Notes under the pieces: generated by a model | Seen by the model: only the letters and a program-made list of their open reading frames with translations | What the model was told of the DNA's origin: nothing | Databases searched by the model: none | Position numbers and translations under genes: made by a program | Shown here: one piece after another, positions 1 to 64,000 of the stretch | Position numbering within the stretch: position 1 is the first letter of the stretch | Layout: every line of letters begins with the position of its first letter | NCBI GenBank assembly: GCA_965261285.1 | Contig: OZ253457.1 | Coordinates: 854,760 to 918,759, forward strand | DNA: 64,000 bases | Origin: Vicinamibacterales bacterium | GTDB lineage: Bacteria > Acidobacteriota > Vicinamibacteria > Vicinamibacterales > UBA8438 | Direction of reading: 5' to 3'

Positions 1-158
1 CCGTCCACGTGCACGGTGCAGGCCCCGCAGGCGGCGATGCCGCAGCCGAACTTGGTGCCCGTCAGTCCGAGCGTATCGCGCAGCACCCACAGCAGCGGCG
101 TGTCCGGCTCCACGTCCACTGTGCGGGGCTCACCGTTCACGTTGAGCGTGATTGCCAC
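1..158 (-). CDS. (2Fe-2S)-binding small subunit of a molybdenum hydroxylase (IorA/CoxS-like), 5' part only; runs off the window edge
   Basis: Manual translation from GTG at 158: [53 protein letters not shown], with the GCxxxxCGAC 2Fe-2S motif; GGGAGG Shine-Dalgarno upstream. Not in the ORF track. Confidence 0.9.
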
Positions 159-259
159 CCCTGACCTCCCGTCGCACGGTGTTTCCCCTCATCGTAGCGC
201 ATCGCGGGCCTCGCCGGTCGGGGCCCTGCGTTCCCGGCGAAAAGTGGTACGTTCGGCGG

Positions 260-505
260 ATGGACGGAACCCCGTCGTCGCACACCGTGGACAAGTGGGT
301 GCCCCGGCTGTTCTGGGCCGCGGCCGCCGTCGGCATCGCCGTGTTGGCCTACCGCAACCTCCCGTGGTTCCGGTCACCGGCAGACGATTCCGTATTCATG
401 CTGGGGTTCCCCTTGGTCCTGGCCGGGGTGCGGTGGTGGTTCCGGAAAGTGGTGTGGCCGGCCGATCTGCCGGACGACGCCAGCCGGCTCGAGGAGAGTC
501 CATGA
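260..505 (+). CDS. small hypothetical membrane protein (2 TM helices)
   Basis: ORF 152..505; ATG at 260 gives 81 aa with two hydrophobic segments (LFWAAAAVGIAVLAY, VFMLGFPLVLAGVRWW). Confidence 0.5.
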   Translation: MDGTPSSHTVDKWVPRLFWAAAAVGIAVLAYRNLPWFRSPADDSVFMLGFPLVLAGVRWWFRKVVWPADLPDDASRLEESP

Positions 506-554
506 CCCTCGGTTCCGCGGTTCCGGACTTCGCAGCCGCGTCGCGGCCCTCCAG

Positions 555-2321
555 TCAGGACGAGGGCGCTTCCTCGATCTCCACGTCGAACGCCGCCGTC
601 TCGACCGCCGTTCCCGGCTTCACCTGGACGACGATGCGGTAGGCGCCCGGTGCCGGGAAGACGAAGGGGAACTCCACCCGGTTGGCGGGGCCGGACGGCG
701 AATGGCCTCCGTGCTCCGCGCTGGGCGCCTCGCCGCCGGCGCCGCCCTCCGCCTCGGTGAAGCGTCGTTGCGCGGCGAGGTTGATGCTGCCGGCGGGATG
801 CAGGTGCACGAACACGGAGCCGTCGTCCCGGAGGACGGCGGCGTGGCTGAGCATGCCCATGTAGGGCTCGAGGGCCGACGGCGTTCCATCCGGCTCGGTC
901 ACCGAGAACCGCAGCGTGGCCTCCTCGTCGACCGCGATCGGGCCGTCGCGTTCCCATCGCATGGTGCGCCCGCTGAGCAGCGGGTAGCTCTCCGATGGCG
1001 ATGCGCCGTAAGGGCGCAGGGTCGCCCAGGAGTCGTCCGGGTCGGGCGCCGGACCCCCCGCCGGCGCGTCGCTGCCATCCGCCGCCTCCCGTGGGCCCCC
1101 GCCGGGGCCGGCCGGCGGTACCCGCGCCGTGTTCACCAAGGTGGGCGCGAACCCGTTCTCGTGCACGATGTCGGCGTAGATGCGGTACTCGCCGGCCGGC
1201 AGCGGCGGCAGCGGCACCGTGAACGACGCGTCGCCGTCACCGTCGCGCACGGGGTGGACGTGGGCGAACGCCGACAGGTCGTCGGCCCGCACCAGGAACA
1301 GGTGCATCAGCTTGCCGTGGTCCGGCAGCAACGCCGCCCCGGGCAGGCCCCGGCTCGCGGACCACCGTGGATCGTCGATCTCGAGGGTCAGGACCTGCCC
1401 CCCGTCGGCTGTCGTCACGGCCGCGGTGGTGCTCCACGGGCGGTAGATGCGGCTCCGGTAGGCGGCGTCGACCGCGTCCCACCAGCGCCAGCCGCCGAGG
1501 AGGACGGCGCCGAGCACGACCGAGAACACGACCATCGCGAGGCGGCCGCGGCGGCGCCGCCACGCGTCGGGCTCGCGGCCCGGCTCGAGCACGCTCTCGC
1601 GGACGGCGGCGCCGAGGATGGTCAGCGCCCCCGCGAAGAGGAACAGGGCGGCGGCGGCGAGCCCCAGACCGACCACGGGATCCATGCCGAGCCGCCGCTC
1701 GGCCAGCGCCAGCACGGGGACGAAGACCGTTCCATTCCCGGCCGCGCCGGCCACGCCGACCTCCACGCTGTACGAGCCGGCCGTCATCAGCCACAGCTCG
1801 CCGCCGTACAGCCCCGCCTCGCCCCGCACGGGGCGGGCGGCGTCGGGGGGCGGCGCGCCCTCCAGCCCCACGTCCGACCGCAACGGGCGCACCGTCACCC
1901 GCTCGACGCCCTCGCCCTCGAGAATCCGCACCGTGACCTGGGCGAGGCCGGGGACCACGCCGGGCGTCCGCACGATGACGCGGACGCCGTACGGCCCCGC
2001 CGCGCCGTCGAAGTAGGCATTGGAGGTGCCCACGTGGGCCGAGGCGACCACCCCGCCGGCGGCGGCGAGCACGGCCGCGAGCAGGACAGCGGCACGCGTG
2101 CGCAGCCGGGTGGCGAGCGCACTCCCCGGGGGGGCGGCGGCAACCTCGGGCGATCGCGGGCCGCGTCGCGGCGGCACGAAGAACCGGGGCGGGACGCTGG
2201 CAACCTCGGGCGATCGCGGGCTGCGTTGCAGCGGCAAGAGGAACCGGGACGGGACGCCGGCAGCCTCGGGCGATCGGGGGCCGCGTCGCGGCGGCACGAA
2301 GAACCGTAGCGAGGCGGCCAC
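555..2321 (-). CDS. exported, membrane-anchored His-rich putative copper protein (PmoB-like architecture; candidate B subunit)
   Basis: GTG starts 1 nt after the upstream TAG. Signal peptide ending ASA then His (HVGTSNAY), a soluble beta-rich domain, two TM helices, then two domains each with H-x(n)-HxHP (HGKLMHLFLVRADDLSAFAHVHP; YMGMLSHAAVLRDDGSVFVHLHP). Confidence 0.75.
   Translation of the reverse strand: MAASLRFFVPPRRGPRSPEAAGVPSRFLLPLQRSPRSPEVASVPPRFFVPPRRGPRSPEVAAAPPGSALATRLRTRAAVLLAAVLAAAGGVVASAHVGTSNAYFDGAAGPYGVRVIVRTPGVVPGLAQVTVRILEGEGVERVTVRPLRSDVGLEGAPPPDAARPVRGEAGLYGGELWLMTAGSYSVEVGVAGAAGNGTVFVPVLALAERRLGMDPVVGLGLAAAALFLFAGALTILGAAVRESVLEPGREPDAWRRRRGRLAMVVFSVVLGAVLLGGWRWWDAVDAAYRSRIYRPWSTTAAVTTADGGQVLTLEIDDPRWSASRGLPGAALLPDHGKLMHLFLVRADDLSAFAHVHPVRDGDGDASFTVPLPPLPAGEYRIYADIVHENGFAPTLVNTARVPPAGPGGGPREAADGSDAPAGGPAPDPDDSWATLRPYGASPSESYPLLSGRTMRWERDGPIAVDEEATLRFSVTEPDGTPSALEPYMGMLSHAAVLRDDGSVFVHLHPAGSINLAAQRRFTEAEGGAGGEAPSAEHGGHSPSGPANRVEFPFVFPAPGAYRIVVQVKPGTAVETAAFDVEIEEAPSS
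2139..2306. repeat. 60-bp tandem repeat, about 2.8 copies, encoding the N-terminal extension of the 555..2321 protein
   Basis: Units start at 2141, 2201 and 2261 (caacctcgggcgatcgcggg...gaaccgg). Confidence 0.9.
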
Positions 2322-2322
2322 G

Positions 2323-3930
2323 CTACCTCCGGACCCGCGCCAGCCAGTCGCCGCACCAGAGGCCGAGGGCGGCCGACACCGCGGCGACCAGCGCGGTGCG
2401 GCCCGCCGTCCCCGCCGTCATCGGCTCGCCCCAGAACTCGTACTGGAAGGCCCCGGGGGCCACGTTGTAGCCGAACTGGTCGGCCGCGAAGACGAAGTTG
2501 CGGGCGCCCTCGGTCAGGAGGAACCCGGCGAACGGCCACTGCACGGCGGCGAGCGCGAGCATCGCGGCGACGCCCGCCCCGGCGGCGCCCGCCATTCGCC
2601 GGATGCCGCCCACGCCGGCCGGCATCCGGCGAATGGCGGCGTCGATGACGAGGGCCGGGGCCACGAGCAGGATGGGGAACGACGGCGGCACCATGCGGTC
2701 GATGTCGCGCAGTATCGGGGCCAGCATCGGCTGGGCGGGAAAGAGCTGCAGCGTCCACATCACGAGCAGGGTGACGCCCATGTAGGCGCCGCCGGCGGCG
2801 GTGGCCCCCCACCGCGCCGCCGCGCCCCGGGCGATGCCGGTCAGCAGGAAGGGGAAGATGGCGGCGCTCACGAGGAAGAACGTCGGTCCGTGCTGCTGGT
2901 TGGGCGTCATGATGTACTCGGCGAACAGGGTCGCCACCATCAGGATCACCAGGCCGCCCGCGTAGGGGAACAGCCCCTGGAGCACCCGGTCGGCGGCCGC
3001 CGCGCGGTTCTGCCGGGCCACCGCCATCAGCATCGCGCCGGCGCCGATGCCGAACATGCCCAGGGCGAGGACGACGTGGGGCGGGCTCAGTATCTCGACG
3101 TCGAGCCCGTAGGCGTTGTGCCACCAGTCGTCGAAGGGGGCCGACACGATCATCGCCAGCGCGCCCCAGATGCAGAGCCAGGCCCCGAGCGGGCCGCGGA
3201 AGCCCCAGAACCGGACGCCGGCGGCGCGTTCCTCCGGGCTGCCCGCGAAGGTGGTGCGCAGCACCAGCCAGCCGCACGAGAGCCCCGCGACGACGCCGCC
3301 CAGGTAGATGGCGAGGTGGGCCGGCGTCCAGAAAGAGTCGCGCCCGATGGACCGGTGCCACGAGATGTCCCAGAGCACCCCGACGATGATGCTCGTCGAC
3401 GCGAACGTGACCGCGAGCAGGGACCAGGGGACGGTCGCCGCCGCCTTCGGCGCCGCCGCGTCGGGTTCGGCCACCGCCGCCGCCGCGTCGGGTTCGGCCA
3501 CCGCCGCCGCCGCGCGGGGTTCGGCCACCGTCGCTGCCGCGTCGGGTTCGGCCACCGCCGCCGCCGCGCGGGGTTCGACCACCGCCGCTGCCGCGTCGGG
3601 TTCGGCCACCGCCGCTGCCGCGTCGGGTTCGGCCACCGCCGCCGCCGCGCGGGGTTCGACCACCGCCGCTGCCGCGTCGGGTTCGGCCACCGTCGCTGCC
3701 GCGTCGGGTTCGGCCACCGTCGCTGCCGCGTCGGGTTCGGCCACCGTCGCTGCCGCGTCGGGTTCGGCCACCGCCGCTGCCGCGTCGGGTTCGGCCACCG
3801 CCGCTGCCGCGTCGGGTTCGGCCACCGCCGCTGCCGCGTCGGGTTCGGCCACCGCCGCTGCCGCGTCGGGTTCGGCCACCGCCGCCGCCGGGGCGCCCGG
3901 AGCCCGCGCGGGAAGCCCGAGGCTGGACAT
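2323..3930 (-). CDS. polytopic membrane protein with PmoC/AmoC-like CuC and CuD motifs fused to a PmoA/AmoA-like domain
   Basis: ATG 3930 is preceded by TACGCT 6 nt upstream (leaderless-type). Motifs WDISWHRSIGRDSFWTPAH and FDDWWHNAYGLDVEILSPPH. C-terminal FP..WGAT, FPxxLVxxAxxxD, WP and ADxxGY resemble PmoA. By-eye comparison only. Confidence 0.7.
   Translation of the reverse strand: MSSLGLPARAPGAPAAAVAEPDAAAAVAEPDAAAAVAEPDAAAAVAEPDAAAAVAEPDAAATVAEPDAAATVAEPDAAATVAEPDAAAAVVEPRAAAAVAEPDAAAAVAEPDAAAAVVEPRAAAAVAEPDAAATVAEPRAAAAVAEPDAAAAVAEPDAAAPKAAATVPWSLLAVTFASTSIIVGVLWDISWHRSIGRDSFWTPAHLAIYLGGVVAGLSCGWLVLRTTFAGSPEERAAGVRFWGFRGPLGAWLCIWGALAMIVSAPFDDWWHNAYGLDVEILSPPHVVLALGMFGIGAGAMLMAVARQNRAAAADRVLQGLFPYAGGLVILMVATLFAEYIMTPNQQHGPTFFLVSAAIFPFLLTGIARGAAARWGATAAGGAYMGVTLLVMWTLQLFPAQPMLAPILRDIDRMVPPSFPILLVAPALVIDAAIRRMPAGVGGIRRMAGAAGAGVAAMLALAAVQWPFAGFLLTEGARNFVFAADQFGYNVAPGAFQYEFWGEPMTAGTAGRTALVAAVSAALGLWCGDWLARVRR
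3458..3889. repeat. 27-bp coding tandem repeat x16, (AAA[A/T]V[A/V]EP[D/R])n
   Basis: Unit cgcgtcgggttcggccaccgccgctgc; 16 copies counted in the translation. Confidence 0.97.
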
Positions 3931-3936
3931 CTGTCC

Positions 3937-3942
3937 AGCGTA
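3937..3942 (-). promoter_or_regulatory. putative -10 element of a leaderless promoter for the CA-B unit
   Basis: TACGCT-ggacag-ATG(3930) on the minus strand. Confidence 0.4.
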
Positions 3943-4150
3943 ACGCAGGGCCCCGAACCGCGGCAAGATTCCCGCGGCCTGCGGCCCGCGCGGGCGCCGG
4001 CGTGGCGTCGGCCCCGGCGACGCGCTACTATCACCCCGAGTCGACACCGCACCCCGACCGTCGCCGCTCGGCGTTCCGTCGGGACGGTCGCGGCCCGGCG
4101 GAGGGCCGGTTTCCGGACCGGGCCGGCCGGTCCCGCACAGCAGGTTCCGC

Positions 4151-5698
<1,548 letters not shown>

Positions 5699-5735
5699 GG
5701 CTGACAAAACGGCACGGCCCGTGCGGGAGCGGGCG

Positions 5736-6180
5736 TCAGCGCGGGACGTCGCGCACGCGCCGCCGCATCTCTTCCAGCCGGTCCCGGTAGCGCCGGCGGT
5801 AGGCGGCGTGGTCGAGGCCGAACGGGCTGTCGCTCGGCTCGAAGCCGGCGAGAACCTGGTCGGGGTCGGCCTCGGCAAGGGGGCGCAGGGCCGCAACCTG
5901 CTCCTCGAACGGGTCGACCAAGCGGGGTCGATCGGCCAGCAGCCGCCGCAGGACGTGGACGCCGAAGGCGATGTGACGCTCCTCGTCGCGCTGGATCAGG
6001 TGGATGCCGCGCTCGAGACCGGGGAACCGGCCGCTCCGCTCGAACAGGGCGTAGTAGAGGGAATAGCCGGCCTCGGCGGCCACGCCCTCGACGTAGACGT
6101 GGTAGAGCACGACCGCCCGCAGCAGGGCCTCGGGGCTGTCGTCGTCGAGGAGCGCCCGCATGGCCCGCGGCAGGCGGGCG
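5736..6180 (-). pseudogene. 5'-truncated R2-like ligand-binding oxidase (R2lox, ferritin-like Mn/Fe)
   Basis: LPRAMRALLDDDSPEA..LYHVYVEGVAAEAGY...FPGL..GI.LIQRDEERHIAFG matches the C-terminal half of R2lox. Upstream sequence lacks the first Glu and first ExxH. Confidence 0.75.
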
Positions 6181-6385
6181 GACCTCGCGGGCCGCCAAGC
6201 GGAACGCGACCGTGCCTGACTCAGCTCAGCCGCCCTCGTGCAGCTCGTCACGGGCGACGGCGACATAAAACGGTGTTGCCGCAGTATAGGTGCTGAATAT
6301 CAGGACCTGCTGGAGCGGTGACGCCGGCCGACAAGCGCCATTCGGTCCTGCCCCTCCGCTTCCGGAGCGAGCGCCGGCGTTCAAC

Positions 6386-6790
6386 TCACTCCTCCGCACC
6401 AAGGAGACGACGCAGACGCGACGTGGCTTGCGTCCGGTCGAGCCGACTGGCGGCCACGTCGAGGGTCAGAGCCTCCCAGGCGTTCGCGTCGAGGTGCTCG
6501 TTTGGAAGCAGACCGTTCTCGCTGAGAAAGACCAGGCAAGGGGCCAGCGCCACGAGCTTGTTGCCGTCGACGAAGGGGTGGCTCCGGCAGAGGTAGAACA
6601 GGTACGCCCCTGCGATCTCCACCGGGTCGGTCAGCAACGGCTCGCCCAGCATTGTCGCCTGCGGCGCGGCCACCGCAGATTCCAGCCGCGCCTCGTCCCT
6701 CAATCCAGGCGCTCCCCCGTGGGCCGCGAGCACTTCGCGGTGGATCGACTTGACGGCGGCCACGGTCGGGTGAACGAGCGGCGGCGTCAA
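6386..6790 (-). CDS. Doc (death-on-curing)/Fic family toxin with altered motif
   Basis: IHREVLAAHGGAPGLRD..LESAVAAP and HPFVDGNKL (canonical HPFxDGNKR). Confidence 0.9.
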   Translation of the reverse strand: MTPPLVHPTVAAVKSIHREVLAAHGGAPGLRDEARLESAVAAPQATMLGEPLLTDPVEIAGAYLFYLCRSHPFVDGNKLVALAPCLVFLSENGLLPNEHLDANAWEALTLDVAASRLDRTQATSRLRRLLGAEE

Positions 6791-7209
6791 GACAGCCGCC
6801 GGAACAGGTCGTCGTTCGTGCGGATCAACCGCTTCGCGGTCTCAGCAGCTCTATCGGGACCGATGACGGAACGGCGGGCACGCATGAGCAGCGCATCTTC
6901 TACGGTTTCCTTGGTTCCGCTCGTGATGAGCAGATGGGCGGCGTAGGAGATGCTGAGGTCCATCTGCCGTGCCAGGTCGACGAGGTGGTGGTATGCGGCG
7001 GGAGAAATCCGGATCGAACGGGAGTTTCGGTCGGTGGTTGCGGCCACGACCTGAACGGCCCCGTGGGTGATGAGCAGGTTGGCGGCAAAGGCGAGGCTGG
7101 TGCCCATCTGCCGCGCCACCTCGACGAGATGGGAGTGTGCCGCGGACGAGATGCGGATCGATCGGGCGCGTTTGTCGGTCGTTGCCTCCGTGACACGAAT
7201 TGCAGCCAT
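6787..7209 (-). CDS. putative antitoxin with two tandem ribbon-helix-helix-like repeats
   Basis: Overlaps the doc start by 4 nt. Two ~42-aa repeats (SIRISxAAxxHLVxxARQM..S..xAAxLLITxG); C-terminal RLIRTNDDLFRRLS is typical of Doc-neutralising tails. Confidence 0.7.
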   Translation of the reverse strand: MAAIRVTEATTDKRARSIRISSAAHSHLVEVARQMGTSLAFAANLLITHGAVQVVAATTDRNSRSIRISPAAYHHLVDLARQMDLSISYAAHLLITSGTKETVEDALLMRARRSVIGPDRAAETAKRLIRTNDDLFRRLS

Positions 7210-7319
7210 TGTGCATCTGATCGTACCACAAAGAGTCGCAAGCTCTCGCGCGGCGGGCATCCGGTCGTCACGTTGCTGCACGCGAGCCCGAGCAGCAGCA
7301 GGGCCAGGACCTGGCCCTG

Positions 7320-7423
7320 CCTCCCGGGCAGGCTGAAGCTCGGGGCCGAGCTCGACCTCGGCAGCGGCGACGACGACCCGCCGACCGCGTCCACGGCACG
7401 TTCGACCAGCTCTATCCGCTGGG
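7320..7423 (+). repeat. orphan ~105-bp copy of an internal segment of the alginate-export gene (12421..12525)
   Basis: cctcccgggcaggctgaagctcggggcc...gtccacggcacgttcgaccagctctatccgctggg occurs at both sites, with a few substitutions and a 1-nt deletion here. Confidence 0.9.
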
Positions 7424-7497
7424 TGGACTTCAGGGCCGACGGGCCGGGAGAGAAGGCTCTCTCCCGGCCGTCGGCATGCGGGGTTGCCCGAGAGCGG

Positions 7498-10400
7498 CTA
7501 GAACCGGGCGGTGACCGCGAAGCGGATGACGCGGCCCTCGAGCACGCGCGCGGCCCGCTCCCAGCTCGACAGGCTCTGGTAGCCGGCCCCGGTGCTGCCG
7601 AGGGCGTTCCGCGAGCCGCTGTGGTAGATCTCCACCGCGTTGTTCAGCACGTTGAAGAACTCGAAACGGGCGTCGTAGCGCCAGCTTCCGATGTTGAACA
7701 CCTTCTGCAGGTTGATGTCGAGCTGTGTCCAGTACGGCTCGAACTTCACGCTGTTCAGCGGGATCATCGGAATCCAGTAGCCGCCGGTGCTCGTCGACAC
7801 GGTCGGCGTGTCCGCGATGCGCGATCCCAGCACGCAGGGCGCGACGCAGTGGCCCGGCTGCCCGTAGAGCGCCTCGGAGTAGGTGCCCAGCAGCGGATTG
7901 GACGACGTGCGGTGCACGTAGAGCCCCTCCTGCAGGCCGCCCCAGTCGCCCTGGCCGCCCGGATATGCCTGCAGCGAAGCGGCGAACTGCATGTCGCCGA
8001 TGCCCGGCAGCGAGAACGGCTGGGTGCCCGACAGCTTGAACTCGTTGCGGAACGGCCGCGGGTAGGCGCCGGTGTCGCAGAACCGCAGCTCGTTCGGGTT
8101 GTCGCCGCGCTGCATGATGTCCGAGCAGGTGTTGACCTCGCCGCCGAAACGGCTTCCCGCGCCCCGGTTGTAGTTGTAGATGCTGACCCGCCCGCTGTCC
8201 TCGACCGACCAGCCGCCGAAGATGGTGCCGCCGCCCGCGAGCCGGCCCTGCACGCTCAGCTCGAAACCGCGGTAGACGTTCGAGTAGCCTTCGCCCCTTC
8301 CCGCGTCCCAGAGGTCGGCGGACGTGCGGACGGCGGGATCGATGTTGAAGACGTTGATCGACCCCACGAGGGGATAGGGCCGCAGCACCTCGATGTAGCG
8401 GCCGGTGCCGGCGTAGGCCGGATCGGGGCTGCCGTCGGGCAGGGCCCCGAAGCTCGCGAAGGTGTGCGACAGGTTGTTCTCGGCGAACGTGTTGTGGTAC
8501 GTCCGCTGCCGGTACTCGGCGCTGACCGAGAGGCCAGTGATCACCTCCTGCTGGACGCCGACGGTCCAGATGCGGTTGTACTCGCGCGGGAAGTTGGCCA
8601 GATCGGCGTTCCGCGTCGGGCTGGTGGGCACGCCGAAGGTCGCGGACGACCGCGGTCCGATCTCCCAGTCCTGGGCGATGTCGTCGTGGTTGCTCCCGTA
8701 GGGGTCGAGCCCCGAGCAGGCCCCGTTGCCGCTGGCGTCGACGACCATGTGGCAGTCGAACCAGTCGCGGGTGTCGCTGATGCTCGCCCCGTAGGAGTAG
8801 CGGCTCGGCAGGTCGCCGCCGACGTCGCGCATGTACTTGTTCCACCCGAACTTCAGCGCCGTCCGGGCGTCGCCGAACACGTCGTAGACGGCGCTGAACC
8901 GCGGCGCGAAGTCGGGCCCGAAGCCGGGCAGCTCGGACGCGTCGCGTCCGGTCAGGACGTAGGAGCCCACGAACCGGCCCTGCCCCTTCGGCGTCGCCGG
9001 CACCGAGACCGCCGCGAAGTCGACCCGCAGCCCGTAGTTGAGGGTCAGGCGGTCGATGGTCCACGAGTCCTGCGCGAAGATGCCGCCGTTGTAGTTCAGC
9101 TTGACCGAGGTGTAGGTGGGGTGGCTGAAGACGTTCACCCGGTCGGGGAGCCCCGTGGTTCCGCAGGGAAGACCGGCGGTGATGTTGGCGTCCGCCGCGT
9201 AGTGGTCGCAGGTGACGAAGTCGAGCACGCGGCCTCTCGGGTTGGGGGCGGCGTCGTAGAGCTGCAGGAGGTTGCCGTTGCTCGACCGCGTGAAGCGGTT
9301 GTGCCCCGTGGTGAAGTTCATCCCGAACTTGAAGCTGTGCGACCCGGTGACGTACGACAGCGCGCTCTGGTACGCCCAGCGGTGCGTGTAGTTGTTGACC
9401 TCGCCGTCGTCCTTGGCGCCGTAGATCAGGCCCAGGTAGGTGTCGTTCTTGGCGACCACGCTGTACCACGGATCGCCGCCCATCGACACCGGCATCTGCT
9501 GCATGGCCTCGGGCGAGCCCACGTCCCAGTGGCACGGCGTCTCGGTGCACAGGCCGACGTTGCCGGGCCGCTCCTGGTAGATCGACCCCAACGGGCTGTA
9601 CTGGTAGTAGCTGGGGTCCCAGTCGCCGAAGTGGAGAGAGAAGCCGAACTCGGCCAGCATCCGGTTCGACAGCGTCCCCGTCCACTTCGCGGTCCCGACG
9701 TCGTAGTGCGGCGAGTTCCACGTCGACGCCGCCGTCTCGAGGTCCTCGCCGAAGGCGTGCTGGCTGAAGCGGCGCTTCCGCACCTTGTCGAACATGGCCG
9801 ATATCTTGTGCTGCGACGTCATCTGCCACGTCAGCCGCGCGTTGCCGTTCGTGATGCTGTTCCGGTCGAGGGCCGGGGTCCCGTCGCGGTTGGTGCTGTT
9901 GAGCACCCCGGCGTCGACGACGTTCCTCCGCGCCGTCGCGAAGAACCACAGGCGGTCGCGGACCATCGGGCCGCCGACCGCCGTGTTGAAGTCGTAGACG
10001 ATGTCGAGCTTCGGCACCTCGTCGACGCCCAGGGCCTGGATCCTCTGGTTGATGTTGTCGGCCTGCCAGGCGCCCGGCGTCCCGCCCCCGAAGAAGCTGC
10101 CGCTGTACTGGTTGCCGCCCTCGTTCGGGATCATGTTGATGCGCAGGCCGCCGGTCTGCGTCTCGGCCCCCTGACCCGAGGTCGTGTACGACGTCTCCGC
10201 CGACAGCATCGGGTTCAGGTAGGCCTGGTAGCGGCCGTCGCTGACCATCGAGTTGATCATCATGCCGTCGATCTCGACGGTGGTGTGGGCGGCGTCGAGG
10301 CCGCGGCCCATCATCTCGGACTGCTGCGCGCCCGCGGTGCCCCCCACGTCGGGCTTGTGCACCTTGACGCCCGGAATCAGCAGCGCGTACGACCACATGC

Positions 10401-10845
10401 TGCGCCCGGTCGGAATCGCCTCCTGCGTCTCCCGCGTCAACACCTCGATGCGCTGCACCTGCTGCACGTCGACCACCGGCGTCTCGCCCGACACCGTGAT
10501 GGTCTCCTCGACCGAGCCGACGGCCATCACCACGTCGAGGGGCAGGGCCACGTCGGCGCCGAGGATCAGCTCGTCGCGCACCTGGGTGCCGAAGCCCGGC
10601 AAGGTGAACGAGACCGCGTACACGCCCGGCCGCAGGTCGACGATGTTGTAGTTGCCGGTGGCGTCGCTGAAGACGACGCGAGAGCCTTCGATGAGGACGG
10701 GGCTGGACGCCTCGACCGTCACGCCGGGGAGCACTCCCCCGGTGTCGTCCGTGACCGAGCCCCCGATCGAGCTCTGCGCCACGGCGAGAGCGGGTGCCAG
10801 CAGCAGGACCGCTGCCGTGCTTGCGAGCAACCTTCCGAGTCTCAT
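7498..10845 (-). CDS. TonB-dependent receptor, Oar-like, with N-terminal carboxypeptidase-regulatory-like domain
   Basis: Signal peptide after a GGAGG SD; GSVTDDTGGVLPGVTVEASSP, SVEETITVSGETPVVD, GGPMVRDRLWFF, TLNYGLRVD, C-terminal aromatic RF. Confidence 0.92.
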   Translation of the reverse strand: MRLGRLLASTAAVLLLAPALAVAQSSIGGSVTDDTGGVLPGVTVEASSPVLIEGSRVVFSDATGNYNIVDLRPGVYAVSFTLPGFGTQVRDELILGADVALPLDVVMAVGSVEETITVSGETPVVDVQQVQRIEVLTRETQEAIPTGRSMWSYALLIPGVKVHKPDVGGTAGAQQSEMMGRGLDAAHTTVEIDGMMINSMVSDGRYQAYLNPMLSAETSYTTSGQGAETQTGGLRINMIPNEGGNQYSGSFFGGGTPGAWQADNINQRIQALGVDEVPKLDIVYDFNTAVGGPMVRDRLWFFATARRNVVDAGVLNSTNRDGTPALDRNSITNGNARLTWQMTSQHKISAMFDKVRKRRFSQHAFGEDLETAASTWNSPHYDVGTAKWTGTLSNRMLAEFGFSLHFGDWDPSYYQYSPLGSIYQERPGNVGLCTETPCHWDVGSPEAMQQMPVSMGGDPWYSVVAKNDTYLGLIYGAKDDGEVNNYTHRWAYQSALSYVTGSHSFKFGMNFTTGHNRFTRSSNGNLLQLYDAAPNPRGRVLDFVTCDHYAADANITAGLPCGTTGLPDRVNVFSHPTYTSVKLNYNGGIFAQDSWTIDRLTLNYGLRVDFAAVSVPATPKGQGRFVGSYVLTGRDASELPGFGPDFAPRFSAVYDVFGDARTALKFGWNKYMRDVGGDLPSRYSYGASISDTRDWFDCHMVVDASGNGACSGLDPYGSNHDDIAQDWEIGPRSSATFGVPTSPTRNADLANFPREYNRIWTVGVQQEVITGLSVSAEYRQRTYHNTFAENNLSHTFASFGALPDGSPDPAYAGTGRYIEVLRPYPLVGSINVFNIDPAVRTSADLWDAGRGEGYSNVYRGFELSVQGRLAGGGTIFGGWSVEDSGRVSIYNYNRGAGSRFGGEVNTCSDIMQRGDNPNELRFCDTGAYPRPFRNEFKLSGTQPFSLPGIGDMQFAASLQAYPGGQGDWGGLQEGLYVHRTSSNPLLGTYSEALYGQPGHCVAPCVLGSRIADTPTVSTSTGGYWIPMIPLNSVKFEPYWTQLDINLQKVFNIGSWRYDARFEFFNVLNNAVEIYHSGSRNALGSTGAGYQSLSSWERAARVLEGRVIRFAVTARF

Positions 10846-11110
10846 GCGCGTACCTCCTCCGTCTGATCCGGCACTGGGTCTTCTACTTCCCACCGCAAAC
10901 CATCCTGGACGCCGAGGTTCCGCCGCGAGAAACCGGGAACGTGTCTGGGGAATATCCCTCCTTGAAGTCGTCCGTCTTCGCTCTGCGGCCCCATTCTACA
11001 CGCGTTCCGCCCGCGGATGGCCGTCGGGGCCAGGCGGTCCGGCCATCGGATCGCGGGCGAGGTTCAGGGATTGCCGATTGGCGGGGTGCGTGTCGGGGGA
11101 TTGGGGGCGG

Positions 11111-11250
11111 TAGCCGCGGAACCGCCGTCGGAGGGGCGGTGTGCGTGCTCGAGGGGTTGGGCCGATAGCCGCGGAGCCGCCGTCGGAGGGGCGGGGTGCG
11201 TGGGTCGAGGGGTTGGGCCGGTAGCCGCGGAGCCGCCGCCGGAGGGGCGG
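11111..11250. repeat. ~55-bp intergenic tandem repeat, about 2.5 copies
   Basis: tagccgcgga[a/g]ccgccg[t/c]cggaggggcgg at 11111, 11166 and 11222; the intervening parts are also homologous. Confidence 0.85.
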
Positions 11251-11408
11251 GAGGCTACAAGAATGTTTGTTCGAAGACGCGAATCCACGCGAACGACGGG
11301 GCCGCAGACGACGAACCGTGCCGGAAGGCGTGGCCGCACGTCACCTCCGCCCCGGTTCATGGGCGTGGACGAGCGGTCACGCCGGGCCGCGGCCCGGCTC
11401 GCGCGCAG

Positions 11409-11425
11409 TTGGCACGAATGTTGAT
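11409..11425 (+). promoter_or_regulatory. possible sigma54 (-24/-12) promoter
   Basis: TTGGCACG-AATG-TTGAT; one mismatch at -12 (GA instead of GC), just upstream of ATG 11438. Confidence 0.35.
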
Positions 11426-11437
11426 TCCGAATGCGGC

Positions 11438-12889
11438 ATGGGCACACGAGACTCCCGCTTCCCTGCACGCCCCGGCGCGCGCCGCGGCTTCGCCGCGGTG
11501 GCGGCGCCGCTCCTCTTCTCCGTGGTCGCCTTCGCCGTACCCGGCGCCGCCGGGCCCGCCGACGAGAGCGCGCAGGGCGGCCAGGACATGCCGGCGGTCC
11601 GGGACGCGCGGGCAACCGGGTCGGCGGCGCAAGCCGGAATGGAGGAACCCGCCGACTGGCGCGAGATCCTGCCCGGCCTCACCCTGGGCTCGCAGGTCCG
11701 TCTGCGCACCGAGAGCCGCCGCAACGCCAAGTTCGACGGCGAGCGGTCCGGCAACGACGAGGACTATCTGCTCTCGCGGTTCCGTTTCGGCCTGACCTGG
11801 GACCCCACCGACCGGGTCAGCGGCGTCGTCGAGCTGCAGGATGCCCGCATCCACGGTGAGCGGGCGATCAGCGAGACGCGGACGCCCAACATCTTCGCCG
11901 ACCGGCTCGACTTCCACCAGGCCTACCTGGACGTCGCATCGCCTCCCTCGGGGCGGGTCCGGGCCTCGGTGCGCATCGGACGGCAGAAGCTCGTCTACGG
12001 TGCGCAGCGCATGGTGTCGCCGCTCGAGTGGGTCAACACTGCGCGGGTCTTCGACGGGGTGCGGGTCGAGGTCGGCGCCGGCCCGGGCCGCAAGATCGAC
12101 GCTTTCGCCACCCGGCTCGTCCCGGTCGCGCCGACCGGCTTCAACGACCACCGTCCCACCGGCAGCCGAATGTTCAACAGCCGGCTCCACGGCGTCTACT
12201 ACACCGACGCGGCGCTCGTCCCCGGCGGCGCGGTCGAGGGCTACTGGCTGCTGCGCCGCGCGGCGCGCCTCGACGACGCCGTTCACACCGCGGGCGCCCG
12301 CGTCGAGGCGGGGCACGGGCCCTGGGCCTTCGACGGGGAGCTGGCCGTCCAGGCCGGGCGCTACGGCGGCCTGGCCCACCGGGCCTCGCTCGTCCACGCC
12401 GGCGGCTCCTACGCGACCACCCTCCCGGGCAGGCTGAAGCTCGGGGCCGCGTTCAACCTGGGCAGCGGCGACGACGACCCGGCCGACCGCGTCCACGGCA
12501 CGTTCGACCAGCTCTATCCGCTGGGCCACGCCTACTACGGCTACATGGACCTCTTCGCGCTGCAGAACCTGCGCAACGCCGAGGTCACGGTCGAGGCGGC
12601 GCTCCCTCGCCGCACGACGCTGCGCGTCGCCCTGCACGACTTCGCCCTGGCGGCGCCCGCCACCGACGCGTGGTACGACGTGGGCGGCGCCGTCGTGCAC
12701 CGGGCCGACGGTACGCCCGGCTCGGCCCACGTCGGCAACGAGCTCGACGTGACGCTTCGGTTGCCGGCGGGGCCGGTCGGGCTCGAGATCGGCTACGGGC
12801 GCTTCTTCGGGGGCGCCTACCTGCGCGACGCGGACTTCAGCGAGGACACCGCGGACTTCTTCTACCTGCAGACGCTGGTTGCCTTCTGA
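11438..12889 (+). CDS. alginate export family outer-membrane beta-barrel
   Basis: Signal-like N-terminus; LGSQVRLRTE, LLSRFRFG, LDFHQAYLD, RIGRQKLVYG.QR, ASGDDDP..GTFDQLYPLGH, GNELDV, C-terminal F. Confidence 0.9.
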   Translation: MGTRDSRFPARPGARRGFAAVAAPLLFSVVAFAVPGAAGPADESAQGGQDMPAVRDARATGSAAQAGMEEPADWREILPGLTLGSQVRLRTESRRNAKFDGERSGNDEDYLLSRFRFGLTWDPTDRVSGVVELQDARIHGERAISETRTPNIFADRLDFHQAYLDVASPPSGRVRASVRIGRQKLVYGAQRMVSPLEWVNTARVFDGVRVEVGAGPGRKIDAFATRLVPVAPTGFNDHRPTGSRMFNSRLHGVYYTDAALVPGGAVEGYWLLRRAARLDDAVHTAGARVEAGHGPWAFDGELAVQAGRYGGLAHRASLVHAGGSYATTLPGRLKLGAAFNLGSGDDDPADRVHGTFDQLYPLGHAYYGYMDLFALQNLRNAEVTVEAALPRRTTLRVALHDFALAAPATDAWYDVGGAVVHRADGTPGSAHVGNELDVTLRLPAGPVGLEIGYGRFFGGAYLRDADFSEDTADFFYLQTLVAF

Positions 12890-13031
12890 CCGCCGGTCGC
12901 TGGTTCGACGCGGATGCACCTTGGCAGCCGGCCGTTTCTTGACGCTGGTCGGCGGCCGGCAGTACGCTGATCGAGCCCAACGCGGGGACTGGGGGCCGGG
13001 CCCCGTCTGGAACACGGCCCAGAGAAGATCG

Positions 13032-13247
13032 ATGGACAGGGAGGCCGCCCCGGCCAAGAACGTGTTTGTTGAGATCGCGCAGCAGATCAAGAACAACGTG
13101 CGCGCCCTCAAGCAACAGCCGAATGAGATCGCCGAAGTCGCGGAACGCGTGAAGAAGCGGCAGGCGGAGATCCGCCGGCATGTTGAGGACGCCAATGCCC
13201 GAATCAGACGTGGCATCCGCCCCGCCGGAGAGAAGTTCCGTCTATGA
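13032..13247 (+). CDS. small coiled-coil hypothetical protein (71 aa)
   Basis: ATG 13032 after AGAAGA; helical charged sequence; overlaps the next gene's start; lower GC than the flanks. Confidence 0.55.
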   Translation: MDREAAPAKNVFVEIAQQIKNNVRALKQQPNEIAEVAERVKKRQAEIRRHVEDANARIRRGIRPAGEKFRL

Positions 13248-13645
13248 CTTCCTGTACCACGACCCCCATCGGATAGCCTCCTTCCTCGCGCAGTTCACAC
13301 AGCACGGCCATCTGGAATCGCTCAGCCGTTCGGAGTCCACGGCGGCAGCCACCACCAACAAGAGCGTGGTCACTGGCAGGGCGGGCGTTCCTACTCTCGG
13401 ATCGGTTGGGCGCTCAGGCGAGAGGGCGGCGTCCGGATCTGTGACGGAGGCCCTCACAACGACGTACGATCCGTTATGGGCGAACGCGTTGGCCCTCCTT
13501 GATCATCTCTCACAGCATGGGCTCATTCGCCGGGACGTCACGCGGGCGAGTATCGGCCAATTCGTGCTGGCCCAGGGTGAGCTTGACATCCTGAATCTCG
13601 GGACGCTTCGTGCGGCATGGGCCGAGAACCCAATTACGCCGTTGC
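13210..13645 (+). pseudogene. conserved hypothetical protein, 3'-truncated
   Basis: From GTG 13210: ..SVYDFLYHDPHRIASFLAQF...YDPLWANALALLDHL...IGQFVLAQGEL reads as protein. Past ~13645 the frame is the antisense of a vapC remnant. Confidence 0.55.
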
Positions 13646-13647
13646 TG

Positions 13648-13786
13648 ACAGCGCAACTCCGCCTGGGCGACCGCGGCGAAGAACAGGTCTTCCAGGGGGT
13701 GGTCAGCGGCCCACACCGCGACAGCCGGGGTCTGGCGCCTTGCGCATCAGCTCAGACACGACGTTGGGGTGCAGCAGCACGGACAT
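13648..13786 (-). pseudogene. frameshifted, truncated FitB/VapC PIN toxin
   Basis: MSVLLHPNVVSELMRKAPDP then, in another frame, AVAVWAADHPLEDLFFAAVAQAELR. First catalytic Asp (LDTN) is replaced (LHPN); C-terminal two-thirds are missing. Confidence 0.8.
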
Positions 13787-14039
13787 GTCGCGGGTTCGAG
13801 TCGAAGGACGGCGGATCGCCCCCGGGCTCGCGGGGAGGCAGCACGAGGTCCACGCCGTTGGCGGGCCCGAAGTGCGAGCGGATGATGCTGGTGAGGTTCC
13901 GCGAACTCGGCTTGCGTCCGACGACATCGCCCAGGATCAGACGCGCTTCCTCTTCCATGGAGCGACCGTTGTCCGCCGCACGCACGCGCAGGCGAGTCTT
14001 GACATCGTCGTCGAGGTTGCGAATCGTGATGGTCGCCAT
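13752..14039 (-). CDS. FitA-like ribbon-helix-helix antitoxin (plasmid stability protein)
   Basis: MATITIRNLDDDVKTRLRVRAADNGRSMEEEARLIL...GVDLVLPPREP; the stop appears lost, so it reads into the vapC remnant. Confidence 0.88.
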   Translation of the reverse strand: MATITIRNLDDDVKTRLRVRAADNGRSMEEEARLILGDVVGRKPSSRNLTSIIRSHFGPANGVDLVLPPREPGGDPPSFDSNPRHVRAAAPQRRV

Positions 14040-14456
14040 CCGCCCACGCCCTCCGGTTGTCCGAGGGGGGTAGCTCAGACATCGATTGCGCTGCAATCAC
14101 GGCGCGACGTCTCGGGGTTGGCCGAGCGGTGCATGGCGGCCGCCACTTCGCGTGGGGCGGCGCCGCATGTGCCGGGCCGGGTCACGCTGGCGCGCGAGGG
14201 TCGCGCCCACGTGAGCGCACGGGTCGTCGGGCCGGAACTCCATGCGACCGTCCGCTGCATGACGGCGCAGGATGCAGTGGCGGAGCCGCCGGGGCCGTCT
14301 CCGGCTTGGAAGCAACCTCGCCGCGCTGGAAGGCGATCACGGATTCTGGGGGCTTTTCCCGCGAATCTCGTTGCCGCCGCCCACTTCATGCGCCACGCGA
14401 GCATCCGCTCATTCCTGCGACCGTGGCGATTTCGCCACGGGCTGCTAGCCGAGCCG

Positions 14457-15020
14457 TCAGCGCCGCGGCAAGAGGTTCGCAACCTCGATCACGGCTTCCG
14501 GGCGCGCCAGGGGTGAGACGGTGTCGCCAGCGACGTGGCGTGTGATGGTCTTGTAGCCGTCGTCTCCGGGGTCGCGGTAGACCTCGAGCGTCCGCTCGGG
14601 GATGGCGATTATCCAGTACTCGACGATTCCGCAGCGCGCGTACAGCCTCTGCTTGACCGTCCGGTCCCGCTCGAGCGATTCGTCGGAGACTTCCACGATG
14701 AGCAGGGCCGACGTCGGGTGTGCGTCCTCGTAGTCTCGGATCGTGCCGTTGACGACAGCGATGTCGGGTTCCGGCTCCGAGTCGTCGCCGGTGGCGAGCG
14801 GATGCTGTATCCGCAGGTAGGCGTCGGTGTGAAAGATCCGTGCGAGCTGGCTGGAGGCCAAGTCGATCGCGGTGGTGTGTCGTGTCCCCTCGGGCGTCAT
14901 CGCGTGGAGTTCTCCGTCGACGAGCTCGACCCTCGCGTTGTCGCCGAACACGCCGGCGGCGACCGCGTGGTCGTACTCGGCCCGGCTCAACCGGTACAGG
15001 ACGCTGGTTGTTGTGGACAC
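14457..15020 (-). CDS. Uma2 (DUF820) family PD-(D/E)xK endonuclease
   Basis: RVELVDGEL..M.P...H, SEPEPDIAVV, LLIVEVSD.SL..DR..K..LYAR.GI.EYWII. Confidence 0.93.
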   Translation of the reverse strand: MSTTTSVLYRLSRAEYDHAVAAGVFGDNARVELVDGELHAMTPEGTRHTTAIDLASSQLARIFHTDAYLRIQHPLATGDDSEPEPDIAVVNGTIRDYEDAHPTSALLIVEVSDESLERDRTVKQRLYARCGIVEYWIIAIPERTLEVYRDPGDDGYKTITRHVAGDTVSPLARPEAVIEVANLLPRR

Positions 15021-15139
15021 TTGGCGCCTCGTCGCCTGTATCAGTGCTTCACCACCGCATTACAGCTTCTGCCGGAACGCGTAGGCGTTGAGGGCGTTGC
15101 GCGAACCGCGCAAAGCCATCCAAACAAGCAACTTTGAAA

Positions 15140-15492
15140 TGGTGGAGGCGGCGGGAGTCGAACCCGCGTCCGAGAATACGTCCCCACGGGACTCTACATG
15201 CTTGTCCGCGCCTGTTGTTTCACCACCCGTGTGAGAGCGCGGCCAAAACCGCGGGCGGCTGAGCGTCGAAAAATCTCGCTACGGCCCGTCGTCGCCCCGG
15301 GCCGGAGCCAGCCTGCTGAATGACGTTCCGTCCCGCCCCGCAGGCGAAGGCGAGGGGAACGTCGTCGCCTGATTAGGCGGCGAGAGCGAGCTGCGTGTCC
15401 GCAGTTATGGTGTTTTCCATCGGATTAGCGAGTCGATGGTGCTCGGCATGCATCCCGTGTTCGCCTATCCCCGTCGAAGCCGTGTCGCCCCC
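15140..15492 (-). ncRNA. ssrA: tmRNA; tag peptide (A)ADTQLALAA at 15402..15373
   Basis: 5' GGGGGCGACACGGCTTCGAC; 3' GACGCGGGTTCGACTCCCGCCGCCTCCACCA; resume context ATAACT-GCG followed by GCG GAC ACG CAG CTC GCT CTC GCC GCC TAA; 353 nt. Confidence 0.97.
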
Positions 15493-15555
15493 TTGGTCGA
15501 TGTGCGCCGAGCCGGCGGGGCCGTCGTGGCCCGGCCGCGCCCGACATCTCTGTCG

Positions 15556-15561
15556 ATTATA
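15556..15561 (-). promoter_or_regulatory. -10 box (TATAAT) for ssrA
   Basis: Perfect TATAAT about 65 nt upstream of the mature tmRNA 5' end. Confidence 0.6.
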
Positions 15562-15736
15562 CCGCGGATGCGGGGAGCCATCTCGGGCATGGGCGGGGCC
15601 GGCGCGCGGCGCGAGGCCGCGCTCCGGACGGGCCGCCGGGCTGGATCACCGCGGCGCCGCGGCGGCGGCCGCGCGCGGGCATCAGGCGACCGCGGGGCTC
15701 GGGAGGTGCACGATCCCGCGTATAATTTCACCGGCG

Positions 15737-16711
15737 ATGGTTCTCGAGGACGCGGTGCAACGGTCGGGCGAGAAGCTGCTGCGGCGAATCCGCGAGCAGT
15801 CCGAGCCCGAGATCCGCGGGTTCATCGGCGAGCTGCTCACGGCGGCGGCCCGCGAGCGGGCGGCGGCGCTGGAAGAGGTCCGGCAGCATGCCGACGCGGA
15901 CCGCGAGAAGGCGGTTCGCGACGAGGCCGCCAACGTCCGGGCCGAGGCCGAGCAGGCCATGGAGACGGCGCTGGCGGCGGCCCGTGACGAGGCGGAACGG
16001 GTGCTCGCGCAGCGGGTCGGCGAGGTGCAGGCCGAGACCGAGCGGACCCTGGCCGCCCTGGCCGAGCTCGAGGCGACGGTGGCCGCGGCGCCCGAGCCCC
16101 GGGAGGTGCTGGGCCGGGTCGTCGACGGCGTGCGCCGGCTCGATCGGGCGTCGAGCCTGACCGACGTGCTGAACGCGCTGACCGAGGTGGCGGGGAGCGA
16201 GGCGCGGCGGGCCGGCGTGGTCATCGTCGAGGGCGAGCGCATCCGCGGCTGGCGCTTCGTGGGCTTCGAGCCGGCGCTCGCGCCGGCCGGTCAGGTCGAG
16301 CTCGCCCTCGTCGACGCGGGCATCGTGGGCGAGGCGGCGCGGTCGGCGGCGTCCCGGTCGGTCGTGGCCGGCGCGGAGCCGGGAACGGGGGGCTCGGTGC
16401 CGGCGTTCATGACCCTGCCGTCGGGCGCCAACGCGGTGGCGGTGCCGGTGATGGTCGGCGGCGACGTCAGCGCCATCGTCTACGGCGACGACGGCGGGGG
16501 AGAGCCGCCGGCGGGCTGGCGCGAGTCGCTCGAGATCCTGGCCCGGCACGCGGGCCACTGCCTGGAGGGCCTGACCGCCGCCCGCATGGTCCAGCTCGCG
16601 CGCCTGGACGCGGCCGGGGGCCCGGGGGGCGATGCGCCCGCGCTCGCCTTGGAGAATCGCGACGACGCCCCGGGAGAAGCCGCGCCGACTCCCGCGGGCG
16701 GCCCCGCCTGA
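15737..16711 (+). CDS. coiled-coil plus GAF-like domain hypothetical protein
   Basis: TATAAT at 15721; N-terminal heptads; C-terminal AVAVPVMVGGDVSAIVYGD...LEILARHAG..LE is GAF-like. Confidence 0.7.
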   Translation: MVLEDAVQRSGEKLLRRIREQSEPEIRGFIGELLTAAARERAAALEEVRQHADADREKAVRDEAANVRAEAEQAMETALAAARDEAERVLAQRVGEVQAETERTLAALAELEATVAAAPEPREVLGRVVDGVRRLDRASSLTDVLNALTEVAGSEARRAGVVIVEGERIRGWRFVGFEPALAPAGQVELALVDAGIVGEAARSAASRSVVAGAEPGTGGSVPAFMTLPSGANAVAVPVMVGGDVSAIVYGDDGGGEPPAGWRESLEILARHAGHCLEGLTAARMVQLARLDAAGGPGGDAPALALENRDDAPGEAAPTPAGGPA

Positions 16712-16719
16712 GCCGCCAC

Positions 16720-17898
16720 ATGCCCACCAACGCGGGTTCGCGCAAGGCGGCTCGGTTCACCGAGTCGGTGATCCGGGAGATGACCCGGCTGGCCCACCGG
16801 CACGGCGCGATCAATCTCTCGCAGGGGTTTCCCGACTTCGCCGCCCCCGCCGAGCTGAAGGCGGCGGCGCAGGCCGCGATCGCGGCCGACGTCAACCAGT
16901 ACGCGGTGACGTGGGGGGCGAAGCCGCTGCGCGAGGCGGTGGCGCGCGAGTTCACGCGGCGCTACGGCGTCGGGGTCGACGCGGAGACCCAGGTCACGGT
17001 GTGCTGCGGCTCGACCGAGGCCATGATGTCGACGATGCTGGCGACCGTCGACCCCGGCGACGAGGTCGTGGTGTTCGAGCCGTTCTACGAGAACTACGGG
17101 CCGGACGCGATTCTCTCGGGGGCGGCGCCGCGCTACGTGACCCTGCACGCGCCGGACTGGACGTTCGACCCTGACGCTCTCGCCGCCGCGTTCAACGAGC
17201 GGACGCGGGCCATCATCGTCAACACGCCCAACAACCCGACCGGCAAGGTCTTCACGCGCGGCGAGCTGGAGACCATCGCCGCCCTCTGCCGCCGGTGGGA
17301 CGTCCTCGCCATCACCGACGAGATCTACGAGCACATTCTCTACGACGGCGCCCGCCACGTGCCGATGGCCGCCATCGAGGGCATGGCCGACCGTACCGTC
17401 ACCATCAACAGCCTGTCGAAGACCTACAGCGTGACGGGCTGGCGGGTGGGGTGGGCCATCGCCTCGCCGGCGCTGACCGGGGCGATACGCAAGGTGCACG
17501 ACTTCCTGACGGTGGGGGCGGCGGCGCCGCTGCAGGAGGCGGGGGCGGCGGCGCTGGCCCTGCCCGACGCCTACTACGCCGAGCTGGCCGAGGGCTACCG
17601 GCGGCGTCGCGACATGCTGCTCGATCTGCTCGAGCCGCGCGGGTTCACGTGCTTCAGGCCGCGCGGGGCCTACTACATCATGACCGACGTCAGCGGGTTC
17701 GGGTTCGCCGACGACGTCGAGTTCGCCCGCTACCTGGTGGCCGACGTGGGGGTCGCGGTGGTGCCGGGCAGCAGCTTCTATCACGACCCGGCCCTGGGCC
17801 GGACCCAGGTGCGCTTCACCTTCTGCAAGCGCGACGAGACCCTGCAGGCGGCGGGACGCCGGCTCGCGGCGATACCCGTTCCCGCGGTGGCCGGTTAG
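16720..17898 (+). CDS. PLP-dependent aminotransferase class I/II
   Basis: INLSQGFPDF, NTPNNPTGKVF, TDEIYEH, SLSKTYSVTGWRVGW, VRFTFCK. Confidence 0.96.
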   Translation: MPTNAGSRKAARFTESVIREMTRLAHRHGAINLSQGFPDFAAPAELKAAAQAAIAADVNQYAVTWGAKPLREAVAREFTRRYGVGVDAETQVTVCCGSTEAMMSTMLATVDPGDEVVVFEPFYENYGPDAILSGAAPRYVTLHAPDWTFDPDALAAAFNERTRAIIVNTPNNPTGKVFTRGELETIAALCRRWDVLAITDEIYEHILYDGARHVPMAAIEGMADRTVTINSLSKTYSVTGWRVGWAIASPALTGAIRKVHDFLTVGAAAPLQEAGAAALALPDAYYAELAEGYRRRRDMLLDLLEPRGFTCFRPRGAYYIMTDVSGFGFADDVEFARYLVADVGVAVVPGSSFYHDPALGRTQVRFTFCKRDETLQAAGRRLAAIPVPAVAG

Positions 17899-18096
17899 CC
17901 CTGCCGGTCGTCGCCGAACGCGACGGCGAGGTCGCGCTGCGGTCTCCGCTCGGCGCCCGCCATCGAGCCTTCACGAGCTTGAGCCGTTCCACTGCGCAGG
18001 TTCGCGGTCCGGGAACCGCCGCCCCGCGCCGCCGGCTCCGGCGGATGCGGCCGGGCATCCGCGGTCCCCTCGGCCCCGTTCCCCGGCCCCGGCCAA

Positions 18097-18236
18097 TGGT
18101 GTGTCCCAAGAATGATCCTACGGTTCAGCTTCCGTAGGCCAGACGCCGCTGCCCTCGGTTGGCGCCCGAAAATCGGCGGTCTTTCGGCCTTGTCGGCCAC
18201 GGCGGTGCGATGTAAAGCCGTTTCTCGGACACACCA
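18097..18236. mobile_element. MITE-like element (140 bp) with terminal inverted repeats
   Basis: Left TGGTGTGTCCcAAGAA; right reverse complement TGGTGTGTCCgAGAAA; no ORF; abuts a stop codon; no clear target-site duplication. Confidence 0.5.
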
Positions 18237-19241
18237 CTAGAACCGCAGCAGGGCGCCCGCGTAGATGCCCTCCAGCTTCAGGTCGTAGTCGTGCTCCGTC
18301 GTCCGCAGGCTCAGGTTCCGGGAGCGGTAGCCGACCTGGAGCCCGAACGGGTCGATGAAGTTCAACACGGCATGGACGTCGACCGCGAGATGCTCGCCGG
18401 TGTAGCCGAGGAAGTCGCCGATTCCCCACGGCATCCGGAGCAGGCTGGCCTCGGCCCCCAGCATGATGACCGGCGAGGGGTACAAACGCACGACGCCCCC
18501 GACGGCGGGGATGGGCCGGCGCATGCGGGCGAGCTCGCAGGCACGGGACCCGTCGGCGCACGCCGGGTCGCGCGCGATCCGGACGTCGGTGTACGTGGCC
18601 TCCGCGAAGAGGCCGAGGGAGCCGCGCGTCAGGTGGATCAGGTCGTACTCGTAGGCCAGCCGCCAGGTCCTCCAGGTGAGGATGGACGCGACCGGAGCCG
18701 CGGGCCGCAGCTCGGCGCCGGCGGAGGACGCCGGGCGGTCGGGGGCGGTGACGGCGTCGTAGCGGACGGGCAGATAGTCGAAGTGGACCCGCTGCCGGCG
18801 GCTCAGCCGGAGCCGCACCCGCAGGTCCATGAACCGTGGCACGGCGGTCCCCGGGCCTCCGGCCGCGCCGGTGGTGGTGGCGGAAGCGTCCGATCCCCGG
18901 TGCGCGACGGTCAGGTCCTGCGCCGGCGGCCACAGCGAGCCCAGGAGCTCGATGCGGTGCAGCTCGCCGACCGGGAAGTCCGTCGAGGCGGGGGAGAGCT
19001 GGGCCCTCGCGGGCCGGGCGCAAGCCAGCGCGGCGAGCAGCAGGCAGGCGACGGCGACGCCGCGGGGCACGATGGCGCCGGCCGCGGTCCGGGGCGCGGG
19101 GGGCAGGAGGCACGCGACGGCGACGCCGCGGGGCACGATGGCGCCGGCCGCGGTCCGGGGCGCGGGGGAGCGTTGCCGGCCGGGGGGGGATCTCCCGTCG
19201 CACGGAGACCCGCGGTGGACGGTGACGGAGTCTCGAGTCAT
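18237..19241 (-). CDS. outer-membrane beta-barrel hypothetical protein (start uncertain)
   Basis: Signal peptide (LLLAALACARPARAQ), alternating beta-strand pattern, C-terminal GIYAGALLRF. Confidence 0.65.
   Translation of the reverse strand: MTRDSVTVHRGSPCDGRSPPGRQRSPAPRTAAGAIVPRGVAVACLLPPAPRTAAGAIVPRGVAVACLLLAALACARPARAQLSPASTDFPVGELHRIELLGSLWPPAQDLTVAHRGSDASATTTGAAGGPGTAVPRFMDLRVRLRLSRRQRVHFDYLPVRYDAVTAPDRPASSAGAELRPAAPVASILTWRTWRLAYEYDLIHLTRGSLGLFAEATYTDVRIARDPACADGSRACELARMRRPIPAVGGVVRLYPSPVIMLGAEASLLRMPWGIGDFLGYTGEHLAVDVHAVLNFIDPFGLQVGYRSRNLSLRTTEHDYDLKLEGIYAGALLRF
19048..19168. repeat. 66-bp tandem duplication in the signal-peptide region
   Basis: PAPRTAAGAIVPRGVAVACLL occurs twice; DNA units at 19048 and 19114. 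Confidence 0.9.
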
Positions 19242-19520
19242 GGCCTGCCGTCGCGGCGGATGTCCGTCGTGGGCGACGGCGACCCCGCGTCGGGGGCGAA
19301 GCCGCCTCACGAGGCGTATCGGCACTTCCGACTAGGGGCTGCAGGCCGCCGCGTCCGGGGGTCGCGCCCGGAAGCTGGTATCCTGAACGTCGAAGCCCCG
19401 CGGCCCGTCCGCCGGCTGCCGGGGGTTCCACAGCCTGGCCGGACACGACCTGCGCGCGGGCCCCTGCTTCCAGTGTCAGGGGTTCCGAGGCCGCCCGGTC
19501 CCCTTGCGACTCCCGGTTCC

Positions 19521-21365
19521 ATGTCTCCCCGCGCCCGACTCGTCCCGTACGTCTTGCGCTATCGACGGCAGCTCCTGCTGGGGCTGGCGTGCCTGGTGCT
19601 CACGACCACGTTCTCGCTGCTCGGGCCCTGGGTGTTGCGCTACGCCGTGGACGACCTGACGGCGGGCGTCACCCGCGACAAGCTGACGGTGCACGCGGCG
19701 ACCCTGCTCGGCCTCGCGATGGCCGGCGGGGGGTTCCGGTTCCTCATGCGCCGCATTCTCGTCGGCGCCTCGCGGGCCATCGAGTACGACCTGCGCAACG
19801 CCTTCGTCGCCCACCTGCAGCGGTTGCCGCCGGCGTACTTCCACGCCACCCGCACCGGCGACCTCATGTCGCGCGCCACCAACGACCTGAACGCGGTGCG
19901 CATGATGGTGGGCCCCGCCATCATGTACATGGCCAGCACCGGCATGGTGTTCGTGGTGGCGGTCGCCCTGATGCTGTCCATCGACCCCGTCCTGACCCTG
20001 GCCGCGCTGGCGTGCCTGCCGGTGGTCTCGGTCGCGGTGAAGTTCTTCGGCACCGCCGTCTTCCGTCAGACGGAGCGCATCCAGGCGCAGCTCTCGACGC
20101 TGAGCGCGGTCGTGCAGGAGGGGCTGGCCGGGGTGCGGGTGGTGCGCGCGTACTGCCGCGAAGGGGTCGAAACGGAACGGTTCGGCCGTGAGAACCGCGA
20201 GTACTTCGCACGCAATGCGCGGCTCATCCGCGTTCAGGCCCTGTTCTATCCGAGCCTCGGGTTCATCCTGGGGCTGGCCGGAGTGCTGGTGCTGTGGCTG
20301 GGCGCGCGTCACGTGATCGAGGGGCGCATCACGGTCGGGCAGTTCGTCGCGTTCAACGCCTACCTGCTCATGTTGAGCTGGCCGATGATCGCGTTCGGGT
20401 TCGTGACCAATCTGTTCCAGCGGGGGATGGCGGCGTGGGGGCGGATGTGCGACGTCTTCGACGCGCCCCCGGCCGAGCCCGCACGCGTCGACGCCGCCGA
20501 AGACGGCGCCGGGTCCGCGGGGCTCGACGGGCGCCCGGCCCCGGGCGGGTCCGCGAACGCGGCTGCGCCGGCGGCGCCCGTGCCCGGCGGCGGCGTCGAG
20601 CTCCGCGACCTGTCGTTCGCCTACGACGGCAGGCCGGTGCTGCAGGGGGTCTCCGCGACGATCGAGCCCGGCCGCGTGCTCGGGGTCATCGGTCCCACCG
20701 GCTCCGGCAAGTCGACGCTCCTCGCCCTGCTGCCGCGGTTGTTCAACCCCCCGCGCGGGACCGTCTTCATCGACGGCGTCGACGTGCTCGATCTCCCCCT
20801 GCCGGTGCTGCGGCGGCAGATCGCCGTGGTCCCGCAGGACCCGTTCCTGTTCTCGGACACCATCGCCGGGAACGTGGCGTTCGGGGTCGAGGCGGCCGGC
20901 GCCGCCGATGCCGGCCCCGGCCCGGAGCGCGACGCCGGGAGAGTCGTCGCCGAGGCGATCGCCCTCGCGCGGCTGGACACCGATCTGGCCGGGTTCCCCG
21001 ACGGGGCGGAGACCCGGATCGGCGAGCGCGGCGTCACCCTGTCGGGCGGGCAGAAGCAGCGCACGGCGCTGGCGCGGGCGATCTCGGCCGACGCGCGCAT
21101 TCTCCTCCTGGACGATGCGCTGTCGGCCGTCGACGCGCGCACGGAGGCGGACATCCTCGCCGGCCTGCGCCGCGTCCTGCGCGGGCGCACGTCGATCGTC
21201 GTGTCGCACCGCATCTCGACGGTGCGCGCGGCCGACCTCATCCTCGTGCTCGACGAGGGCCGCGTGGTCGAGCGCGGCGCCCACGACGAGCTGGTGGCGC
21301 GCGGGGGCCTGTACGCGGGCCTGCACCGGAAGCAGCTCATCGAGCAGGCGCTGGAGCTGGGATGA
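19521..21365 (+). CDS. ABC exporter subunit A (TMD+NBD, degenerate site)
   Basis: TGDLMSRATND, Walker A GPTGSGKST, LSGGQKQR, Walker B LLLDD (catalytic Glu replaced by Asp). Confidence 0.95.
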   Translation: MSPRARLVPYVLRYRRQLLLGLACLVLTTTFSLLGPWVLRYAVDDLTAGVTRDKLTVHAATLLGLAMAGGGFRFLMRRILVGASRAIEYDLRNAFVAHLQRLPPAYFHATRTGDLMSRATNDLNAVRMMVGPAIMYMASTGMVFVVAVALMLSIDPVLTLAALACLPVVSVAVKFFGTAVFRQTERIQAQLSTLSAVVQEGLAGVRVVRAYCREGVETERFGRENREYFARNARLIRVQALFYPSLGFILGLAGVLVLWLGARHVIEGRITVGQFVAFNAYLLMLSWPMIAFGFVTNLFQRGMAAWGRMCDVFDAPPAEPARVDAAEDGAGSAGLDGRPAPGGSANAAAPAAPVPGGGVELRDLSFAYDGRPVLQGVSATIEPGRVLGVIGPTGSGKSTLLALLPRLFNPPRGTVFIDGVDVLDLPLPVLRRQIAVVPQDPFLFSDTIAGNVAFGVEAAGAADAGPGPERDAGRVVAEAIALARLDTDLAGFPDGAETRIGERGVTLSGGQKQRTALARAISADARILLLDDALSAVDARTEADILAGLRRVLRGRTSIVVSHRISTVRAADLILVLDEGRVVERGAHDELVARGGLYAGLHRKQLIEQALELG

Positions 21366-23155
21366 TCGAGGCGGACGACGAGGTCCTCGGCAAGGCCTAC
21401 GACGCGCGCCTGATGCGCCGGCTGCTGGGCTACATGCGGCCCTACCGCGCGCGCATCGGCGTGGCGTTCTTCGCCATCCTGGGGCTCTCCCTGCTGCAGC
21501 TCGCGCCGCCGTACCTGACCAAGGTCGCGATAGACACGCACATCGCGGCGGGGGACGTCGACGGCCTGACTCCCCTCGCCCTGCTGCTGCTCGGCGTGCT
21601 GGTGGCGTCCTACGTGCTGGAAGCGGTCCAGACCTGGACGCTGCAGGTGACCGGGCAGCACATCATCTTCGACCTGCGGCGGCAGATTCACGGGCACCTG
21701 CAGCGGCTCGACGTGGCCTTCTTCGACCGCAATCCCGTCGGCCGGCTGATGACCCGCGTGACCACCGACGTCGACGCTCTCAACGAGCTGTTCGCGTCGG
21801 GCGTGGTGTCGGTGTTCCGGGACGTCTTCATGCTGGCGGGCATCGCCGTCGTGCTGTTCGTCATGGACTGGCGCCTCGCCGTCGTCGCCCTCTCGGTGCT
21901 GCCCCTCATCGCGGCGGTGACGCAGTGGTTCCGGCGCCACGCCCGGCAGTCGTACCGGGAGGTGCGGGGCTGGATTGCGCGCATCAACGCGTTCCTGCAG
22001 GAGAACGTCACGGGGATGGCGACGGTGCAGCTCTTCCGGCGCGAGGCCCGCCAGTACGAGCGGTTCGACGCGATCAACCGGGGGTGCCGCGACGCGCACC
22101 TCGCGTCGATCTTCTTCTACGCGGTGTTCTATCCCGCCATCGAGGTGCTGGGGGCCCTGGCCGTCGCCGCCATCATCTGGTTCGGCGGCGCGTGGACCCT
22201 GCAGGGCAGCCTCGAGCTCGGCTCGCTGGTGGCGTTCGTGCTGTACTCGCAGCGCTTCTTCCGTCCCATCAGCGACCTGTCCGAGAAGTTCAACATCCTG
22301 CAGGCGGCGATGGCGTCGTCCGAGCGCATCTTCGCGTTGCTCGACACCCCGGTGGCGGTCGCCGACCCCGTGTCGCCGGCCGCCGCGGCGCGGGGGGGCG
22401 GCCACATCCGCTTCGAGAACGTGTGGTTCGCGTACCGGGGCGACCAGTACGTGCTCGAGGACGTCACCTTCGACGTCGCCCCCGGCCGGCGGGTCGGCGT
22501 GGTCGGCGCCACCGGGGCGGGGAAGAGCACCGTGCTCAACCTGCTGATGCGGTTCTACGAGGTGAACCGCGGGCGCATCACCATCGACGGCGTCGATATC
22601 CGCGATCTGCCGCTCCACGACCTGCGGGCGCGGTTCGGGCTCGTGCTGCAGGACGTCTACCTGTTCTCGGGGACCGTGGCCGACAACATCCGACTCGGCA
22701 ACGGGGCGATCACCGACGACGACGTGCGCCGGGCCGCGCGCGGCGTGCACGCCGACCGGTTCATCGCGTCGCTGCCGGAGGGGCTCGAGACCGCGGTGGC
22801 CGAGCGGGGGGCCACCTTCTCGGTGGGGCAACGCCAGTTGCTGTCGTTCGCGCGGGCCCTGGCCGCTCGGCCGCCGGTGCTGCTGCTCGACGAGGCCACG
22901 TCGAGCGTCGACACCGACACCGAGCAGCTCATTCAGGACGCGCTGCACGTGCTGATGGCCGGCCGCACCACCATCGCCATCGCCCACCGCCTGTCGACGG
23001 TGCAGGACATGGACACCATTCTCGTCTTCCACAAGGGCCGGCTGCGCGAGCAGGGCAGCCACCGGCGCCTGCTCGCCGAACGGGGCCTGTACCACAAGCT
23101 GTACCAGCTTCAGTACCGCGATCAGGAGGTCGAGATGGCGCCGGCAGCTTCGTAG
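21362..23155 (+). CDS. ABC exporter subunit B (TMD+NBD)
   Basis: ATGA overlap with subunit A; PVGRLMTRVTTD, GATGAGKST, FSVGQRQLL, LLLDEATSSVD, IAHRLST. Confidence 0.95.
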   Translation: MIEADDEVLGKAYDARLMRRLLGYMRPYRARIGVAFFAILGLSLLQLAPPYLTKVAIDTHIAAGDVDGLTPLALLLLGVLVASYVLEAVQTWTLQVTGQHIIFDLRRQIHGHLQRLDVAFFDRNPVGRLMTRVTTDVDALNELFASGVVSVFRDVFMLAGIAVVLFVMDWRLAVVALSVLPLIAAVTQWFRRHARQSYREVRGWIARINAFLQENVTGMATVQLFRREARQYERFDAINRGCRDAHLASIFFYAVFYPAIEVLGALAVAAIIWFGGAWTLQGSLELGSLVAFVLYSQRFFRPISDLSEKFNILQAAMASSERIFALLDTPVAVADPVSPAAAARGGGHIRFENVWFAYRGDQYVLEDVTFDVAPGRRVGVVGATGAGKSTVLNLLMRFYEVNRGRITIDGVDIRDLPLHDLRARFGLVLQDVYLFSGTVADNIRLGNGAITDDDVRRAARGVHADRFIASLPEGLETAVAERGATFSVGQRQLLSFARALAARPPVLLLDEATSSVDTDTEQLIQDALHVLMAGRTTIAIAHRLSTVQDMDTILVFHKGRLREQGSHRRLLAERGLYHKLYQLQYRDQEVEMAPAAS

Positions 23156-23170
23156 CCGCCTCTCGACGCC

Positions 23171-23400
23171 GGCAACGGCGCAACGCAAACGGGGTCGGCG
23201 GGGCGGGCCCCGGTGCAGCGCAACGGCCTCCCGGTGCAGGCAGCGGCGCAACGCAACGGGGTCGGCGGGCGGACTCGGGTGCAGCGCAGCGGCCTCCCGG
23301 TGCCGGCAACGGCGCAACGCAACGGGGTCGGCGGGGCGGCCTCCGGTGCGGCGGGGCGGCCTCCCGGTGCGGGTAACGGCGCAACGCAACGGGGGTCGGG
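23171..23400. repeat. ~67-bp intergenic tandem repeat x4
   Basis: gg[c/t]a[a/g]cggcgcaacgcaacggggtcgg at 23171, 23239, 23305 and 23372; the intervening sequence is also homologous (ggcctcccggtg). Confidence 0.88.
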
Positions 23401-23610
23401 GGGGCGGACGGGTCGGATGTCGGGGGGGCGACGAAACGCGGGGTTCATCGAACGGCGGACTCGTCGCGGTCGTGCTTTGGCGGCAGGCGGGCGGCGCCGG
23501 AGATCGGAGAGGTTGCGGGCGGGGGGCGTGCGCGGGGAGAGGGCGGCGGGGGCGTGGCGGGGTTGCGGTCCCATCGGGACCCGCCCACCACGCCCCCTGC
23601 CGCGATGCGC

Positions 23611-24258
23611 CTAGAGGCCTTCCGCCTGCTTCATCAGGTTGGCGTGGGTCGCGGCCACTTCCAGGCCGCCCTCGCCCTCCTGCCAGCCGGTGCGGCCGTC
23701 GTCGTTCGCGTCGACGCCCGAGAGCAGGGCCTGCGCGAGGTCGTTGAGCTCGGCCACGAGGGGGGCCGCGTCGGCCGCGGTCGTCGTGCGGGCGATGCGG
23801 GCCGCCAGCGCGACGATCTCGTCTGCCCGCGCCACGGTGTTCTGCGCCGAGGTCGCGACGTGGACGGCGTGGGTCTGGACCGCGCCCGACGCGCCCTCGG
23901 AGTTGGCGGCGGCGGTGATGTGCTGCGCGGCGCCGGCCGCCCCGCGCTTCACGCCGTAGCCGCGGCCGGGGCCGTTCTCGATCTGCGAGGGATCGACCGC
24001 GTGCAGCACATGGGTGGTGTGGCGCTTCATCGAGACGAAGTTGCTCGGGTCGCTGGCCGCGAGGCCCGCGTGCCGCGCCGCGATCTCGGCCTCGGCGATG
24101 GCCGCCGGCAGCAGGCCCTCGCCGTCGGGCGTGTCGCGCCACGCGTCGGTGACGTGGCCGATGTGGTTGTGCGCGGGGTTCTGCGCGGCGACGTTGCCCG
24201 CGGCCAGGACTGTCACCGCGAGCAGGGCGGCGAGGGCGGCGTAGGTGGTTCTCTTCAT
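23611..24258 (-). CDS. secreted His-rich helical hypothetical protein
   Basis: GGAGGA SD; signal peptide MKRTTYAALAALL...VAAQ; HNHIGH, HTTHVLH, HAVHV motifs; DANDDG motif. Confidence 0.75.
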   Translation of the reverse strand: MKRTTYAALAALLAVTVLAAGNVAAQNPAHNHIGHVTDAWRDTPDGEGLLPAAIAEAEIAARHAGLAASDPSNFVSMKRHTTHVLHAVDPSQIENGPGRGYGVKRGAAGAAQHITAAANSEGASGAVQTHAVHVATSAQNTVARADEIVALAARIARTTTAADAAPLVAELNDLAQALLSGVDANDDGRTGWQEGEGGLEVAATHANLMKQAEGL

Positions 24259-24475
24259 CGGTTCCTCCGGATTCACGACAGCGGGCGGACCGGTCGGGCC
24301 GCCCTGATCCGCGGCAATTCCGGCCCGGCCGGAAACCGCGGCGACCGCATCCGGGGCACTGCCCGGATGCGCCATTGACGATCCGTTCTTATACCGCGCC
24401 CGCCGTCCGGCGGCAAGTGTCCCCGGTCGACGGCGTCCGGCTCGTTCTGCGAAAGGGGGGGCGTCGCGTGACCGA

Positions 24476-24673
24476 TCAGGGTCGATCCGGCCGAGCCGAC
24501 GGGGTGGTCTGGTGGTCCTGCCAGCCGGTGATTCGGCCTTCCAGCGTTGCGAGGCGGCGATCGATGTTGCCGACCGTCGCGGCCAGGGAGGCGATGCGGC
24601 CGTTGGTGTCGCGCCAGAGCAGCACGACCACGGCGATCACGATGGCCGACGACAGGATGTCGGTCCACGGCAT
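24476..24673 (-). CDS. small TM plus coiled-coil hypothetical protein (65 aa)
   Basis: MPWTDILSSAIVIAVVVLLWRD...IDRRLATLEGRI. Confidence 0.55.
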   Translation of the reverse strand: MPWTDILSSAIVIAVVVLLWRDTNGRIASLAATVGNIDRRLATLEGRITGWQDHQTTPSARPDRP

Positions 24674-24836
24674 GCGGTGCACGTTATCACCGGCACTGCG
24701 ATGAGTCCACGGTCGCTCAGGGTCTCGATGCATCGGCTCCGGGGAGGGTCCAGGCCGGCCTTTCTCGGCGATGGGACTCGGCGACGCGCCCCGGCGGCGC
24801 GCCGAGCCGCAGGCGGGCGGCGGCAGGACGACGGCG

Positions 24837-24923
24837 CCTGGCCCGGAAGAGCGTCGCTTACGGCTCCGCTCGCCGCCCAGCCGGCCTCCAGGAATTCCCG
24901 CCGTACTACGGCGCAGACTCCTG
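24837..24923. repeat. dispersed ~87-bp repeat, copy A (contains the thiL stop codon)
   Basis: cctggcccgga..gagcgtcgc...gctccgctc.ccgcccagcc...ctacggcgcagactcctg; also at 47652..47736. Confidence 0.8.
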
Positions 24924-25973
24924 CCGGAAGTGCTCGTAGCCCGCCGGCACGGGCCGGTCACCGCTCGCACTGTGGAGCACGAGGTCGGGAGCCTTCGTCA
25001 GCTCGCCGATGCGGGTGACGGGGACCCCCCGGAACAGGCGGGACAGCATGCGGAGCGCGCGGCGCTGGCGGCGGGGGACCGCGATCAGCAGCTCGTAGTC
25101 GTCGCCCCCGCGGAGAGCTGCCTCGAGGGGGTCGCTCCCGGCCCGGCCGAACCAACGCCGTGCCACGGGGTGCACGGGTATCGCGGCCGCGTCCACGGCC
25201 GCGCCCAGGCCGGACGCGCAGGCCAACTGGCGCAGCCCGTCCGCGAGTCCGTCGCTCAGGTCGATGCCGGCCCGCGCCACCCGGTTGCGGCCGAGCAGGG
25301 TGCCGATGCGGACCCGCGGCTCCGGCCGGCGGTAGCGCTCGATGCAGTCGTCGAGGTCGGCGTCGGACACCGGCTCGGCGGCCGGTCCCTGCCGGAGCGC
25401 GGCGAGGCCGGCCGCGGCGGCGCCGACGGCGCCGGTCACCCACAGCTCGTCTCCGGGCCGCCCGCCGCCCCGCGTCAGCACCCGGCGCCGCCGGACCGCG
25501 CCGACCGCGGTCACGCTCAGCACCAGCGGGCCGTGGGTGCGGGTGACGTTGCCGCCGACGAGGGAGACGCCGTGCCGGGCCGCGAGCGCGAGCAGGCCCT
25601 CGATCATTCCGTCGAGGTCGGCCACCGCCAGCGTGCCGGGGAGGACCAGGGACAGCACCGCCACCCGGGGCGTCGCCCCCATCGCCGCGAGGTCGCTCAG
25701 GTTCACGGCCAGGGTGCGGTGGCCGACGTCCGCCGCGGAGACGAACGCCCGGTCGAAGTGGACCCCTTCGACGAGGGCGTCGGTGGTGACGACGTCGAGG
25801 GCGCCGCGGGCCGGCTCGACCACCGCCGCGTCGTCGCCGATGCCGGTGGGGACCCAGTCGGGCGCGTCCGGCGTCCGGCGCCGTATCCGCTCGATGACGG
25901 CCGCCTCGCCCAGGTCGCCGACGGTCGTTCCGAGGTCGGTGACGGCCGCCCCGCCCGGGTCGCCGGCAGTCAT
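24906..25973 (-). CDS. thiL: thiamine-monophosphate kinase
   Basis: GEAAVI, GIGDDAAV, TTDALVEGVHF, VNLSDLAAMGATP, GGNVT, IDLSDGL, GGDDYELL. Confidence 0.96.
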   Translation of the reverse strand: MTAGDPGGAAVTDLGTTVGDLGEAAVIERIRRRTPDAPDWVPTGIGDDAAVVEPARGALDVVTTDALVEGVHFDRAFVSAADVGHRTLAVNLSDLAAMGATPRVAVLSLVLPGTLAVADLDGMIEGLLALAARHGVSLVGGNVTRTHGPLVLSVTAVGAVRRRRVLTRGGGRPGDELWVTGAVGAAAAGLAALRQGPAAEPVSDADLDDCIERYRRPEPRVRIGTLLGRNRVARAGIDLSDGLADGLRQLACASGLGAAVDAAAIPVHPVARRWFGRAGSDPLEAALRGGDDYELLIAVPRRQRRALRMLSRLFRGVPVTRIGELTKAPDLVLHSASGDRPVPAGYEHFRQESAP

Positions 25974-25992
25974 TCCGGGGTCCGCGGAGGCG

Positions 25993-27549
25993 TCATCTGG
26001 CGTAGTCCACGGCCCGGGTCTCGCGGATGACCGTGACCTTGATCTGGCCCGGGTACTGCAGCTCGTTCTCGACCCGCTTCGCGATGTCCTTCGACAGCCA
26101 GACCGCCTCTTCGTCGCTCACCTGCTCGCTCTCGACCATGATGCGGACCTCGCGGCCCGCCTGCAGCGCGAACGCCTTCGAGACCCCGTCGAACGAGTCG
26201 GCGATGCTCTCGAGCTGCTTGAGGCGCTTGATGTAAGACTCGAGGATGTCGCGCCGGGCGCCCGGCCGGGCGGCGGAGATGGCGTCGGCGGCCTGCACCA
26301 GCATCGACTCGAGCGACGGCCAGTCGATGTCCATGTGGTGGGCGGCCATGGCGTCGACGACCGCCTCCTTCTCGCCGTGCTGGCGCAGGAAGTCGATGCC
26401 GAGCGTGAGGTGGGTGCCCTGCAGGTCGCGGTCGATGGCCTTCCCGATGTCGTGCACGAACGCGCCCCGGATCGTCGTGTGGGCGTCGAGCCCCACCTCG
26501 CGGGCCATGATGCCGGCGAGGTACGCGACCTCCTTCGAGTGGCTCAGCACGTTCTGCCCGTAGCTCGTGCGGAACTTCAGCTTGCCCATCAGCCGGTGAA
26601 TCTCGGGGTGCATGTCGAAGAGCCCGAGCTCGAACGCCGCCGCCTCGCCCTCCTTGAGGGCCAGCTCCTCCTGCTCGACCCTGACCTTCTCGACGACCTC
26701 CTCGATGCGGGCGGGGTGGATGCGGCCGTCCGCGATGAGCCGTTCGATGGCCTGCTTCGCGACCTCGCGGCGAAACGGGTCGAAGCTCGACAGGATGATG
26801 GCGCCGGGGGTGTCGTCGACGATCAGCTCCACCCCGGTGGCCTGCTCGAGGGCGCGGATGTTCCGGCCCTCGCGGCCGATGATGCGCCCCTTGAGGTCGT
26901 CGCTGGGCAGGTCGACGACCGAGACGGTGGTCTCGATGGTGTGCTCGGGGGCGCTGCGCTGGATGGCCTGGGTGATGATCTGCCTCGCTTTCTCGGCCGC
27001 CTGCTCGCGGGCCTCGGCCTCGAGCCGCTTGACGAGGTTGGCGGCGTCGCGGCGGGCGTCCTGCTCGATCTGCCTGATGACGAGCTCCTTCGCCTCGTCG
27101 GCGGTGAGGCCCGAAACCCGCTGCAGGGCCTGCTGCTGCTCGCGGATCAGCTCGTCGCAGCGGCGGCGGTCCTCGGCGAGGGTCTCGTCCCGCGCGTCGA
27201 GCTGCTGCTGTCGTTCCGCGAGCGCCGCCTCGGTGCGCCTGGCCTCGCGGTCCTCCTCGGTCAGCTCCTGGGCGCGGCGGGTGAGCTGTCGCTCGACCGA
27301 CTCCAGCTCGTCGCGCCGCTCCTGGCTCTGACGCTCGCTCTCCTGCGTCAGCGTGTGGGCCTGCTCCTTGGCCGCGAGCTCCGCCTCCTTCCGGTAGGCG
27401 TCGGCCTCCCGGCGGGCGTCGTGCAGGAGGCGGTCGGCCTCCTCTTTCGCCCGACCGACGGTGCGGGCGGCGCGTTCGCGGCTCAGGAACCAGGCGAGAC
27501 ACACGACGACGACGGCCAGGATGATGCCCGCGGTCGAGACAAGGTCCAT
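25993..27549 (-). CDS. rny: ribonuclease Y
   Basis: N-terminal TM, coiled coil, KH domain (KGRIIGREGRNIR), HD domain (HDIGKA), QAGREVRIMV, YPGQIKVTVIRETR. Confidence 0.98.
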   Translation of the reverse strand: MDLVSTAGIILAVVVVCLAWFLSRERAARTVGRAKEEADRLLHDARREADAYRKEAELAAKEQAHTLTQESERQSQERRDELESVERQLTRRAQELTEEDREARRTEAALAERQQQLDARDETLAEDRRRCDELIREQQQALQRVSGLTADEAKELVIRQIEQDARRDAANLVKRLEAEAREQAAEKARQIITQAIQRSAPEHTIETTVSVVDLPSDDLKGRIIGREGRNIRALEQATGVELIVDDTPGAIILSSFDPFRREVAKQAIERLIADGRIHPARIEEVVEKVRVEQEELALKEGEAAAFELGLFDMHPEIHRLMGKLKFRTSYGQNVLSHSKEVAYLAGIMAREVGLDAHTTIRGAFVHDIGKAIDRDLQGTHLTLGIDFLRQHGEKEAVVDAMAAHHMDIDWPSLESMLVQAADAISAARPGARRDILESYIKRLKQLESIADSFDGVSKAFALQAGREVRIMVESEQVSDEEAVWLSKDIAKRVENELQYPGQIKVTVIRETRAVDYAR

Positions 27550-27708
27550 GGGTGGTCCCTCGGACCCCGCGGCGGTTGCCGCCGGAGGTCGCGGGGAGCG
27601 CCAGACGAGCGGCGCGGTGGGCAGCCCCTCGACGGGAGGCGCCGGGACGACGGCCCGCCGTGTCTAACGCCGGACCGCCGGACGGCGACGCCTGGAGAGG
27701 TGAGGCGT

Positions 27709-27900
27709 AAGACCCCGCATTGCCGTGTGGGGAGGTCGAATGAACCTGCCAGTAGCAGGTGGAGCCGCTGTCGTGTCAGCCCGCTTCGCTTTGCGCTACC
27801 TCGCGCGGAGGCCTGCACGCCACGAAACGTCGCGGCTCTCTTGGGTATAGCGTTGGCTCAAACGATCCTCCGGGACCATCACGAACACTGCAGGGAACTC
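27709..27900 (-). ncRNA. ssrS: 6S RNA
   Basis: About 190 nt between zapA and rny (known synteny); the ends pair (5' CCCUGCAGUGUUCGUG with 3' CACGGCAAUGCGGGG), giving a long rod. Confidence 0.8.
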
Positions 27901-28048
27901 TCGAATTTCACATGGCTGCCAACTGCCAGCCGACACATGCGGCAGAGCGTGACCGCCTGTCTGAATCGCTCTCGATGCCCAATCTTAGAACGAACCCGGA
28001 CTGCCCGCAAGGCCCGGCCGCCGATTGCCGCCGTCGGGCCCCGGACCG

Positions 28049-28396
28049 TCAGGTCTCGGCGGTCCGCTCGGGCGCGGCATCGGCGAGGGCGTCGTCGACC
28101 AGCCGCTGGATCTCGTCGGTCCGCGTCTTCAGGGCCGCCTCCAGCGAGGTCTCCGTGTCGCGGCTGCGGAAGTACTCGTCGGCGATGTTCATCGCCGCCA
28201 GCACCGCGATGCGCACGGTGTCGCCGCCGGTCGAGTGCTCGGTCGCGGTCTGGATCTTGCGGTCGACGTAGCTGGCCAGCCGGTTGATGTACTCGATGTC
28301 GAGCGAGCTCCGGATCGAGAAGCGCTGCCCCATGATCTCCACCGTCACGATCCGCGGCGCCTCGCCGGTCACGGGCCCGTCTTCGATGTCGGTCAC
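28049..28396 (-). CDS. zapA: cell division protein ZapA
   Basis: VTVEIMGQRFSI...LASYVDRKI...IAVLAAMNIADEYF. Confidence 0.93.
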   Translation of the reverse strand: MTDIEDGPVTGEAPRIVTVEIMGQRFSIRSSLDIEYINRLASYVDRKIQTATEHSTGGDTVRIAVLAAMNIADEYFRSRDTETSLEAALKTRTDEIQRLVDDALADAAPERTAET

Positions 28397-28533
28397 GGTG
28401 GCGGTACTCGGGGGATGGGGGGAGCCGGCGTAGACGGCGCGCGTCCAGGTTCCCGGCCGCCCATCGTCGCCTTCGGCTCGCTGGGCGCCCGACCGGACCC
28501 TTCAGGAACCCGCGCCGTCCACGGCGCAGACGC

Positions 28534-28812
28534 CTACAGGCTGATCTCCTCGATCTGCTCCAGCATCCGCGTGATGCGGTCGCGAATCTCGTCGCGCTCG
28601 GACTGCAGCTCGCGGTGCTGCGTTTCCTGCTGCTCCTCGGCCGCCTGCAGCTTGCCGCGGAGCTCTTCGACCTCGCCCGACAGGCGCGTGTTGTCGTCGA
28701 GGGCCATCTTCAGCTCCTCGCGGGTGGTTCCGAGCACGTCGACGAGGGACTGGACCCGTTCCGCCAACTGCTCGATGGGCTTCAGTTCCAGGGGGGCTTC
28801 CGTCTTCACCAT
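28534..28812 (-). CDS. zapB: cell division protein ZapB-like coiled coil
   Basis: All-heptad 92 aa, ERDEIRDRITRMLEQI, directly upstream of zapA. Confidence 0.8.
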   Translation of the reverse strand: MVKTEAPLELKPIEQLAERVQSLVDVLGTTREELKMALDDNTRLSGEVEELRGKLQAAEEQQETQHRELQSERDEIRDRITRMLEQIEEISL

Positions 28813-28903
28813 GAGCGACTCCTCGTGGCGCGGGCGGCCGTCGTCGATGATTCCGGGACGGCCGCGCGCCGGGCGGTGCCGGGACCGCCCTGGTATCGAT
28901 CGT

Positions 28904-30985
28904 CTAGCGTTGCTTTGCTTGATGGGTTTGCGCGAGCGCCTGCAGCACCGCGTCGGTGCTTCGTTGGACCTCGGTGTCGGTCAGCGTCCGGTCGGGGGCG
29001 CGGAACGTCAGGCGAATCGACAGGCTGACGGCGCCGGCGGCCACCCCCGACCCCGTGTACCGGTCGACCTCGACGACCTCGACGAGGGTCGGCCCGGCCG
29101 CCGCCCGGATCGTGTCACGAACCTGCGCGGCAGGCAAGGCGTCGTCGATCTCGACCGAGAGGTCGCGCGTGACGGAGGGATGACGGGGCACCGGGGCCGC
29201 GCGCAGGCGATCGAACGCGCCGAGGTCGAGTTGCCGCAGATCGAGCTCGGCCACGTACACCGGGTCCGATCCGGGCATGCCCCGCGCCGCCGCGAACGCC
29301 GGATCGAGCTGGCCGGCCTCGCCGAGCACGACACGATCGTCGCCCGTTCCCACGTGCACGCGGGCGCGCCGCCCCGCCACGAGCTGGCCGGCCGGCCCCG
29401 GCTCGAACGACGCCTCCAGGCCGAAGCCGGAGCAAAGCCGGGCGATGACGCCGGTCAGGTCGAAGAGGTCCGCCGGCCGCGAGGGGGCGCTCCAGTGCGC
29501 CGCCGTCCCCGCGCCGGCGATGGCGACGCCGAGGGCCGGGGTCTCTCCGTCGCCCTGGCGGAAGCGGCTGCCGATCTCGAAGAGCCGCACGTCGTGCCGC
29601 TCGCGGCGCCGGTTGTGGACCACGGCGTCGACGAGGCCGGGGACCAGCGAGGGTCGGAGCACGGCGCCGCGCTCCGACAGCGGGTTGCGCAGGGCCACGA
29701 CGTCCCCGGGGGGGTGGGCGGCGCGGGCCGCGGCCTCTTCGACGAACCCGTAGGTGACGGCCTCGGAGAAGCCGGCCCCGGTCAGCAGGCGCCGCACGAG
29801 GCGGTCGCGGGCCCGCCAGGGGCCGGGCGCCGGCGCGGGGCGGGTCAGGGCCGGGAACGTGGTCGGGATCTCGTCGTAGCCGTGGTGGCGCGCGACCTCC
29901 TCGATCAGGTCCTCTTCCCGCTTGACGTCCACCCGGAACGTCGGCACCCGGACGCGCCAGGCGGCGCCGTCGTCCTCCGCCGCGGGCGTCGGCCCGAAGC
30001 CGAGGCGCGAGAGGGTCGGCGCCACGAAGCCCTCGTCGACGGTCTGGCCGAGCACGCGTCCGAGCCGGGCGTGGCGGAGCCGTATCTCGACGGGTGCGGG
30101 CGGGGCGGGAAAGCGGTCGACGAGGGCGCCGCGGGGCGTTCCCGCGCCGATGTCGGCGAGCAGCCGGTGGGCCCGGCGAATCGCGGCGGGCGGCGCCGCG
30201 ACGTCGGCCCCGCGCTCGAACCGGTAGGAGGCGTCGGTGGCGAGGCCCAGCCGCCGGCTCGTGCGCCGCACCGAGAGCGGGTCGAACCAGGCCGCCTCGA
30301 GGACGATGGTGCGGGTGCCGGCCCCGACCTCCGAGGCGGCGCCGCCCATGATGCCGGCGACGGCCTGCGGGCGCTCGGCGTCGGCGATGGCCAGCATGTC
30401 GGGGTCGAGGGTCCGGTCGACGCCGTCGAGGGTGCGGACGGTCTCGCCGGCGCGGGCCCGGCGCACGCGGATCTCGGGGCCGGCGAGCCGGTCGAGATCG
30501 AACGCGTGCATGGGGTGCCCCAGCTCGAGCATGACGTAGTTGGTGACGTCGACGACGTTGTTGATGGGCCGCACCTCGGCCGCCTCGAGCCGCCGCGCCA
30601 GCCACGGCGGCGACGGCCCCACCGTCACCTGCGCGAGGGCGCCCGCGTAGCGGGGGCAGAGATCGGGGTCCTCGATGGTGATGGCGACGGCGTCCCCCGC
30701 CCCGGGGTCGGACTCGGCGGCCGTCGCCGGCGGAAACCGGAGCCCGGTGCCCCAGGCGGTGGCGACCTCGCGCGCGATGCCGAGCACGGACAGGCAGTCG
30801 GGGCGGTTCGTGGTGATCTCGAGATCGAGCACCGCGTCCGGCGCGCCCTCGGGGTCCCGGGGGTCGGCCGGCCAAGGCTCGACCGCGCCGACCTCGAACC
30901 CGCACATGGTCAGCCGGTCAGCCAGCTCGTCGACGCCGACCGGAACGTCGACGAGCTCCCGCAGCCACGACACGAGGACTCTCAA
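28904..30985 (-). CDS. pheT: phenylalanine--tRNA ligase beta subunit (short form, no B2 OB-fold)
   Basis: TTG start overlapping the pheS stop; SWLRELV, LEITTNRPDCLSVLGIARE, NNVVDVTNYVMLELGHPMHAFD, EEDLIEEVAR, FDX-ACB tail. Confidence 0.97.
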   Translation of the reverse strand: MRVLVSWLRELVDVPVGVDELADRLTMCGFEVGAVEPWPADPRDPEGAPDAVLDLEITTNRPDCLSVLGIAREVATAWGTGLRFPPATAAESDPGAGDAVAITIEDPDLCPRYAGALAQVTVGPSPPWLARRLEAAEVRPINNVVDVTNYVMLELGHPMHAFDLDRLAGPEIRVRRARAGETVRTLDGVDRTLDPDMLAIADAERPQAVAGIMGGAASEVGAGTRTIVLEAAWFDPLSVRRTSRRLGLATDASYRFERGADVAAPPAAIRRAHRLLADIGAGTPRGALVDRFPAPPAPVEIRLRHARLGRVLGQTVDEGFVAPTLSRLGFGPTPAAEDDGAAWRVRVPTFRVDVKREEDLIEEVARHHGYDEIPTTFPALTRPAPAPGPWRARDRLVRRLLTGAGFSEAVTYGFVEEAAARAAHPPGDVVALRNPLSERGAVLRPSLVPGLVDAVVHNRRRERHDVRLFEIGSRFRQGDGETPALGVAIAGAGTAAHWSAPSRPADLFDLTGVIARLCSGFGLEASFEPGPAGQLVAGRRARVHVGTGDDRVVLGEAGQLDPAFAAARGMPGSDPVYVAELDLRQLDLGAFDRLRAAPVPRHPSVTRDLSVEIDDALPAAQVRDTIRAAAGPTLVEVVEVDRYTGSGVAAGAVSLSIRLTFRAPDRTLTDTEVQRSTDAVLQALAQTHQAKQR

Positions 30986-32028
30986 TGGGGAAACTGCTCC
31001 AGCAGGCGCAAGTCGTTGTCGTAGAAGAGGCGGATGTCCTCGACCCGGTACTTGAGGAGGGCGACGCGGTCGATGCCGAGGCCGAACGCCCAGCCGGTGT
31101 AGCGCTCCGGGTCGTATCCCACCGCCTCGAAGACGGCCGGGTGCACCATGCCGCAGCCGAGGATCTCGAGCCAGCCGGTCTGCTTGCAGACCGCGCACCC
31201 GTCGCCGCCGCAGAAGACGCAACTGATGAAGACCTCCGCGCTCGGCTCCGTGTACGGGAAGAAGCTGGGCCGGAACATGACCCGGGTGCCGGGGTCGAAG
31301 AACGCCTTGAGGAACCCGACGAGGGTCCCCTTGAGGTCCGCCATCGTGATCCCCTCGTCGACCATCAGCCCTTCCACCTGCATGAACATGGGCGAGTGGG
31401 TCAGGTCGGGGGTGTCGCGGCGGTAGACCAGTCCCGGCGCGATGATGCGCACCGGCGGCTGGTGCCGCTCCATGTAGCGGATCTGCATCCCGGAGGTGTG
31501 GGTGCGCAGCAGGGTCGCCGGGGCGCCCTCGCCGGGCATCGAACCGTCCAGGTAGAACGTGTCCTGCATGTCGCGGGCCGGGTGGTCCGGCGGCATGTTC
31601 AGGGCCTCGAAGTTGTGGTAGTCGTCCTCGACCTGCGGGCCCTGGAGAATCTCGAAGCCCCATGCCTCGAAGATCGACTCGACCTGCTCGCGGATCAGGG
31701 TCAGGGGGTGGCGGCGCCCGAACGGCGCCGCGCGGCCCGGCAGGGTGACGTCCACGGCCCCGGCCGGCCTCGCGGCCACGCGCAGCGCCTTCCGCCGCTC
31801 CTCGAGCGCGTGCTCGATCTCGCGCTTGAGGACGTTGGCCCCCTTGCCGAGGGCGGGCCGGGCCTCGGGGGGCGCGCCCGCCACCTGCTTCATCAGCGCC
31901 GCGACGGCGCCTCGCTTGCGGCCGAGGTAGCGGTCCCGCACCGCCTGCAGATCGGGCTCGGACGCGACCGCCGCGAGGTCCGTCTGGAAAGCGGCGCGGA
32001 TGCCGTCGATGTCGCTCGGGGCGGTCAC
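30982..32028 (-). CDS. pheS: phenylalanine--tRNA ligase alpha subunit
   Basis: [52 protein letters not shown]. Confidence 0.98.
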
Positions 32029-32393
32029 GGGCGCGCGCTGCGGTCCTGCAGCGCGGCCCGGGCCGCGAGCTGCGCGAAGGCGGCGGGCTCCGCCACCGCG
32101 AGGTCGGCGAGGCTCTTGCGGTCGAGGCCGACCCCGGCCGTCCCCAGGCCGTGCATGAACCGGCTGTAGCTGAGCCCGTGCTCGCGGGCGGCGGCGTTGA
32201 TGCGCTGAATCCACAGGCGCCGGAAGTCGCGCTTCTTCAGCCGGCGGCCGACGTAGGCGTACTCGGCCGCCTTGTCGCCGGCCTCCTTCGCGGCCCTGTA
32301 GAGCTTGCTCTTCGTGCCGAAGAAGCCCTTGGTGCGCGCCAGCAGCTTCTTGCGCTTTGCGCGCCGCACCGATCCACGCTTGACTCGCGGCAT
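32025..32393 (-). CDS. rplT: 50S ribosomal protein L20
   Basis: MPRVKRG...[17 protein letters not shown]...SYSRF..GL. Confidence 0.99.
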
Positions 32394-32411
32394 CCGTTCA
32401 ACTCCCTCGAT

Positions 32412-32521
32412 TCCGTCGTTCGGGGGCGGCTCCCGCCCCCCGGTCCATGACGCCCGGACGGGGCCGCCATCCGTCGTTCGGGGCGGCTCCCGCCGCCCGG
32501 TCCATGACCCCGGGCAGGGCC
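32412..32521. repeat. 58-bp tandem duplication in the rpmI-rplT spacer
   Basis: tccgtcgttcgggg(g)cggctcccgcc..cggtccatgac at 32412 and 32470. Confidence 0.85.
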
Positions 32522-32546
32522 GCGCCGCGGCCCCGCCGGGGTTCCG

Positions 32547-32744
32547 CTATCCGTTCGGCAGGAGGCGCTGAACGCGGCGGGTGTCGGCGGCCGAGATCAG
32601 GGCCGACTTCCGGAGGTTCCGCTTCCGCTTGGTCGTCTTGCTCGTCAGGATGTGCTGCTTCAACGACTGGCTGCGCACCACCTTGCCGCTGGCCGTCGTC
32701 TTGAAGCGCTTCGCGGCCCCGCGGTGTGTCTTCATCTTCGGCAT
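32547..32744 (-). CDS. rpmI: 50S ribosomal protein L35
   Basis: [15 protein letters not shown]...HILTSK. Confidence 0.99.
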
Positions 32745-32751
32745 TCTGTCA

Positions 32752-33309
32752 CTAGCTCCCCTGCCCCTTCTTGCCGCCCCCGACGCCGGACAGGATGATG
32801 TGCATCTGGTTGCCCTGCATGCTCGGGTGCGTCTCGGCCGCGGCCACGCCCTCGAGGTCCTCGACGAGGCGATCGAGGATGCGCCGGCCGAAGTCGGGGT
32901 GGGCCATCTCCCGACCGCGGAAGAAGATCGTGGCCTTCACCTTGTCGCCTTCCTTGACGATGCGCTCGATGTGCTTCTTCTTGAAGTTGTAGTCGTGCTC
33001 GTCCACCTTGGGCCGGAACTTGATCTCCTTGAGCTCGATCGACTTCTGGTTCTTGCGCGCTTCGCGGGTGCGCTTCTGTTCCTGGTAGTGGTACCGCCCG
33101 TAGTCCATGATGCGGCAGACGGGCGGCGACGCCGTCGGGGAGATCTCGACGAGGTCGAGCCCCTTCTCCCGGGCGATGGCCAGCGCCTGCGGCGGCGACA
33201 TGATGCCGAGCTGCTGACCCGTGTCGTCTATGACCCGGATCTCGCGCACGCGAATCCGCTCGTTCGTGCGCGTCCGGACCTCACGTCGTTGATTACGAAC
33301 AAAAGCGAT
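32752..33309 (-). CDS. infC: translation initiation factor IF-3 (predicted ATC start)
   Basis: [40 protein letters not shown]; SD AAGGGGGA 4-5 nt before an in-frame ATC. Confidence 0.96.
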
Positions 33310-33342
33310 AGCGTCCCCCTTGTGAAAGTGGCGCGGGCGGCG

Positions 33343-35283
33343 TCACCGTTGCGTCGCCTGAACGGGGTCGCGGGCTCCCCGCCGCTGCACCTCGTCGCGG
33401 GCGGCGGCGATGAAGTCGTCGACCGGGCTGGCCCCGAGGTCGCCGTCCCGCCGGTGCCGGACGGCTACCGCCCCGCCGGCCGCCTCGCGGTCGCCGGTGA
33501 CCAGCATGTACGGGATCTTTCGGAGCTGTGCCGAGCGAATCTTATACCCCATCTTCTCCTGTCGGGCGTCCACCTCGACCCGCAGGCCGGCCGCGCGCAG
33601 ACGGGCCGCCGCCGACTCGGCGTAGTCGCGGTGGCGGTCGGCGATGGGCACGACGACCGCCTGCACCGGTGCCAGCCACAGCGGGAACGCGCCCGCGTAG
33701 TGCTCGATGAGCAGGGCGATGAACCGCTCGAAGCTGCCGAAGACGGCCCGGTGGATGACGACGGGCCGATGCTCGGCGTTGTCCTCGCCGATGTACTTCA
33801 ACTGGAACCGCTCGGGAAGCTGGTAGTCGAGCTGAATCGTCGCGCACTGCCAGTTCCGGCCGATGGCGTCGACGACGTGGAAGTCGATCTTGGGCCCGTA
33901 GAAGTTGCCCTCGCCTTCCGCGATGCGGTAGTCCTGACCGGCCGCCTCGAGCGCCTCCCTGAGCTGGGCCTCGGCCTGGTCCCAGGTGGCGGTCTCGCCC
34001 AGGAACGTCTCGGGCCGCGTCGACAGCTCGACCGCGAACTCGAGCCCGAAGTCGGCGTAGACCCGCTGCACGAGGCGCAGCAGCCGCTCGACCTCGTCCG
34101 CGATCTGGTCGGGGGCGACGAAGCAGTGCGCGTCGTCCTGGCAGAACTGGCGGGCCCGGGTCAGCCCCGCGAGCACGCCGGACGCCTCGTCGCGGTGCAG
34201 GACGCTCTGGTCGTGGTACCGGATGGGCAGGTCGCGGTAGCTGCGGACCTCGCTCGCGAAGACCAGCATGTGCCCCGGGCAGTTCATCGGCTTGAGGCTG
34301 TAGGTCTCGCCCTCGGACTCGACCCGCAGCATGTTCTCCGCGTAGTGCGCCCAGTGCCCCGAGGTCTCCCAGAGCTGCTTGTTGTAGACGAGCGGCGTGC
34401 GGAGCTCGACGTAGCCCTCCGGGAACAGGGACTCCCGCATGTACCCGGCGAGCAGGTTCCACAGGGTGGTGCCGTGCGCCAGCCAGAACGCGGCCCCCGG
34501 CGCCCAGTGGTGGAACGTGAAGAGCCCCAGCTCGCGCCCCAGCTTGCGGTGGTCGCGCTTCTTGGCCTCCTCCAGCCGGTGCACGTGCTCGGCGAGGGCC
34601 TTCTCGGTGAAGAAGGCGGTGCCGTAGATGCGCTGCATCGGCTGGTTGCGGGCGTCCCCCTTCCAGTACGCGTTCGAGCTCGTCAGCACCCGGAACGCCT
34701 TGAGCGCCCCGCTCGAGGGCACGTGGGGGCCGGTGCAGAAGTCCATGAACACGCCGTCGATGGTGTAGCAGGAGACGACCGGCCCGCCCTTCTCCTCGAT
34801 GAGCTCGACCTTGAGGGGCTCGCCGCGGTCGGCGAAGTAGCGCTTGGCCTCCTCCTTCGGCATCATCTTGCGTTCGTAGGCGAGGTCCTGCCCGGCGATC
34901 TCGCGCATCTTGGCCTCGATGGCCTCGAGGTCCTCGGGCACGAAGGGGCGGTTCACGACGAAGTCGTAGAAGAACCCGTCCTCGGTCGGCGGCCCGATCC
35001 CGCACTGGGCCTCCGGGAAGAGGGCGGTGACGGCGGCGGCCAGGAGGTGCGCGGTGCTGTGCCGGTAGAGCTCGAGGGCCTCCGGGGCGTCACGAGTCAC
35101 GATGCGGACCGGCGCGTTCTCCTCGACGGGATGGCTCAGGTCGACCAAGCGGTCGCCGACGGTGGCGGCCAGCGCCGCCCTGGCGAGGCGGGGCGAGATG
35201 CCCTCGGCGACCGCGCGCACGGGGGTCCCCGCGGGCATCTGCCGCGTGGAGCCGTCCGGGAGGGTCACCGTCACCTGGTCCAT
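33343..35283 (-). CDS. thrS: threonine--tRNA ligase
   Basis: TGS domain, HSTAHLLA, DFCTGPH, RDHRKLG, KPMNCPGH, FYGPKID, WQCATIQLD. Confidence 0.99.
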   Translation of the reverse strand: MDQVTVTLPDGSTRQMPAGTPVRAVAEGISPRLARAALAATVGDRLVDLSHPVEENAPVRIVTRDAPEALELYRHSTAHLLAAAVTALFPEAQCGIGPPTEDGFFYDFVVNRPFVPEDLEAIEAKMREIAGQDLAYERKMMPKEEAKRYFADRGEPLKVELIEEKGGPVVSCYTIDGVFMDFCTGPHVPSSGALKAFRVLTSSNAYWKGDARNQPMQRIYGTAFFTEKALAEHVHRLEEAKKRDHRKLGRELGLFTFHHWAPGAAFWLAHGTTLWNLLAGYMRESLFPEGYVELRTPLVYNKQLWETSGHWAHYAENMLRVESEGETYSLKPMNCPGHMLVFASEVRSYRDLPIRYHDQSVLHRDEASGVLAGLTRARQFCQDDAHCFVAPDQIADEVERLLRLVQRVYADFGLEFAVELSTRPETFLGETATWDQAEAQLREALEAAGQDYRIAEGEGNFYGPKIDFHVVDAIGRNWQCATIQLDYQLPERFQLKYIGEDNAEHRPVVIHRAVFGSFERFIALLIEHYAGAFPLWLAPVQAVVVPIADRHRDYAESAAARLRAAGLRVEVDARQEKMGYKIRSAQLRKIPYMLVTGDREAAGGAVAVRHRRDGDLGASPVDDFIAAARDEVQRRGARDPVQATQR

Positions 35284-35329
35284 GGTCGTCTGGCGTGGTC
35301 GTGCTGTACGGGTGCGGGTGCTACGGAAG

Positions 35330-35407
35330 TGGTAGGCACGGGCGGACTCGAACCGCCGACCTCCTGCGTGTCAAGCAGGCGCTCTAACCAGACTGAGCTA
35401 CGCGCCT
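35330..35407 (-). tRNA. tRNA-Val(GAC)
   Basis: Full cloverleaf: acceptor AGGCGCG/CGTGCCT, anticodon loop TT-GAC-AC, T-loop TTCGAGT, encoded CCA. Confidence 0.98.
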
Positions 35408-35488
35408 AGACAGTCGGGACAAGCCCGGGACACCCCGAAACGTCAAAATATAGCAATCCCCGGACGAATCAGTCAAACGGATGAGGGG

Positions 35489-36688
35489 CTACGGCGCGGA
35501 CTCCGGCTCCGGGCCGCCGGCGAGGTGCTCGATCGCCCGCTCGAGCACGGGGTCGCCCGGGTCCTCGTCGGGCGTCGCCGGCGACGCCGGATCGAGCTCG
35601 ACCGCCGGGGTCTGGACCGGGACCTCGGCCGCCACCCCCTGGCGGTGGATCGGCTCGCCGGACGCGGTCAGGTAGCGCGTCGACGACAGCAGGAGGCCGC
35701 CGCCGTCGGGCAGCCGCACCAGGGTCTGCTCGGCCGCCCGGCCCGCGGTGCGGACGCCCACCGTGTCGGCCCGGCCCGCGTCGGTGAGGGCGGCCGTGAA
35801 CAGCTCCGCCGCCCCGGCCGTGCCGAAGTCGGTCAGCAGCACCACCGGCCCCGCGATGGAGGGCGGGCGGGGGCCGCGGGCGACGGGCTCCCGCTCGCTC
35901 GACGACTCGCGCATCACGAGCGGATCGGCGTCGGTGAACAGCTCCGCCGCGGCAATCCCGGTCTCGAACGACCCCGTCGCGGTGCCGCGGAGATCGATGA
36001 CGAGGCTCTCCACCCCCTGCCCGGCCAGGGTCTCGTTGGCGGCCCCGATCGCCCCCACGGTGGTGGCGTCGAACTCCGAGATGCGGAGATAGCCGACGCC
36101 CGGCGTCTCGATGCGGCTGGTGACGTTGGCGGAGCGGGCCTCGCCGCGCTCGATCTCCAGGGTGACCGGCTCGGCCGCGTTGCCGCGGATGATCTCCAGG
36201 CTGACCGTCGATCCCGGGGCCCCGCGCAGGAGCTGCCGGGCCCGGACGGTCGACATCATCCGCGTCGGGTTGCCGTCGATCTGGCGGAGATAGTCTCCGG
36301 GCCGGAGGCCGGCGAGGGCGGCGGGCGAGCCGTCCCGCGCCGCCACGACCTGGACGTAGTACTGGCGGGTCACGGTCAGGCCGACACCGGCGTCCGCGTC
36401 GTCCGGCCCGGCGTCGTGGACCCGGACCTCGTCGGCGGTCAGGTACGAGCTCTCCGGGTCGAGCCCTTCCGCCAGCCCCCACAGCGCGCCCTGCATGATG
36501 AGGTCGGCGTCGACCTGCTCGACGTAGTTGCTGGTGACCAGCGACACCACCTCTTCGAAGATCCGGAGGTGCCGGTAGGCGCCTTCCTGGGCGACCACGC
36601 GCCCCAGCACGCTGCCGACCAGCGTGTAGGCCATGATGGGCAGCGTCAGGGCGAGCACGATGAAGCGGGTGCGATCGGTCACGAGCAA
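35489..36688 (-). CDS. CtpA/S41-like PDZ protein lacking the canonical catalytic Ser/Lys
   Basis: N-terminal TM, NYVEQVD, LDPESSY, PDZ (GSPAALAGLRPGD), GYLRISEF, IDLRG; TAGAAE in place of TASASE and TAGRA in place of TFGKG. Confidence 0.85.
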   Translation of the reverse strand: MLVTDRTRFIVLALTLPIMAYTLVGSVLGRVVAQEGAYRHLRIFEEVVSLVTSNYVEQVDADLIMQGALWGLAEGLDPESSYLTADEVRVHDAGPDDADAGVGLTVTRQYYVQVVAARDGSPAALAGLRPGDYLRQIDGNPTRMMSTVRARQLLRGAPGSTVSLEIIRGNAAEPVTLEIERGEARSANVTSRIETPGVGYLRISEFDATTVGAIGAANETLAGQGVESLVIDLRGTATGSFETGIAAAELFTDADPLVMRESSSEREPVARGPRPPSIAGPVVLLTDFGTAGAAELFTAALTDAGRADTVGVRTAGRAAEQTLVRLPDGGGLLLSSTRYLTASGEPIHRQGVAAEVPVQTPAVELDPASPATPDEDPGDPVLERAIEHLAGGPEPESAP

Positions 36689-36954
36689 CCTCGATGCTGT
36701 GGCCCGCCGGGCGCGGACCCGTTGCGTCCGTATCCCGCAATTCTACCGAATCCGCCGGCGGATTCGACGATCGAAGTGGGGATCGGCCCGCGGGCCGGTC
36801 CGGCGGCCGGGTCGTCGGGCGCGGCCCGGGGGCGGCGGCCGGCCGGGGATGCTAGGCTTGAGCGGATGGACCTGCGTCGGCCGGGGAGCCCGCGGCGGGA
36901 GTCCCGGCCGCTTTCGACCGCCGAATGCACTCCGGGCTCGTGGGGGCCCGCGGC

Positions 36955-37443
36955 GTGAAAGCGGTGGGGTTGGACCTCGGACGGCGGCGGATGGGGATCG
37001 CGGTCAGCGACCCGACGGGCACGCTCGCGACCCCGTGGCGGACGGTGAACGGGGCGGGATCGCCCGACTCGGTCGCGGACCGGGTCGCGGCGCTGCTCGC
37101 GGAGCTGGCCGAGGGCGACGCCCCGGTCGCGCGAGTCGTCGTCGGGCGGCCGTCTCATCTCGACGGCCGGCCTCACGACGACGACGCCCGGGTGACCGCG
37201 GTCGCGCGGGCCATCGGGCAGCGCACCGGCCTGCCGGTCGCCCTGCAGGACGAGCGGCTCACGAGCGTCGAGGCCGAGCAGCGGCTCGCCCTGCGCGAGC
37301 GCGACTGGCGCCGCCGCAAGGCGCGGCTCGACGCGGCCGCCGCCGCCGTCATCCTGCAGGACCATCTCGACCAGGGTCATCTCGACCGGGGCCGTCTCGA
37401 CCAGGACCATTTCGACGCCGGGGCCGGGCGGGAAGGAACATGA
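36955..37443 (+). CDS. ruvX: Holliday junction resolvase-like / pre-16S rRNA nuclease YqgF (RuvX)
   Basis: VGLDLGRRRMGIAVSDP, VVVGRP, DERLTS, LDAAAAAVILQ. Confidence 0.93.
   Translation: MKAVGLDLGRRRMGIAVSDPTGTLATPWRTVNGAGSPDSVADRVAALLAELAEGDAPVARVVVGRPSHLDGRPHDDDARVTAVARAIGQRTGLPVALQDERLTSVEAEQRLALRERDWRRRKARLDAAAAAVILQDHLDQGHLDRGRLDQDHFDAGAGREGT
37360..37419. repeat. 15-bp coding repeat x4 at the ruvX 3' end
   Basis: g[a/g][c/t]c[a/g]t[c/t]tcgac.. units encoding DHLDQ GHLDR GRLDQ DHFDA. Confidence 0.8.
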
Positions 37444-38471
37444 AGAAGCTGCTGGCGTCGGCCGTCATCGTCGTGCTGCTCGCGGGGGGACTGGCGGCGT
37501 ACGGCGCGAAGCGTCTTTACGACCGCGCGGACGAGCCCTACCGAGGCTACGAAGGCGACGAGGTCTTCGTCGACATCCCGCCCGGAATCTCGACGCCGGG
37601 CATCGGCCGCCGGCTCGCGGCCGCGGGCGTCGTCCGCGACGAGACGACGTTCCGCCTCGCGCTGTGGCGCAGCGGACGGGACCGCGGGCTGCAGGCGGGG
37701 GAGTACCGGTTCGCGGCGCCGCTTTCCGCGCTGGCCGTGGTCGAGACCATCGCGGACGGGCGGGTGCACCTGCTGCCCATCACCTTCCCCGAGGGGCTCA
37801 CCCGGCGCGAGATGGCCGAGCGGTACGAGCGGTCCGGGTTCGGGTCGGCCGAGGCGTTCCTGGCCGCGAGCGCGCGGGTCGAGCTGGTCGCCGACCTCGA
37901 CCCCGAGGCGGCCGACCTCGAGGGGTACCTGTTCCCCGAGACCTACGCGCTGCCGCGCGGGGCCACCGCCGACGACCTCGTCGAAGCGATGGTCGCGCAG
38001 TTCCGGCGGACGTTCGACGACGACCTGCAGGCGCGGGCGGCGGCGCGCGGCCTCGGCGTTCGCGAGGCGGTGACGCTGGCGTCGCTCATCCGGCGCGAGA
38101 CGGGGCTCGACGAGGAGCGGCCCGTGGTCTCCGCCGTCTTCAACAACCGGCTCGACCGGCGCATGCTGCTGCAGTGCGATCCCACCGTCATCTACGCCCT
38201 GGAGCTCGCGGGGCTCTACGACGGGAACCTCACCCGCGAGAGCCTCCGGTTCGACTCGCCGTACAACACCTACGTCCATCCCGGGCTGCCGCCGGGCCCC
38301 ATCGGCGCGCCGAACGGGGACGACCTGCGGGCCGCCGTCGCGCCGGCGGACGTGTCCCACCTCTACTTCGTCAGCCGCAACGACGGGTCGCACGTGTTCG
38401 CCGACACGTTGCGCGAGCACAACCGCAACGTCCGCGAGTATCAGATCGAGTACTTCCGGCGCCGCCGCTGA
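37440..38471 (+). CDS. mltG: endolytic transglycosylase MltG
   Basis: LQAGEY, TFPEGLT, LEGYLFPETY, LASLIRRETG, NRL...LQCDPTVIY, SPYNTY..PGLPPGPI. Confidence 0.96.
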   Translation: MKKLLASAVIVVLLAGGLAAYGAKRLYDRADEPYRGYEGDEVFVDIPPGISTPGIGRRLAAAGVVRDETTFRLALWRSGRDRGLQAGEYRFAAPLSALAVVETIADGRVHLLPITFPEGLTRREMAERYERSGFGSAEAFLAASARVELVADLDPEAADLEGYLFPETYALPRGATADDLVEAMVAQFRRTFDDDLQARAAARGLGVREAVTLASLIRRETGLDEERPVVSAVFNNRLDRRMLLQCDPTVIYALELAGLYDGNLTRESLRFDSPYNTYVHPGLPPGPIGAPNGDDLRAAVAPADVSHLYFVSRNDGSHVFADTLREHNRNVREYQIEYFRRRR

Positions 38472-38495
38472 CCGCCCGCCGCCGCGGGGCCGCCC

Positions 38496-40472
38496 ATGCA
38501 CGATCTCGCCGTCCTCCGGAACCTGGCCCTGATAGTCGGCTTCGCGATTCCCGTCGCCGCTCTCGCCCACCGCCTGCGGGTGCCGACTCTGGTCGGGTTC
38601 CTGCTGGTGGGCGTCGCCATCGGCCCCCACGGCGCCGCCCTCGTCCCCGATCCGGACGCGGTGGCGGCGCTGGCCGAGATCGGCGTGGTGCTGCTGCTGT
38701 TCGAGATCGGGCTCGAGCTGTCGCTGTCGCAGGTCCTCGGCTGGGGCCTGTCCGTTCTCGTGGCGGGCGCCCTCCAGGTGTCGGGCGTCATGGCCCTCGC
38801 GGCGGTGGCCGGGCCCGTCTTCGGCCTCCCCGTGGGCCAGAGCCTGTTCTACGGCGCGCTGGCCGCGCTGTCGTCCACCGCCATCGTCAGCCGGACCCTC
38901 GCCGACCGGGGAGAGCTCGACGCCCCGCACGGCCGCGAGTCGATGGCCATCCTGCTGTTCCAGGACCTCGCCATCGTGCCCCTCATGCTCGTGGTGCCGT
39001 TGTTCGGGACCGACGCCGCGAGTCCCGACGGCGCCGGGGAGACCGGCGGGCTCTGGCCGCGGCTCGGGCTGGGGCTCGCCGCGATGGTCGCGCTCGTCGC
39101 GGGCGGGCGGCTGGTGGTGCGCTGGACGCTGGACCGCATCGTCGAGACCCGCGACCGCGACCTGTTCACCCTGTGCGTCGGCTTCTTCGCGATGGGGACG
39201 GCGCTGGCGGCGTCGACGGCGGGGTTCTCGCTCGCGGTGGGCGCGTTCCTGGCCGGGCTGGTCATCTCCGAGTCCGAGTACGGCCTGCAGGCGCTCGACG
39301 ACGTGATGCCGTTCCGCGCCCTGTTCAGCGGGGTTTTCTTCACCTCGATCGGCATGCTGCTCGACCTGACGGTGGTCGGGGCGCAACTGCCGCTGCTGCT
39401 GGGCGGGACGGTGCTGGTGCTGGCGGTGAAGGCGGCGGTGGTGGCGGGGGCGGTGACGGTGCGGGGGCGGCGGCTCGACACCGCGCTCGCGACGGGGCTG
39501 AGCCTGGCCCAGATCGGCGAGTTCTCGTTCGTGCTCGCGGCGGCCGGGCTCCCCCTGGGGCTGTTCGGGGCCGGTCACTACGAGGTGTTCCTCGCCGTCG
39601 CCGCCCTGTCCATGCTCGTCGCGCCGTTCCTGGTGACGGTCTCCCGGTCGTGGGCGGTCCGGCTCGGCCCGGGGCCGCGCGGCGGGCTCGACGCCGACGA
39701 GCCGGCCCCGGCGCCGGCGGACCACGCCGTCGTCGTCGGCTACGGGCTCGCCGGGCGCTACCTGGCGCGCATGCTGCAGGCGGCCGGCATCGAGTGCGTC
39801 GTCGTCGACCAGAACGCGGAGCTCGTGGAGGCGGCGCGCCGCGACGGCTTCACGGCGCTGTACGGCGACGGCGCCGGCCACCCGGTGCTGGAACGGGCCG
39901 GCGGGGCCGGGGCCCGGCTCGTCGTCTTCGCCATCTCGTCCCGGTTCGACGAGCGGCGGGGGGTGGCGATGGCCCGCCGCGCGGCGCCGGGGGCCGCGAT
40001 CGTCGTTCGGACGCGCTACGTCGGGGCCATCGACGAGCTGATGCAGTTGGGCGCCACCGAGGTCGTCGTCGAGGAGTTCGAAGCCTCGCTCGAGCTGTTC
40101 GCGCGGGCCCTCGAGCGCTACGAGATTCCCGCCGCCCGCATCGCCCACGAGCTCGACGCGGTGCGCAGCGAGCACTACGGGCTGCTGCGGGGGCGCGCCC
40201 AACCCAACCTGCACCTCGACACGCTGAAGCACCTGGGCATCCACAACGCCCTCGAGCTGGCGGAGGTCGAGGCGGGTGCGCCGGCGGTGGGGAAGAACGC
40301 CACCGCGCTCGATCTGCGGCGAGCCACCGGCGCCGTGCAGATCGCGGTGATCCGGGACGGCCGGCCGCACTACCAGCGCGAGGCCGACTTCGCCTACCGG
40401 CCGGGGGACACCGCGGTGCTGGTGGGCGGTCGCGACGCCCTCGACCGCGCGGCGGCGCTGTTCAGGGGGTGA
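38496..40472 (+). CDS. CPA2 cation:proton antiporter with TrkA-N/TrkA-C (KefC/YbaL-like)
   Basis: AEIGVVLLLFEIGLE, LSSTAIV, LLFQDL, GAFLAG, LAQIGEFSFVL, RCK domain VVVGYG. Confidence 0.94.
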   Translation: MHDLAVLRNLALIVGFAIPVAALAHRLRVPTLVGFLLVGVAIGPHGAALVPDPDAVAALAEIGVVLLLFEIGLELSLSQVLGWGLSVLVAGALQVSGVMALAAVAGPVFGLPVGQSLFYGALAALSSTAIVSRTLADRGELDAPHGRESMAILLFQDLAIVPLMLVVPLFGTDAASPDGAGETGGLWPRLGLGLAAMVALVAGGRLVVRWTLDRIVETRDRDLFTLCVGFFAMGTALAASTAGFSLAVGAFLAGLVISESEYGLQALDDVMPFRALFSGVFFTSIGMLLDLTVVGAQLPLLLGGTVLVLAVKAAVVAGAVTVRGRRLDTALATGLSLAQIGEFSFVLAAAGLPLGLFGAGHYEVFLAVAALSMLVAPFLVTVSRSWAVRLGPGPRGGLDADEPAPAPADHAVVVGYGLAGRYLARMLQAAGIECVVVDQNAELVEAARRDGFTALYGDGAGHPVLERAGGAGARLVVFAISSRFDERRGVAMARRAAPGAAIVVRTRYVGAIDELMQLGATEVVVEEFEASLELFARALERYEIPAARIAHELDAVRSEHYGLLRGRAQPNLHLDTLKHLGIHNALELAEVEAGAPAVGKNATALDLRRATGAVQIAVIRDGRPHYQREADFAYRPGDTAVLVGGRDALDRAAALFRG

Positions 40473-40716
40473 CGCCCCGATCCGGCCACGCCGGCCAGCC
40501 GTCCACCTCCGTGTAGAACAACGCAGTCGCATCCTGGTCGGCGGCCGCGTTCCCCCGAATGGCGTCGCCCGCCGGTCCGGGCAGGCGGCCGGCCTGCGAC
40601 AGCAGCAGGGCCAGTGCGGCGAGCGCCAGCACGCCGGCGGCGAGCCGTGCAGGCCGTCCCCGGAGATCGTGGATTCCCGCCGCGGCGGGCGTTCGGCCGC
40701 CTTTGCCCCGCATCAT
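40462..40716 (-). CDS. small membrane hypothetical protein coupled to the YeiH-family gene
   Basis: ATG overlaps the upstream TGA; one TM helix; NAAADQDATALFYTE motif. Confidence 0.55.
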   Translation of the reverse strand: MMRGKGGRTPAAAGIHDLRGRPARLAAGVLALAALALLLSQAGRLPGPAGDAIRGNAAADQDATALFYTEVDGWPAWPDRGVTP

Positions 40717-42104
40717 GACACCGGATCGAAGAGGACCCCGCCGAACGCGAGCCAGGCCGCGATCAGGGTCAGCACCAGGTTGAACGCCTGGCCCACGACG
40801 TAGAGCTGGATCGGCCGCCCGCCGGCCACCTGGCCGGCGAGGGCGCGGAAGTTCGAATCGAGCCCGATGCTGGCGAACGCGAGGCAGAAGAGCCAGCCGC
40901 GGAGGTCGGACGTGAGGTCGATGATGCCGGCGACCGCGTCGTCCCCGAGGGCCGGCGTGAGCACGAACGAGAACAGGAGCGACGCCCCCAGGAAGCCGAG
41001 GATGAACTTGGGGAGGCGGTTCCAGATCTCGACCGCGGGGGGGCGGGTCGACGTGCCCGGCGCGTCGACCCGGGTGACCCAGTATACGGCGACGAGGAAC
41101 GCCACGACGCCGATCAGGATGTTCTGGATCATCTTGACGACGGCGGCCACCTGACCCGCTTCTTCCCCGAGCATGGCCCCCGCCGCCACCACCGCCCCGG
41201 TGGCGTCGACGGTGCCGCCGATCCACGCCCCGCCGACGATCGGGTCCATGCCGACGGCGCGGATGACGAGAGGCATGACGATCATCATGAGGACGGTGAA
41301 GATCAGGGTCATGCTGACCGCGAGGGTCAGCTCGTCCTTCTTCGCCCGGGCCGCCGCGGCCGTCGCGATGGCCGCCGACACGCCGCACACCGACGTGGCG
41401 GCGGCGATGACGATGACCAGCGACGGGCTCGCCATCTTCAGCACCCGCGTGCCGAAGCGGTACATGAAGAGGATGACGACCGGGGTGACGAGCCAGGCCA
41501 CGACGAGCCCCGGCGGGCCCAGGGTCAGGATGCGGTTGAACAGGATCTCCGCCCCGAGGAGCACGAGCCCCGTCTTGATGTACAGCTCGCTGCGCACGGC
41601 GGGCTTCAGCCATCCGGGGACCCCGGCGGTGTTCGAGATGACGAGCCCCAGCGCGAGGGCCCAGAAGGCGTAGCCCACCCCCGCCGCCCGGATGCCGGTC
41701 TGGTTGGCGAGGGCGTAGGCGAGGACGGCGAGCCCGAACAGCCCGAAGAACCCGGCCTGGTGCTGGACGAGCCGGCCCCCCATCGCCTGCGCGGCCAGCC
41801 CGGTGGCGAGGGCGAGCCCCAGGCCCAGCATGGCCAGCCCCGCCACCCGGCCGTCGAAGGCGGCCACGGGGTTGGCGGTCCAGCGGCCGACGCCGGCGAC
41901 CCCGGTCAGGAGGCCGAGGGCGGCGACGGCGATGAGGAGTCCCCCGAGCCACACGGCCCACCAGTCTTCCGAGGTCAGGAGCCCGCGCCGGGGACCGGCG
42001 CCGTCATCGGCGGCCGCGGTCGGCCGCGGCGCGGGGCCGTCGGGTGCAGGTGGGCGGGCCGGGGGCGCGGACCGGCCCTGGGCCGGCGAGACGTCTTCAG
42101 GCAT
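40713..42104 (-). CDS. YeiH/UPF0324 putative sulfate exporter family membrane protein
   Basis: SEDWWAVWLG, IKTGLVLLGAE, SVCGVSAAIA, WIGGTVDATGAV, KMIQNILIG, PKFILGF. Confidence 0.9.
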   Translation of the reverse strand: MPEDVSPAQGRSAPPARPPAPDGPAPRPTAAADDGAGPRRGLLTSEDWWAVWLGGLLIAVAALGLLTGVAGVGRWTANPVAAFDGRVAGLAMLGLGLALATGLAAQAMGGRLVQHQAGFFGLFGLAVLAYALANQTGIRAAGVGYAFWALALGLVISNTAGVPGWLKPAVRSELYIKTGLVLLGAEILFNRILTLGPPGLVVAWLVTPVVILFMYRFGTRVLKMASPSLVIVIAAATSVCGVSAAIATAAAARAKKDELTLAVSMTLIFTVLMMIVMPLVIRAVGMDPIVGGAWIGGTVDATGAVVAAGAMLGEEAGQVAAVVKMIQNILIGVVAFLVAVYWVTRVDAPGTSTRPPAVEIWNRLPKFILGFLGASLLFSFVLTPALGDDAVAGIIDLTSDLRGWLFCLAFASIGLDSNFRALAGQVAGGRPIQLYVVGQAFNLVLTLIAAWLAFGGVLFDPVS

Positions 42105-42382
42105 TGGACTCGATGGCAGAGTGGTTCACGAAGCGTCGGGACTGGACGGCGCCGGGACCGACCGGCGCAAGGATTATAATGCGTCGCAGCTCGTCGCCGA
42201 CGCCCCTGTCCGAACGGGCGCACGACAGGGAGAGCGAGGCGACTTCGTTCGCGGACTTCGGCCCGAGGGCCCGTCGGCCGGGTGACCGTTCGATGACGTC
42301 CGGCGCGGCAGGAACGCCGGCCTCGGGCCCGGTCCTCGCGACTCCGGCGTGCACCCCGTCCGAACCGAGGAGGCTTCCCGCC

Positions 42383-44839
42383 ATGACCCGCAGCACCCGA
42401 GTCCGGACGGCCGCGCTGGCCGCCCTGACGTTGAGCCTGACGAACCACGGCCCCGCGGTCGAGGCGCAGTCCGAGCGCCTGGAGATCGCCGGCCTGCAGG
42501 CGCCGGTGGAGATCGTCACCGACCGCTGGGGCATCAACCACATCTACGCCGGGAACGAGGCGGACCTCTTCTTCGCCCAGGGCTACGCGGCCGCCCGCGA
42601 CCGACTGTTCCAGTTCGAGATGTGGCGGCGGCAGGCGACGGGCACGGTGGCCGAGATTCTCGGGCCGCGCGAGCTCGAGCGCGACATCGGGGCGCGGCTG
42701 CACCGGTTCCGCGGCGACCTGACCACCGAGATGAGCCACTACCACGACCGGGGCGACCAGATCATCCCGGCCTTCGTGAGGGGCATCAACGCGTACGTCG
42801 ACCGGGTCAACGCCGATCCGTCGCTGCTGCCCGTCGAGTTCGAGCTGCTGGGGATCACGCCCGGCCACTGGACCCCCGAGATCGTCGTCTCGCGCCATCA
42901 GGGGCTGGTGGCGAACGTCACCGCCGAGATCCGCAACGCGCGCGCGGTCGCCCTGCTGGGCGCCGACGCCGTCAAGGAGCTGAACTACTACTACGGCGAC
43001 CCCGACCTGACCATCGATCCGGCGATAGATGCGTCGCTGCTGCACGACGGCATCCTCGACCTGTACCGCGCGCACCGGCGCTCGGTGCGGTTCGAGCCCG
43101 ACGACATCGTGCAGGCGTACCGCGGCGACCGGGCCACCTACGAACGGCTCGCGGCCGCCCTGCCGAGCGAGATCGACCTCGAGCGGCAGGACTACGAGGC
43201 CATCGGCAGCAACAACTGGGTGGTCGCGGGCAGCCGCACCCTGACGGGCTTCCCCCTCATGGTCAACGACCCCCACCGCGTGCAGAGCGCGCCGTCGCTG
43301 CGCTACTGGGTGCACCTGGTGGCGCCGGGCTGGAACGTCATCGGGGGCGGCGAGCCGGTGCTGCCGGGGGTGTCCATCGGCCACAACGAGCACGGCGCGT
43401 GGGGCCTGACCGTCTTCGGGCAGGACAACGAGGACCTCTACGTCTACGACACCAACCCCGAGGACCCGAACCAGTACCGGCACCTGGGCCGCTGGGAGTC
43501 GATGACGGTCATCGAGGACCGCGTCCCCGTGAAGGGCCAGGACGCGGTGGACGTCGAGCTGAAGTACACCCGCCACGGTCCGGTGCTCTACGAGGACCGC
43601 GAGAACCACAAGGCCTACGCGCTGCGCGCGGCGTGGCTCGACTACGGCGGCGCCCCCTACCTCGCGAGCCTGCGCATGGACCAGGCCCGCACCTGGGAGG
43701 AGTTCGTCGAGGCGTGCAGCTACAGCCGCATCCCCTCCGAGAACATGATCTGGGCCGACCGCGACCGCAACATCGGCTACCAGGCGGTGGGGGTGTCCCC
43801 CATCCGGCCCTACCACAGCGGGCTCGTGCCGGTGCCGGGGGACGGCCGCTACGAGTGGGACGGCTACCTGCCGATCACGGCGCTGCCGAGCGTGCTCAAC
43901 CCCGACAAGGGGTTCTACGGTACCGCGAACAACTACACGGTGCCCGACGGCTATCCGTACTGGGAGGCGCTGCACTACACCTGGGGCGACCAGATGCGGG
44001 CGGCGCGGGTCGAGGAGATGCTGGACGTGAGCCGGCACATGACGGTGGTCGACATGATGCGCATGCAGCACGACGACCTGACCGTCGCGGGCCGCAACAT
44101 CGTCCCCCTGCTGCGCGAGCTCGAGATCGACGACCCGAAGGTGGCCGAGCTGCGCGACCGGCTGCGGGGCTGGGACTTCGTGCTCGACAAGGACTCGGTC
44201 GAGGCTGCCATCTACGTCAGCTTCGAGCGGCGCCTGCGGACGAACATGCGCGACCTCATCGTGCCCGAGGCGGCGCGCGACTACATCGGGGGCCTGAACA
44301 CCAAGCGCATCATCGACTGGCTGGCCGCCCCCGACGGCCGGTTCGGCGACGACCCGGTGGCGGGCCGCGACGCGGTGCTCGTGCGCAGCCTGTCGCAGGC
44401 CCTCGCGGATCTCGAGGAGCGGCTCGGGTCGGACCAGTCCGGGTGGCAGTACGGGCAGGCGAAGTTCAAGCACGCCCTCATCCGCCATCCCATGACCGCG
44501 GCGGTCAACCCCGACATGCGGGCCCGGCTCGACGTGGGGCCGCTGCCGCGGGGCGGCTACGGCGGCACCGTGCACAACACCGGCAACGGCGACAACCAGA
44601 CCTCGGGGGCGTCGTTCATGATCGTCGCCGACACCGCGAACTGGGACAACTCGGTGGGGCTGAACACTCCCGGCCAGTCCGGCGACCCCGACAACCCGCA
44701 CTACCGCGACCTGTTCGAGCTGTGGGCGCGCAACCGGTACTTCCCGATCTTCTACAGCCGCGCCAAGGTCGATTCGGTCACCGAGAGCGTGACGATGCTG
44801 CATCCGGCGGCGGCGACAGAGGGCGGTGGGCAGCCGTAG
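42383..44839 (+). CDS. penicillin acylase family Ntn-hydrolase, secreted
   Basis: Signal peptide; DRWGINHIYA, FAQGYAAARDRLFQ; beta-chain nucleophile G-SNNW; NDPH; PGQSG. Confidence 0.96.
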   Translation: MTRSTRVRTAALAALTLSLTNHGPAVEAQSERLEIAGLQAPVEIVTDRWGINHIYAGNEADLFFAQGYAAARDRLFQFEMWRRQATGTVAEILGPRELERDIGARLHRFRGDLTTEMSHYHDRGDQIIPAFVRGINAYVDRVNADPSLLPVEFELLGITPGHWTPEIVVSRHQGLVANVTAEIRNARAVALLGADAVKELNYYYGDPDLTIDPAIDASLLHDGILDLYRAHRRSVRFEPDDIVQAYRGDRATYERLAAALPSEIDLERQDYEAIGSNNWVVAGSRTLTGFPLMVNDPHRVQSAPSLRYWVHLVAPGWNVIGGGEPVLPGVSIGHNEHGAWGLTVFGQDNEDLYVYDTNPEDPNQYRHLGRWESMTVIEDRVPVKGQDAVDVELKYTRHGPVLYEDRENHKAYALRAAWLDYGGAPYLASLRMDQARTWEEFVEACSYSRIPSENMIWADRDRNIGYQAVGVSPIRPYHSGLVPVPGDGRYEWDGYLPITALPSVLNPDKGFYGTANNYTVPDGYPYWEALHYTWGDQMRAARVEEMLDVSRHMTVVDMMRMQHDDLTVAGRNIVPLLRELEIDDPKVAELRDRLRGWDFVLDKDSVEAAIYVSFERRLRTNMRDLIVPEAARDYIGGLNTKRIIDWLAAPDGRFGDDPVAGRDAVLVRSLSQALADLEERLGSDQSGWQYGQAKFKHALIRHPMTAAVNPDMRARLDVGPLPRGGYGGTVHNTGNGDNQTSGASFMIVADTANWDNSVGLNTPGQSGDPDNPHYRDLFELWARNRYFPIFYSRAKVDSVTESVTMLHPAAATEGGGQP

Positions 44840-44903
44840 ACGCGACCACGTGCCTCGGCGCTCGGAGGACCCGGGCGAAGGAAGAAGGAAGAGGAAACAT
44901 CAC

Positions 44904-45848
44904 ATGAAGAGAAGCAGACTGGCGGCGGCGATCGTGGCGATGGCGGTGGCGGCGGCGCTCGGGGCGCCGGCGACGGCCGAGGCGCAGCTCGACTCGACGG
45001 CGGCGTTCGCGTCGCACCTGTCGAACACCTACCGCGTGGTGCCGAACGTCACGTACCACACCGCCAACAACCGGGACAACAAGGTCGACCTCTACCTGCC
45101 GCGCGGCGCCGACGGGCCGACCCCGGTGCTGATGTACATCCACGGCGGCGGCTGGCGGGCCGGCTCGAAGGAGGCCAGCGTGCTGCGCCTCCTGCCGTGG
45201 CTCGAGAAGGGCTGGGCGGTGGTCAACGTGCAGTACCGGCTGGCCCAGGTGTCGCTGGCCCCGGCCGCGGTCGAGGACTGCCTGTGCGCGCTGCGCTGGG
45301 TCATCCGCAACGCCGAGCAGTACAACATCGACGCCTCGCGCATCGTCGTCACCGGCAACTCCGCCGGCGGGCACCTCGCGCTGACGACGGGGATGGTCCC
45401 CGCCTCGGCCGGCCTCGACCGCGAGTGCCCGGGGGCGGAGGAGCTCTCGGTGGCCGCGATCATCAACTGGTACGGCATCACCGACGTCGGGGACCTGCTC
45501 GACGGCCCCAACATGAAGACCTACGCGGTGACCTGGCTCGGCAGCATGTCCGACCGGTTCGAGGTCGCCGAGCGCGTGTCGCCGCTGACCTACGTGCGGT
45601 CCGGGCTGCCGCCCGTACTGACCATTCACGGCGACGCTGACGGGGTGGTTCCCTACCAGCACGCGACCGAGCTGCACGCGAAGCTCGAGGCGGCGGGCAT
45701 CTCGAACGAGCTGCACACCGTGCCCGGCGGCGGGCACGGCGGGTTCGACCGCGAGGAGACGGTGGCGATCTTCGACACCATCCAGCGCTTCCTCGCCAGC
45801 CACGGCCTGACCGCGGTCGGGTCGGGGAGCACCACCGGCGGACAGTAG
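44904..45848 (+). CDS. secreted alpha/beta hydrolase (esterase/lipase)
   Basis: HGGGW oxyanion motif, GNSAGG nucleophile, IHGDAD.VVP, GGGHG. Confidence 0.94.
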   Translation: MKRSRLAAAIVAMAVAAALGAPATAEAQLDSTAAFASHLSNTYRVVPNVTYHTANNRDNKVDLYLPRGADGPTPVLMYIHGGGWRAGSKEASVLRLLPWLEKGWAVVNVQYRLAQVSLAPAAVEDCLCALRWVIRNAEQYNIDASRIVVTGNSAGGHLALTTGMVPASAGLDRECPGAEELSVAAIINWYGITDVGDLLDGPNMKTYAVTWLGSMSDRFEVAERVSPLTYVRSGLPPVLTIHGDADGVVPYQHATELHAKLEAAGISNELHTVPGGGHGGFDREETVAIFDTIQRFLASHGLTAVGSGSTTGGQ

Positions 45849-46008
45849 CAGGGACGCCGAAGAAGGACCGTCGGCGGGAGCGTCTCCCGCCGGCGGTCGG
45901 CTACCCGCCAACGCCGTTCTCCGTATGCCGGGACGTGCCGCTCGCGTCACGCCGCGGGGCCGGCCGGCCCCACGGCCGGATCGAGGGCGGTGAACGCAGG
46001 AGCTTCAG

Positions 46009-47649
46009 GTGACATCACGGATCGATGCGCGGCGACGGCGAGTCCATTGGGTGCGGCGTGCGATCGTGCAGGCCGCCCTCGCGCTGGCGGCGTTGGCGGC
46101 GGGGGGGAAGGCGGCGCCCCTCCTCGCGCAGGAGCTCGGGCCCGCGGTCGCCGACTTCTGGGCCGCCGGCTCGCCCGAGGAGATCGACTCGGCCGTCGAA
46201 CGGATCCTCGCCCTCGGTCCCGGCATCGAGCCGCTGTGGCCCCTGATGCGGGCCGGCGGCGCCTACCACGCCGACGTGCCGCGCGGCCGTCAGGTGCTGT
46301 CCCGCCGCAATCCCGAAGGTGTCGAGTACCGGACCATCGCCTGGGTCCCGGCCGACTACGACCCCGCCCGCCGCTATCCGGTGCGGGTCTACCTGCACGG
46401 CGGCGTCAGCCGGCCGCGCCGAGACGAGGCCGCGTGGTGGCGCAACCAGGAGCGCTACGCCCGCGACGACGCCATCGTCCTGTTCCCCGAGTCGTGGGGC
46501 GAGACCATGTGGTGGCAGGCGAGCCAGATCGAGAACCTCGCCGGCGTCGTCAACGACCTCAAGCGCACCTACAACGTCGACGAGAACCAGGTCCACCTGC
46601 TGGGGGTGTCGGACGGGGGGACGGGGGCGTTCTACCACGCGTTCAAGGCCCCCACGCCGTGGGCCGGCTTCGTGTCGTTCAACGGCCACCCCGCGGTGCT
46701 CGCCAGCCCGTCGACCGCCGCCGACGGCCAGATGCACGTCGCCAACCTGCGGAACAAGCCGTTCTTCGCCGTCAACGGCGGCCAGGACCGGCTGTACCCG
46801 ATCTCGTCGGTCGTGCCCTTCCTGCAGCTCTTCGTGAACGCCGGCGTCTACGTGGAGTTCCGGCCGAGGCCGGAGGCCGGCCACAACATGCAGTGGTGGG
46901 ACGAGGAGAGCCCGCGGATCGATGCGTTCATCGTCGCCCAGACCCGCCGGCCGCTGCCCGACCGTCTCGTCTGGGAGACGGAGTCGGCGGAGCGGTTCAA
47001 CCGCGCGCACTGGCTCGTCGTCACCGAGCTGGGCAGCGTCGATGGCGAGAGCGACTTCGACGACTTCAACGAGATCGCCTCGTCGCCGCCCAGCGTGCCG
47101 ATCGGCTTCAACCAGCTCGGCCTGCTCGAGGGCGGCGGCATCGTGCTGATCGACATCCTGGCGGGGTCGATTGCCGAGGCCGCCGGGGTCCGCGCGGGCG
47201 ACGTGCTCGTCGGCGTCAACGGCCGGGCGGTGGCGACGGTGGACGATTTGCGCGAGGCGGTGCAGGCGCCCCGGGACGGCCCCGGGCTCGACGTGGAGGT
47301 CGAGCGCGAGGGCGAACGCCTCGCCTTCGTCCTCACGCCCCCCGACGACGTCCCCGCGGGGCCGGCGCGGACCGCGTTCCCGCGGCCCGACCCGGCCGGT
47401 CGGGTGCAACTGGCCCGCAACGGCAACGAGATCCTGGTGGCGACGCGCGGCGTCCGCCGCTACACCCTGCTCCTCTCACCCGAGCAGTTCGACTTCCTGC
47501 AGCCGATCCGGGTGACCACCAACGACGTGCTCTCGTTCGAGGGCGTCGTCGAGCCCGACCCGGCGGTGCTGCTGCGGTGGGCGGCCCGCGACCGCGACCG
47601 GACGATGCTGTTCGGGGCCGAGATCGCCGTCGAGGTCCGCGCGCCCTAG
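46009..47649 (+). CDS. secreted esterase (PHB-depolymerase-like) with inserted PDZ domain
   Basis: YLHGG, GVSDGG, NGGQD, AGH triad candidates; PDZ segment GSIAEAAGVRAGDVLVGVNG. Confidence 0.8.
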   Translation: MTSRIDARRRRVHWVRRAIVQAALALAALAAGGKAAPLLAQELGPAVADFWAAGSPEEIDSAVERILALGPGIEPLWPLMRAGGAYHADVPRGRQVLSRRNPEGVEYRTIAWVPADYDPARRYPVRVYLHGGVSRPRRDEAAWWRNQERYARDDAIVLFPESWGETMWWQASQIENLAGVVNDLKRTYNVDENQVHLLGVSDGGTGAFYHAFKAPTPWAGFVSFNGHPAVLASPSTAADGQMHVANLRNKPFFAVNGGQDRLYPISSVVPFLQLFVNAGVYVEFRPRPEAGHNMQWWDEESPRIDAFIVAQTRRPLPDRLVWETESAERFNRAHWLVVTELGSVDGESDFDDFNEIASSPPSVPIGFNQLGLLEGGGIVLIDILAGSIAEAAGVRAGDVLVGVNGRAVATVDDLREAVQAPRDGPGLDVEVEREGERLAFVLTPPDDVPAGPARTAFPRPDPAGRVQLARNGNEILVATRGVRRYTLLLSPEQFDFLQPIRVTTNDVLSFEGVVEPDPAVLLRWAARDRDRTMLFGAEIAVEVRAP

Positions 47650-47651
47650 CC

Positions 47652-47736
47652 CCTGGCCCGGAGAGCGTCGCCTGCCGCTCCGCTCACCGCCCAGCCAACC
47701 CTGCCAGGAGGCACGGTTCTACGGCGCAGACTCCTG
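47652..47736. repeat. dispersed ~87-bp repeat, copy B
   Basis: Shares the 18-nt identical core ctacggcgcagactcctg and flanking blocks with 24837..24923. Confidence 0.8.
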
Positions 47737-47936
47737 GGCGGTCGTCGGCGCGAGTCCGCGTCCGGGCGGCGAGCCGCCGGTGTCCTCGAAACGACCCGGG
47801 GTCGGGCGCGGTCCTGAACCTCCTCGCGCGGCCGGAATCTCTGCGGATGAGTCGGATTCTATCGCGTTTCGTTCGCCGTTTCGCAGGGTCGGCCCCGGTT
47901 CGACCTGCAGGTCCGTCGGGCTGAGGCGGAGCCTCG

Positions 47937-48800
47937 CTAGAACCTGAGCCGGAGTCCGCCGCCGATGTGGAAGCCCCCGGTATCGATGGGGACCATGCTC
48001 TCGCCTTCGCCCGGCAGGTCGACCGATCCTCCCGAGTACCGGATGAGGGCGCCCAGCCCGACCGTTTGCGAGAAGAAGAAACCGATGTCGGCGCCGGCGT
48101 GGAAGCCGATCGCCGACGCGGACGTCGCCGCCGTGGTCGTCGACGCCAGGCTGGCCTCGTCGTAGGGATAGGCGTGATCGTAGCCGATGGCGGTCACGAG
48201 GTCCTGGCGGACGTTGAACAGCGTGGGCCCGCCGAACACGGCCAGCTCGACCGTGTCGCTCACCGATTCGAACCAACGGACCTCCACGTGCACCGCCGTC
48301 TCCAGCCGCGTCAGGTCGGGCTCGCTGCCGGTCAGCGAACGGGGCCGGTTGAAGAAGAACGGGTGCGGGATGCGTGCGTCCAGCGACACCGGGTCGAGCC
48401 GCTCGAAGCGGCTGACGGCGACGCCGAAGCCGATGCCGTTCGCGAGCCGGACGCCGGCGCCGCCGTCGAAGACCGCACCGGTGCCGACGGCGTAGTCGGC
48501 GTCGAAGTCGGCGTCCTCGTGGAACTCGATGAACCCCACGTTGTCGGTGAAGGTGGTGGCGGTGGCCTGGGTCGCGCCGTTGAAGCTGACCCACCCCCCG
48601 GTCTGGGCGGCGGCCGCGACGGGCAGGAGGAGCGCCCCGCCGAGCGCGACGGCGATGAACGGGGCCGTCGCGGGACGACGGTGGCCTTCGGCCTCGCGTC
48701 GGGCTCCCGCTCCCCGGGGGTCCGGCCCGCCGTCGAGTGGCGCGGCGGAACCGCGGTCGGCAGCGGAGGAACGGAAAGAGGCGTGCGGACGCGGCGTCAT
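47937..48800 (-). CDS. outer-membrane beta-barrel protein (OmpA-like TM domain; start uncertain)
   Basis: Signal (ALLLPVAAAAQ), amphipathic strands, C-terminal GGFHIGGGLRLRF. Confidence 0.75.
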   Translation of the reverse strand: MTPRPHASFRSSAADRGSAAPLDGGPDPRGAGARREAEGHRRPATAPFIAVALGGALLLPVAAAAQTGGWVSFNGATQATATTFTDNVGFIEFHEDADFDADYAVGTGAVFDGGAGVRLANGIGFGVAVSRFERLDPVSLDARIPHPFFFNRPRSLTGSEPDLTRLETAVHVEVRWFESVSDTVELAVFGGPTLFNVRQDLVTAIGYDHAYPYDEASLASTTTAATSASAIGFHAGADIGFFFSQTVGLGALIRYSGGSVDLPGEGESMVPIDTGGFHIGGGLRLRF

Positions 48801-48841
48801 TGGCGGTCTCCCGAATCTAGGCGGTCATGGTCGAACGTGCG

Positions 48842-50584
48842 CTATCGGTCGGAGGCCTGGGGAATCCCGACCGCGTCGAGGGCTTCCCGGATGGCCCGGG
48901 TGGCGGCCGCGTCCGGTCCGAAGAGGTCGGTGGCCGACCGTATCAGGCTCTCGCGGACGATGGCGTGGTCGGCGAACGACGGCACCAGGTTGACCCAGGC
49001 GTTGAAGAACGTCCGCTCGATGTCCAAGCGGTTCTCGTGGCCGACGCCGGTGACGCTGAGCCCCGAGGTGCGGTTGGTGCCGCCCTCGACCGCGAGGAAG
49101 TAGGCGTGCCCGAGGATCGTGGCGTTGATGTGGACGCCGCCGTCGTCCAGCCGTCCGAGGTACCGGTCGTCGTAGTGATCGGGGTAGGGGCCGGTGATCG
49201 GGTTCTGCAGCGCCCGCGGGTCGCGCAGGGAGCGGATGGGGAACCCGATGTCCTCGCCGATCAGATAGTCCGCGCGCAGGGGTCCGCGACCGGGCTCCTC
49301 GACGTGGAACTCGGTGGCGACGGCGATGATGTCGGAGAACGCCTCGCTCAGGGCGCCGGGCTCGTTGGGGGTCGGCGGCGGCGGGTACGTCAGGCCGGCC
49401 GTGAAGTGGGTCACCCCGTGGGCCATCTCGTGGGCGATGACGTCCAGGGTGGTGAGCGGCCGGGGGAGCATGAACGGCTCGCCGAACACCATGAGACCGG
49501 TCGAGTCCGAGCCCGGAAAGGGATAGAAGTAGGCGGCGTTGTCGATCAAGAGCAGAAAGATTACGTACTGAATGCACTCCTCGAACGGGTCGGTGGCGTT
49601 CTCGAAGCACTGCTCCACCTCGGCGAGGACCCTGGCCGGATTCACGGGGTGGACGAACGCGGTGATGTCGCCGTCGCGGCCGTCGATGCCGGCCCAGCCG
49701 AGCCGGGTGGCGAGATAGTCGTACGACCACCCCGTCCCGGGGTGGACGTCGACGACGGTGTCGTCCTCCCACACGTTGTCGGCGTCGGCGGCGAGGGCCG
49801 CGAGAGGCGGCGGCGCGCCCTCGAACATGGCGATCAGGGTGTTCAGGAACCGGGTCTCGTCGTTCTCCAGGTCGTAGGTCCCGATGGCCGCGGGCCGGAG
49901 GGCGTCGCGTGTCCTGAACGTCCCCCCGATGGACTCGGTGGCCATCTTGCGCAGGTCCCCGAGCACGCCGGTGCCGAGGCCGACCGCCTGTTGGCGGATC
50001 CGGCTGACCTCGAAGAGGGTCTCGCCGGTGCCGGCGTCGATGAACACGTCGCGGAAGCTCGACAGCGTGCCCCGCCAGGCGAGCGTGTACTCGCCGTCGC
50101 CGAGGGGAAGCACCCACAGGCTCGGCTCCCCGACGAGGGCGAAGGGCGGCGCGGACATCGAGTCGAACGCCGCGCGCGCCTCGGCCGGCGACAGCCCCGG
50201 CGTCGTGTCGACGTCGATGCCCGTGAACACGGTGCCGAGAATGGCGGTGGTGAGTCCGGCCTCGGTCTGCCGGATCAGGTCGGCGCCGTAGACCGGCACC
50301 CCCTCGTGGTACTGGGTGAAGCGCTCGCTCCGCCGATCCGGCAGGTAGAGGCTCGGCCGGGTCTCGTAGCGGCGGAGGCCGCCGGTGCGGACCTCGAAAT
50401 CGACGACGTCGTCCCAGTCGCGGAGGCTCGATGCGTCCACGGCGGCGACCGTCCGGAGGTCGCCGGGCTGTGCGGCGGCCGGCAGGCAGCCGAGCAGGAG
50501 GAGAAGCGTGGCGGCGGCGGGTACGCGGAGGCGCGGCGACCGGGGGAGCGGCGTCCGACCGTAGATGTCCTGCAGATGGGTCAT
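48842..50584 (-). CDS. M4 family (thermolysin-like) metallopeptidase with propeptide
   Basis: RFTQYHEGVPVYG propeptide, NAAY, VIAHEMAHGVT (HExxH), GALSEAFSDI, GGVHINA. Confidence 0.95.
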   Translation of the reverse strand: MTHLQDIYGRTPLPRSPRLRVPAAATLLLLLGCLPAAAQPGDLRTVAAVDASSLRDWDDVVDFEVRTGGLRRYETRPSLYLPDRRSERFTQYHEGVPVYGADLIRQTEAGLTTAILGTVFTGIDVDTTPGLSPAEARAAFDSMSAPPFALVGEPSLWVLPLGDGEYTLAWRGTLSSFRDVFIDAGTGETLFEVSRIRQQAVGLGTGVLGDLRKMATESIGGTFRTRDALRPAAIGTYDLENDETRFLNTLIAMFEGAPPPLAALAADADNVWEDDTVVDVHPGTGWSYDYLATRLGWAGIDGRDGDITAFVHPVNPARVLAEVEQCFENATDPFEECIQYVIFLLLIDNAAYFYPFPGSDSTGLMVFGEPFMLPRPLTTLDVIAHEMAHGVTHFTAGLTYPPPPTPNEPGALSEAFSDIIAVATEFHVEEPGRGPLRADYLIGEDIGFPIRSLRDPRALQNPITGPYPDHYDDRYLGRLDDGGVHINATILGHAYFLAVEGGTNRTSGLSVTGVGHENRLDIERTFFNAWVNLVPSFADHAIVRESLIRSATDLFGPDAAATRAIREALDAVGIPQASDR

Positions 50585-50763
50585 GTATGTTCTGTCCGTC
50601 GGCAGTCTCTGCTTCATCCGGAGATTGCAGCGATTGCGAATCTTGTTGGTTGCCGCGTGTGCTTTTCTTTATGTACCTCCTAGCTTAGCGTACGTCGCCA
50701 TCGCCGGCTTCGTGCGAGCCGGGGCCGGACCGCGGCGCGGCGCCGGTGTAGAATGGCGCCGTC

Positions 50764-51978
50764 ATGCTGCACCCCACCCGCCGCGCGTTCCTCGGCGCCC
50801 TTCCCGCGTGCGCCGCCGTCGCCGCCCTGCCGCATGCCGCGACCCCGGCTGCCGCCCTGCCGCTCGGGCAGGCGGAGCGGCGGCTGCGCATCACCGACAT
50901 GGAGCTCATCGTCGTCCGGGTCACCGGGCGCACGAACTGGATCTTCGTGCGGCTCGCGACCAACGACGGGATCACCGGCCTGGGAGAGGCGTCGATGGGG
51001 CGGCGGACCGAGTTCCCGGAGATGGCGCCGTTCTTCGACCTCGTCCGGGACCGGTCGCCGTTCGAGATCGAGAGCTACCGCCAGCGCGGGCGGGCCGCCG
51101 CCGGCGGGGGGCGGGTGCCGGCGACGGCGTTCAGCGCGCTCGAGCAGGCGCAGTGGGACCTCGTGGGCAAGGCCCTCGGGGCGCCCGTGTACGAGCTCGC
51201 CGGCGGCGCGGTGCGGCGCGAGCTGCCCGCCTACGCGAACATCAACCGGGCCACCGCCGACCGTTCGCCCCAAGGCTTCGCCGCGAACGCGCGGCAGGCC
51301 GTCGCCGACGGCTTCCGCGCCATCAAGGGGGCGCCGTTCGACGGCTTCCCGCCCCTCGACGGGCCGGCCGGGGAGGTCGAGGCGGCCACCGAGCTGGGCA
51401 TCGCCTGCATCGAGGCGATGCGGGCGGCCATCGGCCCCGACGTCGACCTGAAGATCGACGTCCACAGCTTCTTCGACGTGCCCCTCGCCATCGAAGTCGC
51501 CCGGCGCCTCGAGCCGCAGGCGCTGTCGTGGTACGAGGAGCCGGTGCCCCCGACCGACCTCGAGTCCACCAAGGCGATCAAGGACGGCATCGCCCAGACG
51601 ATGGCGGGCGGTGAGTTCCTCTTCGGCATCGAGGGGTTCGCGCCCCTGTGCCGCGAGCGCGCCGTCGACATCATCATGCCCGACGTGAAGCACTGCGGCG
51701 GCATCACCGAGCTGGAGAAGATCGCCACGGTGGCCGAGCTCGACGGCGTGCTCGTCTCGCCGCACAACCCGAGCGGCCCGGTGAGCACGATGGCCTCGGC
51801 GCAGGTCTGCGCGTACCTGCCCAACTTCGACATCCTCGAGTACCAGTGGAACGAGGCGCCGTGGCGCGGCGACCTCGTCGACCCCCCCGAGCGCTTCGAG
51901 AACGGGATCCTGCAGGTGCCGGACGGCCCCGGCATCGGCTGCACCCTGAACGACACCCTCGCCCGCGAGCATGCGTGA
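50764..51978 (+). CDS. Tat-signal mandelate racemase/muconate lactonizing family enzyme (galactonate dehydratase-like)
   Basis: TRRAFL Tat motif; GITGLGE; metal ligands IDVH, YEEP, GGE; PDVKHCGGI; PHN; PDGPGIG. Confidence 0.92.
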   Translation: MLHPTRRAFLGALPACAAVAALPHAATPAAALPLGQAERRLRITDMELIVVRVTGRTNWIFVRLATNDGITGLGEASMGRRTEFPEMAPFFDLVRDRSPFEIESYRQRGRAAAGGGRVPATAFSALEQAQWDLVGKALGAPVYELAGGAVRRELPAYANINRATADRSPQGFAANARQAVADGFRAIKGAPFDGFPPLDGPAGEVEAATELGIACIEAMRAAIGPDVDLKIDVHSFFDVPLAIEVARRLEPQALSWYEEPVPPTDLESTKAIKDGIAQTMAGGEFLFGIEGFAPLCRERAVDIIMPDVKHCGGITELEKIATVAELDGVLVSPHNPSGPVSTMASAQVCAYLPNFDILEYQWNEAPWRGDLVDPPERFENGILQVPDGPGIGCTLNDTLAREHA

Positions 51979-52239
51979 CCGCCTCTCACGCCTGGTCGGG
52001 CGGGCGCCTCGCGTCGATCCGCCGGCGCCCTCCGGGGGCGGTGCGACGCGGCCTTTCGCCACGGACTGTCGACCCGTTCGCGACCGGGGGTCGCCCTGCG
52101 CCGGCGCACCGGTGCGCCGGCCGGTCGCGTTCGGCCGCCCCAACGCGGGGTGAGTTCCGGCGGCCGCGCAGAAGCGCGGAGCCGGGGCGTGAACCGGTGG
52201 CTGACCTCGCGGCGTCGTGGCTGCCGGGCGGAGCGATGA

Positions 52240-53888
<1,649 letters not shown>

Positions 53889-53963
53889 AGCAGCGGTCGG
53901 CGGGGTGGCTGCGCGGCCCCGCCCTTCGATGCGGCGGGGCGGGGCCGCGCGGTCGAAGGACCG

Positions 53964-55304
53964 TCAGAACGGTTGCAGCAGGCCCTCGTAGGTGATCGTC
54001 TCGCCCGGCAGGATCATGACCTCGAACTCCAGGGGCACGAAGCCGGGGTAGCGGATCTCGATGTGGTGCGGCCCCTCCTCGAGGCGCAGCCGCTGGAAGA
54101 TGCCGTCGTAGTTGTCGACCTGGCCCGCGTAGTACCCGTCGACGTACACCTCGGCGAAGCGGGGACGGACCTTCAGGCGCAGGCTGCCCGTGTAGTAGTC
54201 GTACGTTCCCCGGTCCCAGGCGGCGTAGCCGTACCGATGGCCGTAGTAGCCGTACCAGTAGGGATTCCAGTACGGGTCGTGGTAGCGCAGGCCGGACCCC
54301 ACCGCGACGCCGAGGCTGAACGTGCTGTAGCCCGGGAAGTAGAAGTAGCTGCCGTGGATGTGCGGGATGCCGTAGCGGTGCCGGCCGCGGTAGCTGCGGT
54401 ATCCCCGGTAGCCGCGCCCTCCCACGTCGACGTAGTTGTTGACGACGATGGGCCGTGACGCCAGCGGCGCGTCGGCGCGCCGGACGGCGTTGCCGCGCGG
54501 GCCGCGCCGGTCGACGACGGAGGCGCCCCGGCGTCCCGTCCTCGCCCCCGGGGCGGTGCCGGCGATGCGCCCGCCCCGCCGGGCGTTGTCGACGATCCCG
54601 ACGCCCGGCCCTCCGCGCGGCCGCGCGCCCCGCCGGGCCGTATCGGCCGGGCCTCCCCGGGGGGTGGCGCGGTTGCCGACCCGGCGGTCGCCGTCTCGCG
54701 GCGCGGTCCCGCCGGCGCCGCGATCGGGTGCGCGTCTCACGGCCCGCGGTCGGCCGGTGTCCCGCGGGGACGTCCCGCCGATGCGGTTGCGGGGAGCGGT
54801 GCGCTCGGGGACGGCCCGCCGGGTGGGCGTGCGGGGGGCCGTCGCTCCGGCCCGGCTCCCTCCCTCGCGGCGCTCCGGGGCTCGACTCACGGCCCGGGAG
54901 CGGCCGGCGTCCCGCGGGGACGTCTCGCCGACGCGGCTGCGGGGAGCGGCGCGTCGAGGGACGGCGCGGTCGGCGGCCCGGGGGGCCGTCCTCCCGGCCC
55001 GGCTTCCTCCGCCGCGCGCGGGGGCGGAAGCCCGCGGCGCCGCGCGCGGGGCCCCGCCGCGCCGGGCGGCGGGGGGAGCGGACGGGCGCGAGGCGCCGGC
55101 CGCCCGGCGGGGTGGGGTCGCGCGCCGCGCCGGCGCCGCCCGCGGCGGGGCCGCCCGTTGCGGCGCACGTTGGGGTGCGCGCTGCGCCTGCCCGGGCCGC
55201 GACCCGCGCTGTCTGGCCTGGCCCGCCTCGGCCATGGTTCCGAGGGGTATGGACCACGCGGCCGCGAAGACCGCGATGCAGAGCGCACGTGAGAGACGTT
55301 TCAT
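53964..55304 (-). CDS. secreted PEGA-domain protein with long Arg/Ala/Pro-rich disordered region
   Basis: Signal peptide; Tyr/Gly-rich segment; GSLRLKVRPRFAEVYVDGYYAG..L.LEEGPHHIEIRYPGF. Confidence 0.85.
   Translation of the reverse strand: MKRLSRALCIAVFAAAWSIPLGTMAEAGQARQRGSRPGQAQRAPQRAPQRAAPPRAAPARRATPPRRAAGASRPSAPPAARRGGAPRAAPRASAPARGGGSRAGRTAPRAADRAVPRRAAPRSRVGETSPRDAGRSRAVSRAPERREGGSRAGATAPRTPTRRAVPERTAPRNRIGGTSPRDTGRPRAVRRAPDRGAGGTAPRDGDRRVGNRATPRGGPADTARRGARPRGGPGVGIVDNARRGGRIAGTAPGARTGRRGASVVDRRGPRGNAVRRADAPLASRPIVVNNYVDVGGRGYRGYRSYRGRHRYGIPHIHGSYFYFPGYSTFSLGVAVGSGLRYHDPYWNPYWYGYYGHRYGYAAWDRGTYDYYTGSLRLKVRPRFAEVYVDGYYAGQVDNYDGIFQRLRLEEGPHHIEIRYPGFVPLEFEVMILPGETITYEGLLQPF
54736..54965. 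repeat. two ~80-bp imperfect repeats 150 bp apart in the PEGA protein linker
   Basis: ctcacggcccg..cggccgg.gtcccgcggggacgtc.cgccga.gcgg.tgcggggagcgg at 54736 and 54886. Confidence 0.75.
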
Positions 55305-55451
55305 GGCGATTCCCTCCCTCCGGACGACCCGCTCGGTCTTGGCCCGCCCATCGCCGTCTTCGGCTCCGCCGGGCGCCCGACCGACCCCCCGGGAACCTGC
55401 GCCGTATCTGCGGCGCGGACGCCGGGATCCGTGATCGCCGTCATATTGACA

Positions 55452-55468
55452 AGCATGCTGCGTGCCAA
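55452..55468 (-). promoter_or_regulatory. sigma54 (-24/-12) promoter for the PEGA gene
   Basis: TTGGCACG-CAGC-ATGCT with exact GG-N10-GC spacing, about 150 nt upstream of ATG 55304. Confidence 0.65.
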
Positions 55469-55927
55469 CCTGCCGGCTCGCCCGACACCACCCGTGCTCA
55501 CCGCTCCGGGGGGCGACGGCAGGAGCCGCCCGCGCTGCGTCGTCGAAGGCGCGGCGACAGCAGGCCGCGAGCCGACGGCTTCCTGCCGGCTCCCCGGTGT
55601 CCCTGCCAGGTGGCGGGGTGTCCGCTGGGGAGCACGGTCACGGGGCCGTCGGCTCTCTGCCGATTTCGGCCGGTGGAGATCCGGACCTGCCGCGCAGACC
55701 ACCCCGGCCGGGTCGCGCCATTCCGGCGGCCCTTGGCGACCACTGTACCATGCGCCCGCCCGCCGCGGGACGCGGCCGACCCGGGCGTTCTCCTGCCCTG
55801 GCGCGGTTTGTGCTATGGTTTGGCTGGCATCCGGCCGCCCATGACGGAGTCCCGCGCGGCATGGACCGGCAGGGCCGAATGTCGGACCACCCGGGCGGTC
55901 GCCGGAGCGACGACGAAAGGGACAGCC

Positions 55928-56149
55928 ATGAGTTTCTGCGAGCATTGCGAAGGCCAGCGATTCGACCGGGCACAGGTGCTCCGCCAGCTCAGGCAGACGC
56001 GCGCACGGCTCCGGGCCGACGCCCTGTCCTGGACCGCCGACGAGGCCCTGACCATCGCCATCAAGTCGGTGCGCGCCCTCGAGATTCCCCATCTCGAGCC
56101 GGTCGAGGACCTCCTGGACGAGACCATCGACGATCAGGTCATCCACTGA
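55928..56149 (+). CDS. small hypothetical protein with N-terminal CxxC (73 aa)
   Basis: AAAGGGA SD; MSFCEHCEGQRFDRAQVLRQL... Confidence 0.65.
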   Translation: MSFCEHCEGQRFDRAQVLRQLRQTRARLRADALSWTADEALTIAIKSVRALEIPHLEPVEDLLDETIDDQVIH

Positions 56150-56320
56150 ACGCCGCCGGCCTGCCCCGGCCCCGCGCCCGCCGCCGGGCGGGTTCGACGC
56201 CCGCCGTTCAGCGGGCCTCCACCTCGACGATCAGGTCATCCACTGAACGCCGCCGGCCTGCCCCGGCCCCGCGCCCGCCGCCGGGCGGGTTCGACGCCCG
56301 CCGTTCAGCGGGCCGCCACC
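56127..56320. repeat. 97-bp tandem duplication of a convergent gene junction
   Basis: Units at 56127 and 56224 differ by 1 nt; each includes both stop codons and the GC-rich hairpin region between them. Confidence 0.95.
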
Positions 56321-57765
56321 TCCGTGACGACCCGGTACAAGTACTCGAGGAAGAGGCCCAGCGCTTCGATGGACACCCGTTCGTCGGTCCCGTGGACGCC
56401 GCTGCGTTCGTCGCGGATCATGCCGATGCCGTAGGTCTGCACGCCCCTGGCGCGAAGCTGGGCGGAGTCGGTGGCCGCCGCCAGCATCGTGGGCAGGGTG
56501 ATGGCGTCCGGGAACATCCGCCGCTGCACCCGCTCCAGGGCGAGGAACATCTCGCTGTCGAGGCGCGAGGGCGGCGCCGCCGGCCGCATGCTGGTGGGGG
56601 GGGTCACCCGCACCGCGGGGTCGTCGACGAGATCGCGGAGGGTGGCGAGGAAGCCGTCGAGGTCCTCGTCGGGGAGGGCGCGGACGTCGAGCTCGGCCTC
56701 GGCCTCGGCGGGTATCACGTTGCGGCGGAACCCGCCCCGGATGACGTTGGGCGAGATGGTGGTCTGCAGCATCGCGCTGACCCCGATGTCCGTCTCGCGC
56801 AACGTCTGCCGGATGGTCTCGCGCCATCGGGGGTTCTCGAGGTTCCGGTAGCGGAACGCGACGTCGGGCGGGCTGACGTCGGCCAGGCGGTCGAGATAGG
56901 CGCGCGTGGTCTCGTTCAGCCGCATCGGGGACTGGTAGCTCCCCACCTTCGCCACGGCCGCGGCCAGGCGCACGACGGGGTTGTCGAGCCGGGGGGCCGA
57001 GCCGTGGCCGGCGGTGCCGCGGGCCACGAGGCGGATGCCGCGCCAGGGCACCTTCTCGGTGGTGGCGACGCTCACGACGTCGACGGCGCCGTTCGACGCC
57101 GTCATCAGTCCCCCCTCGTTCAGGGCGAACTCGGCGTCGATGGCGTCGAAGTGGCGCTCGACGACGAAGTCGATCCCCACCTCGGTCGTCCCTTCCTCGC
57201 CGGCCTCGGCGAGCAGGATGACGTCGCGGGCCAGCGGCACCCGGTGGCGCTCGAGCAGCAGCAGCACCTGCACCATGGCCGCGAGCTGGCCCTTGTCGTC
57301 CACCGCGCCGCGGCCCCAGAGATGGCCGTTCCGGATGACCCCGCCGAACGGGTCGACCGACCAGTCGTCCCGGTCGACGCCGACGACGTCGGTGTGGGCC
57401 ATCAGCAGGATGGGGCGCTTGGATCCGTCCCCGCGCAGGCGCGCCACGAGGTTGGCGCGGGTCGGGTCGAGGGCGAGGACCGTCGAGTCGATGCCCGCCT
57501 CGCCCAGCACCGACTCGACGAGCTCGACGACCTCCGTCTCGTTCCCCGGCGGGCTGCTCGTGTCGATGCGCACCAGGGCCTGCAGCAGGGACACCGCCTC
57601 GTCCCTGGCCCGCTCGAAGTCGGGCTCCTGGGCGGCTGCGCCGGCCGCGCCGGCCGTCGCCCACAGGGCGAGGACGGCCACCGCCCGGCGGACGCGGGGC
57701 GTCGGCCCGCAGGAGGTCACGACGGCGGGTTCCGGTCGGCGGGCTCGAGGCGCTGCATCGGACAT
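56305..57765 (-). CDS. M20/M25/M40 family metallopeptidase, exported
   Basis: LMAHTDVVG, WGRGAVDDKG, AEAGEEG, ALNEGG, VHGTDER. Confidence 0.95.
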   Translation of the reverse strand: MSDAAPRARRPEPAVVTSCGPTPRVRRAVAVLALWATAGAAGAAAQEPDFERARDEAVSLLQALVRIDTSSPPGNETEVVELVESVLGEAGIDSTVLALDPTRANLVARLRGDGSKRPILLMAHTDVVGVDRDDWSVDPFGGVIRNGHLWGRGAVDDKGQLAAMVQVLLLLERHRVPLARDVILLAEAGEEGTTEVGIDFVVERHFDAIDAEFALNEGGLMTASNGAVDVVSVATTEKVPWRGIRLVARGTAGHGSAPRLDNPVVRLAAAVAKVGSYQSPMRLNETTRAYLDRLADVSPPDVAFRYRNLENPRWRETIRQTLRETDIGVSAMLQTTISPNVIRGGFRRNVIPAEAEAELDVRALPDEDLDGFLATLRDLVDDPAVRVTPPTSMRPAAPPSRLDSEMFLALERVQRRMFPDAITLPTMLAAATDSAQLRARGVQTYGIGMIRDERSGVHGTDERVSIEALGLFLEYLYRVVTEVAAR

Positions 57766-57899
57766 GGGCCGCTATTCTGACGGCTTCCCGGCCGCGCGAC
57801 AACCGCGGGCCGCCCCGGTCGATCCCCGGCCCGCCCATCGTCGCCTGTCGCTCAATGGCCGGTTATAGTGGGGTCCGCATTCGCGGTCGAGAGCCATCA

Positions 57900-58778
57900 G
57901 TGGTCACCCCCCGGTCCGACGCCGACCCCCGCGCGACGCTGGTGGCGACGCCGTACCGGCTCGCGCGGGCGACGGCGCTCGTGCTGGGCCTCTTCCTCGT
58001 CGGCGCCATCGGCTACACGCTCATCGAGGGGGTGCCGTGGTGGGACGCGTTCTACATGACCGTCATCACCATCACCACCGTCGGGTTCGGCCACGTGTTC
58101 CCGCTCTCGCCGGCCGGGCAGGTGCTGACGGTGGCCCTGCTCGGGGCCGGCATCGGCGTCTTCCTGTTCGTGGCCTCCGAGGTCGGCCGGTCGATCATGG
58201 AGGGCGAGCTGCGACGCTATCTGGGGCATGTCCGGAGGGTCCGCATGATCGAGAGGATGACCGGCCACGACGTCGTCTGCGGCTACGGGCGCATGGGCCG
58301 CGCCGCGGTCGACGCCCTCCGCCGGGCGGGCCGGCCCGTCGTGGTGGTCGAGGCCAGAAGCGAGCTCACCGGCGACCTGGCCGAGGGGGGCTGCCCGGTG
58401 GTGACCGGCGACGCCACCGAGGAGGCGTCGCTGCGCGCCGCCAACGTCGAGCGCGCCAGCGGCCTGGTCTGCTGTCTCGCCGACGATGCCAACAACCTCT
58501 ACACGGTGCTGACCGCCCGCTCGCTGAATCCCGACCTGGTCATCGTGGCGCGGGCGGCCGGCGACGGGGCCGAGCAGCGGATACTGCAGGCGGGGGCCGA
58601 CGAGGTCGTGAATCCCTATCAGCTCGGGGGGGCGCGCCTCGCCCATCTGCTGTTCGACCCGGCGGGCGCTCAACGGGCTTCCGCGGCCACGCTTCCCGCG
58701 CCGGACGGCCCGTCGGCGCCGGCGAGCGGCAGGGCCGGCGCCTCCGGGCCCGACCGTGCCTCGTTGAGCGAGCCCTGA
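57900..58778 (+). CDS. potassium channel with RCK (TrkA-N) domain (MthK-like)
   Basis: 2 TM plus pore DAFYMTVITITTVGFG; VVCGYGRMG; GDATEEASL. Confidence 0.93.
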   Translation: MVTPRSDADPRATLVATPYRLARATALVLGLFLVGAIGYTLIEGVPWWDAFYMTVITITTVGFGHVFPLSPAGQVLTVALLGAGIGVFLFVASEVGRSIMEGELRRYLGHVRRVRMIERMTGHDVVCGYGRMGRAAVDALRRAGRPVVVVEARSELTGDLAEGGCPVVTGDATEEASLRAANVERASGLVCCLADDANNLYTVLTARSLNPDLVIVARAAGDGAEQRILQAGADEVVNPYQLGGARLAHLLFDPAGAQRASAATLPAPDGPSAPASGRAGASGPDRASLSEP

Positions 58779-59632
58779 CGGTAGCCCCGCGGGTCGACGG
58801 TCACGCGGGCGAAGCCGGCGTCGCGGAACCGCCGCACGACCTCGTCCCGCACGCCGGCGCTCCGCAGCCGGGGAATCTCGTGCGGCTCCACCTCGATGCG
58901 GGCGGTGGCGCCGTGGAACCGCACCCGGCACACCCGGAACCCCAGCTCGCGCAGCGCGCGCTCGCCGGCGGCGACGCGGGCCAGCCGCTCGGGCGTGATC
59001 CCGGTGCCGTAGGGGAACCGGCTCGACAGGCAGGCGAGGGCCGGCTTGTCCCACACCGGCAGCCCCAGCCGCCGCGCCGCCTCCCGGACGTCCGCCTTGC
59101 CGAATCCGGCCTCGTCGAGGGGCGAGCGCACCCCCTGCTCGAGCGCGGCCCGGCGGCCGGGCCGGTGGTCGCCGCGGTCGTCGGCGTTGAACCCGTCGAG
59201 GACGTGCGACGCGCCGAGGCGGGCCGCCTCGGCCACCGCCACCGAGTAGACCTCGACCTTGCAGAAGTAGCAGCGGTTGACGGGGTTCGACGCATACCGG
59301 GCGTCGTCGAGCTCGTGGGTCTCGACCAGCACGTGGCGCACCCCGAGGTCCCGCGCGAGCTCTTCGGCCCCGGCGCGCTCCTCCGGGGCCAGGCTCGGCG
59401 AGACCGCGGTGAGGGCCGTCGCCCGGTCGCCGAGGACGCCCGCCGCCTCTGCCAGCAGGTAGCCGGAGTCGACGCCGCCGGAAAAGCAGACCACCGCCCG
59501 GTCGAGCCCCGCCAGCAGGCCGCGCAGCCTGACGATCCTGTCGTCGAGGCGCGCCGGCGCCGCATCGGCCGGCGCCGGGTCCGAGAAGGCCGCGGTCGCG
59601 CCGCCGGGCCGCCGCAGGTCGGCGTCACGCAT
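58670..59632 (-). CDS. larE: ATP-dependent sulfur transferase LarE family
   Basis: PP-loop FSGGVDS, RCYFCK, DGFNADD..DHRPG, WDKPALACLSSRFPYG, RVRFHG, LDPRGYRQGSLN. Confidence 0.93.
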   Translation of the reverse strand: MRDADLRRPGGATAAFSDPAPADAAPARLDDRIVRLRGLLAGLDRAVVCFSGGVDSGYLLAEAAGVLGDRATALTAVSPSLAPEERAGAEELARDLGVRHVLVETHELDDARYASNPVNRCYFCKVEVYSVAVAEAARLGASHVLDGFNADDRGDHRPGRRAALEQGVRSPLDEAGFGKADVREAARRLGLPVWDKPALACLSSRFPYGTGITPERLARVAAGERALRELGFRVCRVRFHGATARIEVEPHEIPRLRSAGVRDEVVRRFRDAGFARVTVDPRGYRQGSLNEARSGPEAPALPLAGADGPSGAGSVAAEAR

Positions 59633-59739
59633 GCTCTCCAGTATAGACCCGGGGTGTCCGCTCGACGGCGGACTCCCGCCGCGTCGCCGCGGGACCGGGG
59701 TCGCCGGCATCGACGTCGGCTATAATCCCGGCCCGACCC

Positions 59740-60696
59740 GTGCTCTACGACATCGTCCTCATCGTCCTCGGTCTCGGTCTGGTCGCCAAGGGCGGCGACC
59801 TGTTCGTCGACTCCAGCATCTACATCGGGCAGGCGCTGCGCATCCCCCGGTTCGTCATCGGGGGGACCCTGGTGAGCCTGGCCACCACCACCCCCGAGCT
59901 GGTGGTCTCGGCGATGGCGAGCAGCGTCGGCGACACCGGCATCGCGCTGGGGAACGCGGTGGGCTCGTGCATCTGCAACATCGGGCTGATCGTCGGCACC
60001 GTCTCGCTGCTGACCCCGGTGGAGGTGGAGAAGCGCGACTTCGTGCGGCGGGCGGCGTGGATGGTCTCGGCCGGGGTGCTCGTCGTCGTCTTCACCTGGG
60101 ACCGGACCCTCAGCCGGCCGCTGGCCGCGGTCCTGCTGGCCCTGGCGTTCGCGTACCTGGCCTGGGACTACCTCGGCATCCGCCGCCGGCGCGCCGCGAC
60201 CGCGGGGGGGCCCGAGCCGGAGACGAGCGGGCTGCCGAAGGCCATCGGCCTGTTCGCGCTCGGGGCGGCCCTCATCGTCGTCGGCAGCCGTTTCCTCGTC
60301 GACTCCGGCCAGTCGCTGGCCGCCGCCCTCGGGGTGCCGTCGGTCATCATCGGGCTCTCGGTGGTGGCCATCGGGACGTCGCTGCCCGAGCTGGTGACCG
60401 GCGTCTCCGCCGCCCGGAAGGGGGTGCCGGACCTGTCGCTCGGCAACATCCTCGGCGCCAACGTCCTGAACCTGTACCTCATCGTCGGCCTGTCCGGCAC
60501 CATCAACCCGCTGAGCCTCGACGTCTTCACCCAGGTCTACTCGTACGGCTGGCTCGGCGTGTTCTTCGCCGCCGTCCTCGGCCTCACCGCGCGGACCGGA
60601 CACTTCCACCGGGGCGGGGGCCTGCTCCTGCTGGCCCTCTACGCGGTCTACGTGACCGGGCTCGTCCTCGTGCCCGTGCTCGGCGCCGGCGGCTAA
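59740..60696 (+). CDS. Ca2+/Na+ antiporter (YrbG/CaCA family)
   Basis: Two alpha repeats: ATTTPEL...GNAVGS and IGTSLPEL...GNILGAN; TATAAT at 59722. Confidence 0.95.
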   Translation: MLYDIVLIVLGLGLVAKGGDLFVDSSIYIGQALRIPRFVIGGTLVSLATTTPELVVSAMASSVGDTGIALGNAVGSCICNIGLIVGTVSLLTPVEVEKRDFVRRAAWMVSAGVLVVVFTWDRTLSRPLAAVLLALAFAYLAWDYLGIRRRRAATAGGPEPETSGLPKAIGLFALGAALIVVGSRFLVDSGQSLAAALGVPSVIIGLSVVAIGTSLPELVTGVSAARKGVPDLSLGNILGANVLNLYLIVGLSGTINPLSLDVFTQVYSYGWLGVFFAAVLGLTARTGHFHRGGGLLLLALYAVYVTGLVLVPVLGAGG

Positions 60697-60717
60697 ACTG
60701 CACGGGTTCTCACCACG

Positions 60718-60747
60718 TTGACGCGCGGCCACTGCATCTGCTATATT
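60718..60747 (+). promoter_or_regulatory. sigma70-type promoter upstream of the NYN gene
   Basis: TTGACG-18 nt-TATATT. Confidence 0.6.
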
Positions 60748-60753
60748 GCCCTG

Positions 60754-60826
60754 CAATCCGCTATGCCCGTAGGCGGGCACTATCCTTGGGCTTCCTTGGG
60801 CGACCGGGGAAGCCCATTCCTTTATT
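60754..60826 (+). ncRNA. structured leader or small RNA upstream of the NYN nuclease (two hairpins, GNRA loop, U-rich tail)
   Basis: Hairpin TGCCCG-TAGG-CGGGCA (60764-60779); 13-bp hairpin with GCGA loop (60787-60816) followed by TTCCTTTATT. Confidence 0.45.
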
Positions 60827-60833
60827 GCCTCCC

Positions 60834-61415
60834 GTGCGCACGGTAGCTGTCCTGATCGATGGTGGTCACTTGCGGATATACGCCCGCAAGGCCGGCAAGA
60901 GCTACGACCCGCCCTTCATCGAGCGATTCGGCCGAGCATGCGTCAAGAGCGACCAGGTGCTTCAGCGCATCCTGTACTACGACTGCGCGCCCTACACGGG
61001 GAAGGCGAAGCGACCGGTGAGCGGCACCGAGCACCAGTTTCGGGGATCGGACGCGTGGCTCCACGATCTGGAGCGGCGAGAGTACTTTGCGGTTCGTCGT
61101 GGCGTGCTGAAGTTCAGAGACTGGGTGCCGAAGACGAGCCCAGTTGGGCCGACTCCGCTCACGGACGCCGATTTCAAGCCCTCGTTCGTCCAGAAGGGCG
61201 TCGACATGAGAATAGGCCTTGACATGGCCAACTATGCGCAGACACGGGCCGTGGACATCCTCAGTCTGGTGACCAACGATACGGACTGCGTTCCGGCCAT
61301 GAAGTACGCGCGGCGGGCGGGACTCCAGATCACGCTTGTCCGTCTGAGCAACTGCCAGCCGGCACCTGAATTGTGCGCCCATACGGATTTCCTCTTCTCC
61401 GTGCAGTTCCCTTGA
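60834..61415 (+). CDS. NYN domain (PIN-fold, LabA/DUF88-like) ribonuclease
   Basis: AVLIDGG, RILYYDC, QKGVDMRIGLD, VTNDTDCVPA with the acidic tetrad intact; lower GC than the flanks. Confidence 0.9.
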   Translation: MRTVAVLIDGGHLRIYARKAGKSYDPPFIERFGRACVKSDQVLQRILYYDCAPYTGKAKRPVSGTEHQFRGSDAWLHDLERREYFAVRRGVLKFRDWVPKTSPVGPTPLTDADFKPSFVQKGVDMRIGLDMANYAQTRAVDILSLVTNDTDCVPAMKYARRAGLQITLVRLSNCQPAPELCAHTDFLFSVQFP

Positions 61416-61506
61416 GGGCGCCGCTCGATTGAACTCTGAACCGAGCGGAAGGCCGGCGCCGTCACCGCTTGGGCTTCCTTCTCCGCCGACCCGGCGGCGC
61501 CTGTGC

Positions 61507-63243
61507 TCAATCTCGTCGTGCGGATCCCTGCGGCTCCGCCGGCCGGCGGAGGATGGGGTAGACCGAGCCTGCCGCCCTCACGTGGTCGTCGACCAGGTTC
61601 CAGTTCACGATGCCGTCGTCGGAGCGCGGCTCGAGCAGGGTGAAGACGAGCCGTCCCAGGGGCTGATCGAGGGGCACGACCAGGGTGCCGGCGGGCACGG
61701 CGCGCTCGACGGGAATCCAGTCGCCGGTGACGGTGCGTTCGCGATGGCCCTGGTAGGGCCGCTCGGCGACCGACGAGTCGCGCACGACGAACTCCTCCAC
61801 GGCGAGCGTTGCGCCGGCGTCGAGGGGGGCGCCGTCGACGCCGTGGGCGGCGAGGAGATCGACCACCTCGGCGAGGTCCGCCGGCACGTAGTACGCGGCG
61901 GGGGCGACCTCGACGGCGTCCTCGGCGGCGGCGAACGCGACGTACTCGTGCATCTCGGTCGGCACGGCCACGTCGAGCCGGCGCCGCATGGGAGAACGGG
62001 TGTAGGGGTTGGGCACCTCCTCGGTGCGCCCCAGGAGGATCTGGACGGGGGCGTCGGAGCGTGCGGGGACCGCGCGGGTCGCGAGGCGGGTCCCCGCGAC
62101 GGGCTCGGCGTCGGCGGCCTCGACGAGGGCGGCGATGGCGCCGGCGTTGTCGTGGGCGAACGCCAGCGCCTCCTCCACGAACCGCAGCGAGGCCCGGATG
62201 CGCTCGTCGAACGGCGCGTAGGCGTAGGCCTCGGCGAGCAGGGCGGCCCGGTTGCGGAGCCCGACGTAGTTGTTGTTGAAGCGCGGGCGGTGGTCGAAGG
62301 TGCGCCAGGCCGGCTCGGTTCCGTCGGCGAACGGGAGGTTGCCGTAGTGGTAGAAGCGCCACCCGTCGGACCGCTCGACGGCGCGGGTGATCGCGGGAAG
62401 CCACTCGTCGCGGAGGAGGGCGTCGATGGCGGGATGGGTGTTGGGGTGGAGCGGCGGCGAGTAGGTCAGGTGATAGGCGTGCTCGGTGCCGTTGGTGGTG
62501 TGGAGGTCGATGACCACGTGGGGGTCGTAGTCGTCGTAGGCGCGGGCGAGGGCCCGGGCCTCGGGCGACTCCAGCTTCATGTGGTCGCGGTTGAGGTCGA
62601 ACCCCTGGGCGTTGGCCCGTTCGCCCTGGCCCGCGACCGGCCCGAGCTGATAGGGGCGCGTGTCGGGCCCCATGCGCTCGTGGCCGTCGGCATTGTAGAT
62701 GGGCGCGATGAGCAGGGTCATCGACGACGACCACTCGGCGTGGCCGCCCGCCGCGAGGTCCCCCAGCAGCATCAGCAGCGCTTCCTTGCCGGCGACCTCG
62801 CCGCCGTGGATGGCCCCCTGCAGCCAGACGCGGAGGCGGCCGGCGCCGACGACGGAGGCGGGTCGCGCGTCGGCCACGTCCCCGACGACGGCCAGGGGCA
62901 GCGGGCGGCCCTCGACCGTCGACCCGAAGCTGGTGGCGTGGACGCGCTCGGACCGGTTCGCGGCCAGCGTCACGACCTGCACGACCTCGCCGTGGCCGGT
63001 GGTCTGCTCGTAGGCGGTGCGCTCCGCGCGGGTGGGGGGCAGGGCCCCCGCTTCCCGGTCCCCCGGTGCGCACGCGGCCAGCGGGGCGGCGGTCAGCAGG
63101 GCCGCCGCCCGAAGGATGGTCCAGACCGGAACCGGCGGCCGGGCGCCGCGCTGCTCCGGGTTGGATTCGTCGCCGCGCCGCCGCGGGAGCGGTTCGGCGC
63201 CGCCGCGGGACCCGCCTCGGGGCCGGCTGGAAGTGGCGTTCAC
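61507..63243 (-). CDS. M14 family zinc carboxypeptidase, probable lipoprotein (start uncertain)
   Basis: Lipobox LAAC; IHGGE (HxxE), YNADG, DLNRD, DLHTTNG. Confidence 0.88.
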   Translation of the reverse strand: MNATSSRPRGGSRGGAEPLPRRRGDESNPEQRGARPPVPVWTILRAAALLTAAPLAACAPGDREAGALPPTRAERTAYEQTTGHGEVVQVVTLAANRSERVHATSFGSTVEGRPLPLAVVGDVADARPASVVGAGRLRVWLQGAIHGGEVAGKEALLMLLGDLAAGGHAEWSSSMTLLIAPIYNADGHERMGPDTRPYQLGPVAGQGERANAQGFDLNRDHMKLESPEARALARAYDDYDPHVVIDLHTTNGTEHAYHLTYSPPLHPNTHPAIDALLRDEWLPAITRAVERSDGWRFYHYGNLPFADGTEPAWRTFDHRPRFNNNYVGLRNRAALLAEAYAYAPFDERIRASLRFVEEALAFAHDNAGAIAALVEAADAEPVAGTRLATRAVPARSDAPVQILLGRTEEVPNPYTRSPMRRRLDVAVPTEMHEYVAFAAAEDAVEVAPAAYYVPADLAEVVDLLAAHGVDGAPLDAGATLAVEEFVVRDSSVAERPYQGHRERTVTGDWIPVERAVPAGTLVVPLDQPLGRLVFTLLEPRSDDGIVNWNLVDDHVRAAGSVYPILRRPAEPQGSARRD

Positions 63244-63253
63244 TGGCACCCCC

Positions 63254-63383
63254 CAATCCGTTCGACGGCGTCTTCCTCCGCGGCGCTGCCCCGAACCGGT
63301 CGAACGCCGTGCCGTTCCGGGAACCCGTCGCACGCGACCGCCGCAGGGTCGTTCACACGCATCCTGCAATCCGTTCGACGGCG
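63254..63383. repeat. duplicated 3' end of the cysteine desulfurase gene (17-bp identical core, 113 bp apart)
   Basis: caatccgttcgacggcg at 63254 and 63367; translations AVERIAGCV* and AVERIGGCQ*. Confidence 0.75.
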
Positions 63384-64000
63384 GCGTCGACGTCCGCCTC
63401 CGTGGTCCCGCGGCCGACGCTGAGCCGGACGGCCCCGAGACCGATGGCCGGCGGCACCCCCATGGCCGTCAGCACCGGCGAGAGCGCGCGTTCTCCCGTG
63501 TGGCAGGCGGACCCCGTCGACGCCGCTATCTGCGGCGTCCGGGCCAGAATCTCGTCGCCGTACCGGCCGGGGAAGCTGACGTTGAGGGTGTTGGGCAGCC
63601 GCCGGTCCGGGTGGCCGTTGAGGACGACGCGGTCGCCGAGCCGGGCCCGCAGTCGGTTCCACAGGCGGTCGCGCAGCTCGCGCAGGCGGTCCTCGCAGGG
63701 GTCGGTCTCGGCGAGCTCGCAGGCGGCCCCGAGCCCGGCCGCGAGGAGCGCGCTCTCGGTGCCGGCCCGCCGACCCCCCTCGTGGCCGCCCCCGTGGACG
63801 AGCGGGGTCAGCGCCACGCCGCGCCGGACGAACAGGGCGCCGACGCCCTTGGGCGCGTACAGCTTGTGTCCGGCCAGGCTGAGCAGATCGACGCCGAGCT
63901 CGCGCACCCGCACCGGGATCTTGCCGGCCGACTGGGCCGCGTCGGTGTGGCAGAGGACGCCGTGCTCGCGCGCGATGCGGGCGATCTCGGCGACGGGCTG
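63353..64000 (-). CDS. cysteine desulfurase (IscS/NifS family), 3' part only; 5' end lies beyond the window
   Basis: HTDAAQSAGK, SLAGHKLYAPKG (PLP Lys), RAGTE, STGSACH (catalytic Cys), VRLSVGR. Confidence 0.95.
   Translation of the reverse strand, partial: QPVAEIARIAREHGVLCHTDAAQSAGKIPVRVRELGVDLLSLAGHKLYAPKGVGALFVRRGVALTPLVHGGGHEGGRRAGTESALLAAGLGAACELAETDPCEDRLRELRDRLWNRLRARLGDRVVLNGHPDRRLPNTLNVSFPGRYGDEILARTPQIAASTGSACHTGERALSPVLTAMGVPPAIGLGAVRLSVGRGTTEADVDAAVERIAGCV

Follow-up and report, generated by a model that had tools for sequence, protein, structure and literature searches.

A predicted two-gene module pairing a His-rich, PmoB-like membrane-anchored protein with a PmoC-like partner in Acidobacteriota and Gemmatimonadota

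Analysis of a 64,000-nucleotide stretch of a Vicinamibacterales genome (hereafter, the window) suggests that a gene pair at one end of it encodes a self-contained two-gene module, in which the target protein is, on balance, probably an extracytoplasmic, membrane-anchored metal-binding subunit, most likely for copper, analogous to PmoB. The family to which this protein belongs comprises 2,713 clusters at 50% identity, carries neither name nor annotation, and occurs in at least 584 species genomes, chiefly of Vicinamibacterales, Gemmatimonadota and Thermoanaerobaculia. A search of the literature on PmoC-like, PmoB-like or CuMMO-like families returned nothing relevant. The analysis defines two unnamed domain families, a duplicated Ig-like domain bearing an H...HxHP cluster and a YtkA variant with an N-terminal His.

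Export signal, architecture and conserved histidines of the target protein

The target gene and the predicted segments of its product are arranged in the window as follows, in ORF numbering unless stated otherwise:

555..2321, minus strand: target ORF, 588 aa as called, with a GTG start 4 nt after GGAGG
2131..2306, no strand assigned: 60-bp tandem repeat in 2.9 copies, forming ORF residues ~5-64; most homologs lack it
2037..2120, minus strand: Sec-type signal peptide, residues ~68-95, with an RLRTR n-region, a hydrophobic core and A-S-A at the predicted cleavage site
2034..2036, minus strand: codon of His96, predicted mature residue 1
1701..2036, minus strand: N-terminal eight-strand beta-sandwich (mature 1-112), distantly YtkA-like
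1452..1679, minus strand: membrane hairpin of two helices (mature 120-147 and 158-195), with a short basic loop on the cytoplasmic side, RESVLEPG...RRRRGR
1107..1445, minus strand: C1 beta-sandwich, with D334-H335-G-K-L-M-H340 ... H354-V-H356-P
558..1040, minus strand: C2 beta-sandwich, a duplicate of C1, with Y487-M-G-M490-L-S-H493 ... H506-L-H508-P
681..749, minus strand: disordered loop within C2 (mature 430-452), which often has His or Met; here H537 and H540

The true start codon of the target ORF is uncertain because its first ~65 residues are made up of a tandem repeat that is missing from most homologs. The repeat either extends the protein at its N-terminus in this lineage specifically or lies between genes, in which case the true start would be farther downstream, for example at the GTG of residue 49. 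The first-pass annotation had predicted signal-peptide cleavage between VVASA and HVGT, leaving a mature N-terminal His, and in silico comparison across the family bears this out. Among the 119 homologs with a complete N-terminus, the n-region is positively charged in all and a hydrophobic core is present in 118, the signal peptide has a median length of 23 aa before the +1 His, and the residue at position -1 is invariably A (100), G (16) or S (3). The +1 position itself is His in 124 of 128 family sequences, and the predicted mature protein corresponds to residues 96-588.

The layout proposed for the mature protein, a soluble domain followed by two TM segments and further soluble domains, is seen both in hydropathy and in an AlphaFold2 model (pLDDT 93.7, pTM 0.91). 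In mature numbering, the model is composed of a beta-sandwich (1-110), two helices (120-147 and 158-195), a second sandwich (203-306), a linker, and a third sandwich (336-488).

In PmoB, the CuB ligands are the N-terminal His33 and an HxH (His137/His139) on a late strand of the N-terminal domain. The corresponding strand of the target reads GSYSVE in place of GDWHVH and, since both positions equivalent to H137 and H139 vary across the family (S/A/G/Q/R and R/E/H/D/Q, respectively), the N-terminal domain has no conserved HxH, in agreement with the earlier suggestion that the canonical CuB HxH is lacking. No second conserved His is present anywhere in mature residues 1-112 across the family, His1 being the sole conserved one, and W82 and M84 of this domain are near-invariant. 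Hence the combination that defines a histidine brace in LPMO, CopC and PmoB CuB, an N-terminal His together with a second conserved His of the same domain, is represented here by the N-terminal His only; a second ligand could conceivably be supplied by another domain or by a partner protein.

Profile comparisons point to the N-terminal domain being a distant relative of YtkA domains, which have the fold of the copper chaperones CtaK and YcnJ. The family profile matches the 'copper resistance protein' 9LL2 in the PDB (E 0.0099), and the part of 9LL2 to which it aligns is a YtkA domain (PF13115, E 2.6e-18). The family consensus matches PF13115 with an E-value of 7.7e-5 across profile positions 4-84 of 85, at 23.7 bits, below the gathering score of 25.9, and PF13115 matches are found in 8 of 89 family members (E<=0.05; best 2.8e-4), while the N-terminal domain of the window protein gives no Pfam match when searched alone. 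The YtkA fold had been named in the first-pass annotation as a comparison worth making. In CtaK and YcnJ, YtkA domains handle copper outside the cytoplasm; they take part in CuA assembly and, in YcnJ, are joined to CopC-CopD (PMC13344008).

Other searches were less informative. Pfam and NCBIfam yielded nothing usable for the target, for its partner or for the three target domains searched separately, and phmmer of the target against the PDB returned chance S28e matches only. CopC (PF04234) appeared in the target domains as a single chance-level match (E 0.14, 13.6 bits against a cut-off of 23.3, C1 residues 68-108).

The two C-terminal sandwiches are duplicates of each other (BLASTP 6e-5; hhalign 95.6%, E 1.3e-8), and hhalign detects no relation of the N-terminal domain to either. 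Across 128 sequences of 34-84% identity, H340, H354, H356, H493 and H506 are invariant (H245, H259 and H261 in C1 and H398 and H411 in C2, in mature numbering), and H335, H508, Y487 and M490 are conserved in at least 98%. This conservation is far beyond chance, because the mean column identity is just 30%. The two C-terminal His/Met clusters described at the outset are therefore present and conserved, with a corrected spacing of H-x13-HxHP in C1 and H-x12-HxHP in C2 in place of the x10-12 first given. Sites of this three-His kind are compatible with Zn, Ni or Fe as well as with copper. A two-copper arrangement like that of PHM/DBH was also considered for C1 and C2 and rejected, as both fold and sequence support are absent.

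The upstream partner gene and its PmoC-type motifs

Immediately upstream of the target lies a second gene, with the following features:

2323..4158, minus strand: partner ORF, 611 aa as called; the C-terminal ~380 aa (2323-3462) form a conserved core of about 10 TM helices
3451..3890, no strand assigned: 27-bp tandem repeat in 16.3 copies, coding for (AEPDAAAAV)n and lying in the N-terminal extension with which the partner ORF was called

Partner homologs are typically 393 aa long and lack the repeat region. The partner is found directly upstream of the target homolog in 70 of 72 loci from several phyla (16 of 17 within the source phylum), and is absent within about 3 kb upstream in the remaining 2. 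Beyond the pair, no conserved neighbours were identified in 14 regions of 15-20 kb from 10 genera, nor is a copper regulator, P-type ATPase or oxidase gene conserved nearby in these 14 regions.

Two motifs of the partner, D-x3-H-x12-H (D32/H36/H49) and D-x3-H-x13-H (D111/H115/H129), are invariant down to 28% identity and align without gaps to AmoC, which is the only family matched in the PDB (E 0.026-0.037). Alignment of the partner with PmoC/AmoC by hhalign gives a probability of 80.9% (E 1.2e-5) over site 1. A profile built from close partner homologs had no match in the PDB, and a Foldseek search with the full partner model reached a best E-value of 0.099, with PmoC and PmoA not among the best 50. 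No match to PF04896 (AmoC) or PF02461 (AmoA) was found in the window's own genome, and the partner matches neither CopD nor any other transporter family.

Proposed role and alternative readings

Taken together, these data suggest a working model in which the target would be exported by the Sec pathway and cleaved to expose a free His at the start of a YtkA-like, Ig-fold domain. The chain would then span the membrane twice and present two duplicated Ig-like domains, each with a three-His cluster, one with an additional Asp/His and the other with an additional Tyr, Met and Met, the second domain also contributing a flexible His/Met-rich loop. The protein would sit on the polytopic partner, whose first four helices carry two D-H-H sites spaced like CuC and CuD of PmoC, and would capture periplasmic copper and either hold it or pass it (or electrons) on to those sites. 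This is the role usually discussed for PmoB in pMMO. By analogy and from motif logic, copper loading or electron relay by the target is plausible; the identity of the metal, the physical complex, the direction of transfer and the nature of the holo-complex as enzyme or transporter are what we infer from this model.

A second reading is an evolutionary link to PmoB: the target may be a true but extremely diverged PmoB homolog, and the pair a deep CuMMO branch in which a C (or C-A fusion) gene is followed by a B gene, in canonical CAB order, and some substrate is oxidised. A PmoC-like gene followed by a B-like one does mirror pmoCAB, both PmoC site motifs are present in the partner at exact spacing, the target shares with PmoB the post-signal N-terminal His and the sandwich, two-TM hairpin and sandwich layout, and its start, HVGTSNAYF, recalls that of PmoB, HGEKSQAAF. 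Some accepted CuMMOs, such as verrucomicrobial pMMO, also lack the CuB HxH. However, hhalign of the family alignment against a 7-sequence PmoB alignment (a shallow profile, 48-97% identity) yields a probability of only 0.56%, and per-domain comparisons with the same shallow profile reach 0.1% (N-terminal domain), 1.6% (C1) and 0.9% (C2); the profile is shallow because a homolog search with M. capsulatus PmoB gave only sequences of at least 82% identity. PF04744 is matched neither by the window protein (E<=1), nor by its three domains (E<=10), 89 relatives (E<=0.05) or the genome itself (E<=1).

The first-pass annotation had proposed a Foldseek search against PmoB. PmoB/AmoB lie outside the 50 best PDB matches of the full-length target, all of them generic Ig/FN3 arrays (TM about 0.15), a result that bears on these 50 ranks and formally leaves a PmoB match at lower rank neither shown nor excluded. 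In addition, the N-terminal domain scores as YtkA-like, the third domain is alien to PmoB, no PmoA likeness of the partner's C-terminal half emerges from its best 50 Foldseek matches, and Pfam matches to AmoA and AmoC are absent from the genome. We thus consider true homology unlikely. Of the earlier proposal that the target is either homologous or analogous to PmoB, the analogous half fits its layout and N-terminal His, whereas the homologous half finds no counterpart in the profile searches; the resemblance to PmoB is one of architecture, and common descent is not demonstrable. The fullest form of this reading, that the pair represents a deeply diverged branch of the CuMMO superfamily that has so far gone unrecognised and is common in soil Acidobacteriota and Gemmatimonadota, in which a non-cupredoxin B subunit uses His1 and two three-His copper centres as a periplasmic electron/copper relay to an intramembrane, substrate-oxidising active site, appears doubtful to us.

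Alternatively, the pair could serve copper trafficking or uptake without catalysis, in the manner of CopC-CopD, YcnI-YcnJ or CtaK, feeding Cu to a membrane permease or metallating respiratory oxidases. The YtkA-like N-terminal domain, given the role of YtkA domains in CuA assembly (PMC13344008), is consistent with this, as are the flexible His/Met-rich loop, the patchy, accessory distribution of the family (carriers in 16 of 301 genomes of the source phylum) and the N-terminal His, which also serves as a ligand in CopC and YcnI (in part after PMC8424229). Against it, the only detectable relatives of the partner are PmoC/AmoC rather than CopD or a transporter family, the two rigid, invariant three-His clusters look more like fixed cofactor sites than hand-over sites, and genes for a copper regulator, a P-type ATPase or an oxidase are not among the conserved neighbours of the pair. 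We rate pure trafficking as rather improbable.

Finally, a non-copper protein, that is, a scaffold or sensor of Ig domains binding Zn or another metal, or none, beside a membrane hydrolase or channel, would suit the generic Ig/FN3 matches, the Zn-binding capacity of H...HxH triads (as in carbonic anhydrase) and the D-H-H site of PmoC, first modelled as zinc, but is very unlikely in view of four features that jointly favour copper: the near-invariant +1 His, the Met residues beside the second triad, the likeness of the fold to YtkA and that of the partner to PmoC.

Comparison with known systems

The reading that we prefer, a copper-binding subunit analogous to PmoB, places the target between several known systems. 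PmoB consists of two periplasmic cupredoxin-like beta-sandwiches joined by a two-helix membrane hairpin and works with PmoC and PmoA. The target resembles PmoB/AmoB (PF04744; PDB 3RGB/7S4H chain A) in that removal of the signal peptide is predicted to leave an N-terminal His, in the order of periplasmic beta-sandwich, two TM helices and periplasmic beta-sandwich, and in the position of its gene directly after one with PmoC-type D-H-H motifs. It differs in having three sandwiches instead of two, in the three-His clusters of its C-terminal domains, which PmoB lacks, and in the absence of the HxH that completes CuB, the positions of which are variable. The partner, in turn, shares with PmoC/AmoC (PF04896) D-x3-H-x12-H and [D/N]-x3-H-x13-H at identical spacing, and 12 of 18 positions of its DxSWHxxIxRDxxxTPxH block are equal in AmoC. 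The likeness is limited to about 115 of ~380 partner residues with no PF04896 match, and the partner has about six extra helices.

Like YtkA proteins (PF13115: B. subtilis CtaK, the YcnJ C-terminal domain and PDB 9LL2), the target is predicted to be extracytoplasmic and membrane-tethered in a copper context, and the consensus of its N-terminal domain gives a near-full profile match. Yet that consensus falls below the gathering threshold, with the window sequence alone unmatched, the target family has G-A-P-P-P-D where 9LL2 has a Met-rich loop, and a free N-terminal His, a TM hairpin and two further domains set the target apart. CopC and YcnI (DUF1775) share with the target an exported Ig-like domain that begins, once mature, with a conserved His (predicted in the target) and pairing with a polytopic membrane protein that has conserved His; unlike them, the target has neither a second conserved His nor an Asp ligand in its N-terminal domain, and its partner is not CopD.

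We know of no relatives of the PmoC metal core with partner proteins of their own outside methane-, ammonia- and alkane-oxidisers, and there is still debate over the copper site at which pMMO performs its chemistry. The family described here, whose carriers number several hundred species at the least and belong to soil phyla that are abundant but mostly uncultured, appears to keep the PmoC-type sites while PmoB is replaced by a His-rich three-domain protein. It thereby offers a natural comparison for the contribution of the periplasmic subunit (copper loading, electron entry or scaffolding) and for the essential features of the C-subunit core, and both new domain families can be tested for metal binding as simple soluble constructs.

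Organization and distribution of the gene pair

The target, a candidate PmoB-like subunit, and its partner, a membrane protein with PmoC-like D-H-H motifs, lie side by side in a window with a G+C content of about 73%, and each called ORF begins in a lineage-specific tandem repeat.

Features of the locus (window positions)
4158..2323, minus strand: partner ORF, 611 aa as called, abutting the target
2321..555, minus strand: target ORF, 588 aa as called, abutting the partner
3451-3890: tandem repeat at the start of the partner ORF, 27 bp x 16.3, 93% matches
2131-2306: tandem repeat at the start of the target ORF, 60 bp x 2.9, located between the partner stop and the target signal peptide

The GTG start of the target lies 4 nt past a GGAGG that overlaps the partner stop codon. 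Translated, the 27-bp repeat in the 5' portion of the partner ORF as called would read (AEPDAAAAV)n; as each of its units holds an in-frame GTG, the partner may really begin at the repeat or downstream of it. The 60-bp repeat, which reads FFVPPRRGPRSPEVA... in frame and of which one similar unit is present in the closest NCBI relative (P0011), may be a repetitive intergenic element swallowed by the ORF call. Typical homologs of the partner (~393 aa) and of the target (~500 aa) do without these repeats, which makes the real start codons of both genes uncertain in the window.

Pfam and NCBIfam scans of both proteins matched no family. Relatives of the target number more than 2,500 in a 90%-clustered collection, every one unnamed or "hypothetical", and an exhaustive phmmer search of 50%-identity representatives returned 2,713 clusters at E<=1e-3, of which 486 reach E<=1e-30. 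Scanning one genome per species located homologs in at least 584 genomes, the best 80 of which are all MAGs; most of these belong to Vicinamibacterales, Gemmatimonadota and Thermoanaerobaculia, and a small number to Verrucomicrobiota, Methylomirabilota and Eisenbacteria. The pair has a patchy distribution in the phylum of the window, where 16 of 301 genomes and 10 of 185 genera carry it.

In 70 of 72 loci spanning several phyla, and in 16/17 loci of the window's phylum, the gene immediately upstream of the target and in the same orientation encodes the partner, at a median distance of 17 nt. The only two of the 72 loci that depart from this, a Gemmatimonadales MAG (L077) and a Verrucomicrobiia MAG (L118), have no recognisable partner within about 3 kb (~2.7-2.9 kb) upstream. 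A further exception, a second partner copy in genome G199 (L024:1498-2691, minus strand; 397 aa), is an orphan paralog that retains both D-H-H motifs, adjoined by no target-like gene and with an SDR-type gene beside it on the opposite strand. In the window's genus, the partner of locus L016/L025 (G110:C1:2131807-2132948) is matched in two frames (profile 13-211 and 206-393) upstream of an intact target, which reflects a sequencing error or else a frameshift that has made the gene a pseudogene. Partner and target share one frame with no intervening stop in a Gemmatimonadetes MAG (QHTP01000016.1; L072:121-2775), where the partner portion lacks the final ~13 profile positions; the single frame is an artefact of assembly or of a frameshift, or else a natural fusion, in which case a 1:1 complex would be favoured.

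A comparison of 14 regions (15-20 kb each, from 10 genera) revealed no other conserved neighbour, indicating that the two-gene module is self-contained. Some 400 bp downstream of the target, the window includes the beginning of a [2Fe-2S]-binding protein, a small subunit of the aldehyde oxidase/isoquinoline oxidoreductase type (3-158, minus strand; MAITLNVNG...CGACTV), which is not conserved beside the pair elsewhere. A divergently encoded 515-aa polytopic protein (4151-5698, plus strand) resembles BCCT-type betaine/choline transporters in its motifs.

The partner residues D32/H36/H49 and D111/H115/H129 show no variation even among homologs at 28% identity, and these motifs are the counterparts of the CuC (Asp156, His160, His173) and CuD (Asn227, His231, His245) ligands of M. 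capsulatus PmoC. The only PDB matches of the motif region in phmmer searches are AmoC chains (E 0.026-0.037), with which D-x3-H-x12-H and [D/N]-x3-H-x13-H both align gap-free, and hhalign aligns the partner to PmoC/AmoC over the first site with 80.9% probability (E 1.2e-5). The likeness to PmoC is local. Foldseek searches of the PDB with the partner model (pLDDT 91.9, about 10 helices) returned nothing below E 0.099, with neither PmoC nor PmoA in the 50 best, and the genome contains no match to the canonical AmoA, AmoB or AmoC families.

Export signal, domain layout and histidine clusters

The first-pass annotation had proposed a PmoB-type layout for the target, with a soluble domain, two transmembrane segments and further soluble domains, and both hydropathy and an AlphaFold2 model (pLDDT 93.7, pTM 0.91) bear this out.

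Layout of the target (mature residues; AlphaFold2 and hydropathy)
1-110: N-terminal eight-strand sandwich
120-147: helix 1
158-195: helix 2
203-306: sandwich C1
about 307-335: low-confidence linker
336-488: sandwich C2, with an inserted helix and a disordered loop (430-452)

The same annotation had predicted a cleavage that leaves a mature N-terminal His (His1). Among 128 aligned homologs (34-84% identity, 119 with complete N-termini), that position is His in 124. The complete N-termini present a basic n-region (119/119), a hydrophobic core (118/119) and A, G or S at -1 (119/119), and the stretch preceding the His has a median of 23 aa. This textbook Sec signal peptide lends the predicted mature N-terminal His good in silico support.

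Conservation across these 128 sequences peaks in the His clusters with nearby Met previously noted in C1 and C2: H245, H259, H261, H398 and H411 are invariant at a mean column identity of only 30%, and H240, H413, Y392 and M395 are conserved in at least 98%. C1 and C2 are duplicates (BLASTP E 6e-5; hhalign probability 95.6%, E 1.3e-8), so their clusters, D-H-G-K-x-M-H...H-x-H-P and Y-M-G-M-x-x-H...H-x-H-P respectively, are equivalent sites. The C1 strand boundaries hint at a pairing of H245 with H261 across the hairpin, with H259 on the same face. The disordered C2 loop often bears His or Met across the family.

Relationship to PmoB and to YtkA domains

The canonical CuB HxH is missing, as first suspected, and the positions equated with PmoB His137/His139 vary across the family. 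Whether the target is a homolog or an analogue of PmoB had been left undecided; the architectures are alike, but the searches gave no evidence of shared descent. Compared by hhalign with a small alignment of authentic PmoB sequences from the PDB, a shallow profile because homolog searches gave close relatives only, the whole target scored 0.56% probability and its N-terminal, C1 and C2 domains 0.1%, 1.6% and 0.9%. PF04744 matched neither the target, nor 89 relatives, nor anything else in the genome. The 50 best Foldseek matches of the full target model in the PDB are all proteins with multiple Ig/FN3 domains (filamin, contactin FN3, complement MG domains) and include neither PmoB nor AmoB. True homology, placing the target within a divergent CuMMO, would suit the architecture and the PmoC-like partner, but given these searches we regard it as unlikely.

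On sequence grounds, the N-terminal domain is distantly YtkA-like. The family profile matches the "copper resistance protein" of PDB 9LL2 (E 0.0099), the matched fragment of which scores as a YtkA domain in its own right (2.6e-18), and the family consensus matches PF13115 over nearly the whole profile (E 7.7e-5, just below the gathering score), as do 8 of 89 members individually. Modules of the YtkA type are extracytoplasmic, tethered to the membrane and implicated in CuA assembly (CtaK), and they also occur in fusion with the CopC-CopD copper importer YcnJ (PMC13344008). Where 9LL2 has a Met-rich loop, the target family has a conserved G-A-P-P-P-D. His1 is the sole conserved His of this domain, which therefore lacks a classical two-His brace of its own. 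With eight strands, both termini of the domain should share one end of the sandwich, which would place His1 close to the membrane surface.

Proposed role and comparison with known systems

In sum, the target is exported and carries a free N-terminal His that is conserved, a transmembrane hairpin and, in its two duplicated domains, invariant clusters of three His each; its obligate neighbour bears PmoC-type D-H-H motifs, and the two proteins probably form a complex. Several features point to copper as its metal: the His at +1, the Met residues next to the second cluster, the loop with His and Met, the YtkA-like fold and the nature of the partner, which is PmoC-like; a non-copper role is accordingly very improbable. 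We lean modestly towards the target being an architectural analogue of PmoB that would capture periplasmic copper and retain it, or pass copper or electrons on to the partner's sites within the membrane. The holo-complex could be either an enzyme akin to an oxygenase or a device for copper trafficking. A role purely in copper trafficking, with which the YtkA-like domain is compatible, seems quite unlikely.

Neither Pfam nor NCBIfam has a model for the target family, and our literature search found no paper on PmoC-like or PmoB-like families outside CuMMOs. The kind of YtkA-like domain seen in the target and its putative role as a periplasmic copper partner, of the kind played by PmoB, CopC and CtaK, have precedents, and what is new is the overall architecture together with the duplicated His-triad domain.

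Follow-up and report, generated by a model that had tools for sequence, protein, structure and literature searches.

A widespread soil-bacterial membrane protein family with two ligand triads resembling the CuC and CuD sites of PmoC

Whether the CuC/CuD pocket of PmoC and AmoC, at present favoured as the active site where methane and ammonia are oxidised biologically, has a counterpart outside the CuMMOs, where no relatives of it are known, is the question raised by a locus in a 64,000-nucleotide stretch of the genome of a Vicinamibacterales bacterium (hereafter, the window). The pocket is fragile and hard to study. A preliminary description of the window, made from the sequence, had claimed that the product of one of its genes, here termed gene A, retains both copper-ligand sets of PmoC with their exact spacing.

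Gene A (2323..3930, minus strand) encodes a 535-aa polytopic membrane protein belonging to a large unnamed family, as determined by translation and homologue search. The search returned more than 5977 homologues, which form 2290 clusters at 50% identity and range across the Acidobacteriota, Gemmatimonadota, Methylomirabilota, Verrucomicrobiota and other phyla. This is a very common, unnamed family of soil-bacterial membrane proteins, and it occurs in phyla that are non-methanotroph and non-nitrifier. Pfam and NCBIfam scans of the gene A protein returned no match up to an E-value of 10, the family is without a model in either collection, and literature searches found no description of it. The numbering from ATG 3930 adopted in the preliminary description is backed by close relatives, which begin with the same N-terminus (MSSLGL[PS]APAPGAP). 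Only a low-complexity tail precedes helix 1 of the protein; within it, a 27-bp tandem repeat of 16.3 copies (3451..3890, minus strand) specifies (AAAVAEPDA)n and differs in copy number among close relatives.

Translation placed the two sets of putative ligands exactly where they had been described: D188, H192 and H205 within WDISWHRSIGRDSFWTPAH (residues 187-205; 3316..3372, minus strand), spanning the end of helix 1 and the start of helix 2, and D267, H271 and H285 within FDDWWHNAYGLDVEILSPPH (residues 266-285; 3076..3135, minus strand), spanning the end of helix 3 and the start of helix 4. The first set aligns with D156/H160/H173 of the PmoC CuC site and the second is in register with N227/H231/H245 of the CuD site, and the spacings of +4/+13 and +4/+14 are indeed equal to those of the two PmoC sites. 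The PmoC motifs that had been quoted (QDGTWHQTIVRDTDFTPSH for CuC and a 20-letter stretch for CuD) match the PmoC chains in the PDB exactly, and the quoted residue numbering is reproduced by the offsets in 1yew_C. CuC and CuD each comprise two His and an Asp or Asn, and have been proposed as the active site (PMC13058606, PMC11725843). The flanking residues said to be common to both proteins (a Trp before each first His, the R-D pair and T-P-x-H) were found to be invariants of the gene A family and of PmoC, with P-x-H as a further shared invariant. In contrast to PmoC, the CuD Asn is Asp in gene A, followed by N or D; roughly half of the family has Asn at the adjoining position 268, which leaves many members with an amide close by.

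Alignment of homologues, which had been put forward as a check on the invariance of the six ligands, revealed the combination DHHDHH in 99 of 113 diverse representatives. Among covering sequences, the D, H and H of site 1 are conserved in 112/113, 105/115 and 116/120 cases, respectively, and those of site 2 in 140/144, 133/144 and 140/148. In one subclade, three His are altered jointly (D[ED]HD[QL]Q), a pattern to be expected if these residues act together. A composite pattern (D-x3-H-x12-H-x(45-75)-[DN]-x3-H-x13-H) was detected in 178 of 193 full-length members of the gene A family and in 91 of 120 PmoC sequences, but in none of 599 decoy ORFs, 120 PmoA sequences or 1200 shuffled sequences. 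The gene A family and PmoC also share the one-residue offset by which the second repeat (+14) differs from the first (+13). Ligation of heme by the four His was rejected as a reading, as the paired His flank loops at the ends of helices, with Asp alongside, whereas heme ligation would place them 13-14 residues apart within a single helix in mid-membrane.

A shallow profile of 20 sequences yielded no PDB match and a poor AF2 model (pLDDT 53), and a diverse 98-sequence alignment of the gene A family was used for an improved PDB profile search and AF2 model. The latter (pLDDT 95.8) comprises approximately 10 helices in a 376-aa core and places all six ligand residues at helix ends sharing one face. 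Location of the triads on opposite membrane faces had been named as a finding that would speak against the proposal; by the helix topology of the model, they lie on the same face. Against all PDB sequences, the family profile returned AmoC 9cl6_C (E 0.0029) and PmoC 6cxh_C/7s4l_C (E 0.015) as its top three matches, with the next matches at E of 2 or above. The Pfam AmoC model (PF04896) produced sub-threshold matches to 25 of 98 gene A relatives (best E 0.0011), whereas, among the top 25 families by member count, no other family matched more than 4 of the 98. The gene A protein itself presented no match to AmoC up to an E-value of 10, the gathering threshold of this model being 26.7 bits.

Profile-profile comparison with hhalign aligned the gene A family with PmoC across 87 columns and brought all six ligands into register (Prob 64.8-78.7%, E 6e-5 to 1.7e-5; N-terminal half, Prob 78.7%, E 1.7e-5), and scored about 40 for the real alignment versus about 12 for a reversed-sequence control. 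Across one loop, 10 of 18 consensus positions are identical, including the non-ligand W, I, R-D and T-P. Of the claim that both PmoC ligand sets are retained, the CuC part held up well, with hairpin 1 matching the PmoC CuC hairpin at a Prob of 92%; the CuD set is in register in the profile-profile alignment, but hairpin 2 taken alone returned no significant match to the PmoC CuD hairpin. Statistical support for homology with PmoC comes mostly from hairpin 1, and the correspondence of hairpin 2 to the CuD hairpin depends on collinearity, identical spacing and the internal duplication that links hairpin 2 to hairpin 1. This duplication was evident when the two motif hairpins of gene A were compared with each other (Prob 86%, E 4.8e-6), and the hhalign alignments and AF2 helix boundaries together delimit a PmoC-like four-helix core of two duplicated transmembrane hairpins (helices 1-4, residues 169-309; 3004..3426, minus strand). 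All similarity scores lie in the twilight zone; the resemblance is more than chance.

The gene A protein is not a canonical PmoC, either by Pfam threshold or by architecture. Both proteins (PmoC/AmoC: PF04896; 7S4H and 1YEW chain C, 6CXH_C, 9CL6_C) carry their triads at the ends of consecutive helix pairs, on one membrane face and with identical spacing, and share the flanking W-H, R-D, T-P-x-H and P-x-H elements. However, gene A falls under the Pfam threshold, lacks the two N-terminal helices of PmoC, so that its core starts at helix 1, and continues within one polypeptide into six additional helices at the C-terminus, whereas PmoC is a six-helix subunit of approximately 250-290 aa. Furthermore, the hairpin duplication that is recognisable in the gene A family is not detectable in PmoC.

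The six-helix C-terminal half of gene A (residues 312-535; 2326..2997, minus strand) weakly resembles PmoA/AmoA. Its hhalign match to PmoA is not significant on its own (E 0.02-0.03, Prob ~2%), and the HMM of this half retrieved PmoA in 36 of its top 50 matches, all at 13 bits or less. The best local match in both the HMM and hhalign analyses is a two-helix segment, MVPPSFPILLVAPALVID...VQWPF (2509..2694, minus strand), which aligns at a weak 12.6 bits with FP..L.P.A..LD...NWP of PmoA, the shared pattern being FP..L..PA..(I/L)D...(Q/N)WP. In gene A, a C-like part is followed by an A-like part, as in the order of pmoCAB. In contrast, the H38/H40/DWDFW region of PmoA is not conserved in gene A, and no recurrent match to the Pfam AMO family (PF02461) was observed among the 98 relatives. 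A Foldseek search of the PDB (350,542 chains) with the gene A model ranked AmoA first (9cl6_B; prob 0.99, E 0.07, TM 0.35/0.46) and AmoC chains 15th and 26th; no match reached an E-value of 0.001 or below, TM-scores were low, and other PmoA/AmoA structures were absent from the top 50 matches. The same search against viral predicted structures returned nothing meaningful.

Gene B (555..2321, minus strand; start at GTG 2321 or GTG 2180) lies directly downstream of gene A in 80 of 80 loci. Its product presents a signal peptide, an invariant N-terminal His, a beta-sandwich domain, two transmembrane helices and two periplasmic domains with invariant His/Met clusters. Residues H96, H335, H340, H354, H356, H493, H506 and H508 are invariant in the gene B family, M339 and M490 are near-invariant, and HxH/Met motifs are conserved, with a conserved Met next to His. 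His96 (codon at 2034..2036, minus strand) is the predicted first mature residue (VVASA|HVGT); it follows an [AG] cleavage context and is present in 100% of 66 sequences. A 60-bp tandem repeat of 2.9 copies (2131..2306, minus strand) occupies the A-B junction, where it belongs either to the leader of gene B or to its 5' end. The overall layout recalls PmoB (PF04744), which also combines a signal peptide, a mature N-terminal His, a beta-sandwich domain, two transmembrane helices and further periplasmic beta-sandwich domain(s) with HxH. In gene B, however, the N-terminal domain contains no conserved His apart from the N-terminal one and thus lacks the HxH of the CuB brace, the conserved His clusters are located in the two C-terminal domains (335-356, 493-508), and the weak family matches go to YtkA-like and CopC domains. 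No match of gene B to PF04744 or PF02461 was found in Pfam, and hhalign detected no sequence similarity between the gene B family and PmoB (Prob 0.1%).

Conservation at the locus does not extend beyond the A-B pair. Any other real gene is common to at most 7 of the 80 loci, and two larger neighbour clusters (16 and 12 loci) consist of opposite-strand ORFs overlapping the pair. Across the 80 loci, no conserved neighbour points to a substrate, a reductant or a redox partner. Unlike pmoC within pmoCAB, gene A is paired with gene B; no separate pmoA or pmoB lies beside it, and no PF04896 gene was found in the genome.

The motifs, the degree to which they are conserved, the distant resemblance to PmoC in sequence, the duplicated hairpins and the invariable A-B pairing are observed features of the locus and its family. 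The combination of a PmoC-like core in gene A with a constant histidine-rich periplasmic partner points to an unstudied relative of the methane/ammonia monooxygenase class. We consider it probable that gene A encodes an integral membrane metalloprotein whose helices 1-4 are a remote homologue of the PmoC/AmoC metal core, paired with gene B and most likely operating as a copper-dependent redox enzyme. In this protein, helices 1-4 would correspond to PmoC/AmoC helices 3-6, and each duplicated helix-loop-helix hairpin would contribute an Asp and a His from one helix end and a second His from where the following helix begins. The outcome would be two 2-His-1-carboxylate sites on the periplasmic side, predicted to be adjacent and corresponding to CuC and CuD. 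Genes A and B would form an obligate pair, in which the gene B product, as a membrane-anchored periplasmic protein, would most likely bind copper and pass it on or itself provide an additional copper site. Assuming copper and catalysis, the pair would most likely serve as an oxidase or oxygenase whose substrate is small or soluble in the membrane, with a simpler build than pMMO/AMO. A bolder version of this proposal, which we regard as possible but put forward tentatively, is that A and B are the two subunits of a copper-dependent membrane oxygenase or oxidase, widespread but so far undescribed, from a lineage sister or ancestral to the CuMMOs. Subunit A would then unite a PmoC-type CuC/CuD core with a PmoA-like helix module, B, with an N-terminal His copper site, would take the role of PmoB, and the substrate oxidised by the pair in abundant phyla of the soil would be small or lipid-soluble.

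An alternative to an enzyme is a role in the uptake or trafficking of copper or another metal, whereby B would capture periplasmic copper through its N-terminal His and His/Met domains and hand it to the two Asp/His sites of A, these serving as a relay or as a path for transport into or across the membrane. The CopC-CopD and YcnI-YcnJ systems similarly combine a periplasmic N-terminal-His protein with a polytopic membrane protein containing conserved His. Weak matches to YtkA-like (PF13115; 9 of 50 gene B family members, best E 3.8e-6) and CopC (PF04234; 7 of 50, best E 0.012) domains, neither of which is matched by the gene B protein of the window itself, are consistent with this role, as is a weak match to 9ll2_A ('copper resistance protein') among the marginal PDB matches of the gene B family profile. 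So are the CopC-like N-terminal His, the conserved Met beside His and the occurrence of the A-B module on its own, without redox partner genes; paired Asp/His metal sites, moreover, also occur in metal transporters. Against it, gene A matches no transporter family, and CopD (PF05425) is absent both from the Pfam matches listed for gene A up to an E-value of 10 and from the top 25 families across its 98 relatives. The sole recurrent similarity of gene A is to AmoC, the catalytic subunit of a CuMMO, and in the predicted structure both sites lie on one, periplasmic, face and not along a path through the membrane. We hence deem a purely trafficking function unlikely.

Sites of the 2-His-1-carboxylate type also bind Zn or Fe, and the CuC site of PmoC accepts zinc in crystals. 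Convergence, in which a membrane protein unrelated to PmoC by descent (such as a zinc-dependent lipid hydrolase) had independently evolved the D-x3-H...H hairpins as a structural or Zn/Fe-binding motif, would accord with this zinc binding, with sub-threshold scores throughout, with the fact that a single stretch of about 20 residues carries most of the significance and with low global TM-scores, but is rendered very improbable by the loop identities at non-ligand positions, the similarity found in both search directions, the collinear 87-column alignment that matches up both triads, the shared +13/+14 asymmetry and the independent pointing of the C-terminal half of gene A to PmoA/AmoA, the physical partner of PmoC.

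As a probable PmoC-related metalloprotein keeping both ligand triads in a simpler two-gene setting, gene A could provide a new and perhaps more tractable model of the CuC/CuD site. Given that the internal hairpin duplication is still detectable, the family would also show how this site arose; on the bolder reading, the core, in which the duplicated hairpin can still be seen, may lie near the symmetric ancestral state. The A-B pair could represent a new copper enzyme of the membrane, as yet a candidate, in bacteria that rank among the most abundant in soil; if it handles copper only, the pair would still add a new copper system of very wide distribution. A separate observation concerns pmoC itself: several of the pmoC copies retrieved for comparison were orphan or phage-borne and without pmoA or pmoB, and one further locus carried a full pmoCAB.

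Translation of gene A (positions 2323-3930, minus strand), which encodes a polytopic membrane protein of 535 residues, placed the six putative metal ligands exactly where the preliminary description had located them: D188, H192 and H205 in the site 1 motif WDISWHRSIGRDSFWTPAH (residues 187-205, positions 3372-3316, minus strand), and D267, H271 and H285 in the site 2 motif FDDWWHNAYGLDVEILSPPH (residues 266-285, positions 3135-3076, minus strand). The proposed start codon, ATG 3930, is borne out by close relatives, which open with an identical MSSLGL[PS]APAPGAP. The motifs had been likened to those of PmoC, subunit C of the copper membrane monooxygenases (CuMMOs), in which the CuC site comprises two His and one Asp, the CuD site two His and one Asn, and active-site function has been proposed for the pocket (PMC13058606; PMC11725843). 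The PmoC strings used for that comparison are genuine, a padded query built from them matching PDB PmoC chains exactly, and the D156/H160/H173 and N227/H231/H245 numbering was reproduced by offsets in 1yew_C, the PmoC of M. capsulatus Bath.

Pfam and NCBIfam scans of the gene A protein returned no matches, the family lacks a model in either database, and no description of it was found in the literature. The 376-aa membrane core has more than 5977 homologues, nearly all of about 393 aa and all unnamed, and yielded 2290 clusters (50% identity, E <= 1e-3), and no fewer than 598 copies were confirmed in species-representative genomes. The carriers include Vicinamibacterales, which harbor the nearest relatives, and other Acidobacteriota, as well as Gemmatimonadota, Thermoanaerobaculia, Eisenbacteria, Methylomirabilota and Verrucomicrobiota.

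Per-position conservation was assessed on 150 diverse representatives, using as denominators the sequences covering each position. D188 is kept in 112/113, H192 in 105/115, H205 in 116/120, D267 in 140/144, H271 in 133/144 and H285 in 140/148 sequences, and the invariance anticipated for the ligands holds for the complete DHHDHH sextet in 99 of 113 representatives. Approximately half of the members have Asn at residue 268, and most of the remainder have Asp there. A small subclade (P0188, P0198, P0225, P0190, P0223 and P0251) presents D[E/D]H-D[Q/L]Q instead of DHHDHH, with three His altered jointly across both sites. Such joint replacement would be the behaviour expected of ligands acting together, and the subclade could represent a variant with another metal or with none.

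Four lines of evidence agree on the relatedness of this family to PmoC/AmoC (PF04896). A family HMM built from 98 diverse members and searched against 177,635 distinct PDB sequences returned AmoC 9cl6_C (E 0.0029) and PmoC 6cxh_C and 7s4l_C (E 0.015) as its top three hits, aligned on motif 1, and beyond them only unrelated proteins with E >= 2. Conversely, the Pfam AmoC model matched 25 of the same 98 members, all below threshold (best E 0.0011), and no other Pfam family matched more than four of them. Alignment with hhalign against 28 PmoC sequences, drawn from a set retrieved with the stretch from the PDB search and all mapping to PF04896, brought all six ligands into register over 87 columns from D188 to H285 (Prob 64.8%, E 6.2e-5). 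The match improved when the four-helix core (N-half) was used alone as query (Prob 78.7%, E 1.7e-5), and reversed-sequence controls scored about 12, versus 40. Lastly, the composite pattern D-x3-H-x12-H-x(45-75)-[DN]-x3-H-x13-H was detected in 178 of 193 full-length family members and 91 of 120 PmoC sequences, and was absent from all of the 599 decoy ORFs, the 120 PmoA and the 1200 shuffled sequences.

To locate the source of the PmoC signal, the alignments were cut into helical hairpins. Hairpin 1 (helices 1-2) matched the PmoC CuC hairpin with clear significance (Prob 92%, E 6.6e-7), whereas the match of hairpin 2 (helices 3-4) to the CuD hairpin was not significant by itself (score 11.5). 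The claim that both ligand sets are retained thus has direct sequence support for CuC, but equating site 2 with CuD relies on collinearity, identical spacing, topology and duplication rather than on independent sequence similarity. Within the gene A family, hairpins 1 and 2 matched each other over 54 columns (Prob 86%, E 4.8e-6; reversed control 7.8) and are recognisable duplicates; the PmoC hairpins showed no detectable similarity to one another. The simplest history would be the duplication of a D-x3-H...H hairpin prior to the split of both families, in which case the gene A family would lie closer than PmoC to the symmetric ancestral state. The gene A protein is nonetheless not a PmoC family member, since it falls under the Pfam AmoC threshold, lacks the two helices preceding the metal core in PmoC and has six further helices (C-half) within its single chain, and its genome contains no PF04896 gene.

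The structure predicted from a shallow alignment was poor (pLDDT 53), and the one from the 98-sequence alignment reached pLDDT 95.8 and pTM 0.94. In the latter, each site is predicted to bridge two successive helices, with D188 and H192 where helix 1 ends and H205 where helix 2 begins, and with D267 and H271 where helix 3 ends and H285 where helix 4 begins. Because the motif loops lie two membrane crossings apart, all six residues would share one membrane face, and not opposite faces. Between the motif loops, which are acidic or neutral, lies an Arg-rich loop, so that, by the positive-inside rule, the sites are likely to be periplasmic, as in PmoC. A Foldseek search of 350,542 PDB chains returned no strong match, as is to be anticipated for a query of two modules searched against individual subunits. 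Its best hit was 9cl6_B, an AmoA (prob 0.99, E 0.07), with the AmoC chains 9cl6_C and 9leg_C at ranks 15 and 26; three CuMMO membrane chains among the top 26 far exceed chance expectation.

The C-half also showed some likeness to PmoA. Alignment with hhalign gave E 0.02-0.03 and Prob ~2%, and in a mixed database the C-half HMM placed PmoA, 6% of the database, in 36 of its top 50 positions with no PmoC, while the top 50 for the N-half HMM held only PmoC. The local match was always to the same two-helix stretch (FPILLVAPALVID...VQWPF against FP..L.P.A..LD...NWP). Together with the AmoA top rank in Foldseek, this support is weak but consistent, and the chances that gene A is a genuine C-A fusion are about even.

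A homologue of gene B (positions 555-2321, minus strand), which lies 1 nt after gene A if it starts at GTG 2321, was found directly downstream of the gene A relative in all 80 loci analyzed. No other real gene was common to more than seven of the 80, those found being ordinary lineage-specific genes, and two larger neighbour clusters consisted of ORFs on the opposite strand over the pair itself. The gene B signal peptide ends in [A/G]|H-V-G-[S/T], with the His invariant in 66 sequences, and is followed by a beta-sandwich domain, two transmembrane helices and two further domains. The latter contain invariant His clusters (H335, H340, H354-x-H356 and H493, H506-x-H508) and conserved Met residues (M339, M490). 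Some family members present weak YtkA-like and CopC Pfam matches, and the gene B profile matched a copper resistance protein marginally. Gene B resembles PmoB in domain order, but not in sequence.

The best-supported reading is that gene A would form a two-site metal centre, probably of copper, at the periplasmic membrane surface, that this centre and the CuC/CuD pocket would be homologous, and that gene B would be a copper-binding periplasmic partner serving it. A role as redox enzyme is favoured because the only detectable relatives of gene A are catalytic CuMMO membrane subunits. Copper uptake or trafficking by the pair is a serious rival: the features of gene B suggest copper, and a delivery role would fit them as well as a catalytic one. 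Pure convergence of the motifs with PmoC is unlikely; as previously claimed, the Trp preceding the first His of either motif, the Arg-Asp pair and T-P-x-H are invariant or nearly so in both families, as is P-x-H, and both share the one-residue asymmetry of the repeats (+13 in the first, +14 in the second). Heme ligation by the gene A His residues was rejected on geometry.

Both genes of the pair carry 5' repeats that were gained in this lineage, as indicated by two tandem arrays. One, a 27-bp repeat (positions 3451-3890, minus strand; 16.3 copies, 93% matches), gives the gene A N-terminal tail its (AAAVAEPDA)n sequence, and the other, a 60-bp repeat (positions 2131-2306, minus strand; 2.9 copies, 85% matches), is located after the gene A stop and before the gene B signal peptide. 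In close relatives with the same MSSLGL start, related Ala/Pro/Glu/Asp-rich units number between about 2 and 10, a variation that identifies the tail, longest in this genome, as a fast-evolving, length-variable repeat. If gene B starts at GTG 2321, the 60-bp repeat would be read as three FFVPPRRGPRSPE-like units; GTG 2180 is the last in-frame start ahead of the signal peptide.

Divergent from gene A lies a BCCT betaine/carnitine/choline transporter gene (positions 4151-5698, plus strand; Pfam E 1.6e-171) that is not conserved at related loci. A Fic/Doc family toxin gene (positions 6386-6790, minus strand) overlaps by 4 nt an upstream 164-aa ORF (positions 6787-7281, minus strand) without family matches, presumably its antitoxin. 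Immediately downstream of the toxin gene, a 176-aa ORF (positions 5736-6266, minus strand) matches R2-like ligand-binding oxidases in their middle part only (residues ~128-263) and looks like a truncated remnant. Among the loci from other genomes, L083-L086 contain the pmoC (4001-4780 in L083) of one of the PmoC proteins used for comparison; it is surrounded by genes for PhoH, a PD-(D/E)XK nuclease and a metallophosphatase, along with numerous small ORFs of unknown function, with no pmoA or pmoB, and this pmoC looks phage-borne. In L076 (match at 6001-7164), the gene A-gene B pair, with 49% identity to the gene A protein, lies on a contig whose label assigns it to a Klebsiella pneumoniae MAG; elsewhere the pair is typical of soil phyla, unlike this label, and the contig is probably mis-binned or mislabelled.

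Follow-up and report, generated by a model that had tools for sequence, protein, structure and literature searches.

Ahead of a gene for a LabA-like NYN nuclease in the genome of a Vicinamibacterales bacterium we found a short leader, consisting of a sigma70-type promoter, a conserved 24-nt RNA element at the predicted 5' end of the transcript and a second, terminator-like hairpin, and the same leader is present upstream of all 80 genomic homologues of the gene that were fetched, which belong to Acidobacteriota, Alphaproteobacteria, Deltaproteobacteria and Nitrospinota. From its sequence features we take the locus to be a putative RNA-controlled nuclease module, of a kind already known in outline, that combines a new RNA motif with a new putative toxin family. 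A preliminary description had compared the arrangement to type III toxin-antitoxin loci; the order of promoter, RNA, terminator and nuclease holds in 80 of 80 homologues, but membership in the type III or AbiF families does not.

Coordinates refer to the window, i.e. the whole stretch of 64,000 nucleotides that was analysed, and are collected in Table 1. The promoter agrees with the consensus at 10 of 12 positions and is the sole promoter-like site between 59500 and 62000, where shuffled sequences have 0.2. A60756 is the predicted transcription start. In the stem of the element, positions 60765-60769 are paired with 60774-60778 around the loop UAGG (60770-60773); the lineage of the window has a sixth pair, U60764-A60779, and the hairpin there reads UGCCCG-UAGG-CGGGCA (60764-60779). 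Between the stop codon of the exchanger gene and the second hairpin there are 90 nt, and the start codon of the nuclease gene follows this hairpin after 17 nt, with no purine-rich Shine-Dalgarno sequence before the GTG. As a whole, the 97-nt leader has a folding energy of -44.9 kcal/mol (z = -3.8), and none of 200 shuffled versions was as stable. We infer that the second hairpin and its U-run act as a terminator, in which case the terminated RNA is predicted to be about 68 nt long. The features listed in the preliminary description (the promoter, the two hairpins, the repeat and the low-GC NYN gene without a Shine-Dalgarno sequence) are all present where it had placed them, although their relative importance has shifted: the 6-bp hairpin, which it had stressed least, turns out to be the conserved core. 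Incidental, by contrast, are the direct repeat of 10 nt and the GNRA loop, which are found in the lineage of the window only, the other homologues having neither.

Table 1. Positions of the leader, the nuclease gene and the surrounding cassette in the window
Feature	Position	Strand	Remarks
Na/Ca-exchanger gene	59740-60696		Upstream neighbour of the cassette
Whole cassette	60697..61486	+	790-bp insertion, bordered by the exchanger stop codon and, on the other side, by the convergent M14 peptidase gene (3' end)
sigma70-type promoter	60718..60747	+	TTGACG 60718-60723, 18-nt spacer, TATATT 60742-60747; TG before the -10
Conserved 24-nt RNA element, AUCCGCUAUGCCCGUAGGCGGGCA	60756..60779	+	9-nt single-stranded 5' tail and 5-bp hairpin
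Direct repeat, TCCTTGGGCT x1.9	60783-60801		10-nt unit; inside the terminator arm
13-mer CTTGGGCTTCCTT, two exact copies	60785-60797 and 61468-61480	+	
Second hairpin and U-rich tail, TTCCTTTATT	60787..60826	+	13 pairs, GCGA loop (60787-60816); intrinsic-terminator-like
NYN/LabA-like ribonuclease gene	60834..61415	+	GTG start, 193 aa, without Shine-Dalgarno sequence
Imperfect long 3' hairpin	arms 61413-61423 and 61454-61464	+	From inverted-repeat analysis
3' untranslated part of the cassette	61416..61486	+	Imperfect long hairpin and second copy of CTTGGGCTTCCTT
M14 peptidase gene	downstream of the cassette	opposite	Convergent

When the 80 genomic loci were pooled with metagenome and viral loci, 150 distinct NYN-linked leaders were obtained, and in these the order of parts is the same: a sigma70-type promoter, the 24-nt element, a variable strong hairpin with a U-run, and the start codon. 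The consensus of the element is AUCCGCUACGCYCGUAGGCGRGCA (tATCCGcTACGCyCGTAGGCGrGCA when the 5' flank is included), most of its positions being invariant or nearly so across the 150 leaders. One stem pair is CG in 79 leaders, UA in 70 and UG in one, and is never broken; another is GC in 141, AU in four, GU in three and AC in two; in an alignment of 77 rows, 99.7% of the stem cells are paired. The covariation score of the stem is 0.240, compared with 0.128 in shuffles (0 of 500 reached the observed value), and sliding the partners against each other gave at most 0.10. On the tree of the NYN proteins the CG/UA pair changes state about 10 times, and the well-supported branches provide four independent contrasts, all in the same direction (sign test, p = 0.125). 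Judged from these alignments, the covariation of the stem is real, though it rests on two of its five pairs. A conserved structure upstream of homologues, which had been put forward as a check on the initial reading, is therefore present at 80 of 80 loci, and it is the first hairpin that covaries. The terminator-like hairpin with its U-run and the missing Shine-Dalgarno sequence, both pointed out at the outset for the window, recur in the homologues as well.

All 150 leaders have the second hairpin, which always begins 6-7 nt past the element and has between 6 and 22 pairs (median 13) and a median energy of -23 kcal/mol. It comes in 142 distinct sequences with a median z of -5.6 against shuffles, i.e. 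the structure is kept while the sequence varies. In 110 of the 150 leaders the 8 nt that follow contain at least four T, the U-run being weak in about a quarter. The start codon (ATG in 109 leaders, TTG in 31 and GTG in 10) lies at a median distance of 8 nt past this hairpin, and only 25 of the 150 leaders have a Shine-Dalgarno-like 4-mer. Promoters scoring at least 9 of 12 were seen in 74 of the 150 leaders, as opposed to 12 of 150 shuffled controls; the commonest distance between the -10 box and the A of AUCCG is 8 nt, just as in the window, and this spacing makes the element the predicted 5' end of the RNA. The core CCGYUACGCCCGUAGGCGGGCA is retained even before NYN proteins that are just 37-42% identical to that of the window. 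A search for further copies of the element in the host genome, as an antisense target or a mimic, gave none within 4 mismatches on either strand.

Rfam 15 contains no family that reached its gathering score on the leader of the window, on 20 homologous loci, on 17 viral loci, on the leader from a Xanthomonas plasmid or on locus L153. The only family with an E-value of 10 or better on the leader was sX12 (E = 0.56; 20.9 bits against a threshold of 106 bits), a match that goes no further than the general shape of a hairpin plus terminator, and a search ahead of the NYN gene of the Xanthomonas plasmid gave no sX12. The words that the element shares with 16S helix 45 or 5S rRNA are presumably no longer than 7 nt.

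By the HMM match, the modelled fold and the acidic residues, three features that it shares with such proteins (PF01936; VPA0982, 2qip), the protein belongs to the LabA-like NYN nucleases. Pfam NYN (PF01936) is its sole Pfam match (29.4 bits, the cut-off being 24.2; E = 1.3e-6), the AlphaFold2 model has a pLDDT of 95.1, and the best match of that model among solved structures, found with Foldseek, is the LabA-like protein VPA0982 (2qip, E = 2.5e-7). Residues D124, D130, D149 and D151 are invariant in 26 sequences and D9 nearly so, in keeping with the intact acidic residues that had been noticed earlier. There are at least 2911 NYN homologues, the closest ones in other phyla being about 60% identical. 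Cultured strains in which the module is found include Aureimonas endophytica CGMCC 1.15367 and Rhodopseudomonas pentothenatexigens JA575. A sequence search of the PDB with the family profile returned no match, and in the defence-protein library of PADLOC 2.0 a weak match to PDLC01154 'NYN' was obtained (E = 0.0019, 15.6 bits, 50 residues). Most genomes of the genus also encode an NYN paralogue, upstream of which the leader is absent.

The history of the locus can be read from a sister species (G001), which on the evidence of its exchanger gene (97%) is the nearest relative and in which the stop codon of that gene is directly followed by CGATCCGGCGGCGCCTGTGCTCAATCTCG, corresponding to the window from 61487 onward. 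This junction implies that positions 60697-61486, comprising promoter, leader, gene and 3' hairpin, arrived as one unit. The objection that the hairpin might be nothing but the terminator of the antiporter gene, which the preliminary description had itself raised, thus fails, since promoter, leader and gene form a single insertion that the sister species lacks. Among 22 genomes of the genus the cassette is carried only by G000 (the genome of the window itself, complete, 6.7 Mb), G007 and G009. The full NYN gene is present in the first two only, with 97% protein identity, and G009 has kept the promoter, the leader and the first ~36 codons, the remainder of the gene being gone. Between G000 and G007, the leader, the gene and the 3' part are 96-98% identical, compared with 86-89% for the flanks and the promoter region, and this higher identity inside the cassette points to its recent exchange. 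The cassette also differs from its surroundings in GC content (0.60-0.65 in the gene versus 0.70-0.79 in the flanks). Other species have different inserts at the same site, that of G020 including the remnant of a HicB-like antitoxin.

The 13-mer CTTGGGCTTCCTT occurs at its two sites only in the whole 6.7-Mb genome, one on each side of the gene, and its first copy (60785-60797) makes up the 5' arm of the second leader hairpin. Among the 80 loci a comparable duplication of the terminator is seen in L082 only, which marks it as a lineage-specific trait. Two interpretations of this repeat were discarded: it is not a target-site duplication, since one copy is located inside the cassette, and it is not a general feature, since it recurs in L082 alone.

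How closely the element is tied to NYN genes can be judged from a scan of metagenome contigs that started from the motif. This yielded 120 loci. The downstream sequence was long enough in 115, and in 91 of these an NYN gene starts 50-90 nt past the motif. At least five further loci are truncated NYN genes, about eight are units of promoter, element and terminator that are followed by unrelated genes, two are chance matches within coding regions, and the remainder are of the phage type. The link between element and NYN is strong but not exclusive: about a fifth of the motif instances do not adjoin an NYN gene, and such instances, including those in phages, imply that the element may have a broader regulatory role. 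Decay of the cassette is one-sided, in that G009 and several metagenome contigs have kept the leader and lost the NYN gene, and the reverse was seen in none of the homologues examined. No recurring protein family was found beside the gene in the 80 loci.

Some more distant NYN homologues lack the motif and share the layout of two hairpins or of a terminator, the sequences of their hairpins being different (L292-L294, L162, L285-L287). Three of them come from an alphaproteobacterial order and are 51%, 40% and 36% identical. Two are plasmid-borne, in Xanthomonas and in Klebsiella, and two are found in phages, namely Burkholderia phage phiE202, where the gene adjoins that of the integrase, and a Dorea phage. 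That hairpins are clade-specific suggests that RNA and protein may be co-evolving. The distribution of the cassette is patchy: a census by exact pattern, strict enough to miss the UAU variant of G000 itself, found it in 2 of 401 genomes of a sample of the phylum, and in an alphaproteobacterial order it was present in 6 of 121.

The core of the element was also detected in 26 viral contigs of IMG/VR, about eight of which have an NYN gene behind it. In several of the phage contigs it is close to a tRNA: in L145 a tRNA gene precedes it by 8 nt, and a terminator and then a SIR2/AbiH-like gene follow, in L149 a tRNA gene precedes it by 29 nt, and in L146/L208 it starts 3 nt after what resembles the 3' end of a tRNA, though it was not scored as one by Rfam. 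At these loci processing of the tRNA would create a 5' end near the element. Elsewhere the element stands ahead of terminase genes (L139, L147 and again L149) or behind a consensus promoter (L150, L157 and L270). Within 4 kb on either side, no protein family is shared among 22 unrelated phage contigs bearing the motif. The lone phage elements fit RNA decoys, or they could be remnants of the cassette.

Several known systems can be compared with this arrangement. Type III toxin-antitoxin systems (ToxIN, CptIN, TenpIN) are similar in having one promoter, an RNA gene, a Rho-independent terminator and an endoribonuclease gene, with RNA outnumbering protein, and in being small mobile two-part modules without a protein partner. 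Here, too, the 150 leaders indicate an RNA directly upstream of the nuclease gene in what appears to be one transcription unit, and, by sequence, a terminator is found at 60787-60826, its hairpin recurring throughout the 150. However, the type III antitoxin is a tandem repeat array that is processed by the toxin itself (PMC8860590), whereas each locus here has one copy of the element and no repeat array, and the protein has an NYN/PIN-like fold rather than that of ToxN, AbiQ, CptN or TenpN. The best functional analogue is AbiF-RCd22 from the phi027 prophage of Clostridioides difficile, in which the RNA RCd22 represses AbiF and, by binding to it directly, neutralises it in cis as well as in trans (PMC12373285). 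It shares with our locus a structured non-repeat RNA just upstream of an RNase toxin gene, although the protein there is of the Abi_2 type and here it is an NYN, and RCd22 has two abiF motifs, whereas the leader is matched by no Rfam family, abiF included. AvcI is a single non-repeat small RNA antitoxin that is classed as type III, AvcID being activated during phage infection (PMC10511110); AvcID differs in that its toxin is a deoxycytidylate deaminase and not an RNase, and neither its RNA nor its gene layout is related to that described here. A search of the literature on NYN proteins together with leader RNAs, RNA motifs, type III systems and defence retrieved nothing relevant.

That the element works as RNA is argued by its invariant and asymmetric loop and 5' tail, its fixed orientation at the 5' end, its covarying stem and the absence of any tie to promoters in phages. 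As for what it works on, the likely partner is the NYN protein itself, as suggested by the tight link with the gene, the clade-specific hairpins, the absence of a conserved neighbour, the one-sided decay and the mobility of the cassette. Taking sequence and analogy together, we put the chances at about even that the nuclease has its own partner in this ~68-nt RNA, which would be produced in excess, much as happens in type III or AbiF-RCd22 systems. According to this proposal, transcription would start at about A60756, so that the first 24 nt would form the 9-nt 5' tail and the 5-bp hairpin with its UAGG loop; most transcripts would end at the second hairpin and U-run, giving the RNA of ~68 nt, and a minority would read through into the NYN gene. 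Given a start codon just behind the hairpin and no Shine-Dalgarno sequence, we propose that little nuclease would be made relative to RNA. The RNA would bind NYN and keep it inactive, and might also be cut by it. Once the supply of RNA falls, for example when a phage shuts off host transcription, free NYN would start to degrade RNA, and this degradation would bring either growth or phage development to a halt. Phage copies of the element that come without an NYN gene would then serve as decoys. Phages are known to evade ToxIN by means of RNA mimics. The wider extension of this proposal is more tentative, and we consider it possible rather than probable: the loci may represent an undescribed, multi-phylum family of RNA-NYN toxin-antitoxin or abortive-infection systems, in which the 5' hairpin would be the specificity determinant, each clade would have its cognate hairpin, phages would carry decoys (some of them linked to tRNAs), and RNA-gated NYN nucleases would constitute a general class.

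Some observations do not sit easily with an RNA antitoxin: the RNA is present as one copy where classical type III systems have repeat arrays, the element is also found ahead of terminase genes in three phage contigs and of a SIR2/AbiH-like gene in one, about a quarter of the leaders have a weak U-run, the PADLOC match of the protein is weak (E = 0.0019), and covariation involves two of five pairs, with four well-supported switches. One may also consider, as an unlikely alternative that nevertheless deserves attention, that regulation occurs in cis only, with NYN cutting or blocking the 5' hairpin of its own mRNA; NYN would then be a non-toxic RNase with a housekeeping or stress role, held at a low level by this negative feedback, and there would be no antitoxin acting in trans. 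Regnase-1, a eukaryotic NYN/PIN-like nuclease, cuts a stem-loop in its own mRNA, and the strict link of leader and gene and the clade-specific hairpins would also fit such autoregulation. Moreover, the leaderless paralogue present in most genomes of the genus implies that NYN proteins are not toxic as such. Nevertheless, feedback alone requires neither a strong terminator before the gene nor survival of the leader once the gene has been lost, a patchy and mobile distribution (3/22, 2/401 with the strict pattern, 6/121) is more in line with a selfish or defence module, and the phage elements without NYN would be left unexplained. Rather improbable, in our opinion, is a phage antitermination or operon leader (a nut or put site, or a hairpin recognised by a specialised NusG paralogue), of which the NYN cassette would have a copy; read-through of the terminator, and with it production of NYN, would then require the antiterminator of an infecting phage, and the cassette would act as an infection sensor. 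The lambda nut site (boxA-boxB) and the pR'-6S-tR' leader do resemble the leader in having a single-stranded box and a 5-bp hairpin near the transcript start, directly followed by a terminator, and, like the lambda late leader, the element can precede packaging genes (the terminase genes of L139, L147 and L149) and other phage operons. Yet the sequences are unrelated, the element is mainly tied to NYN, and no N-like or Q-like partner is conserved nearby, there being no protein family shared by the surroundings of the element in either the 22 phage contigs or the 80 chromosomal cassettes. Clade-specific hairpins before NYN genes would not be expected if the partner were a phage or host factor, and the phage elements follow tRNA genes or terminators rather than promoters.

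The remaining explanations have much less to recommend them. It is very improbable that the 24-mer acts as DNA, whether as an operator, as a site of recombination or packaging, or as one end of a mobile element. Its fixed distance from the promoter, its partly palindromic sequence, the mobility of the cassette and, in some prophage contigs, the proximity of tRNA genes or att-like junctions could be taken that way, but the invariant UAGG loop and the 5' tail are asymmetric, the orientation is constant, with the element opening the predicted transcript and preceding the hairpin by 6-7 nt, its place is 59 nt inside the insertion and not at the edge, and in phages it is not tied to promoters. Barely credible, too, is a small-molecule riboswitch or a classical attenuator controlling the terminator. 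Such regulators do usually have a conserved element in the 5' leader, immediately ahead of an intrinsic terminator; what is conserved here, though, is merely a 5-bp hairpin with a 9-nt tail, and the downstream gene encodes a nuclease rather than a metabolic or transport function. In addition, duplexes between the element and the terminator arms have energies of -10.5 and -11.2 kcal/mol with the actual arms versus -10.1 and -11.4 kcal/mol with shuffled ones, and since these are equal no conserved antiterminator pairing is indicated. An alternative hairpin, pairing CCGCUA with UAG-CGG, was considered and is contradicted by the covariation. Finally, that there is nothing special here, just the terminator of the exchanger gene and a chance promoter, might seem natural for a hairpin 90 nt past the exchanger stop codon and between convergent genes, and we give it practically no weight: it is refuted by the sister species, from which promoter, hairpins and gene are missing together, and by the occurrence of the same leader before NYN genes in unrelated neighbourhoods of several phyla.

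As an RNA motif, the element is new and can be documented by 150 distinct examples; its covariation is clean and its genetic link clear, and its lone copies in phages suggest that an arms race with RNA decoys may be under way. A 24-nt element that is so compact could, together with its cognate nuclease, serve as an RNA-protein tool. If the RNA is indeed the partner of the nuclease, a PIN-like nuclease and a single-hairpin RNA would join the small set of systems with RNA antitoxins. Among bacterial nucleases without an assigned function, LabA-like NYN proteins rank with the commonest, and a dedicated RNA partner would provide a first concrete clue to the control of one large clade of them.

Between the studied genome (G000) and G007, another genome of the same genus, nucleotide identity reaches 96-98% throughout the leader, the NYN gene and the 3' part of the cassette, compared with 86-89% in the flanks, and the codon differences in the NYN gene amount to only six synonymous and four non-synonymous ones. 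Since the cassette is so much better conserved than the DNA on either side of it, and so few codons differ, comparison of the two sequences suggests that it was recently exchanged horizontally.

The intergenic stretch that separates the exchanger gene from the M14 peptidase gene, where the cassette lies, is highly variable within the genus. In G001 there is next to no spacer, G015, G006, G012 and G016 carry unrelated inserts of 200-400 bp, G011 (L042) has a unit of about 70 nt in three to four tandem copies, and G020 (L036) has a HicB-like antitoxin that is apparently frameshifted.

Coordinates of the features discussed (window positions unless another sequence is named)
Feature	Position	Locus
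Cassette region compared with G007	60754-61487	L004
Exchanger-M14 peptidase gap compared within the genus	60697-61486	L027-L046
Region aligned to G009	60941-61417	L005/L032
13-nt direct repeat, upstream copy	60785-60797	
13-nt direct repeat, downstream copy	61468-61480	
Second NYN gene	G000:C1:4674322-4674825	L002
Conserved element in IMG/VR contig	5888 (contig)	L145

Some loci have kept the RNA and lost the gene. G009 retains promoter and leader together with about 36 NYN codons, the remainder of the gene being gone, and decay of the same type is seen in four metagenome contigs (L178, L226, L237 and L281). The NYN gene of the studied genome is flanked by an exact 13-nt direct repeat that has no other copy in the genome, and in locus L082 the entire leader terminator is duplicated, its second copy lying 7 nt past the stop codon. 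Recombination between such flanking copies would delete the gene, so that only the leader remained.

Most genomes of the genus have a second NYN gene (orthologues L006-L021), about 32% identical to the first, whose GC-rich upstream region is without the leader element; this paralogue probably has a housekeeping role. Farther afield, the NYN leaders of Xanthomonas vesicatoria plasmid pLM159.3 (L162) and Burkholderia phage phiE202 (L286) are alike: (A/C)AUCCAGCCC ... GGGCUUUUUUG, which makes a long, terminator-like hairpin. They share an AUCC start with the studied element and may represent a second NYN leader family.

In several viral and metagenome contigs (L144, L153, L136 and L146/L208) the element is followed, in place of a simple terminator, by 80-110 nt of GC-rich sequence with a long hairpin, GUGCGGGCCGCC ... 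GGCGGCCCGCAC, enclosing a CCCUGCGUGCAGGG stem; no Rfam match was found for this region. A terminator immediately precedes the element in viral contigs L142 and L155, and in L142 two direct copies of CACACGCCCGCAGTTGGGCA come after the element, upstream of a phage operon. In the IMG/VR contig L145 the order is a tRNA gene, an 8-nt gap, the element, a terminator and a gene for a 341-aa protein with SIR2_2 and AbiH matches, both borderline. This may mean that the leader also works with other effectors; alternatively, the copy in L145 may be a solitary leader that happens to lie next to an independent defence gene.
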